Assembly: GCA_964595665.1 (NCBI GenBank)
Contig: CAZQQS010000004.1
Coordinates: forward strand, 3,832-35,831
Source of the DNA: an uncultured archaeon
GTDB lineage: Archaea; Iainarchaeota; Iainarchaeia; Iainarchaeales; 0-14-0-20-30-16
Length of the DNA: 32,000 nt
Direction: 5' to 3'
Shown here one piece after another: positions 1-32,000 of this stretch (position 1 is its first letter; every line of letters begins with the position of its first letter). The translations under genes and the position numbers were made by a program. Below the pieces are notes generated by a model, which had not been told where the DNA came from, did no database searches, and worked only from the letters and a program-made list of their open reading frames with translations.

Positions 1-900
1 TAAACTAATTTGGGGATATTTTAACAATAATTTATTATAAGCATTATAAAATTTTTTTAAATCTTTTGATAGAATATATAAATTATCCATTTTGTCTTTA
101 GATTTAGAAAATGTTGTTTTATAATCTAATATATCACAAATTCTTTTTAAACCCTTCACAAACTCATCATTTTTCATTCGTATTATTATATTACTTGAAT
201 CAATATGACCTTCATCTATAATTATTGCAATCAAAAAACATAATAAATTTTCATGTGACTTTAAAAACAAATCTTCAGGTACTATAGCCGTATCAGATCT
301 AAATGATTTTTCATTTAATTCATATATTTTAAACATCAAATCTGACACCGCTATTGGGAAATAAATTCTAGTGTTATTATCTTTTAAATAATATTTATCA
401 CTATACGCCACTTCCCCAAAAACAGATTCAATCTTTTTTAAATACAATAATTTATATTCTTTATTAAATTGACGATAACCAAAATATAATTGCCTATTCT
501 CTTTAGATTTTACAAGATTTCCATCTCCAATATTATGTGCAATTAGCATATCATAAATTGGAGTTATTTTAATAGGTAATATTGGGTTTTTAATATAGTT
601 CTTTCCTCTCGCAGTTTTATATGCCAAAATATTTTTTTGTAATTCAAATCTGGAAATATTTAATTTATCACAAATTAATAAAATTAATTCTAAATCAATA
701 AAACAAGAATAACTTAATTTTAATCTGCTTTTAAAAGTATTTAAGGGAATTTTTATTTGCGAACCCAATATCTCATACAAGCCTTTTTTGGTTTTGAATT
801 GTCTTTTTATTTCCAAATTTAGATTTTCTAAAAAACTCTTCTTAATACTAATATTTATTTTAGAACCAATTTCCCAAATATTATATAAGGTTTTAAACAT
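1..900 (-). CDS. LAGLIDADG-type homing-endonuclease-like protein, partial (C-terminus outside window)
   Basis: Hand translation gives an uninterrupted frame from ATG (900-898) to the window edge, 300 codons. It is absent from the ORF track because no stop lies in the window. Two LAGLIDADG-like motifs sit about 100 aa apart: YDMLIAHNIGDGNL and LLCFLIAIIIDEGHI. Both have the acidic residue before the Gly. Confidence 0.6.
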   Translation of the reverse strand, partial: MFKTLYNIWEIGSKINISIKKSFLENLNLEIKRQFKTKKGLYEILGSQIKIPLNTFKSRLKLSYSCFIDLELILLICDKLNISRFELQKNILAYKTARGKNYIKNPILPIKITPIYDMLIAHNIGDGNLVKSKENRQLYFGYRQFNKEYKLLYLKKIESVFGEVAYSDKYYLKDNNTRIYFPIAVSDLMFKIYELNEKSFRSDTAIVPEDLFLKSHENLLCFLIAIIIDEGHIDSSNIIIRMKNDEFVKGLKRICDILDYKTTFSKSKDKMDNLYILSKDLKKFYNAYNKLLLKYPQISL

Positions 901-917
901 ATTTTATCATTAAATAA

Positions 918-1223
918 TTAAAAATTATAATTTTGCGCAATCAAATAACAAGCATAACGAATAAGCATATAATCTAGAATGTCTTTTTTGGCACCTTTGG
1001 GCATATCTATCGTTTTGTTGACCTCAACAAAATGATCACTTATATTAAAGCCAGCTGTTTTACAGCTTATTTTTGCCTTATTTAGAACGCTATCAAAATT
1101 TCGCCATTCAGTATACTCTAATAGTTCCTGTAAATCTCTTGCAAACCAAAATTCAACATTATTAATAATTTTTACACAAGACTCAAAAGAACTCGTTAAT
1201 TTGTTAATAAAGCCCTTATCCAT
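918..1223 (-). CDS. DinD / Bro-N-like DNA-damage-inducible protein D family, short (N-terminal domain only)
   Basis: The segments VEFWFARDLQELLEYTEWRNFDSVLNKAKISCKTAGFNISDHFVEV and RYACYLIAQN resemble the N-terminal half of DinD-family proteins. The ORF stops right after the YACYLIAQN segment, where full-length members continue. Confidence 0.55.
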   Translation of the reverse strand: MDKGFINKLTSSFESCVKIINNVEFWFARDLQELLEYTEWRNFDSVLNKAKISCKTAGFNISDHFVEVNKTIDMPKGAKKDILDYMLIRYACYLIAQNYNF

Positions 1224-1297
1224 AATTCCACTTTTTACTATATAAATACTATATATAATTGCAAAAGGTATTAAAATACTTGGGTATTTAAATAATT

Positions 1298-2002
1298 ATG
1301 AATAAAACTTATGCAATTATTTTAGCTGGGGGCTTAGGCTCACGATTAAGACCTTTTACTTATTCAATACCCAAACCTTTAATAAAAGTGCAAAGTAAAC
1401 CAATAATGCAATATGCAATTGAAAATTTAAAGAAAAATGGTATTAATAATATTATTGTCGCATCTGGTTATAAAAGTCATAAAATAGAAGATTATTTTAA
1501 AAATGGAAAAGAATTTAATGTAAAAATAGAATATATTAAAACAGGTCCTTTTGGAACCGGTGGTGCAATAAAAGAATGTGCTGAAAAGTTAAAAAATACC
1601 TTTATTGTTGTAAATGGTGACAATATTGCTAATTATAATTTTAAAGAATTATTAAAAGAACATAAAAAAAATAAAATATTAGCAACATTAGCAATATTTA
1701 AAGTAAAAGATGTTTCTCAATATGGAGTAGTAAATTTAAATAAAAATATTATTACTAAGTTTATTGAAAAACCAAAAACAAAAGTAAAAAGTAATTTAAT
1801 TAATGCAGGAGCATACATTTTAGAACCAAAAATATTGGAATATATTATAAAGAAAAAATGTTCAATAGAAAAAGATGTTTTTGAAAAATTAGCAAAAAAT
1901 AAAGTAATTCAAGGAATAGAACATAAAAAACAATGGTTCCCTACAGATAATTTCGAAAGATATTATATTGCAAATAAAAAACTAAATGTAAAGGATTTTT
2001 AA
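1298..2002 (+). CDS. Sugar-1-phosphate nucleotidyltransferase (NDP-sugar pyrophosphorylase family)
   Basis: The N-terminal signature AIILAGGLGSRLRPFTYSIPKPLIKV matches the GxGxRL...PK motif of the NTP_transferase fold. VVNGDNI and NAGAYIL segments are also present. Confidence 0.8.
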   Translation: MNKTYAIILAGGLGSRLRPFTYSIPKPLIKVQSKPIMQYAIENLKKNGINNIIVASGYKSHKIEDYFKNGKEFNVKIEYIKTGPFGTGGAIKECAEKLKNTFIVVNGDNIANYNFKELLKEHKKNKILATLAIFKVKDVSQYGVVNLNKNIITKFIEKPKTKVKSNLINAGAYILEPKILEYIIKKKCSIEKDVFEKLAKNKVIQGIEHKKQWFPTDNFERYYIANKKLNVKDF

Positions 2003-2035
2003 ATATTATAGAATATATTTTTAATTGGTGATTAT

Positions 2036-4105
2036 ATGGATTTTAACAATATTTTAACTAAAACAAAAACTTTTTTTCAAAATCATTGGAAACACATTTT
2101 AATATTATTATTAATATTTTTTATTGCTTTTGGCATGAGAACTTTAATCTTAAGATACGATTTAATGTTTGAATTTGATAGTTATTGGCATGCAAGAATG
2201 AATGCAGATTGGATTTCTAATGGAGAAAAACCAATAATCGATGATATGGGTACATATCACAATGCAAACAAACATATTGTAAAAACACCTTATGCATATG
2301 TTTTATGGGGTACGGGAGTATTAGTATATAAAATACTTTTTGGTTCAGTTTATAATCAAGAAAATTGGCAATTTTTATTGAGAATGTTACCTGCCTTATA
2401 TGGTGCTTTAGCTTGTTTAGCAATTTATTTATTTTTCAGATGGGCTTACAATTCAAAATTAATTGGATATATTGCTGGATTTGTAAGTGCTGTAATGCCT
2501 GCATTTATTTATAGACAAATGGGTGGATTCTATGAAGAAGATGCTTATGGATTTTTATGGATGGCTTTAGGATTTGCATTTTTTATTAAAGCTTTAAAAG
2601 AACCAGAATTAACAAAAGAAAAGATAATTTATTCTTTGGTTTCAGGAATAATGTTTGCAATAATGGCATTTACTTGGAATGTTTTTGTTATTGTGCCATT
2701 AATTTTAGAAGGAATTTTAATTTTAAATATAATTTGGTTATTAATACAAAAAGTTAATAAAAAGAAGATATATGCTTTTTTAGCTTTGTTTGGAATTGTT
2801 TTTGTAATAACTGCAACAGCAGGAACATTGGCACAAACTAATTGGTTTGGTTATCAATTAAGATATGCTGAAGGTTTTTTAGGAATTACTGATGCGTCAG
2901 TTAATACACAAATTTCTGGAAGTTTTTCTGCAGCAGGAGTTGGAGAAGAATCTATGGGAATAGGTGCTTTTGGACAAAAGTATGGAGTATTTTTAATAGG
3001 ATTATTTTTATATTTAATTTCTTTAGGCTATGCTATTTACAGAAGAAAAGATATGCTAATGACCATTACAACATTTGCTATAGGCATATTAACAATGTAT
3101 TTAGCATACAATAAATTGAAATCAACTTATTGGTTTGGATTAGGAATTTCTTTAATGATAGCTTTTGCAATTGCACAATTTATTATTGCAATTAAAGAAA
3201 AAAAGATTAACGTAAATTGGCAAGTTGTAGGTGTTGCTTTAAGCATATTTTTATTATTAGGTGGAACTGCATCTGGAATTATTTACACCTATAATCACAC
3301 TCCAAATATAATTTCTGAACCTGGATGGAAAGATGCTTTAACGTTCATGCAAAATGATTTGCCCGAAAATTCAAAAGTATTCAATTGGTGGTCTTGGGGG
3401 CACTGGATAACTTTTATGGGACATAAAAGAGCATCAACTGATAACACAAATGGAGATCAACAAGCAAATGGAGATTTTGGAGCATTTATAATTGAAAAGG
3501 ATCTAAATAAATCTTTAGGAATAATAAAAGCCTATGATTCTGATTATATTGTTTTAGGAATGGATTCAACATATGCTTTAAGCACGTATCAAACTTATGC
3601 TAATGCAAAATCTAAAACAAAATATAATTTAAGTGCTTTTACTATTCCATATTATTGTTCACAACAAAATGATCCTATATCAAAAACTACAAAATTCAAT
3701 TGTATTAGCCAAGTATCAATTGGAAATCAAAGATTAACTGCAAGTTTAGATGCTAAACAAATGTTATCAATAGCTACAGAATATACTACTAAACCATCTA
3801 TAGTTTGGCAAAATAAATTACCTGTAATATATTACACAAATAAATATAGAAATATGTTAACTATGGTAGATGTTTCTACAAACGAAACTACAGGCTATAG
3901 ATTATGGTTTAATGATAAAGAATTAAATAAATATTTCAAAAAAATATATGATAATGGTTTCGTTAAAATTTGGGAAGTTCAAAAAGCTTCTTTAAATGAT
4001 ATTCCAATGCACATGTCTGGATTAAATGTAGAAGAAATTGAAGAATGGAATTCTAAATTATATTGGCTAGATGAGAATTATAGTTATAATCAAGTGATAG
4101 AATGA
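2036..4105 (+). CDS. aglB: Archaeal oligosaccharyltransferase, STT3/AglB family (variant WWDYG motif)
   Basis: The protein is polytopic. It has a loop-1 acidic motif FEFDSYWHAR, a second acidic motif GGFYEEDAYGF, and an NWWSWGHWITF motif at the TM/soluble-domain boundary where WWDYG normally sits. GGTGAT Shine-Dalgarno lies upstream. The 3' end overlaps the next gene by 4 bp (ATGA). Confidence 0.7.
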   Translation: MDFNNILTKTKTFFQNHWKHILILLLIFFIAFGMRTLILRYDLMFEFDSYWHARMNADWISNGEKPIIDDMGTYHNANKHIVKTPYAYVLWGTGVLVYKILFGSVYNQENWQFLLRMLPALYGALACLAIYLFFRWAYNSKLIGYIAGFVSAVMPAFIYRQMGGFYEEDAYGFLWMALGFAFFIKALKEPELTKEKIIYSLVSGIMFAIMAFTWNVFVIVPLILEGILILNIIWLLIQKVNKKKIYAFLALFGIVFVITATAGTLAQTNWFGYQLRYAEGFLGITDASVNTQISGSFSAAGVGEESMGIGAFGQKYGVFLIGLFLYLISLGYAIYRRKDMLMTITTFAIGILTMYLAYNKLKSTYWFGLGISLMIAFAIAQFIIAIKEKKINVNWQVVGVALSIFLLLGGTASGIIYTYNHTPNIISEPGWKDALTFMQNDLPENSKVFNWWSWGHWITFMGHKRASTDNTNGDQQANGDFGAFIIEKDLNKSLGIIKAYDSDYIVLGMDSTYALSTYQTYANAKSKTKYNLSAFTIPYYCSQQNDPISKTTKFNCISQVSIGNQRLTASLDAKQMLSIATEYTTKPSIVWQNKLPVIYYTNKYRNMLTMVDVSTNETTGYRLWFNDKELNKYFKKIYDNGFVKIWEVQKASLNDIPMHMSGLNVEEIEEWNSKLYWLDENYSYNQVIE

Positions 4106-5103
4106 AATTATCTTACATAATAATAATTGAAGCAATTGTTGCTTTTTTAATAACTCTATATTTTACTATAAAATATATTAAGATTGCAAAAATGAAAAAC
4201 TTAACTGGAATAGATGTGCATAAAACTGAAAAACCAAGAATTCCTGAAATGGGTGGTTTTGCAATAATATTTGGATTTATTTTTGGAACAGCGATATTAT
4301 ATCCTTTTTTGAACGCACCTTATAATTTTTTTGTTTTAACTGCTACTTTAGTTGTAATTATAAGTGCATTTATTGGGGTATTTGATGATTTAATTAATTT
4401 AAGTCCAATGAAAAAGATTGTTTTATTATTAATTGCTTCTATTCCATTAATAATAACAAGATTAGGAGATTATTCTATTACAATCCCAATTTATGGAAAA
4501 GTATATTTAGGCATATATTTCTCATTAATTATTGTTCCATTATTTGTAACAATATTTGCTAACGCTACAAATTTCTTAGCAGGATATAATGGTTTAGAAG
4601 CAGGATTAGGAATTATTACTATATTCTATTATATTTTAATTGGATTGATTACTAAAAATTATATTATTGTTTTTATTTTAGCTCCATTTTTATTTGCATT
4701 GATTGCATTTTATTTGTTTAACAAATATCCTGCAAAGATATTTCCTGGAGATGTAACAACATTAAGCATTGGTGCAATAATTGCCAGTACTGCAATTATT
4801 AGCAACACAGAATTTACAGCTATATTCTTATGTTTACTTTACTTAATTAATTTTGGTTTATATTGTATTTACACTTTTATTTACTATCCAATTACAAAAA
4901 TGAAAGAATCAAGAATTTCATCAGTAGATAAAAATGGAATATTAGAAAGACAATATTTTTCCAACAAAAAGATACAATGGCAAAAAATGTATTTCCTATT
5001 TGAGCATTGGTTTTATCCTTGCACAGAAAGGAAATTAGTTACAATTTTCTTCACAATCCAATTTGTATTAAATGGAATAGTATTATTGTTTTATGTTTTG
5101 TAA
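4102..5103 (+). CDS. Glycosyltransferase family 4 polyprenyl-phosphate HexNAc-1-phosphate transferase (MraY/WecA/AglH-like)
   Basis: The protein is multi-TM and carries the family motifs FIGVFDDLINL, NATNFLAGYNGLEAG and FPGDVTTLSIGA. It is translationally coupled to aglB. Confidence 0.75.
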   Translation: MKLSYIIIIEAIVAFLITLYFTIKYIKIAKMKNLTGIDVHKTEKPRIPEMGGFAIIFGFIFGTAILYPFLNAPYNFFVLTATLVVIISAFIGVFDDLINLSPMKKIVLLLIASIPLIITRLGDYSITIPIYGKVYLGIYFSLIIVPLFVTIFANATNFLAGYNGLEAGLGIITIFYYILIGLITKNYIIVFILAPFLFALIAFYLFNKYPAKIFPGDVTTLSIGAIIASTAIISNTEFTAIFLCLLYLINFGLYCIYTFIYYPITKMKESRISSVDKNGILERQYFSNKKIQWQKMYFLFEHWFYPCTERKLVTIFFTIQFVLNGIVLLFYVL

Positions 5104-5121
5104 AAACATTTATATACCTTA

Positions 5122-5718
5122 ATGCAATATAATAATAGTGAGATTATGAACGGATATAAAATTGTTTTTTTAATATTAGCAGTAATATTTATTTCTATGT
5201 ACACTTATAACTATTATACTCTTGATGAATCTAAAACTGAGATTAAAACATTAACTACACCAAATAATTGTATTAGTGCTAATGAAATAAATAGTTTTGG
5301 ATCTGTTGAAACAAAAGACTTTACAATAAATATTCCTAATACTTGGAAAGTAAAGACTTTTGAGGGTGCCCAAACAAATAATAGCTTAATATTTGGAATA
5401 AACGAATATGATAATACTGAATTTTTATCTGTTTGGATAGGAGATTACAACAAAACAGCTCACGATTTCCTAATAGATACTTTAAAACCTTTAAGTAACT
5501 ATACAATTACTGAAGAAAAAGAAGTTTCTTCTAATATAGGAATAATAAGAAATATAAAAATTAATTTTAAATCAAACAACGAATATGTACAAGATATGTA
5601 TGTAATTATTAAAAATAACAAAGCATACCTAATTTTAATACGAGCACAAAGCATTAATTATCTAAAATATAGCGAAACTATAAACAAAGTAATTTGTAGT
5701 TTTAATAATAAAAATTAA
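5122..5718 (+). CDS. Hypothetical membrane-anchored protein
   Basis: It has one N-terminal TM helix (IVFLILAVIFISMYTY) and a soluble domain with no motif I recognise. It is the last gene of the glycosylation cluster. The true start may be the internal ATG (MNGYK). Confidence 0.5.
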   Translation: MQYNNSEIMNGYKIVFLILAVIFISMYTYNYYTLDESKTEIKTLTTPNNCISANEINSFGSVETKDFTINIPNTWKVKTFEGAQTNNSLIFGINEYDNTEFLSVWIGDYNKTAHDFLIDTLKPLSNYTITEEKEVSSNIGIIRNIKINFKSNNEYVQDMYVIIKNNKAYLILIRAQSINYLKYSETINKVICSFNNKN

Positions 5719-5738
5719 ATAAAAAATAGAATTAATAA

Positions 5739-6005
5739 AGTGATAAGGGAGAGCATATCTGGAACTGCCAACTGTATATGCTTCCATAAAACTTTAAAAG
5801 ATAAAATCTGTTCCAACGCAACTAATTAACCTTAACTACGCAAGTTGTCACTTTTAAAGCTTTATCACTAAACATGTTGCCATACAATATGGAACTCTTT
5901 GGACCATCCTAGAAATGAATCTAGAATTTTATATAACTTTATAGCAGAACAGAAAAGCAAAGTTATAGGAACCCTTTACCAAACTGAAAGTTTGTTCAGT
6001 GTCTG
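5739..6005 (+). ncRNA. Candidate structured non-coding RNA, class unassigned
   Basis: This is a 310-bp gap between convergent genes in an otherwise compact genome. I counted about 33% GC here. Nested helices are 5739-5748/5860-5869, 5751-5758/5776-5783 and 5792-5800/5851-5859. Further hairpins lie at 5880-5892, 5909-5924, 5932-5967 and 5983-6000. Three G.U pairs favour the + strand. Confidence 0.35.
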
Positions 6006-6028
6006 TTATTTAAAATACAAGAAAAACT

Positions 6029-8413
6029 TTATAAAGGTTTTCTTTTTTTACTAGGACTAAAATCTTTTGATTTTTTCAATTTCTTCTTAGCATTTAACTT
6101 AACAATTAAAACACTTAACAAAACTATTCCTGTAATTAATAATAATGCAAAAACCCCCAAAACAACATATGGAACATAATTTGTGTTAGTAATTGGTTTA
6201 CAAACACAATTTTTTACATCTAAAACCATATCTTCAGGACAGTTTAATAAACAATTTGAACCTCTAATATAATTTGCATCTACCACAGTATTAGAATCCT
6301 CTAATACATCTACATCAGTTATAGGCAAATTTGCATCTGGAGTAGGTAAATTGGTATCTGGAGTTGTAGTTCCAGACCCAGAACTTGGAGGGGTTGTTTT
6401 TGGATCTTTAGGAAGTTCTTTTGGATCTTTAGGATTATTTACTGGTGGCTTTTCCGTTACTATTGGTTTTTGTTTTGCTCCAATTAAATATTCTGATCCA
6501 GAAACTAAATCCGCAATAAACAAATTATTTTTATATTCTGTATTTAATTGCAAATAATTCCCATCTCTATAAACATACAAAGCTACATCGTCAGTAGTTA
6601 AATTATTTGTAGTTAGCCAATCATTAGACAATGAGAAATATAACTCATAATCTTTATTAGATTCAAACAAAAATCCATATGGCAAATCTATATCATAACA
6701 AGAATATGTTTTTTCTATAACTTTACTACAAGTCTTCTTTTCAGCATAAAATGACTTATATGAATCAGTAGTATTTGAAATAATTTTTAATTCTTTTATT
6801 TCCTCTGGCATTTTGTTTCCAATATTCAAAATATATTCTTGTCCTATATCATTTTCTAAATCAAATTCATAAATTTTAGGCATAAATCCATTTTTATATA
6901 AAACTGATAAATAATTATCAAAAATATTCTTTTTAACAATTCCATCTTCAATGTGTTTGTACATATATCTTAAAATAAAAGTAACATTGATGGTGTCAAA
7001 TTTATCATAATAATCTTGAAAAGAATAATCAGACTTTGACTCCAAATATAGTGCATTAGCTTTTACAGGTTTATTCTCAGCATCTCTGAAAGGAAATGAT
7101 ACTATAAAACTCATATCTATAACTCCTGAACCTTCTACAAAAATTTTTTCAGTATCTAAAGGAGTATCAACAACATATGCTGAAGAATTATTTGCACTAA
7201 TTGCTTTAGAATTACATTTACCTTTCAAATTAGAATAAGTTATATTTAATTTAGAATTATCTTTCAAATCAAAACAAATATCTGCAAGTCCATCTATATT
7301 TAAATTTGATAGTAATAACTCAGCATTATTTGAAGTATAAAATTTATAATCAGGCTTGATAGATTTTATATTTAATTTAGAAATATTGAATTTAGAATCT
7401 AAACCATAAATTCCTGTTGCATTATTTACTAAATCATTAGATATAAAATCATTAAATAAAACTTCCTTAGATTTAAACTCAGAATTAACAAAAAACAAAT
7501 CAAAACTATCTTCTGCACTTGATTTTGTTTTTGTGGATAAAAATTTATCTATATCTACTTTACTATAATCTATAGCATTTAATGCAATAGCTCTTTTTTT
7601 ATCTGCAACCACATATCCCATACTTAATAAATCTGATTCTAAAGTAGTATTTTCTAATATAATCCCAAAAGCACTTGAACCATATACTCTTATAATTTCA
7701 GAATTGTTTAAAATTAATTGAGAATTTTTTACAACTAATCCCTTAGCAGGATATAAATTACCTTCAGTTCCAATCATATATACCAATAAATTATTAGAAT
7801 TGAAAGTACTTGAATCTATATTAAAAGCAATAGTATCTTTTTTTCCAACAACATTTTTTATATCTAGATTTTCTGCATTAATTTCAGAATTATAAATACT
7901 TATTCCCTTAGGGGTATTTCCTTTAACACCATCTATTAATACATTTTCAAAATCAACATTTTTAGAATCTACTAACATAATCCCTGCAACAGAATCAGAA
8001 ATATTTGTTATAATTAAATTTTTTAATTCAAAATTAGTTAAATTTGAAGCATAAATACCTATATTTTTAGTATTAACAATATTTAACCCTTCTAAACGAA
8101 CATTTCCACCTAATAAGTAAATTCCTTGGGTACTTCCTGTAATATTAACAACACCCTTACCAATTATTTGGATTCCTTGAGTATTTGGAATTAAAATATC
8201 TTCATTATAACTACCTTCACAAACATAAATTCTTGAACAAACAGAATCATTAGCTAAAGCCTCAGAAATAGTATAATGAGTAAATCCTCTACAATCAGAA
8301 GTATATCCATCATCATGAACATAATAATCTTGCCATTCTAAACAAGCAGAAACAAAAGAACTAAAAAATAAGATAAAAAATACTATATTTAAAGTTTTAA
8401 AAATAAAATTCAA
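6029..8413 (-). CDS. Secreted, C-terminally membrane-anchored surface protein with right-handed parallel beta-helix repeats
   Basis: The N-terminal signal/TM segment is IVFFILFFSSFVSA. PbH1-like repeats follow (GIYLLGGNVRLEGLNIVNT, NIGIYASNLTNFELKNLIITN, AGIMLVDSKNVDFENVLIDG). A Pro/Thr-rich linker (PKDPKELPKDPKTTPPSSGSGTTTPD), a Cys-rich stalk, a C-terminal TM helix and a basic tail complete the protein. It contains at least a dozen N-x-S/T sequons. The start is TTG, preceded by GAGGGTGG. Confidence 0.7.
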   Translation of the reverse strand: MNFIFKTLNIVFFILFFSSFVSACLEWQDYYVHDDGYTSDCRGFTHYTISEALANDSVCSRIYVCEGSYNEDILIPNTQGIQIIGKGVVNITGSTQGIYLLGGNVRLEGLNIVNTKNIGIYASNLTNFELKNLIITNISDSVAGIMLVDSKNVDFENVLIDGVKGNTPKGISIYNSEINAENLDIKNVVGKKDTIAFNIDSSTFNSNNLLVYMIGTEGNLYPAKGLVVKNSQLILNNSEIIRVYGSSAFGIILENTTLESDLLSMGYVVADKKRAIALNAIDYSKVDIDKFLSTKTKSSAEDSFDLFFVNSEFKSKEVLFNDFISNDLVNNATGIYGLDSKFNISKLNIKSIKPDYKFYTSNNAELLLSNLNIDGLADICFDLKDNSKLNITYSNLKGKCNSKAISANNSSAYVVDTPLDTEKIFVEGSGVIDMSFIVSFPFRDAENKPVKANALYLESKSDYSFQDYYDKFDTINVTFILRYMYKHIEDGIVKKNIFDNYLSVLYKNGFMPKIYEFDLENDIGQEYILNIGNKMPEEIKELKIISNTTDSYKSFYAEKKTCSKVIEKTYSCYDIDLPYGFLFESNKDYELYFSLSNDWLTTNNLTTDDVALYVYRDGNYLQLNTEYKNNLFIADLVSGSEYLIGAKQKPIVTEKPPVNNPKDPKELPKDPKTTPPSSGSGTTTPDTNLPTPDANLPITDVDVLEDSNTVVDANYIRGSNCLLNCPEDMVLDVKNCVCKPITNTNYVPYVVLGVFALLLITGIVLLSVLIVKLNAKKKLKKSKDFSPSKKRKPL

Positions 8414-8476
8414 AAAACCACCCTCATAAAAACTACACTAAAATAATATCTAGTCTTTTATAAAGGTTTCTCTTAT

Positions 8477-9187
8477 TTAAGGCATATTCCACAAAGTATC
8501 AAAATGGCCTTTAACCATGTTCTTTAAAGTTTCTTGATTATGCAATAAACCTAAATTATACATTTTAGTACTTTCGCCCAATCCCAAAATTAATTTAGAA
8601 TCATCTATAACATAAGCACACATATCGTGATGCTTAGATTTTGCAAAAGTTAAATCAACATCGTAGTCTGGATGAGATATCAATTTAACATCAATTTTAT
8701 TAGATAATAATTTTAAAGAATCTTGTAATTTTTTTTGTTCTAACTCTTTATGACCAAAACCAATAATTTCTTTTTTAGCTTTACCTAATTCTTCAATTAA
8801 AATATTAACCAAATCTTTGTTTTTATCTACGTTTACTAATTTATTTTCTTCAATATAATTATCATCAAATTTAAAGTATTCTTTTATCATGCCAACATCT
8901 TCAGTAATACTTTGCATTTCCTTATGTTTACTATCTAATAAAGTATCTAAAACTTGATCTACATTTCTTATTCTATAAGTTTTTGGTCTATCTGAAATTT
9001 TTATAACAAATTTCATATCTATTAATTGAGAAACAACATCATAAATTCGAGTATTTGGAACATTTGAATGTGAAGCAATATCTGAGATCTTACAAGACTT
9101 CTTTTTCAATAAAGCATATAAAACCCTTGATTGATAATCAGTTAAGCCCAATTGCTTAAATCTTGAAATAGCTCTTTCCACATCCAT
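8477..9187 (-). CDS. TrmB-family transcriptional regulator
   Basis: The N-terminal winged HTH reads FKQLGLTDYQSRVLYALLKKKSCKISDIASHSNVPNTRIYDVVSQLIDMKFV, which is the typical TrmB pattern. A C-terminal effector-like domain follows. Confidence 0.75.
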   Translation of the reverse strand: MDVERAISRFKQLGLTDYQSRVLYALLKKKSCKISDIASHSNVPNTRIYDVVSQLIDMKFVIKISDRPKTYRIRNVDQVLDTLLDSKHKEMQSITEDVGMIKEYFKFDDNYIEENKLVNVDKNKDLVNILIEELGKAKKEIIGFGHKELEQKKLQDSLKLLSNKIDVKLISHPDYDVDLTFAKSKHHDMCAYVIDDSKLILGLGESTKMYNLGLLHNQETLKNMVKGHFDTLWNMP

Positions 9188-9348
9188 TTAATCACCTAAA
9201 CTATATATTATATAATACAGAAACATTTATATATTCTTTGAGTTAAATACTAAAAATGCATATATTTTTAAAAAAAAGTTAAATATAAAAAAAACAAAAA
9301 AAATATAAATGCATACCCGGTATTTATTTATGTTTAAACGGTGATGTA

Positions 9349-9933
9349 ATGTTTTTATTTATGGGATTATATGATAATGAAGAAAGTTCGGAAGAACCAC
9401 AAGAAGATAATTATGAAGAGCCTGAAGAAAATGAACCTGTAAAAAAGGTTATTAAAGTAAAAAATACAAAAGGAAAGGAAACTAAGTTATCTAAAGGATT
9501 TGAATTACCAGAAATATTGCCTAAAATTGGAATGTATTTAGGAATTGCAATATTAGCAATAGCTTTAATTTTTATAATTTACTTATTAGTTCAACCAAAT
9601 ATCTTAAAATTAAAATTAAGCCCAGATCCATCATATTTAATTTATGGATATGCGGAAACTACTTTAAATGTTGAAATAAAAAATAGCTTTGATTATAGCT
9701 TACAAGATTTAACTTTAAAAATAGTGCCAAATGACTCTGAAGCAATTGTAATTATGCCTTCAGAAGATATTAAGATTGCAATAATTGGTGAAGATGAAAT
9801 TCGTAAATTAAGTTATAAAATAGGCACCGTAGGAAATGTTAATCCCGGAAAATATAGAATAGATGTTGAATTATTAACACCTCAAGAAATTATAACAGAA
9901 AAAGTATTCTGGGAAATTACAGATAGGAAATGA
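9349..9933 (+). CDS. Hypothetical single-pass membrane protein with acidic N-terminus and CARDB-like beta-sandwich C-terminal domain
   Basis: It has an acidic tract (NEESSEEPQEDNYEEPEENEP) and a TM helix (IGMYLGIAILAIALIFIIYLL). The C-terminal pattern LNVEIKN...LQDLTLKIVP...NPGKYRIDVEL resembles CARDB/S-layer-type Ig-like domains. GGTGAT Shine-Dalgarno lies upstream. Confidence 0.5.
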   Translation: MFLFMGLYDNEESSEEPQEDNYEEPEENEPVKKVIKVKNTKGKETKLSKGFELPEILPKIGMYLGIAILAIALIFIIYLLVQPNILKLKLSPDPSYLIYGYAETTLNVEIKNSFDYSLQDLTLKIVPNDSEAIVIMPSEDIKIAIIGEDEIRKLSYKIGTVGNVNPGKYRIDVELLTPQEIITEKVFWEITDRK

Positions 9934-9937
9934 GATT

Positions 9938-10393
9938 ATGGAAGATATTATTGAAAAAGAAAATAGATTTAAATTTCTTTTATCTAAAATTGATGGAGAA
10001 ATATCTAAATTTAAAATTAAACAAACTACATTAGATCAAAAATTACAAGATATAAAACAAGTTACTAAAAGTTTTAATGAACAAATTCCTATAGCATTAA
10101 ATGCAGATAATCAAGAAAACGTTTATGAATTATTAAAAGCGCATATTTTGGAATTAGAAAATTTAAAAGCATATATTTCTCAAGAATTAAATAAAATAGA
10201 CAAACAAAAGAAAATAGAAAATGAATTAAAAACACAATTTCAAGAAAATATTAAAGTTGAACAAAATCAATTAGGTGGCTTTAAAATAAATTATAAAGAT
10301 GAAGACATAAATAAAATCGCAGATGAAGCAATAATGAGCAAGAAATTAATTAGCACATTAAAGGAAAGCATATTTAATAAAAAAATGATTTAA
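9938..10393 (+). CDS. Hypothetical coiled-coil protein
   Basis: The sequence is heptad-rich and rich in K/E/Q, with no catalytic motifs. It starts 4 nt after the upstream gene and abuts the downstream gene. Confidence 0.45.
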   Translation: MEDIIEKENRFKFLLSKIDGEISKFKIKQTTLDQKLQDIKQVTKSFNEQIPIALNADNQENVYELLKAHILELENLKAYISQELNKIDKQKKIENELKTQFQENIKVEQNQLGGFKINYKDEDINKIADEAIMSKKLISTLKESIFNKKMI

Positions 10394-11095
10394 ATGGTAA
10401 AAAAACAATTCTCAGAAGAAGAAATTGAAACACTAAAAAGAGAAATTGCTGGAGAAATAATTATTTCAAATAATTTAGGAAACACTTTGAAAAAATGGCA
10501 GAATATATTTGAAGTAAATCAAAAAACTCTTGCAAAAAATATGGCTATTTCTAACACAATGTTATCAGATTATCAAAATGGTAGAAGAACTAACCCTAGT
10601 ATAAAATTTATTTTAAACTTTATAAATTCATTAATAAATCACGATATAAAACATAAAGAAAAAATATTAAAAAAATTAATTGAACAAAAAACCGAATTAA
10701 TTTTTGAAACTAAAGAATTTAAAAAAGGAATAAAAATAAAAGTATTAGAAAAATCAGAAAAAATAAAACAAACAAACATAAAAAATAATAATGATATTGT
10801 ATATGGTATAACATATATAGATGTTCATGACATTCCAGATTTTGATAATAATGACTTACAAAAAATATTTGGAAAAACTAACAAAAGAATATTTTATATT
10901 TCAAATATAACCGATATAACTATAATTCAAATGTTTTTAAATACATTAAAAATAATAACTAATCAAAATCCTAGCGCAATAATCTTAGAATGTAGTTTAA
11001 ATGAAACTGAAATCAACAAACTAGATTTTAATAATGCAATTTATTTGACAAAAGCAAATAAAACAGAAATAAAAGAAATATTAAAAGAATATTAA
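10394..11095 (+). CDS. XRE-type helix-turn-helix DNA-binding protein with uncharacterised C-terminal domain
   Basis: The HTH_3-like segment is NQKTLAKNMAISNTMLSDYQNGRRTNPSIKFILNFINSL. Its start directly abuts the stop of the upstream ORF. Confidence 0.6.
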   Translation: MVKKQFSEEEIETLKREIAGEIIISNNLGNTLKKWQNIFEVNQKTLAKNMAISNTMLSDYQNGRRTNPSIKFILNFINSLINHDIKHKEKILKKLIEQKTELIFETKEFKKGIKIKVLEKSEKIKQTNIKNNNDIVYGITYIDVHDIPDFDNNDLQKIFGKTNKRIFYISNITDITIIQMFLNTLKIITNQNPSAIILECSLNETEINKLDFNNAIYLTKANKTEIKEILKEY

Positions 11096-11851
11096 TTATT
11101 TTTGATATTCAGTATTTTCTTTTGGTTTAGGTTCTTTTTTTCTTACTAAAAATGTGTTTCTAATCTTTTCTTTTCCACCAGGAAGCATTCCTACTAACTT
11201 AAAACTTAATTTTACTTCTACATCGTGTCTTGCTTTTATTTCTTTAATAAATGCTTGTCCTACGCCCTTAGAACCAAAAAAATAATCTTTACCATTATTT
11301 ACTTTTTCACTTTTTTGCAAATAAGAACCAAAATTACCCTTTTTTATTTCTTCTTTTTCAGCTAATTTTTGATATCTCTTAAATTCCTTGTCAGTTGCTA
11401 AATCAAAATTAAATCCTCTAACCTGAACAGTTGTTTGAAAATAATCACTTATTTTTTTATAACAATCTGAACAATATTGATATTTTGGACTAATCATTAC
11501 GCTATCTTGAAAATTTTCTTTATCAATTGTAAAATCTAAATCTATTTGCATTTTCTTTTTAAAATAAGTTATATCAAATTTATTTAATTTTAATTCATAA
11601 TCCGATTTTAATTTATCTAAAATTAATTTTTCCAAAGTATCTTCAGAAAATGGATGCCAAAAAAAATCAGTTTTTAATCTTCCACAAGATTTACAAACAA
11701 AAACATCTTTCAGTTTTATATCAAATAACTTTTTATCTACGTAATAACAAGTTTTACACATGTTATCTACAAAATCAGATTTCTTTGTTTCTTTACCACA
11801 ATTAGGGCATATTAAAGTTTGCATAGTATCACTTTTTATCTTTTTTATCAT
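11096..11851 (-). CDS. NMD3-family protein (archaeal homologue of the 60S export adaptor)
   Basis: It has four Cys pairs (CPNCG..CKTC, CKSCG, CSDCYK). The NMD3-like segments YFQTTVQVRG, GKDYFFGSKGVGQAF and IRNTFLVR follow. Confidence 0.65.
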   Translation of the reverse strand: MIKKIKSDTMQTLICPNCGKETKKSDFVDNMCKTCYYVDKKLFDIKLKDVFVCKSCGRLKTDFFWHPFSEDTLEKLILDKLKSDYELKLNKFDITYFKKKMQIDLDFTIDKENFQDSVMISPKYQYCSDCYKKISDYFQTTVQVRGFNFDLATDKEFKRYQKLAEKEEIKKGNFGSYLQKSEKVNNGKDYFFGSKGVGQAFIKEIKARHDVEVKLSFKLVGMLPGGKEKIRNTFLVRKKEPKPKENTEYQK

Positions 11852-12926
11852 TCATTAATTTCTTTATTAAATTAGAATTTTGTTCTTTATAAAGCATCAA
11901 TTCATCTAATTTATTATTTATATCATCTAAATTATTTGCTTTATTAGATTTTAAACTATTTTCTAAATCCATAAATCTTTTATTTAAATCCATAATAGAA
12001 TCATCATATTTACTAAATTCTAAAGAATTTTTCAATTCTATTATTTTTGTTCCCACAATAGCATTTATTTTACCTTCTAAATCTTTTATAGTATTTAATT
12101 TATCTAAAGCTAATTTTATATCCTCAACATTTAATTTAGTTTTAAAATCCTTCATAAAGTCATTTATTTTAGACTCTAAAGTATCATCTATTTTGTTTTT
12201 TGCAGAATTAACTAAATTATCTAATATTTTTGCAGAAATATTTAATGTACTATTAGTTTTTGCAATAATCTCATCAGCTTTAACTTTATATTGGTTATAA
12301 AAATTATCTAAATCTCTATTACTTTTATTTTTTAATTCTTCAATTGTATTAGATGCCGTTTGTTTAATATTTTGAATTGCATCCATTTGTGTTTGCAAAG
12401 TATTTTTTAAATCTTCTAAATTTGTAACTATTTTATCAAAATCATCTAATTTCTTTTGAGTGTTTAAATTTACATCTTGTAATACTTTTAAAGTATTTTC
12501 TACTTCAGTTTTAATTTCTTTAATTCTTGATGCTAAAGACATATCCATTTTAGAAACTAATAATGTTCTTTGTGAATCAATTATAGTTTTCATTTTAGCA
12601 ATTTCTGTTGAAGTAATTTGTTTAACACTTTCTTTGATTTGTGAATCTAACTCCAATTGTTTCTTATTAATTTCATCTAATTTTTGATTTACTAAAGTTA
12701 CCATTCCTTCAGACCAAACATCATTTTGAGAAGAATCTTCAATTAATAAGTCTTGTTTCTTTGGTTTTTTATCTTTATCATTGGATTTTTTATTCTTAAA
12801 AGATTCTAAAGTCTTTTTTGCATAATCGTAATCTACGCCAGCATCAACTAAACTTGCGACAATATCTTCATCTTCCATACCTAAAGAAATCATCTTCTGA
12901 ATACTTTCGATAATAATCTCATCCAT
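11829..12926 (-). CDS. Long coiled-coil protein with N-terminal UBA-like helical domain
   Basis: The N-terminal IQKMISLGMEDEDIVASLVDAGVDYDYAKKTL resembles a UBA-type three-helix bundle. A basic linker and about 290 aa of coiled-coil-prone sequence follow. The 3' end overlaps the NMD3 gene by 23 nt. Confidence 0.5.
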   Translation of the reverse strand: MDEIIIESIQKMISLGMEDEDIVASLVDAGVDYDYAKKTLESFKNKKSNDKDKKPKKQDLLIEDSSQNDVWSEGMVTLVNQKLDEINKKQLELDSQIKESVKQITSTEIAKMKTIIDSQRTLLVSKMDMSLASRIKEIKTEVENTLKVLQDVNLNTQKKLDDFDKIVTNLEDLKNTLQTQMDAIQNIKQTASNTIEELKNKSNRDLDNFYNQYKVKADEIIAKTNSTLNISAKILDNLVNSAKNKIDDTLESKINDFMKDFKTKLNVEDIKLALDKLNTIKDLEGKINAIVGTKIIELKNSLEFSKYDDSIMDLNKRFMDLENSLKSNKANNLDDINNKLDELMLYKEQNSNLIKKLMNDKKDKK

Positions 12927-12976
12927 ATTATATATAATAAGTATAGCTTTATATTTTTAATCTTTATTAATTTTTA

Positions 12977-13477
12977 ATGGATTCTTTAATATTTGTAGAA
13001 AAATGCGCCCTTTTGTTTAATAATACACATTTTTTAAATCTTTTTTGGGAAATAATTACAAATTTATTTCCAATTATTTTAATTATTACATTAATATTTT
13101 TAGTGCATAAAAAAAAGAATTATATTTATTTAGCAATATTTGCTTTAAATTTAACTTTGGGATTATTATTAAAAAAAATAATTACTTTATTTTATTTTAG
13201 TCCGAGACCTTATGAGCTATTAAATTTAGTTAAAACAAATATTATGGACAATTCGTTTTTTAGTAATCATACTTTTTTAGTATTTGTTACAGCTTTTTTT
13301 ATAATTCAAATAACTGATAATAAAATAATAAAATATTCTGCAATAATTTTAGCAATAATTACTGCATTTTCGAGAATAGTTTTAGCTCAACATTATTTAA
13401 TAGATATTGTATTTGGGCTAATATTTGCCCAAATATTTTATATAATAAGCATTAAAGTGTATAAAAAATATTTTTAA
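12977..13477 (+). CDS. PAP2-superfamily lipid phosphate phosphatase
   Basis: All three PAP2 motifs are present: KKIITLFYFSPRP (Kx6RP), FFSNHT (the PSGH position) and SRIVLAQHYLID (SRx5Hx3D). The protein is multi-TM. Confidence 0.75.
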   Translation: MDSLIFVEKCALLFNNTHFLNLFWEIITNLFPIILIITLIFLVHKKKNYIYLAIFALNLTLGLLLKKIITLFYFSPRPYELLNLVKTNIMDNSFFSNHTFLVFVTAFFIIQITDNKIIKYSAIILAIITAFSRIVLAQHYLIDIVFGLIFAQIFYIISIKVYKKYF

Positions 13478-14055
13478 TCCTTATCATCATCTGCAAATGT
13501 TTCAGCATAAAAATAATATATGTCTAAAAGTTTTCTATTCCAAGTAGATTCTTGTAATCCAGCTTCCAAACATAATCTATCTAAAAATTCATATTTATCA
13601 GGATACATTTTCCACATAGTAGGTAAGAAAACTGTTTTTTGTAAACCTTCTTTAATTACTAAACCCATTCTTGAATCTATTTTAGATAATAAATCATCTT
13701 TAGTATTATATTCTAATTTTTTAACTTCTGTTAATAAAGAAATTTCAATAGTTAATCTTGGCAAATCTAATTTTGTTATAGGTTTATGTTTTTTTGAATA
13801 AAACCCAGCATTAATTGCATTTTCAATTACTCCTTGATAAATATATTTCAAAGGTTCAACATATCCTGAAACGGCTCTTAAATAATTGTCTTCGATAAAA
13901 ACAACATATACACCTTTTTTCTCAAAACAATCATCTTTTAATGATGTAAAATCAGGAACAAATTCTTTATTCATTAATTTTGTCTCTAATGCTGTTCTAG
14001 CAAACTCTAATAATTGTTTTTGCACTGCTTTTGAAGTCATAATCCCACCAACCAA
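13474..14055 (-). CDS. AMMECR1-domain protein
   Basis: AMMECR1-like segments are LRAVSGYVEP (the LRGCIG position), LTIEISLLTE, GLVIKEGLQKTVFLPTMW and LCLEAGL. Its stop codon overlaps the convergent PAP2 stop in TTAA. The real start is probably the internal MTSK, preceded by GGTGGG. Confidence 0.7.
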   Translation of the reverse strand: MVGGIMTSKAVQKQLLEFARTALETKLMNKEFVPDFTSLKDDCFEKKGVYVVFIEDNYLRAVSGYVEPLKYIYQGVIENAINAGFYSKKHKPITKLDLPRLTIEISLLTEVKKLEYNTKDDLLSKIDSRMGLVIKEGLQKTVFLPTMWKMYPDKYEFLDRLCLEAGLQESTWNRKLLDIYYFYAETFADDDKD

Positions 14056-14067
14056 ATTTATATTTAT

Positions 14068-14175
14068 TCACTCTTTTTCAACATTTTTATTATTTTTCTT
14101 ATCTCTATAATTAAATATTAATATGAATATAATTAAAAGCACTATCATAATTAACAAAGTTATTGTTATAATCAT
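14068..14175 (-). CDS. Possible 35-aa single-TM micro-protein, translationally coupled to the upstream M50 gene
   Basis: Hand-translated sequence is MIITITLLIMIVLLIIFILIFNYRDKKNNKNVEKE. Its ATG overlaps the M50 stop codon (TAATG). It has a hydrophobic helix followed by a basic tail. It is too short to appear in the supplied track. Confidence 0.3.
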   Translation of the reverse strand: MIITITLLIMIVLLIIFILIFNYRDKKNNKNVEKE

Positions 14176-15293
14176 TACAACACCCTATGTATTTTAATAT
14201 AATCTGCAAAATCTGTTCTTTTAATTACCCCTATAATCCCTTTTTCTTTACCTTCTACTACAGGCATAATCTCCAAATCTTTGGCAACCATATATTGTGC
14301 AACAAAAGCTAAATTCTCTCGAACATTTATCGCATCAACAACTCTCGCAATTTTAACTACCTTAGTTCCAGGCCACAAATCTTTACTTAATTTAGAAATA
14401 TCTTCTACACTAATTACCCCATAACCTTCATTTAACTCTACAACTGCATCTGGAATTCTTAAATCTTTCATTTTAGAAAAACAATCCATTACACTTGTAT
14501 CACTTTTAAACAATAAATCAGGCTTGACCATAAAAGTCTTAATAGATTTACCCTCTAAAACGCGCAAAATCTCATATTCTCTAAATTCTCTCATTGTAGC
14601 ATAATAAATAAATAAACCAATTAAAACAATCAAAATATCCCAAAAGAATAATCCAGTTAAAACAACAATTAATGCCACAACCTTACTCAAATATGGAACA
14701 ATCTTATTTGCAGTAGTTTCTCCAAAGATTATAGTTAATAATGCTTTTATTAATCGTCCACCATCCATAGGCATAGCAAATATAAATGCATTAAATGAAA
14801 ATAATAAAAATGCAATCCAAAACACAAAAAACAATGGAAAACTAACTAAACTAAAATCTATTGTTTGTGCCGTTAATGTATTTTTTAATAATATTTCAGC
14901 AGGCCATAATTGAGGCAATAATAAAGTACCAATTAATGCAGCACCAAGCATTATTAAAAAATAAACTAATAAACCCACAAACCCATAAATTAATTCTTGT
15001 TTTGGATTATCAAAATCTTTACCAAAAAATTTCTTTGTGCCAAAAGGATAAACAATATATTTTCTTAATTTCAAAGAAAACCTTTTAGCCAATAATAATT
15101 GAAAACCATCATGAATTAAATTAAAAACAATAAACGTAACAAAAAGTAAAAAAACAAATAAAGCTTTTAGATTATGAAAAATTATTAAACCTAAAAGCAA
15201 ACCTATAAAGAAAAATATAAAAGTAGTATCGATCTCAAAGATACCAATAGTCAAAGTAAATTTAGATTTTGACTTAAAGGTATCCAAGATCAT
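14175..15293 (-). CDS. M50 (site-2 protease) family membrane protein with C-terminal CBS pair; HExxH motif degenerate
   Basis: The M50 topology is present. The second metal-ligand motif NAFIFAMPMDGGRL is intact. At the HExxH position the sequence reads IHDGFQLLLAKRF. Two CBS repeats lie at the C-terminus. Confidence 0.75.
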   Translation of the reverse strand: MILDTFKSKSKFTLTIGIFEIDTTFIFFFIGLLLGLIIFHNLKALFVFLLFVTFIVFNLIHDGFQLLLAKRFSLKLRKYIVYPFGTKKFFGKDFDNPKQELIYGFVGLLVYFLIMLGAALIGTLLLPQLWPAEILLKNTLTAQTIDFSLVSFPLFFVFWIAFLLFSFNAFIFAMPMDGGRLIKALLTIIFGETTANKIVPYLSKVVALIVVLTGLFFWDILIVLIGLFIYYATMREFREYEILRVLEGKSIKTFMVKPDLLFKSDTSVMDCFSKMKDLRIPDAVVELNEGYGVISVEDISKLSKDLWPGTKVVKIARVVDAINVRENLAFVAQYMVAKDLEIMPVVEGKEKGIIGVIKRTDFADYIKIHRVL

Positions 15294-15302
15294 TTAAATC
15301 AC

Positions 15303-15599
15303 TCATAATGTTTCTAATTCTAAACCTTTTGACCATTTTAAAACCAAATTTATTATAAAAGCCATAATATATGCTATTAAAAAAGCCATTATAGGTGTAG
15401 CGATCAAAACTACAATAGAATATAAAACCCATGAACCCCAACTAGATGCTCCATAAAAGAAACTATTTTGAGATAAAAGTTTATAAAACAAATCAAATAT
15501 TGTGTATATTGTTGTTAAAAACAAAGTATAAATCCCCATTACCTTTGCAAAGGAAAAATACTTTATTTTAGATATTATAATACCTGCCAAAGAAACCAC
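15303..15599 (-). CDS. Hypothetical small membrane protein
   Basis: It has two or three predicted TM helices. The start is GTG, or an in-frame TTG a few codons later, next to a GAGGTG motif. It lies 10 nt downstream of... upstream neighbour M50 on the same strand. Confidence 0.45.
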   Translation of the reverse strand: MVSLAGIIISKIKYFSFAKVMGIYTLFLTTIYTIFDLFYKLLSQNSFFYGASSWGSWVLYSIVVLIATPIMAFLIAYIMAFIINLVLKWSKGLELETL

Positions 15600-15683
15600 C
15601 TCTTTTTATTAGCAATTATAATATAATAATAAGGTATTTAAATATGTTACCCTTAAATATATAAGATAAAAGAAGGTGTTAAA

Positions 15684-16184
15684 ATGTTTTTCATAAAAAA
15701 ATTATTAAATAAAAGTAAGAATATTGCAGTTTTTGTTGACGGCCCAAATATGTTAAGAAAAGAATTAAATATTGATTTGAGACAAATCAAAGATATATTA
15801 AAAGATTATGGGAAAATAAAAATTGGAAAAGTATTCTTGAATCAATTTGCTCCTACAAAATTATCTGAAGCAGTTGTAAATCAAGGTTTTCAAGTAGAAA
15901 CATCTGTTGGAGATGTTGATGTTATGATGGCTGTTGAAGCAACATATACTGCATTTAACAAAAATATAGATATTATTTGTATGGTTACTCGAGATTCTGA
16001 TTTTATACCAGCAATACAAAAAGCAAAAATTATGGGTAAAGAAACTATGGCAATATTAGTTGATGAATCGAGTGCTGCTGCATTAAAAAATACTGTAGAT
16101 TATATAATCATATTAAACAAAATGCCTCAAAACCCACAAAACAATAATAGAAATAATAATTACAACAGAAATAACAGAAGGTAA
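15684..16184 (+). CDS. NYN-domain (LabA/TIGR00288-like, PIN-related) putative ribonuclease with Asn-rich tail
   Basis: NYN acidic motifs are IAVFVDGPNM, GDVDVMMAVEA and TRDSDFIPAIQKAK. The C-terminal low-complexity tail is PQNPQNNNRNNNYNRNNRR. AGGTG Shine-Dalgarno lies upstream. Confidence 0.75.
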   Translation: MFFIKKLLNKSKNIAVFVDGPNMLRKELNIDLRQIKDILKDYGKIKIGKVFLNQFAPTKLSEAVVNQGFQVETSVGDVDVMMAVEATYTAFNKNIDIICMVTRDSDFIPAIQKAKIMGKETMAILVDESSAAALKNTVDYIIILNKMPQNPQNNNRNNNYNRNNRR

Positions 16185-16188
16185 GATA

Positions 16189-16665
16189 ATGAACATCCCT
16201 CAAGGCAAACCGATTATTAAAAACGTAAGTACATTAAAATTAAATTATGAATCTATGTTAAACGATTTAATAATTAAGAAATTTAATGGATATGTTTGCT
16301 TAACTTTAAATGATAAATTAGGTTATGAAGATGGGTTCATAGTATTTCAAAATGGAATCATATTAGGAGCATATTATAATTTACTAGATAAAAACAAAGA
16401 ATTTTATAGTGAAAATGCTATTAGATTTTTTGTTAAGGGTTTAAAAAGCAACTTTGGTGCTTTAGATGTATACACTTTAACCAAAGAACAAACCGAATTA
16501 TTATTAACTTTTAATGAAAAAATACGAAATAAGCCCATAAATAGCATTAAATATTTAAATGAATTTACCCCTAATAATAGTAATGAAGAGCTATTTGTAG
16601 AAGAAAAAGAAGAAAATAAATATGATTTGTTTAAAAAAATCGGTTTAGGGAATATAAAAATTTAG
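16189..16665 (+). CDS. Hypothetical protein (weak PATAN/DUF4388-like pattern)
   Basis: The segment FNGYVCLTLNDKLGYEDGFIVFQNGIILGAYY resembles the G-x-L...G-x-I-x-F-x-x-G-x-I-x-x-A pattern of PATAN-type domains. This is weak, eye-level similarity only. The gene starts 4 nt after the NYN gene. Confidence 0.45.
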   Translation: MNIPQGKPIIKNVSTLKLNYESMLNDLIIKKFNGYVCLTLNDKLGYEDGFIVFQNGIILGAYYNLLDKNKEFYSENAIRFFVKGLKSNFGALDVYTLTKEQTELLLTFNEKIRNKPINSIKYLNEFTPNNSNEELFVEEKEENKYDLFKKIGLGNIKI

Positions 16666-16673
16666 GTGAAAAT

Positions 16674-17174
16674 ATGGGTATAATAAAAAAAATCTCAAGA
16701 TATCTTTTAGGAATAGATGATACTGAGATGTCAAACCAAGAAAAATTTATTAAAAATTTTTATAATTCTCAAAAAATAACTTTTAGAGATATAGACAAAA
16801 CACATATAGCTAGTTTTATTGATACTTTATTGAAAAAGCATGATTTAATTTATTTTGGATTAGTTTCAAATAGAAAAATATTATTAAGTTCAGAGGAAAA
16901 AGTAAATAAAGAAATTTTGAATTATTTTGATGTTTTTGAAAACATTAGGGGAAATTTAAAAGATAAAATTGTTTTAATTAAAGGAAGTCCTTGGATAGGT
17001 ATATTTGAAAAAGAAGATTATATTTTTGTAACTAAACGAGAAGTAAAATTAAGTGAGATGGAAATTAATGCAATCGCACATGATGTTTTGAATTGCAAAG
17101 AAATGTATGATACTAATGAACCAATTAAAAGTTTAAACATACAAAAAGCAATTATAAAAAAAACAGCTGGGTAA
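16674..17174 (+). CDS. Hypothetical protein with basic amphipathic N-terminus
   Basis: The N-terminal peptide is MGIIKKISRYLLG. The central LIYFGLVSNRKILLSS segment is vaguely Roadblock/LC7-like. AGGTGA Shine-Dalgarno lies upstream. The gene sits between the unknown ORF and minD. Confidence 0.45.
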   Translation: MGIIKKISRYLLGIDDTEMSNQEKFIKNFYNSQKITFRDIDKTHIASFIDTLLKKHDLIYFGLVSNRKILLSSEEKVNKEILNYFDVFENIRGNLKDKIVLIKGSPWIGIFEKEDYIFVTKREVKLSEMEINAIAHDVLNCKEMYDTNEPIKSLNIQKAIIKKTAG

Positions 17175-17184
17175 ATAAATTTAA

Positions 17185-17976
17185 ATGGGGATATTTATGG
17201 TTAGAATAATTACTTTTGCCTCTGGAAAAGGAGGAGTTGGAAAAACAACAATTACTGCTAATTTAGGTATAGCATTAAAACAAATAGGTAAAAAAGTTTT
17301 GTTAATTGATGCCGATGTTACAATGGCAAACTTAAGTTTAATATTAGGTATGGAATCTTCACCTATTACAATTAATGATGTTTTGAGAGGAGAAGCAAAT
17401 ATTGAAGATGTAATTTACAAAGGTCCAGCAGGAATAGATATTATACCTTCATCATTATCTTTACAAAACTTTCAAGCATTAGATTTGTCTAAAATTCCTC
17501 AAATTGTAAAAAAAGTTTCTTATAATTATGATTTTATTTTATTAGATTGTTCTGCTGGAGTTGGAGAAGATACTTTAGCAGCAATGGCTGCAGCAACAGA
17601 AGTAATGTTAGTGATAAATCCATTTTCATTATCAATAGCTGATGCTTTAAAAGCAAAAATTATGGCACAAAAAATAAATGCAAAACCAGTAGGAATTATA
17701 TTAAACATGGTTGGAAAATATAAAGGTGAAATAAAAGAAGAAGAAATTATTAAAATGATGGAATTGCCAAGTTATGGTAAAGTTCCTTTTGATGAAATAG
17801 TTAGACAAAACTTTTATTACAAACAAATTGTTCCAATAATGGTTAAACATCCTAATAATGGAGCAAGTATTGCAATAAAAAATATTGCTTTAAGATTATT
17901 AGGAAATAAAGTAGAAGATCAAGAAGTTAAAAAAGGATTTTTTTCTTGGTTAAAAAATATATTTGGAAAAAAATAA
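17185..17976 (+). CDS. minD: MinD/ParA-family P-loop ATPase (archaeal MinD type)
   Basis: The deviant Walker A is SGKGGVGKTT. LLIDAD and ILLDCSAG segments follow. The C-terminal amphipathic tail KKGFFSWLKNIFGKK resembles a MinD membrane-targeting sequence. The likely true start is MVRII at 17197. Confidence 0.85.
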   Translation: MGIFMVRIITFASGKGGVGKTTITANLGIALKQIGKKVLLIDADVTMANLSLILGMESSPITINDVLRGEANIEDVIYKGPAGIDIIPSSLSLQNFQALDLSKIPQIVKKVSYNYDFILLDCSAGVGEDTLAAMAAATEVMLVINPFSLSIADALKAKIMAQKINAKPVGIILNMVGKYKGEIKEEEIIKMMELPSYGKVPFDEIVRQNFYYKQIVPIMVKHPNNGASIAIKNIALRLLGNKVEDQEVKKGFFSWLKNIFGKK

Positions 17977-18000
17977 ATTAATATTTAAGGGGTGTAAATT

Positions 18001-18225
18001 ATGGTAGAAACAAAACCGTTTGATTTTTTAAATTCAAGCATTAACAAAAATGTTTTAGTATTATTAAAAGGAAATACTAGAATTAGAGGTATATTAAGAG
18101 CATTTGATATCCATATGAATATTGTATTAGATGATGCTGAAAGATTAAATGAAGATAATACTGTAGATATAAAGATAGGTAAAACTATTATTAGAGGAGA
18201 TACAGTAATATTATTATCATTATAG
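18001..18225 (+). CDS. Sm-like archaeal protein (LSm/SmAP)
   Basis: Sm1 motif: VLVLLKGNTRIRGILRAFDIHMNIVLDDAE. Sm2 motif: IIRGDTVILL. The 74-aa length is typical. GGGGTG Shine-Dalgarno lies upstream. Confidence 0.85.
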   Translation: MVETKPFDFLNSSINKNVLVLLKGNTRIRGILRAFDIHMNIVLDDAERLNEDNTVDIKIGKTIIRGDTVILLSL

Positions 18226-18231
18226 TATTAT

Positions 18232-18257
18232 AAGTAGGATATTCCTACTTCTTTTTA
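18232..18257 (+). terminator. Hairpin plus T-tract, putative terminator of the NYN-MinD-Sm operon
   Basis: AAGTAGGA (18232-18239) pairs with TCCTACTT (18243-18250) around a 3-nt loop. CTTTTT follows immediately. Confidence 0.45.
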
Positions 18258-18321
18258 TATTTTAATTAAAAATATTTATATAGTGGGAATAATGTAATTA
18301 TTATATCTCAAATATAAATAT

Positions 18322-19632
18322 GTGATTGTTATGGAGTTTCAAGAATTAAAAGGCATTAAAGAATATTTACCTGAAGAACAAGAAGTTCGAGAGTATATTA
18401 CTGATATATTAAAAACTAATTTTAAAAAATATGGTTTCAAGCCTTTAGAAACAAGTATATTAGAAGACTTTGCTATTGCTTCTAGCAAATATGCTGGTGG
18501 AGAAGAAATCTTAAAAGAAACTTATAAATTAACAGATCAAGGGGAAAGAAAACTTTGTTTGAGATATGAATTGACTTTCAAATTAGGTAAATTAATTGCA
18601 TTAAATCCAACATTAAGAATGCCATTAAAAAGATATGAAATTGGAAAAGTATTTAGAGATGGTCCAGTAAAAACTGGAAGACTAAGAGAATTTACTCAAT
18701 GTGATGTTGATGTTGTTGGTGTAAAAAATCTAGCTTTAGAAGCAGAATTTATTGCAATGTCTTTTGATATTTTTAATAATTTAAATTTGCCTATAAACAT
18801 CCAAATCAATAATAGAAAATTATTGTTTGGTTTATTTGAAGCTTGTAATATCCCTGAAAAAGAATTTATTAACACAGCTTTATCTTTAGATAAATTAGAA
18901 AAAATAGGCGAAAAAGATGTTAGAAAAGAATTAAATGAAATTCTAAATGAGGATTCTATTGACGCTTTATTTGAATTATTAAATGCCTGTAATTCTTTAA
19001 ATAATAACTCAAAAAAATTAGAATTTTTAAAAACAAAATGCCAAAACAAATTATTTTTAGAAGGTTATAATGAATTAAATGAAATCTTTTCTTATGCTAA
19101 AGATTTGGGCATAAAAGAAAATTTTTATTTTATACCAACATTATCTAGAGGATTAGGTTATTATACTGGTCCAATGTGGGAAGTATATTTACAAAAATCA
19201 AAAATAAAATCAAGTGTTGCTGCTGGAGGTCGTTGGGATTCAATGATTCAAAAATTCTTAGAAAGCGATAGAGAATATCCTGCATCAGGAATGACTTTTG
19301 GATTAGATGTTATTTATACAGCATTAAAAGAAGATAATATAAAATTAAATGATTTTCAAAAAACTCCCAAAGTATTAATTATACCTTTAGATAAATTAAA
19401 TACTTGTTTAGAATTAGCTACAGAATTAAGAAATAATAATATTAGCGCAAGTATAGCATATGATGATAAATTAAGTAAAGCTTTAGATTATGCAAACAAA
19501 GAATTAATTGAATATATTATTGTTGTAGGTAAAAAAGAAATCGAAACTAAATTATTTGGTTTAAAAAATATGCTTTCTGGTGAAACTAAAAATCTAAACT
19601 TAAAAGAAATGATTAATGAATTAAATCATTAA
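18322..19632 (+). CDS. hisS: Histidyl-tRNA synthetase
   Basis: Class II motifs are MPLKRYEIGKVFRDGPVKTGRLREFTQCDVDVVG (motif 2) and GGRWD...ASGMTFGLD (motif 3 region). A C-terminal anticodon-binding domain is present. The track start is GTG, but ATG at 18331 is more likely. Confidence 0.9.
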   Translation: MIVMEFQELKGIKEYLPEEQEVREYITDILKTNFKKYGFKPLETSILEDFAIASSKYAGGEEILKETYKLTDQGERKLCLRYELTFKLGKLIALNPTLRMPLKRYEIGKVFRDGPVKTGRLREFTQCDVDVVGVKNLALEAEFIAMSFDIFNNLNLPINIQINNRKLLFGLFEACNIPEKEFINTALSLDKLEKIGEKDVRKELNEILNEDSIDALFELLNACNSLNNNSKKLEFLKTKCQNKLFLEGYNELNEIFSYAKDLGIKENFYFIPTLSRGLGYYTGPMWEVYLQKSKIKSSVAAGGRWDSMIQKFLESDREYPASGMTFGLDVIYTALKEDNIKLNDFQKTPKVLIIPLDKLNTCLELATELRNNNISASIAYDDKLSKALDYANKELIEYIIVVGKKEIETKLFGLKNMLSGETKNLNLKEMINELNH

Positions 19633-19661
19633 TTATATAAATCCTTGCGGCTTTTTCTATT

Positions 19662-20804
19662 ATGGCTGAAGAAATTTATATTAATAAGTTTGATGATCTA
19701 ATTAAAACTATTGAAAATGAGAGAAAAAAAGGCAAAATTCTAATAGCACAATTAGCTCCTGCTGTTCGAATTACTATTGGTGAAGAATTCGGATATATTG
19801 CCGGAGAAAATTTAACTAAAAAATGTTTTAGTGTTTTAAAACAATTAGGATTTGATTATATTTTTGATACCCCTTTAGGTGCTGATTTAGCAGTATATGA
19901 AGAAGTTCATATATTAAAACAATTATTAGATTCTAAAGATGAAAGCTTTTTTCCATTATACAATTCTTGTTGTATTGGGTGGAAAAGATATGCTGAGCGA
20001 ATGCATTCTTATTTAATGCCTCATGTTTCTTCAATAGCTTCACCTAACCAAATTGTTGGAAGTATAGCTAAAAACTATTTAAGCAAAAAAATTAATAAAA
20101 AAGTTTCTGATATTGTTGTAGTTGGAATAATGCCTTGCACTTTAAAAAAGTTTGAAACTTTAGATACTTTTGATTATTTTGAGAATAATAAAAAGAAAAA
20201 TGCAAAATTTGTTGATTATGTTGTTACTACTTTAGAATTAACACAATGGATTAAAAATAAAAATATAAACTTTCACGAAATAAAAGATATAGATGTAATA
20301 AATACAGCATCAAAAGAAGGAACTATTTTTGGAGTAACAGGTGGTGTAACAGAATCTTTTTTAACTGCTTTTGCAAAATATTTAGGAGAAAAAAAAGAAA
20401 TCTTAGATTTTAGAGAAAATGAAGAATTACGAACATATAAAGTTAAAATTGGGGAATATGAATTAAAAGTTGCAATTGTTTTTGGTATAGGAAATATAAA
20501 TAAAATCTTAGAACAAATTGCTGAAGGTGAATTTTATCACTTTGTTGAAATGATGTTTTGTACTAATGGCTGTGTTGGAGGTCCTGGACAACCAAAGTGT
20601 TCAGAAAGTGTTCTAGAAGAAAGAGCAAAAGCTATGCGAAATACAGCAGATAAAATCCCTAAAATAACTTGTTTTGATAATAGTGCATTATTAAAAATTT
20701 ATTCTGAATTAAATATTACTCCCAATTCAGAAAAATCAAAAAAATTATTCTTTTTAAAACAAGAAAATAAAAAAGAATCTAAAAAAATATTATCTTGGAA
20801 TTAA
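19662..20804 (+). CDS. [FeFe]-hydrogenase-like protein, H-cluster domain only (no accessory FeS domains)
   Basis: The sequence is collinear with hydrogenase H-domains (IAQLAPAVRITIGEEFG, FDTPLGADLAVYEE). L1 is NSCCIGW (19962-19982), L2 is MPCTLKKFE (20130-20156) and L3 is EMMFCTNGCVGGPGQP (20547-20594). GVTGGVTES is also present. No Cys-rich ferredoxin-like N-terminus exists. Confidence 0.8.
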   Translation: MAEEIYINKFDDLIKTIENERKKGKILIAQLAPAVRITIGEEFGYIAGENLTKKCFSVLKQLGFDYIFDTPLGADLAVYEEVHILKQLLDSKDESFFPLYNSCCIGWKRYAERMHSYLMPHVSSIASPNQIVGSIAKNYLSKKINKKVSDIVVVGIMPCTLKKFETLDTFDYFENNKKKNAKFVDYVVTTLELTQWIKNKNINFHEIKDIDVINTASKEGTIFGVTGGVTESFLTAFAKYLGEKKEILDFRENEELRTYKVKIGEYELKVAIVFGIGNINKILEQIAEGEFYHFVEMMFCTNGCVGGPGQPKCSESVLEERAKAMRNTADKIPKITCFDNSALLKIYSELNITPNSEKSKKLFFLKQENKKESKKILSWN

Positions 20805-20807
20805 GTA

Positions 20808-21080
20808 TTAAACTTTATCATTCATTAGCTTTTTAACATCCTTACTTATTTTCAAACCCAAATTAGTTATTTTATATACTTTATAATTTCTATCATTAGG
20901 ATTTTCACAAACAATTAATTTTTCATCCCGCAAATATTTTAAAGTTCTACTTAAATGAGACGCATATAAAAAAGTTATTTTTACTAATTGAGACTGCAAG
21001 ATTTGTTTTTTTTCGGAAATATAAAATAATACATCTCGTTTATTTTTAGAACGAATTAAATCTAAAACCAACTTATCCAT
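20808..21080 (-). CDS. Small winged-helix transcriptional regulator (ArsR/MarR-like)
   Basis: The 90-aa protein has an HTH-plus-wing pattern: ILQSQLVKITFLYASHLSRTLKYLRDEKLIVCENPNDRNYKVYKITNLG. Confidence 0.6.
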   Translation of the reverse strand: MDKLVLDLIRSKNKRDVLFYISEKKQILQSQLVKITFLYASHLSRTLKYLRDEKLIVCENPNDRNYKVYKITNLGLKISKDVKKLMNDKV

Positions 21081-21114
21081 AATGAAAAATAGGTTCGATT
21101 AATAAAAACTAGAT

Positions 21115-21143
21115 TTACCAACATTTTACCAATATATTACCAA
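21115..21143. promoter_or_regulatory. Three direct TTACCAA repeats at exact 11-bp spacing in a divergent promoter region
   Basis: TTACCAA occurs at 21115-21121, 21126-21132 and 21137-21143. The repeats lie between the wHTH regulator gene (minus strand) and the 21200 gene (plus strand). Confidence 0.4.
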
Positions 21144-21199
21144 AAGTAATATAAAGGTTAATAAAACAATATATTTATACTTTTTTAAGGAGGAATATT

Positions 21200-21886
21200 A
21201 TGATTTCTAAAAAGTCTAAAAATTATTTATTGCCCATTATGGCCATTATCTCATTTATTTTAATAATACTTATTATAGTATTTGGAGTTTTCAATAACAA
21301 TCTAACTAAACAAATAAACGAATTAAGCTTAAAAAATATAGATTTAAATAAACAACTAAATCTAAATAATGAATTATATTCAAAGACGATAATTGATTAT
21401 GATAATAATTTGTTAAAAGAAATTAATTTAAATGATGCATTTAAAAATTATTTATATGATAATTCGGAATTAACAAAAAAAGAGTTTATATTATCAGAAG
21501 ATCTTGAAGACATTAATACAATATTAAATTATAATACTTGTAAAGCATATTCTGAAAAATTAGAGGATTATTATAATATTATTAATCAAAAAGAAGAATT
21601 ATACTTGAATTTTATAAATAACTATCAAGAATATTCTAAAAATAAAGTGTGTAGTGATAAATTAAATAATTTAAAAATACAATCTGAAGAAATCATAAAA
21701 CTTAGGTCAGAATATTTAGATGCCATTACTAATTGGTGTTATGGATATCATAAAATAGATTGGTCTAATACTTGGGAAGAAAAATATTTGATGCCAGAAA
21801 ATAAGGCTGCAGATAAATTAAATAAAAAAATATCTGAAAATACAGAATTTGGTATAGAATTAACAAAAACATGCTTCTCAAATTGA
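21200..21886 (+). CDS. Hypothetical N-terminally membrane-anchored protein
   Basis: It has one TM helix (LLPIMAIISFILIILIIVFGVF) and a helical or coiled soluble region with four Cys. AGGAGG Shine-Dalgarno lies upstream. Confidence 0.5.
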   Translation: MISKKSKNYLLPIMAIISFILIILIIVFGVFNNNLTKQINELSLKNIDLNKQLNLNNELYSKTIIDYDNNLLKEINLNDAFKNYLYDNSELTKKEFILSEDLEDINTILNYNTCKAYSEKLEDYYNIINQKEELYLNFINNYQEYSKNKVCSDKLNNLKIQSEEIIKLRSEYLDAITNWCYGYHKIDWSNTWEEKYLMPENKAADKLNKKISENTEFGIELTKTCFSN

Positions 21887-21895
21887 GGATAAAAT

Positions 21896-22831
21896 ATGAA
21901 ATCTAATGTAATATGCCCTTATTGTAAAACAGAAGTAGAAATTAATTGGGAATCTGAAGATGCAAATAAGCAAGAAGAATATAAATGCTATAAATGTAAA
22001 AAGAATTTCTATTTTACTCCAGAAATATCTGATAGTTGGTTTGATGCAATATTGGGTTTTATTATAATATTAGGCATTATTATAGGTTCGATTTGGATTA
22101 TATATTTTGGAATATCAAAAACTATTTCTTTTTTTTCAAATAATGATACTTCAGATTATCAAAAGCAACAAGATTTAATTGCACAACAACAATATGACTT
22201 GCAAAAAGCACAATTAGATGCTGAAAGAGCTAAAATTCAAGCAGAAACTGATAGATTAAAAAAAGAAATTGCCAAAATACAAGCAGAACAAAAAGCAGAA
22301 ATAAACACAATAAAACAATACACATCTAAAGTATTATTTGATGATAGCCAATTTAGAACTATTGCAAAACAAATATCCCAAGGATGTAATGGTGAACAAG
22401 AATGTCAATTATATAAAATATATAGATTTGTAGTTACTTATTTTGAATACTATTCAGATCCGAGAAATAGCGAATATATACAATCACCAACAGAAACTTG
22501 GAATTCAAAGGGAGGCGATTGTGAAGATTTAGGAATAATATTACAAACATTACTTGAAAGTGTTGGAATTAAAACCTATTCTGTATTTACAACAAATCAT
22601 TATTATGTTTTAGGATGTATTTCAGATTCAGGTAAAATTTTAGAATATACAAATAATGAACTAAATAAATATGATAAGTATTATGATAAAATTCATTATT
22701 ATTCTATTAATAATTTAGAATGTGTGCCATTAGAACCTACTGCAGGAGACTTTGGATATCCTGGACACTTTACTACATCATATAGTGAAGCTTATGATCC
22801 GTTAACCTTGAATAAAGTTATATTAACTTAA
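21896..22831 (+). CDS. Membrane protein with N-terminal zinc ribbon, coiled coil and C-terminal transglutaminase-like cysteine-protease domain
   Basis: The zinc ribbon is CPYC...CYKC. A TM helix and a Q/K/A-rich coiled coil follow. The transglutaminase-core pattern is KGGDCEDLGIILQTLLESVGIKTYSVFTTNHYYV (Cys and His present). Confidence 0.6.
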   Translation: MKSNVICPYCKTEVEINWESEDANKQEEYKCYKCKKNFYFTPEISDSWFDAILGFIIILGIIIGSIWIIYFGISKTISFFSNNDTSDYQKQQDLIAQQQYDLQKAQLDAERAKIQAETDRLKKEIAKIQAEQKAEINTIKQYTSKVLFDDSQFRTIAKQISQGCNGEQECQLYKIYRFVVTYFEYYSDPRNSEYIQSPTETWNSKGGDCEDLGIILQTLLESVGIKTYSVFTTNHYYVLGCISDSGKILEYTNNELNKYDKYYDKIHYYSINNLECVPLEPTAGDFGYPGHFTTSYSEAYDPLTLNKVILT

Positions 22832-22836
22832 ATTAA

Positions 22837-23484
22837 TTATTTCCAACCATATGTAACTCTATGTTCTAAAAATCCAGTAATTGTTTTATAATTTAATTTT
22901 TGTAAAAATTTTTCAACATCACTATCAGTTGTTTTGTCATTAATAATATGATATGTTGCAATTGCTAAATTTATTTCATTATTTTTTAATAAATTCTTTG
23001 CACTTTTTAAAACATATAATTCAGAACCTTCAACATCCATTTTAATAAAATTAGGAATTAATTTTAATTCTTTTGAAATAGTATCTAATTTTATTACGTC
23101 TATGGCTTTACTTTTTAACACCTCATTTTCAAATATAAAAGATGAACCTCTTGAAGTTCTTTCATAAAAATCTTTTTTGCCATCAATATCAAAAACACCT
23201 TTATTAATTGCCACAACATTTTTTAATTTGTTTAACTCTAAATTAGCCAACAATTTTCTATAAGATATTTTATCGGGTTCAAAAGCAATTACTTTTCCTT
23301 TTGGGCCAACTAATTTAGAAGCAATAATAGTAAAACAGCCAACATAAGAACCCAAATCAAAAACCACATCTCCTTTTTTCAAGTTATATTTACCAAAATA
23401 CCCTTGCATTATGTTTAGATCTTTATCCAAATTATTGTGGCTTTTAAACTTAATTCCTTGAAAAGAGTAGTCTTTAATATCCAT
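22837..23484 (-). CDS. FkbM-family SAM-dependent methyltransferase
   Basis: VFDLGSYVGCFTIIASK is motif I. The segments KVIAFEPD and IKMDVEGSELYVLKSAKNLL are typical of the FkbM/TIGR01444 family. Confidence 0.75.
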   Translation of the reverse strand: MDIKDYSFQGIKFKSHNNLDKDLNIMQGYFGKYNLKKGDVVFDLGSYVGCFTIIASKLVGPKGKVIAFEPDKISYRKLLANLELNKLKNVVAINKGVFDIDGKKDFYERTSRGSSFIFENEVLKSKAIDVIKLDTISKELKLIPNFIKMDVEGSELYVLKSAKNLLKNNEINLAIATYHIINDKTTDSDVEKFLQKLNYKTITGFLEHRVTYGWK

Positions 23485-23535
23485 AGAATTAGAAAATAGG
23501 GAGAGCTTTTTAAATCCTTCTTTTTTACTATTTAT

Positions 23536-24138
23536 ATGTTTAAACTTATTGTTTTTAATCTTTGGGATACTTTAGCAAAAATTAATGGTAAACAAACATT
23601 AGACTTACTAATTAAAGAATTTAAAATTAAAGATAAGAAAGTATTCAAAAGAAAATTTAATGAAATTTATTTAACAAAACATTGGAATTCTAAATTTGAA
23701 GCTTACAGAGAAATCTGTAGAGAGTTGAATTTGGGAACAGATGAAAATACAATTAATAAAGCAATAAATATTTCTAATAAAAATCTAATTACTATAGAAG
23801 TCTTTCCTGAGACATTAAAACTATTACAAAGTTTAAAGAAAAAATACAAATTAGGGATATTATCTAATACAAGTATATTTTTAAAAAACATTTTAGAAAA
23901 AGAAACTAAAATTTTAAAATATATTGATTATCCTTTGTTCTCATATGATTTAGGTGCAATTAAACCAGAAATAAAAGTATTTAAAAATTTATTAAATATT
24001 ACAAATTTAAAACCTGAAGAAATACTCTATATTAGTAATGATAACACAAAAGATTTAAAACCCGCAAAATCTTTAGGTATGAAAACGCTTTTATTTAAAG
24101 ATTTAGAGCAATTAAAAAAAGATTTAGAGGAATTATAA
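23536..24138 (+). CDS. HAD-superfamily hydrolase-like protein (atypical motif I)
   Basis: HAD motifs II-IV are recognisable (LGILSNTS, IKPEIKVF, ISNDNTKDL). Motif I reads VFNLWDTL instead of FDxDGTL. Confidence 0.6.
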   Translation: MFKLIVFNLWDTLAKINGKQTLDLLIKEFKIKDKKVFKRKFNEIYLTKHWNSKFEAYREICRELNLGTDENTINKAINISNKNLITIEVFPETLKLLQSLKKKYKLGILSNTSIFLKNILEKETKILKYIDYPLFSYDLGAIKPEIKVFKNLLNITNLKPEEILYISNDNTKDLKPAKSLGMKTLLFKDLEQLKKDLEEL

Positions 24139-24536
24139 TGGATTGTGTGTTTTGTAAAATAGTTAAAGGAGAAATACCTTGTCATAAAATATATGAAAGT
24201 AATAATTATTTATGCTTCTTAGATATAAATCCAATAACTGAAGGGCACGTATTATTAATACCTAAAAAACACATTGATTATGTTTTTGATATGCATAGAA
24301 ATGAATATTCTAGATTGTTCTTAGAAGCAAAAATGATTGCTGAAAAATTAAAAAAGGCAACAAATGTAAAACGAATTGGCATAACAATAGAAGGTTTTGC
24401 AGTTCCTCATGTTCATATACATTTGGTGCCGTTAACAAAAGGAAATCAATTAAATCCAGAAAATGCAAAACCTTTAAGCCATGATAAATTAATAACAATA
24501 GCTGATAAAATTAAAAAACAATTTTTGGAGGAATAA
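24138..24536 (+). CDS. HIT-family (histidine triad) nucleotide hydrolase/transferase
   Basis: The N-terminal segment is CVFCKIVKGEIP and the histidine triad is HVHIHLVP. Its start overlaps the upstream stop (TAATG). Confidence 0.85.
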   Translation: MDCVFCKIVKGEIPCHKIYESNNYLCFLDINPITEGHVLLIPKKHIDYVFDMHRNEYSRLFLEAKMIAEKLKKATNVKRIGITIEGFAVPHVHIHLVPLTKGNQLNPENAKPLSHDKLITIADKIKKQFLEE

Positions 24537-24538
24537 AA

Positions 24539-24664
24539 ATGAAAAAGTTAATTAATAAAATAAAAGGTATTTTTGGTAAAAAAAAGGAAATTAAAGAGAA
24601 AAAAGAACTAAAACCAAAGGAAAAACCTAAAAAAAAGAAAGTTTCAAAAAAAGCTAAAAAATGA
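24539..24664 (+). CDS. Possible 41-aa lysine-rich micro-protein
   Basis: Hand-translated sequence is MKKLINKIKGIFGKKKEIKEKKELKPKEKPKKKKVSKKAKK. GGAGGA lies 7-8 nt upstream of the ATG. A hairpin plus T-tract follows. It is not in the supplied track, where the antisense ORF 24511-24708 is listed instead. Confidence 0.35.
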   Translation: MKKLINKIKGIFGKKKEIKEKKELKPKEKPKKKKVSKKAKK

Positions 24665-24678
24665 TTAAAACTAAAAAC

Positions 24679-24719
24679 TGCTAAAGCAAAAAACCTAAGC
24701 TTTAGCAAGTCTAATTTTT
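24679..24719 (+). terminator. Hairpin plus T-tract
   Basis: TGCTAAAGC (24679-24687) pairs with GCTTTAGCA (24699-24707) around an 11-nt loop. TTTTT follows at 24715-24719. Confidence 0.35.
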
Positions 24720-24786
24720 AAAACCACGAGATTCCTTTTTAAACTGAATTAACTTAATATATTTAGTTTTTGGAAAGGGTGATAAT

Positions 24787-24936
24787 TTGAATTTCAATGT
24801 TAATGGAGTAAGAGGCAATACGCCTAAAATGGGATATACCTGTATGAATTGTAGAAAAGAAATCGAGAATCCAGAAGGCCCTTTTGGAAAAAGATTTTGC
24901 TCTGAAGAATGTAGAAGAGAATATATGGGAAAGTAG
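24787..24936 (+). CDS. Small FCS/TRASH-like zinc-ribbon protein (35-49 aa)
   Basis: Hand-translated sequence is (L)NFNVNGVRGNTPKMGYTCMNCRKEIENPEGPFGKRFCSEECRREYMGK. The Cys pattern is CxxC-x17-CxxxC with an FCSxxC signature. GGGTGAT precedes the TTG at 24787. An alternative ATG lies at 24829. It is not in the supplied track. Confidence 0.45.
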   Translation: MNFNVNGVRGNTPKMGYTCMNCRKEIENPEGPFGKRFCSEECRREYMGK

Positions 24937-24951
24937 TTTTTTAAATTACTT

Positions 24952-25596
24952 TTATTTTATTACTTTACCAGTTTCAATATACCATAAATATAAATCTAAT
25001 TCTGCCAAGTTTAAATTGGCTTTTTTTCCTATTTTTTCTAGTATTCTTTCTGCGTCTAAATATACTTTTGGAGTAATCGTTTTTGGTTTTATAATTAATT
25101 TATTTTTAACTAATAGATCTAAAATATGAAAATCAATAATTGCTAAATTTTCATAACCTATATTTCTTAAAAAATGACTTGACTCTTTTAAACCTAAACC
25201 TTTAACATTTTTTGCTAAATAATCTCTTAATTCAAATTCATCTTTAATATCATCTAAAATATTTCTTAAATTATGTTTTCTTGCTTCAACAATATATTTT
25301 GCCCTAGTATTAGGAAATCTATGACCCAATTCTTTTAATTTTTCAGCTAACTTATTTTCATCTAATGTAAATAATTTATCTTGTAAAGTATTTTGAATCT
25401 TTAATGATTTTTCTGCATTAAAATTTGCTGCCATTAAACAAAAACATAATTCTTGAAATAATAAATTATTAGATGTTTTCTTCAAAGATTTAAAGTCTTT
25501 TATTTTATTATCAATTATATTTTTTATTTCTGTTTTCTGTAAAATTTTTATTTTATTTATTAAATCAATCATAATTTCACATAAATCTTTTTTCAA
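24952..25596 (-). CDS. ogg: 8-oxoguanine DNA glycosylase/AP lyase, archaeal Ogg2 type (HhH-GPD)
   Basis: The segment VKGLGLKESSHFLRNIGYENLAIIDFHI matches the HhH plus catalytic Lys/Asp signature of Ogg2-type N-glycosylase/DNA lyases. Confidence 0.75.
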   Translation of the reverse strand: MKKDLCEIMIDLINKIKILQKTEIKNIIDNKIKDFKSLKKTSNNLLFQELCFCLMAANFNAEKSLKIQNTLQDKLFTLDENKLAEKLKELGHRFPNTRAKYIVEARKHNLRNILDDIKDEFELRDYLAKNVKGLGLKESSHFLRNIGYENLAIIDFHILDLLVKNKLIIKPKTITPKVYLDAERILEKIGKKANLNLAELDLYLWYIETGKVIK

Positions 25597-26164
25597 CTAT
25601 CTTCCAATCAATTGAATTAAAAATTGTGTTAACATAATCTACTTTTTTTAAACCATAATCTAACATATATGCGTGTTCAAAAACATCTATTACCAACAAT
25701 ATATCTAATCCAGCTAATAATCCTAAATCATGTTCATTTACCCAAATATTAAATAATTTATTTTCTAAAGAATCATATGCTAATACTACCCAACCTATGC
25801 CTCTCATAGCTGTTAAAGATTTAAATTCTTTCTCGAAATTATCAAAAGAGTTATATTGTTCAAGAATTAATTTCCCTATATTTGATTCCGCATTAAATTT
25901 TATTGGATTTAAAGACAAATTTTCAAAATATAATTCATGTAATCTCATTCCATTAAATTCCCAACCAAATCTTCTATGTAATTCCGCATATTCTGGACTT
26001 GCTTTATCTAAAGTACTTAACAAAGTTAATAATTTATTTGTATTATTTACATATCCCTGATACAAAGTAAAATGATTTTTTAATAAATCATTTGATAAAC
26101 CATTTATTCCCAATAAAAAATCATAATTTTTTATTTCATACATATTTTCACCTATAAAAGACAC
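25577..26164 (-). CDS. Fe/Mn-family superoxide dismutase-like protein (divergent N-terminal motif)
   Basis: The C-terminal signature DVFEHAYMLDYG carries the Asp/His ligands. The central segment NGMRLHELYFENL and N-terminal segment NHFTLYQGYVNNTN are also present. The likely start is the internal MYEIK. The 3' end overlaps ogg by 20 nt. Confidence 0.7.
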   Translation of the reverse strand: MSFIGENMYEIKNYDFLLGINGLSNDLLKNHFTLYQGYVNNTNKLLTLLSTLDKASPEYAELHRRFGWEFNGMRLHELYFENLSLNPIKFNAESNIGKLILEQYNSFDNFEKEFKSLTAMRGIGWVVLAYDSLENKLFNIWVNEHDLGLLAGLDILLVIDVFEHAYMLDYGLKKVDYVNTIFNSIDWKIVEKRFM

Positions 26165-26279
26165 CCAAAACCCTTTTTAAACATTATTATTTTCCAAAAT
26201 AAAACATACATTTATATACTTTTAAGGCCCAATTACATAATACCAAACCGTTTTGGTAAGTATAGGAGAATGAAAATAG

Positions 26280-26495
26280 ATGTATAATAGAGATGATAGA
26301 AATAATAACAGAAGTAGCTTTGGAGGCAATTACCAAAGACAAATGCACGATGCTACATGTAGTGAATGCGGTAAAAAAACACAAGTTCCATTTAAACCAA
26401 AAGAAGGATTACCAGTTTTTTGTAAAGAATGTTATTTCAAAAACAAAAATGGTGGAAAAACTTACACTAAAAAAGAAGACGAAGAAGAATATTAA
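26280..26495 (+). CDS. Small zinc-ribbon protein with Asn/Arg-rich N-terminus and acidic tail
   Basis: CSECGKKTQVPFKPKEGLPVFCKECY forms a CxxC-x17-CxxC ribbon. TAGGAG Shine-Dalgarno lies upstream. The competing frame 26293-26499 has no motif. Confidence 0.6.
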   Translation: MYNRDDRNNNRSSFGGNYQRQMHDATCSECGKKTQVPFKPKEGLPVFCKECYFKNKNGGKTYTKKEDEEEY

Positions 26496-26559
26496 TTAAT
26501 TTATTAATGACTATTTATAGAGTATTTTTTTAAATTTACTCTTTCTTTTTTTTATTTTT

Positions 26560-27423
26560 CTAATTAGTCCTAATTATTCTTAAAGTAAATAATTCTGGTG
26601 CCAAATGAGTATTTACGATTTCAAAATCAAAATCTAAATTAAGATTATAATCTTTATTATATCTTTTTACAGCCAACTTCAAATATTTTAAAAAATATTC
26701 TCTAGCATATTCATTACTTAACCTAGGAATATTAGTATTTTCTAAATAATAAGATAATTTCCCTATGGCATTATGATCTTTAATAATTTTCTTAGACATG
26801 ATTAAATTTCTTAACCTACTTTGCAATTGCAAAACATTTATAGTTAAATATGCTTCACCACCTTTTGCCAACATTAACGCGGTAAAAAAAGATGTTTTTT
26901 CAGGATAATTTGTATGATATCCTACAGAATACACACCCTCAATAAAATCATATCTACCAAGAATTTCTTTTAATAAATATCGATTATATTCTGGATTTGT
27001 CCACAGCTCTTCAAAAGTAAAATTATCTGAAAAATCTTTTCGAACTATTTTTCTAGCACTTCTAACTATTGATTTAGTTAAACCAAATACATCAATTTCA
27101 GGAGATTTACCTACAATTTCAAAACTTCGTTTTATTTTAGGGATATTTTCTCCTAATGATGGGCCTAAAATCATTATTTTAGGTTTTTTAATATTAGATG
27201 TAAGAATAGAATCATAAAACTGAGGATATTTTATATCTTGACCATTTACATTCCAATCAGTATCTCTAGATTTTGATTTTTTAGATTCGAAAATATAATC
27301 TATAAAAAAACTATTATTTATTTTCTTTCTATTTGCTCTAACCTGGTCTTTAAACTCAGGAGTTAAAAATACTTTTCCGTCTTTTATGTAAGTTCTTTTT
27401 GGTTTTAGCAAAGGTTTAAACAT
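26560..27423 (-). CDS. Hypothetical protein, possibly Rossmann-fold methyltransferase-like
   Basis: The order of segments is IMILGPSLGE, EIDVFGL, YDFIEGVY, LAKGGEAYL. This loosely follows class I methyltransferase motifs I, II, IV and post-IV. The similarity is weak. Confidence 0.4.
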   Translation of the reverse strand: MFKPLLKPKRTYIKDGKVFLTPEFKDQVRANRKKINNSFFIDYIFESKKSKSRDTDWNVNGQDIKYPQFYDSILTSNIKKPKIMILGPSLGENIPKIKRSFEIVGKSPEIDVFGLTKSIVRSARKIVRKDFSDNFTFEELWTNPEYNRYLLKEILGRYDFIEGVYSVGYHTNYPEKTSFFTALMLAKGGEAYLTINVLQLQSRLRNLIMSKKIIKDHNAIGKLSYYLENTNIPRLSNEYAREYFLKYLKLAVKRYNKDYNLNLDFDFEIVNTHLAPELFTLRIIRTN

Positions 27424-27501
27424 ATTAATTTAATATAAAGATTATTATTTAAACAGTATTCTTTTGCAAAGTTATTTATAATCTAATAATATTATAATAT
27501 T

Positions 27502-28299
27502 ATGTTTGCAGAATTTGTTTTAGGATTTATTCAAGGAATTGCAGAATGGATTCCAATAAGCTCAGAAGCTATGATTGTATTAGTTGCAAAAAACTTCTTC
27601 TTTACAACATTTAATTTAGAGAACTTAATTAAATTAGCTTTATTTTTACATTTGGGAACTTTCTTTTCAGCATTAATATATTTTTGGAAAGATATTGTAA
27701 TCTACTTAAAAGGCATTTTAAATTATAAAACACAAACTTTAGAAACAAAAAATATTATTAAATTCTTAATTATAACAACTTTAATTTCTGGGATGTTGGG
27801 ATTCTTAATATTAAAATTATTAATTAACTTAACAGAAAATTTTGAATTTACTGGGAAATTAATAACTTTTATTATTGGATTGCTATTAATTATCACAGGA
27901 ATATTATTGTTATTGCAAAAAAAGATTTCTGGAATCCGAACAGCAAAGAACTTAAATTATTTTGATGCAATTATTTTAGGATTAGTTCAAGGATTTGCAG
28001 TTTTACCAGGATTATCTAGATCTGGACTAACTATTTCAGCACTATTATTTAGAAAAATAGATAAAACCTTAGCATTAAAATTAAGTTTCTTAATGAGCTT
28101 ACCAATAGTATTAGCAGGAAATATTATATTAAACTTGGAATATTTTGCGTTTACTTTAGCAAACTTTATTGCACTATTTACAGCATTTATAGTTGGATTA
28201 TTAACTATACATTTATTAATTAAATTCTCTGAGAAAGTTAATTTCGGAATATTTGTTATTGTTTTTGGACTAATTTCAATAATAACTTTTTTTATTTAA
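27502..28299 (+). CDS. uppP: Undecaprenyl/polyprenyl-diphosphatase (UppP/BacA family)
   Basis: Signature motifs are GFIQGIAEWIPISSEA and GLVQGFAVLPGLSRSGLTISA. The protein has eight TM-like segments. Confidence 0.85.
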   Translation: MFAEFVLGFIQGIAEWIPISSEAMIVLVAKNFFFTTFNLENLIKLALFLHLGTFFSALIYFWKDIVIYLKGILNYKTQTLETKNIIKFLIITTLISGMLGFLILKLLINLTENFEFTGKLITFIIGLLLIITGILLLLQKKISGIRTAKNLNYFDAIILGLVQGFAVLPGLSRSGLTISALLFRKIDKTLALKLSFLMSLPIVLAGNIILNLEYFAFTLANFIALFTAFIVGLLTIHLLIKFSEKVNFGIFVIVFGLISIITFFI

Positions 28300-28301
28300 A
28301 T

Positions 28302-29246
28302 TTAATTCTTATGTAAAAATTTATAAGCAGTTTCAGAAGCTAAAGCTCCAGTTGCAACTGCAGAAACAATTTGTTTCATACCATTTAATGCATTAGCACA
28401 ATCACCAGCAGCATATAATCCTTGAACATTTGTAGACATATCAGCATTTACTTTAATATAACCACTATCATCTAATTCTAAATTTAATTTTTGTGTTAGA
28501 TTTAATACTGGAATACTTCCAGCTTCAATAAAAACACCATCTAATTGCAATTCTTTTGTTTCATTAGTTTTTACATTTTCTAAAACTATATTTGCAACTT
28601 TCATTGTGCCAGTAATCTTATTTACAACAGTATTTAAAATAAATTCTACTTTTTCACATTTCCTTGCTAAATCAATCTCAGTAGCATCCGCTCTAAATTC
28701 TTCTCTTCTATGTATTAAATAAACTTTATTTGCAAATTTTGATAAATGTAATACTGCTCCAAAAGCAGAATTCCCTCCACCAACAACTGCAACAGTTTTA
28801 TTCTTAAAAAACGGAGCATCACAAGTGGCACAATAGCTTACCCCTCGCCCTAAGAACTTATCTTCGCCTTCAATATTCAATTTTTTTCTTTTTGTTCCGG
28901 TTGCAATAATTACAGTTTTAGATCTTATTATCTCATTACCATCTGTTAACAACTCAAACACTTCTTTTTTATTAATTTCAACAACATTTTTTGTATATAA
29001 TTCACCATTTAATGATAAATAATGTTCTTGCATTTTATTACTCAAATCCATTCCTGTAATGCTACTAAACCCAGGATAATTCTCTATTAAATGTGTTTGA
29101 GAAACATATCCTCCGGGCACATCTCCAATTAATAAAACATCTAAATTATATCTTTTAGCATAAATTCCCGCACTATAAGATGCTGGCCCCAATCCTATTA
29201 CTATTAAATCATAAATCTTATTTTCATAATTACTCATAAACATCAC
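28302..29246 (-). CDS. trxB: Thioredoxin-disulfide reductase
   Basis: The FAD motif is VIGLGPASYSAG and the redox-active motif is SYCATCDA. The NADPH motif is VVGGGNSA...HRREEFRA, and the C-terminal motif is GLYAAGDC. Confidence 0.85.
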   Translation of the reverse strand: MMFMSNYENKIYDLIVIGLGPASYSAGIYAKRYNLDVLLIGDVPGGYVSQTHLIENYPGFSSITGMDLSNKMQEHYLSLNGELYTKNVVEINKKEVFELLTDGNEIIRSKTVIIATGTKRKKLNIEGEDKFLGRGVSYCATCDAPFFKNKTVAVVGGGNSAFGAVLHLSKFANKVYLIHRREEFRADATEIDLARKCEKVEFILNTVVNKITGTMKVANIVLENVKTNETKELQLDGVFIEAGSIPVLNLTQKLNLELDDSGYIKVNADMSTNVQGLYAAGDCANALNGMKQIVSAVATGALASETAYKFLHKN

Positions 29247-29270
29247 TTCAATTAATTCTACAAATATAAA

Positions 29271-29900
29271 CTATAAATATTTTAATAAATCATTATGATT
29301 TTTTATTCTTAAAACCTCTTTAGGCATTTCCTTATAAGCATCTTCCAAATCATAATAAACAAAATCCATATTAATTGCTTTACAAGCCAAATAATCTGTA
29401 TATGCATCTCCTATGTAAACACAATCTTTTACTTTTAATTCCAACATAGAAATTGCTTTTAATAATGGTTCTGGATTTGGTTTGCCTAAAATAGTATCAT
29501 CTCTAGTAATAATCACTTTAAACTCATTAAATATAGGTAATTGTTTTTTTAATAAATTCATTAAACGAGAAGAACTTGAAGTACATATACTTAAAACATA
29601 TTTTTTCTCTAATTTAGTTTTAACTTCTAAAAAATCTTTAAACACCTTAACTTTATTTAAATTTAAATAAAAATATTCTCGCTTTAAATTAATAAATTCT
29701 TCTATTTTATTAGAATTTTTCCCCAAAGCAAAAATTGCGGCTTCTAAATTACCTACACCTCTTTGATAATCTAAAAACTTTTTATCTATTTTTAATTTTA
29801 ATTTATTAATTGCATAATTCCAAGAATCTTCATTTAGTTTAATAGTATCTATAATTGTGCCATCCAAATCAAAAATAATTGCTTTTTTATTTTTTAACAT
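29271..29900 (-). CDS. HAD-superfamily hydrolase (beta-phosphoglucomutase/phosphatase-like, subfamily IA)
   Basis: Motif I is canonical (IIFDLDGTIIDT). Motif II is ICTSSS, the motif III Lys lies in GKPNPEP, and motif IV is IGDAYTD. Confidence 0.75.
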   Translation of the reverse strand: MLKNKKAIIFDLDGTIIDTIKLNEDSWNYAINKLKLKIDKKFLDYQRGVGNLEAAIFALGKNSNKIEEFINLKREYFYLNLNKVKVFKDFLEVKTKLEKKYVLSICTSSSSRLMNLLKKQLPIFNEFKVIITRDDTILGKPNPEPLLKAISMLELKVKDCVYIGDAYTDYLACKAINMDFVYYDLEDAYKEMPKEVLRIKNHNDLLKYL

Positions 29901-29902
29901 AT

Positions 29903-31099
29903 TTATAACTCTCTTTGTTTTGCTAAATAAATTTTTTTAGTTATTTTCTTCTCAATATACGGAGAAATCTTATCAATTAAATCTTTATCAATTAAATTAC
30001 CTAAAACATATTTCCCTAACCAATACGCATCAATATTAAATAATTGTTCTAAAGAATTTTCTTTTAATATCTTTTTTAGTTCTTCATATTTCAAAGTATT
30101 TTTAGTAGGTAAATTTAAAGAATCAAATTCCATAACTCTAATGTTTGTTAATGCCCCCGAGATAGTTTGTAAATTTTCTCTTTTTGCATAATCAAATATC
30201 TTTTCTTTTGTTTCTTCCAATTCTAAATTTATTTTATCTTTTTCTAATTCTAATTCATAATATTTATTTACTAAATTTACGCCATCATCTTTTTTAAATT
30301 CTTCAATAGTTAATTGTTTTGTTTTAAACAAATGTTTTTTTATTGGACAATAAGATGCATATGCACACCACTCACATAAAATACTTTCTTTGGGTTTAAA
30401 ATCCTCTTTTAATAAATTTTCTATATGAATTATTCTTTCCAAAATATTTGTTTTTAATTTTTCATAATCTTCTTCGGTTTTTGTTAAAATTATATCTGTA
30501 TCAAAAGCCAAAAAATGCCAAACCAATTTTACTTCTTTTACATCAGTATATTTTTCTTTTATCGCTATAGCATATAATGCTAACTGCTTATTTTTAGTTA
30601 TTTCTTCATTTGTTGGCAAGCTTCCAGAGGTTTTATAATCATGAATATAATAAACCCCATCTTTAATTGCCAATCGATCAATATACCCTATGATACTATA
30701 ATCATCAGTTAATTGCAAATTAACTTCTTGTTCCAAACCAATAGTATAATCTTGATCAAAAGGATAAAATCTTTTATAATAATCAGTTAAGTATCTTACG
30801 CCCAAATCAAAATAATGTTTATCATTAACTTCTTTTTTAACAATTTTAATTTCCTCATTAAAATCTTTTTCCCATTCTTTTTTATAAATATCTAAAACTT
30901 GTTCCAAAGTTAATATTTCGCCTAACTTTTGTTTTTTATATAACTCTTCCAAAGCATCATGCACTTTAGAACCCATAAAAGATTCAATTGAATTATCAAA
31001 ATCTTTTTCTAATTTATCTAAATAATTGAATTTATATTGCAAAGCACAATTATCAAAACTACTTAATCTAGAATATGAATATTTTGGCATTTTAATCAC
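29903..31099 (-). CDS. PD-(D/E)XK nuclease, Cas4/RecB-exonuclease-like with Cys cluster and long C-terminal extension
   Basis: The N-terminal segment is YSYSRLSSFDNCALQYKF. The nuclease core is IGYIDRL...YIHDYKTS with QLALYAIA. The Cys triad is CEWCAYASYCP. About 150 further aa are helical. The 5' end overlaps alaS by 4 bp. Confidence 0.75.
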   Translation of the reverse strand: MIKMPKYSYSRLSSFDNCALQYKFNYLDKLEKDFDNSIESFMGSKVHDALEELYKKQKLGEILTLEQVLDIYKKEWEKDFNEEIKIVKKEVNDKHYFDLGVRYLTDYYKRFYPFDQDYTIGLEQEVNLQLTDDYSIIGYIDRLAIKDGVYYIHDYKTSGSLPTNEEITKNKQLALYAIAIKEKYTDVKEVKLVWHFLAFDTDIILTKTEEDYEKLKTNILERIIHIENLLKEDFKPKESILCEWCAYASYCPIKKHLFKTKQLTIEEFKKDDGVNLVNKYYELELEKDKINLELEETKEKIFDYAKRENLQTISGALTNIRVMEFDSLNLPTKNTLKYEELKKILKENSLEQLFNIDAYWLGKYVLGNLIDKDLIDKISPYIEKKITKKIYLAKQREL

Positions 31100-32000
31100 T
31101 CCAAAATTGCTTTAATTCTTCTTATTCCAGATGCTGAAGATTCTTCTTTAATGATTTTAAACTGTCCCAACTCTTTTACATTATTAACATGAGGCCCCAT
31201 ACAAATTTCTTTAGAATAATTTCCAACACTATAAACAGATACTTTTTCAGGATATTTTAATCCAAATTCGCTTTGAGCACCGGATTTCATTGCTTGTTCT
31301 AAAGACAATTCTTCTTTTTTAATTTCTAACCCTAAAGATATAACTCTATTTACTTCATCTTCTATTTTTAATAACTCTTCTTTAGTTAATGCTCTATCAA
31401 AATTAAAATCAAATCTTAGTCTTTCTGATGTAATATTAGAGCCTTTTTGTTTAATATCTTTACTTATAATTTTTCTCAATGCTTCATTTAATAAATGTGT
31501 AGCTGTATGTAACTTTATTGTCATTTCACTCGAATCAGACATACCGCCTTTAAACTTTTGCTCAGAACCTTTTTTAGATAATTCTTGATGTTTCTTAAAT
31601 TCTTCTTGTATTGAACCAACATCTAATTTAATGTTTTTTTCTTTTGCTAATTCAATAGTCATCTCAATTGGAAAACCAAAACTTTGATAAAGTAAAAATG
31701 CATCTTCACCATTAATTTCTTTCCATTTCAAAACTATTTTCTCAAATTCTTTTAATCCTTGTAATAAAGTATTTCTAAATTTTAATTCCTCTTTATTCAA
31801 TTCATCAATTATTATTTTTTTATTTAGTTCTAATTCAGGATACCATTCTTTGTAAATAGAAATATATTCTCTTGCTATACTTTCAACAAAATTTTCTTTT
31901 ATTCCTATTTTATTTGCAAATACAATTGCTCTTCTAATTAATCTTCGCAATATATAGCCTCGATCCTTATTGCTTGGTAAACAACCATCGCCAATTAAAA
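31096..32000 (-). CDS. alaS: Alanyl-tRNA synthetase, C-terminal part (N-terminus outside window), lacking C-Ala domain
   Basis: The frame stays open upstream of the track start to the window edge and reads ..LIGDGCLPSNKDRGYILRRLIRRA, the AlaRS PSNxGRGYVLRR signature. Editing-site motifs HTATH and CMGPH are present. The protein ends 30 aa after CxxxH. Confidence 0.85.
   Translation of the reverse strand, partial: LIGDGCLPSNKDRGYILRRLIRRAIVFANKIGIKENFVESIAREYISIYKEWYPELELNKKIIIDELNKEELKFRNTLLQGLKEFEKIVLKWKEINGEDAFLLYQSFGFPIEMTIELAKEKNIKLDVGSIQEEFKKHQELSKKGSEQKFKGGMSDSSEMTIKLHTATHLLNEALRKIISKDIKQKGSNITSERLRFDFNFDRALTKEELLKIEDEVNRVISLGLEIKKEELSLEQAMKSGAQSEFGLKYPEKVSVYSVGNYSKEICMGPHVNNVKELGQFKIIKEESSASGIRRIKAILE

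Follow-up and report, generated by a model that had tools for sequence, protein, structure and literature searches.

A predicted minimal group A1 [FeFe]-hydrogenase with a divergent outer proton pathway in a probable DPANN archaeon

An open reading frame of 380 residues in an archaeal contig raised the question of whether an [FeFe]-hydrogenase homologue reduced to its catalytic H-domain, with no maturase nearby, would function as a hydrogenase, and how it would be matured, supplied with electrons and used by its host. The whole stretch of DNA that was analysed, 32,000 nucleotides in length, is referred to as the window. The sequence-only reading had described an M1-like, H-domain-only homologue in a reduced archaeal genome without a nearby maturase or partner, and every element of this description held. 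Small archaeal versions, described there as only recently discussed, are real, but they form an already published and partly characterised family, and the three questions of maturation, electron donor and role that it raised had already been published as open (Greening et al., Cell 2024; PMC11216029). That study reported minimal group A1 hydrogenases in DPANN archaea (Iainarchaeota, Micrarchaeota and Nanoarchaeota) as monomers of about 363 aa on average. By its sequence, the product of the gene is probably a DPANN minimal group A1 [FeFe]-hydrogenase and a rather divergent member of the described family. We consider it likely, at about three chances in four, that the gene encodes a monomeric, H-domain-only group A enzyme that would dispose of fermentative reductant, fed by ferredoxin and matured by HydEFG or by an alternative route.

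Archaeal locus and gene neighbourhood

The contig contained an archaeal gene set comprising AglB/STT3, NMD3, LSM, TrmB, DUF2226 and an archaeal MinD, and its GC content was uniform across the window (20–27%). The hisS and Sm genes that had been noted upstream were found as described (Table 1). The order MinD-LSM-hisS-hydA was common to the loci L081, L082 and L086, and the gene order was conserved around homologues of 89–95% identity, with synteny in four other assemblies, which suggests that hydA was vertically inherited. The hisS-hydA arrangement recurred in independent assemblies at 60–95% identity, and HisRS matches shared contigs with hydrogenase matches. The closest labelled genome, 'Ca. 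Diapherotrites', had identities of 69% for hydA and 77% for HisRS, while the other named HisRS matches were mixed DPANN sequences (53–59%). The dN/dS values of hydA against its closest homologues were 0.11–0.15, which indicated purifying selection.

Table 1. Features of the hydA locus, with positions given in the window
Feature	Position	Strand	Basis or remark
LSM/Sm gene	18001..18225	+	Syntenic neighbour, context only
hisS	18322..19632	+	Syntenic neighbour of hydA, no functional partner
Candidate archaeal hydA promoter, TATA-like element ttaattatataaatcctt	19629..19646	+	In the 29-bp hisS-hydA spacer, 16–33 nt before the ATG; inferred
hydA, predicted 380-aa monomeric H-domain-only [FeFe]-hydrogenase (M1-type, archaeal minimal group A)	19662..20804	+	ORF, ATG start, Pfam, NCBIfam, PDB matches, AF2
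H-cluster (Fe_hyd_lg_C) domain, residues 25–308	19734..20585	+	Pfam profile positions 1–245 of 245
Proton-pathway helix EEVHILKQL, residues 80–88	19899..19925	+	Ungapped phmmer alignment from CpI residue 261
L1 motif NSCCIGW, residues 101–107	19962..19982	+	Motif and CpI alignment; C103=C299 (proton-relay Cys), C104=C300 ([4Fe-4S] ligand), I105=P301
S123-S124, equivalent to CpI S319-S320 (proton relay Ser, 'SHE' Ser)	20028..20033	+	CpI alignment
L2 motif MPCTLKKFE, residues 157–165	20130..20156	+	CpI alignment; M157=M353, C159=C355 ([4Fe-4S] ligand), K162=K358 (CN- contact)
L3 motif EMMFCTNGCVGGPGQP, residues 296–311	20547..20594	+	Alignment from CpI residue 491; M298=M497, C300=C499, C304=C503 (bridging Cys)
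C-terminal SSU-like segment, residues 316–363	20607..20750	+	Fe_hyd_SSU 20 bits, sub-threshold (cut-off 24)

The archaeal context was weighed against the explanation that the gene lies on a bacterial fragment, either a mis-binned contig or a very recent transfer, and that its archaeal surroundings are an artefact. The nearest non-archaeal relatives were indeed bacterial group A enzymes of 36–42% identity, and repeated acquisition of such genes by archaea from bacterial sources has been proposed (PMC11216029). Against this, the gene shared one contig of even base composition with the archaeal genes on its flanks, and the short homologues of 345–390 aa, about 100 in number and labelled Micrarchaeota, Iainarchaeum or Diapherotrites, clustered apart from the long bacterial forms in a neighbour-joining (NJ) tree for which six such forms served as the only reference outgroup. 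A mis-binned bacterial fragment was excluded because the gene order recurs in other assemblies, and the explanation as a whole is barely conceivable.

The TATA-like element recurred upstream of hydA in L081 and in L084, where the upstream gene is different. TTATATA-like words occurred at about 0.5 per kb in this window of 24% GC, which makes the element weak evidence for a promoter. Scans of the window for tRNAs and Rfam families found nothing, and a scan for bacterial-type promoters and terminators gave no useful information, which is unsurprising in archaeal DNA.

No HydE, HydF, HydG, ferredoxin, PFOR or NuoE/F was detected by Pfam among the non-nested ORFs of at least 80 aa in the window, and a six-frame scan of the window gave no CxxCxxCxxxCP or CxxxCxxC motif, in agreement with the earlier statement that neither hydE/F/G, ferredoxin nor a NuoE/F-like partner lies within about 10 kb. 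In 56 related archaeal loci (893 kb), a search extending 10 kb from the gene found no maturase, ferredoxin or PFOR; the positive control for the ferredoxin and PFOR scan succeeded in all 30 bacterial loci. An adjacent ferredoxin or PFOR has been reported for some MAGs, and missing maturases are the general rule, with a full maturase set in five of 130 hydrogenase-encoding archaeal genomes (PMC11216029). A hyd6TM-like gene was a neighbour in half of the related loci and was found neither in the window nor in any fetched locus of the subclade to which the gene belongs. No conserved adjacent regulator of hydA was seen across the relatives.

Two candidates for a functional partner were rejected. 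The ParA/NUBPL-like ATPase at 17185..17976 was considered as an Mrp/NBP35-type Fe-S carrier tied to maturation; it had no Cys motif and matched archaeal MinD above the cut-off. A 56-aa ORF just upstream of the gene in L085, considered as a ferredoxin, was a small membrane peptide. SufS- and IscU-like genes were located 5–8 kb from the hydA homologue in 7–9 Micrarchaeota loci, and SOD, TrxR and Ogg genes were observed near hydA.

Domain architecture and predicted H-cluster site

The claim that the ORF aligns with the H-domain along its whole length was supported by the full Fe_hyd_lg_C profile of Pfam (2.4e-66, 224 bits versus a cut-off of 22), whereas Fe_hyd_SSU fell just below its cut-off. 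In the AF2 model (pLDDT 90.8), the SSU-like segment was composed of three helices (residues 315–330, 341–349 and 357–363). The protein contained eight Cys residues, the first at or after residue 55, and neither an accessory Fe-S motif beyond the H-cluster Cys residues nor an N-terminal F-cluster domain was found in it, the latter as had been noted. Its size of 380 aa and its lack of accessory Fe-S domains agree with minimal group A1. No PAS or other signalling domain was detected by Pfam, which matched the H-domain and the SSU-like segment only. The NCBIfam models ranked in the order A6, A, clostridial and B1, with the A6 and A scores far above B1, and the best PDB matches were catalytic group A enzymes (1e-60 to 1e-48). 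When the AF2 model was overlaid by Foldseek on CpI, CbA5H and HydA of HydABC (8a6t), the probability was 1.0 and the TM scores were 0.81–0.85 (about 0.83).

Clostridium pasteurianum CpI (group A1, M3; 4xdc) shared the H-domain fold (TM 0.82–0.85) with 31–32% identity. It has about 200 extra N-terminal residues, which carry four accessory Fe-S clusters. Chlamydomonas reinhardtii HydA1 (M1-type; 3lx4 and 6gm5) resembled the archaeal protein in being H-domain only, without F-clusters (phmmer E about 5e-50), although it is longer (chains of 442–457 aa) and its match was split into two stretches. In HydA1, ferredoxin docks directly at the [4Fe-4S] of the H-cluster, and the enzyme depends on HydEF/HydG.

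Residue equivalences to CpI were taken from phmmer alignments to CpI chains. Residues C104, C159, C300 and C304 aligned with the CpI ligands C300, C355, C499 and C503 and were invariant in 63 of 63 homologues, which bears out the claim that every Cys of the three H-cluster motifs is kept. They would serve as ligands to the [4Fe-4S] moiety of the H-cluster, with C304 bridging to the 2Fe subcluster. The second-sphere residues C103, K162, M157 and M298, equivalent to C299, K358, M353 and M497, were likewise invariant in the family, and residues K162, M157, M298, A32-P33-A34 and F223 are predicted by alignment to line the 2Fe subcluster pocket. The protein thus combined the H-domain fold, the four Cys ligands and the second-sphere residues of an [FeFe]-hydrogenase. 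The M, P, C, K and E residues of the L2 motif were invariant in all 63 short homologues. In the L3 motif, C and M were invariant and GGPGQP was a clade signature; P308 was present in 62 of the 63 short forms, with Gly at this position in the long forms. The position of CpI S357 was occupied by L161.

The TSCCP loop has been described as highly conserved in group A. The replacement of the otherwise invariant Pro by Ile, pointed out in the sequence-only reading, is real, with I105 at the position of P301, but it is not special to this protein. The site was occupied by Ile (55) or Val (8) in 63 of 63 aligned short homologues and by Pro in six of six long bacterial forms, and the change is, from the alignment, a clade signature rather than a peculiarity of this gene.

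An alternative reading is that the protein carries only a [4Fe-4S] cluster and has a Nar1/NARF-like role in Fe-S assembly or electron transfer, without synthesis of a 2Fe subcluster. The missing maturases in the window and in the 56 archaeal loci, their scarcity among hydrogenase-encoding archaeal genomes and the SufS- and IscU-like genes of the Micrarchaeota loci are in its favour. Nar1 proteins carry an extra N-terminal Cys cluster; by this feature the archaeal protein was set apart from Nar1/NARF, because it had no Cys before residue 55. Residues C103, K162, M157, M298, E81 and S123, needed only for the 2Fe subcluster or catalysis, were invariant and under purifying selection, and the best sequence and structure matches were all catalytic group A enzymes. 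Moreover, members of the family bind [2Fe]adt and make H2: two archaeal group A1 enzymes did so after artificial maturation with [2Fe]adt (PMC11216029). The Nar1-like reading is therefore quite improbable, and the invariant residues together with purifying selection weakened it and the sensor reading alike.

When compared with the ultraminimal group E enzymes, such as that of Ca. Forterrea multitransposorum (Fm, 33 kDa), the protein was similar in its probable DPANN host and predicted monomeric state. Group E enzymes have a single [4Fe-4S] and 2Fe and are active after artificial maturation, as would be predicted for the present protein. Their mean length is 286 aa, and a group C enzyme is the nearest relative of Fm that has been characterised; the present protein has 380 aa, an SSU-like tail and group A scores, and thus falls outside group E.

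The UBA95 Micrarchaeota enzyme (L054, 9989..11131), one of the roughly 100 short homologues and the modelled representative of archaeal group A1 (Figure 2A of PMC11216029), was 34% identical to the protein (E 4e-68) and gave the same NCBIfam ranking. Both have a monomeric H-domain-only architecture, an SSU-like C-terminus, five conserved Cys residues and a group A ranking, the host of the present protein is probably DPANN like that of UBA95, and maturases are adjacent to neither. However, UBA95 has TSCCPGW, E282, R286, H565 and H569, where the present protein has NSCCIGW, I84, L88, K360 and F364, and hyd6TM lies directly downstream of the UBA95 gene.

Proton pathway

The inner and outer parts of the proton pathway differed in their conservation. 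Residues E80 and E81 of the proton-pathway helix corresponded to CpI E278 and E279, while I84 replaced E282 and L88 replaced R286. In the C-terminal segment, K360 and F364 occupied the positions of H565 and H569. Of the C299-E279-S319-E282-R286 pathway, C103, E81 and S123 were therefore present and the two outer residues replaced; of the 'SHE' proton-entry motif (S320, H569 and E278) with H565, S124 and E80 were present and both histidines were replaced. The gene belongs in this respect to a subclade of 13 sequences. Position 84 was Ile, Val, Ala or Asn in the subclade and never acidic, whereas it was mostly Glu or Asp in the rest of the family; position 88 was Leu or Ile. The H569 site was mostly Tyr across the family and Phe, His, Tyr or Cys in the subclade. 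The inner relay C103, E81 and S123 was kept in 13 of 13 sequences. As read from the alignment, the subclade has lost all the surface residues of the canonical pathway, and the inner relay is intact. At these sites and at the TSCCP proline the protein departs from the prototypical group A enzymes of the CpI, HydA1 and DdH type. The proton pathway of HydA1, in contrast to the outer path here, is structurally conserved with CpI and sensitive to mutation, for example at E144.

By alignment, protons would pass between C103, a water molecule, E81 and S123. From S123, they would probably reach the solvent via bound water, since the surface residues E282, R286, H565 and H569 of CpI are absent. The CpI variants E282A and R286A retained 30–90% activity via invading water, and by analogy a water rescue of proton transfer is plausible. 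The blocking variant E282Q, on the other hand, had 8% activity in CpI and 0.4% in HydA1, and the Ile that takes the place of E282 is bulky and hydrophobic and could keep water out, so that the protein might resemble E282Q rather than E282A. The missing 'SHE' histidine and the replaced TSCCP proline also weigh against the reading as a fermentative hydrogenase. Because the surface gate is absent, a working but probably slower enzyme is predicted, or one whose pH or bias profile is shifted.

An alternative interpretation is that the protein binds an H-cluster and is slow and non-fermentative, acting for example as a sensor of H2, a regulator or a protein that poises redox state, because its subclade would have dismantled the fast proton entry of high-turnover group A enzymes. 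All four surface residues were replaced by non-protonatable or different residues (I84 for E282, L88 for R286, K360 for H565 and F364 for H569). The 'SHE' histidine is reported as required for high activity, and its loss correlates with 2–10% activity in group B enzymes. An assayed Iainarchaeum enzyme was 100-fold slower than a Micrarchaeota one (PMC11216029); UBA95, which may be the Micrarchaeota enzyme assayed, has the canonical residues. The kept inner relay speaks against a sensory protein, as the proton pathway of the sensory groups is very different from that of group A. The resemblance to the sensory groups C/D (HydS) was only partial, with a divergent outer pathway, a canonical inner one and no signalling domain. 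The lack of a conserved adjacent regulator also argues against this interpretation, and a sensor that has no hydrogenase to regulate would be unlikely to persist in a genome of about 1 Mb. We regard the interpretation as distinctly unlikely.

A further proposal, which we hold tentatively and consider rather unlikely, is that the NSCC[I/V]GW clade, and above all the subclade lacking E282, R286 and H569, uses a proton entry unlike that of any characterised group A enzyme or differs in catalytic bias or in its response to O2 owing to its Pro-less loop, with an H-cluster built without HydEFG in either case. If true, it would offer a minimal hydrogenase scaffold re-engineered by nature and a way into the archaeal maturation route.

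Predicted electron supply, maturation and role

For the preferred reading, a fermentative hydrogenase, the [4Fe-4S] cluster, exposed to solvent, would take up electrons directly from a soluble donor of low potential, because the 380-aa protein has no F-cluster. The donor would most likely be a ferredoxin, itself reduced by a 2-oxoacid oxidoreductase whose gene lies in another part of the genome. The 2Fe subcluster would be installed by HydEFG from genes beyond the window or by an alternative route, which has been put forward for the majority of archaea that carry such enzymes. Neither the window nor the 56 archaeal loci yielded a ferredoxin, PFOR or maturase gene, and both donor and maturation are therefore purely inferred. 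The two assayed archaeal group A1 enzymes suggest by analogy that the protein probably produces H2, which would serve to dispose of reductant in a genome-reduced, host-dependent anaerobe.

The 2024 picture of archaeal minimal hydrogenases is unchanged by this gene. Beyond the sequence-only reading are the clade-wide loss of the Pro, the loss of the surface pathway in the subclade, and synteny and purifying selection without hyd6TM. The lineage is divergent and well conserved, and it naturally lacks the surface proton gate of canonical enzymes and the proline of the TSCCP loop while the inner catalytic machinery is intact. The 13-sequence subclade is a natural experiment on the outer-sphere residues that fast H2 catalysis needs, and can be compared with the CpI mutagenesis work of 2018 and 2026. 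Minimal archaeal [FeFe]-hydrogenases are attractive as streamlined H2 catalysts for biotechnology, and most of their hosts are without the only known H-cluster maturation system.

A CbA5H-like O2 'safety cap' was also considered, since the loop is altered and SOD, TrxR and Ogg genes lie nearby, and was not supported. At the three flexibility sites, where CbA5H has the small residues L364, P386 and A561, the protein had Y100, V122 and F294, which are bulky as in standard enzymes.

Domain organization and H-cluster ligands of the hydA product

The hydA gene, encoding the H-domain-only [FeFe]-hydrogenase homologue, was a genuine ORF for 380 aa, as the sequence-only reading had claimed, and began with ATG. 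In the Pfam search proposed there, residues 25–308 formed a complete Fe_hyd_lg_C domain (2.4e-66), and residues 316–363 a small-subunit-like segment below threshold. The NCBIfam models ranked the protein as group A6 (290 bits) and A (265 bits), far above B1 (116 bits); none of the scores reached the full-length cut-off, since the query has nothing equivalent to the ferredoxin-like N-terminus of these models. Its matches among solved structures were catalytic group A enzymes only (1e-60 to 1e-48). The AlphaFold2 model, with 63 homologues as input, was confident (pLDDT 90.8, pTM 0.90) and, in the overlay likewise proposed, superposed over the whole query on HydA of T. kivui HydABC, CbA5H, and the Clostridium pasteurianum group A1 enzyme CpI, with TM-scores of 0.81–0.85.

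Residue equivalences were taken from phmmer alignments to CpI chains. In the first aligned stretch, the query number was the CpI number minus 198, and E80, E81, I84, and L88 of the proton-pathway helix corresponded to E278, E279, E282, and R286 of CpI, respectively. Past a two-residue gap, C103, C104, and I105 matched C299, C300, and P301, and S123, S124, and P128 matched S319, S320, and P324. Residues M157, C159, L161, and K162 of the L2 region were equivalent to M353, C355, S357, and K358, and M298, C300, C304, K360, and F364 at the C-terminus to M497, C499, C503, H565, and H569. Therefore, the cysteines of the three motifs, which had been read correctly (L1 NSCCIGW, L2 MPCTLKKFE, and L3), were assigned as H-cluster ligands. 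On this basis, the query has the H-cluster ligands and an intact inner proton relay.

Archaeal family, gene neighbourhood and inheritance

Homology searching recovered about 100 short homologues of 345–390 residues, many labelled Micrarchaeota, Iainarchaeum, Bilamarchaeaceae, or Anstonellales, and long bacterial group A enzymes ranked only behind them. Scanning the GTDB species genomes led to a matching result. The query very probably belongs to a family reported by Greening et al. (Cell 2024, PMC11216029), whose archaeal group A1 enzymes, from Iainarchaeota, Micrarchaeota, and Nanoarchaeota, average 363 residues. They are monomers that lack accessory clusters, and their H-cluster is exposed to solvent. 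Two such enzymes made H2 once matured with synthetic [2Fe]adt, and the group probably serves to produce H2 in ferredoxin-dependent fermentation (PMC11216029). The UBA95 Micrarchaeota enzyme, the representative in Figure 2A of that paper, was found at related locus L054; it shared 34% identity with the query (E 4e-68) and the same NCBIfam ranking. The class is thus known, having been prominently published in 2024 and partly characterised biochemically. The questions raised earlier about maturation, electron donor, and function had already been published for this family, and that of a catalyst versus a sensor or Nar1-like protein has been partly answered for it. The query comes from a divergent subclade, which has the most reduced outer proton pathway of the family.

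The query is probably (about 0.75) a minimal group A hydrogenase that depends on ferredoxin and evolves H2. Electrons would enter directly at the exposed [4Fe-4S] cluster, the outer proton path would be water-mediated, and the role would be fermentative. Maturation would depend on genes outside the window or on an alternative route.

The GC content was 20–27% all along the window, and its gene content was characteristically archaeal (AglB/STT3, NMD3, TrmB, and DUF2226, the last 'conserved in archaea'), with hisS directly upstream of hydA. Homologues of hydA with 95% and 89% identity on independent contigs kept the gene order of the window. The common order, present in a Logan assembly, GCA_030154545.1, and a 103-kb JGI contig, was MinD, LSM, hisS, hydA, then methyltransferase, HAD, HIT, Ogg, and SOD, and later BacA and TrxR. 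HisRS and hydrogenase homologues shared contigs down to ~60% identity, and hydA of more distant subclade members adjoined TFIIB, PolD, NurA, and a RuBisCO large-subunit gene. The closest labelled genome was 'Candidatus Diapherotrites' (Iainarchaeota), whose hydrogenase and HisRS were 69% and 77% identical, respectively, to those encoded in the window. Given the archaeal neighbours and the recurrent gene order, hydA was therefore a vertically inherited archaeal resident; the mis-binned fragment that the sequence-only reading had named as a possible refutation was ruled out by synteny on independent contigs, which leaves a bacterial artefact with a negligible probability. Pairwise dN/dS of hydA was 0.11–0.15 against the closest homologues and 0.17–0.28 in more distant pairs, where dS approached saturation, and the gene is under purifying selection.

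A TATA-like element, ttaattatataaatcctt, lay 16–33 nt upstream of the hydA ATG and was conserved upstream of hydA in related loci L081 and L084, the latter with a different upstream gene; it may point to a separate archaeal promoter for hydA, although such an element is weak evidence in this very AT-rich genome.

The stretch right after hydA was variable. It was missing in L086 (95% identical), where an FkbM-type methyltransferase gene directly followed hydA; in L081, the wHTH and 228-aa genes were swapped for others, including a faint SocA_Panacea-like one, and the transglutaminase-like gene was retained. The Bro-N protein and the Cas4-like nuclease stood amid housekeeping archaeal genes, and the 365-aa ORF kept its position beside NMD3 in L081 and L082.

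Coordinates of hydA, neighbouring features, and genes at related loci
Feature	Locus	Coordinates	Strand	Remark
hydA	window	19662..20804	+	ATG start, 380 aa
MinD	window	17185..17976		archaeal type, above NCBIfam cut-off
LSM/Sm protein	window	18001..18225		archaea-typical
Variable stretch	window	20808..22831		MarR-like wHTH, 228-aa protein without Pfam match, transglutaminase-like gene
8-Oxoguanine glycosylase	window	24952..25596	-	
Fe/Mn superoxide dismutase	window	25577..26164	-	
Thioredoxin-reductase-like flavoprotein	window	28302..29246	-	
Bro-N domain protein	window	918..1223	-	Pfam BRO family N-terminal domain
Cas4-like nuclease	window	29903..31099	-	PD-(D/E)XK
ORF without Pfam match	window	6029..8413	-	794 aa
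ORF without Pfam match	window	11829..12926	-	365 aa
ORF without Pfam match	window	26560..27423	-	287 aa
UBA95 enzyme	L054	9989..11131		
hyd6TM	L054	11128..11676		
hyd6TM	L012	11063..11653		
hyd6TM	L068	11056..11670		
Cysteine desulfurase or NifU/IscU-like gene	L020	19107..20312		
Cysteine desulfurase or NifU/IscU-like gene	L023	18634..19089		

Maturation and candidate partner genes

No HydE/F/G, ferredoxin, PFOR, or NuoE/F homologue was detected by Pfam among the non-nested ORFs of at least 80 aa in the window, and a six-frame scan of the window gave no ferredoxin-type or radical-SAM-type cysteine motif, in agreement with the earlier remark that hydA has no maturase or partner nearby. Of 130 archaeal genomes with a hydrogenase gene, just 5 have a full HydEFG set, and an alternative maturation pathway was therefore proposed (PMC11216029). 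Missing maturases would also be expected of a Nar1-like protein carrying a [4Fe-4S] cluster only; however, the residues specific to the 2Fe subcluster were invariant, hydA is under purifying selection, and family members are active, which makes such a protein very improbable.

The uncharacterised protein hyd6TM, with 4–6 TM segments, is associated with group A enzymes (PMC11216029). It was recovered as a ~184-aa multi-TM protein without a Pfam match in 25 of 51 archaeal loci, mostly 0–1.8 kb from the hydrogenase; a profile search found none in the window or in the subclade and sister loci (control loci, ~1e-68). Of 56 archaeal loci (893 kb), none had a canonical ferredoxin motif up to 10 kb away from the hydrogenase gene, and the same scan was positive in 30/30 bacterial control loci. 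Cysteine desulfurase (Aminotran_5) and NifU/IscU-like genes, which may be relevant to Fe-S supply, were located mostly 5–8 kb from the hydrogenase in 7–9 Micrarchaeota loci; the window had none.

Active-site loop and proton pathway

The Pro-to-Ile change in TSCCPxW was present but not peculiar to this ORF. The residue after the L1 cysteine pair was Ile in 55 and Val in 8 of the 63 short homologues aligned, and their L1 was mostly NSCC[I/V]GW. All but one of these had GGPGQP, and the long forms GGGGQP; at the CpI S357 site in L2, the short homologues had Leu and the six long forms aligned had Ala. Loop and proton-pathway residues formed a gradient across the related archaeal loci.

Residues of the L1 loop and outer proton pathway (CpI numbering) among archaeal homologues
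Group	L1	P301 site	E282 site	R286 site	H569 site
UBA95-like (L054, L068, L040, L079)	TSCCPGW		E	R	H
Intermediate (L043, L050)	TSCCIGW		E	R	H
Large clade	NSCC[I/V]GW	I/V	E/D	lost	mostly Y
Query subclade (n=13, 59–95% identical)		I	I/V/A/N	L/I	F/H/Y/C

The H565 position of the query subclade was Lys, Glu, or His, and the inner relay C299, E279, and S319 was retained in 13/13 sequences. In CpI mutagenesis, E282A and R286A left 30–90% activity because water fills the gap, and E282Q, which blocks the path sterically, left 8% in CpI and 0.4% in HydA1. Residues S320, H569, and E278 have been identified as the site of proton entry on which high activity depends, a motif missing from group B enzymes, which are 10- to 50-fold slower (2026 preprint). 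By comparison, the query would be catalytic but probably slower, or S123 and E81 would lie at a water-filled opening through which protons enter. Rather unlikely is a maturase-independent scaffold with a proton entry of its own or an altered bias. The dismantled proton entry would also suit a slow, sensor-like enzyme, which is nevertheless improbable, as the inner relay was intact and the query had no signalling domain.

The position of the changed residue in the mobile TSC loop, together with the oxidative-stress genes in the neighbourhood, raised the idea of protection from O2 as in CbA5H; it was not supported, as the three known flexibility determinants were bulky, as in standard enzymes. 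The oxidative-damage and defence set (glycosylase, dismutase, and flavoprotein) lay 4–8 kb downstream of hydA, the gene of an O2-sensitive type of enzyme. It was syntenic in L081, L082, L083, and L086 and partly in L084 (Ogg and SOD). A peroxiredoxin gene stood beside SOD in the closest relatives (L081–L083 and L086), with none in the window.

In the sister branch of the query subclade, L013 ('Ca. Iainarchaeum sp.') and L028 ('uncultured archaeon'), proteins P0027 and P0079 had Asp-Gly at CpI E278-E279 and so lacked the glutamate whose loss abolishes CpI activity, with all Cys ligands retained. The short archaeal homologues of L049, L056, and L078 had NSCCPGT, with Thr for the L1 Trp, and GGAGQP in L3. 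A 4,122-aa predicted protein, P0251, contained seven tandem units of H-domain and small subunit, then flavodoxin and FAD-binding domains, and is probably a eukaryotic gene model fusing tandem hydrogenase genes.
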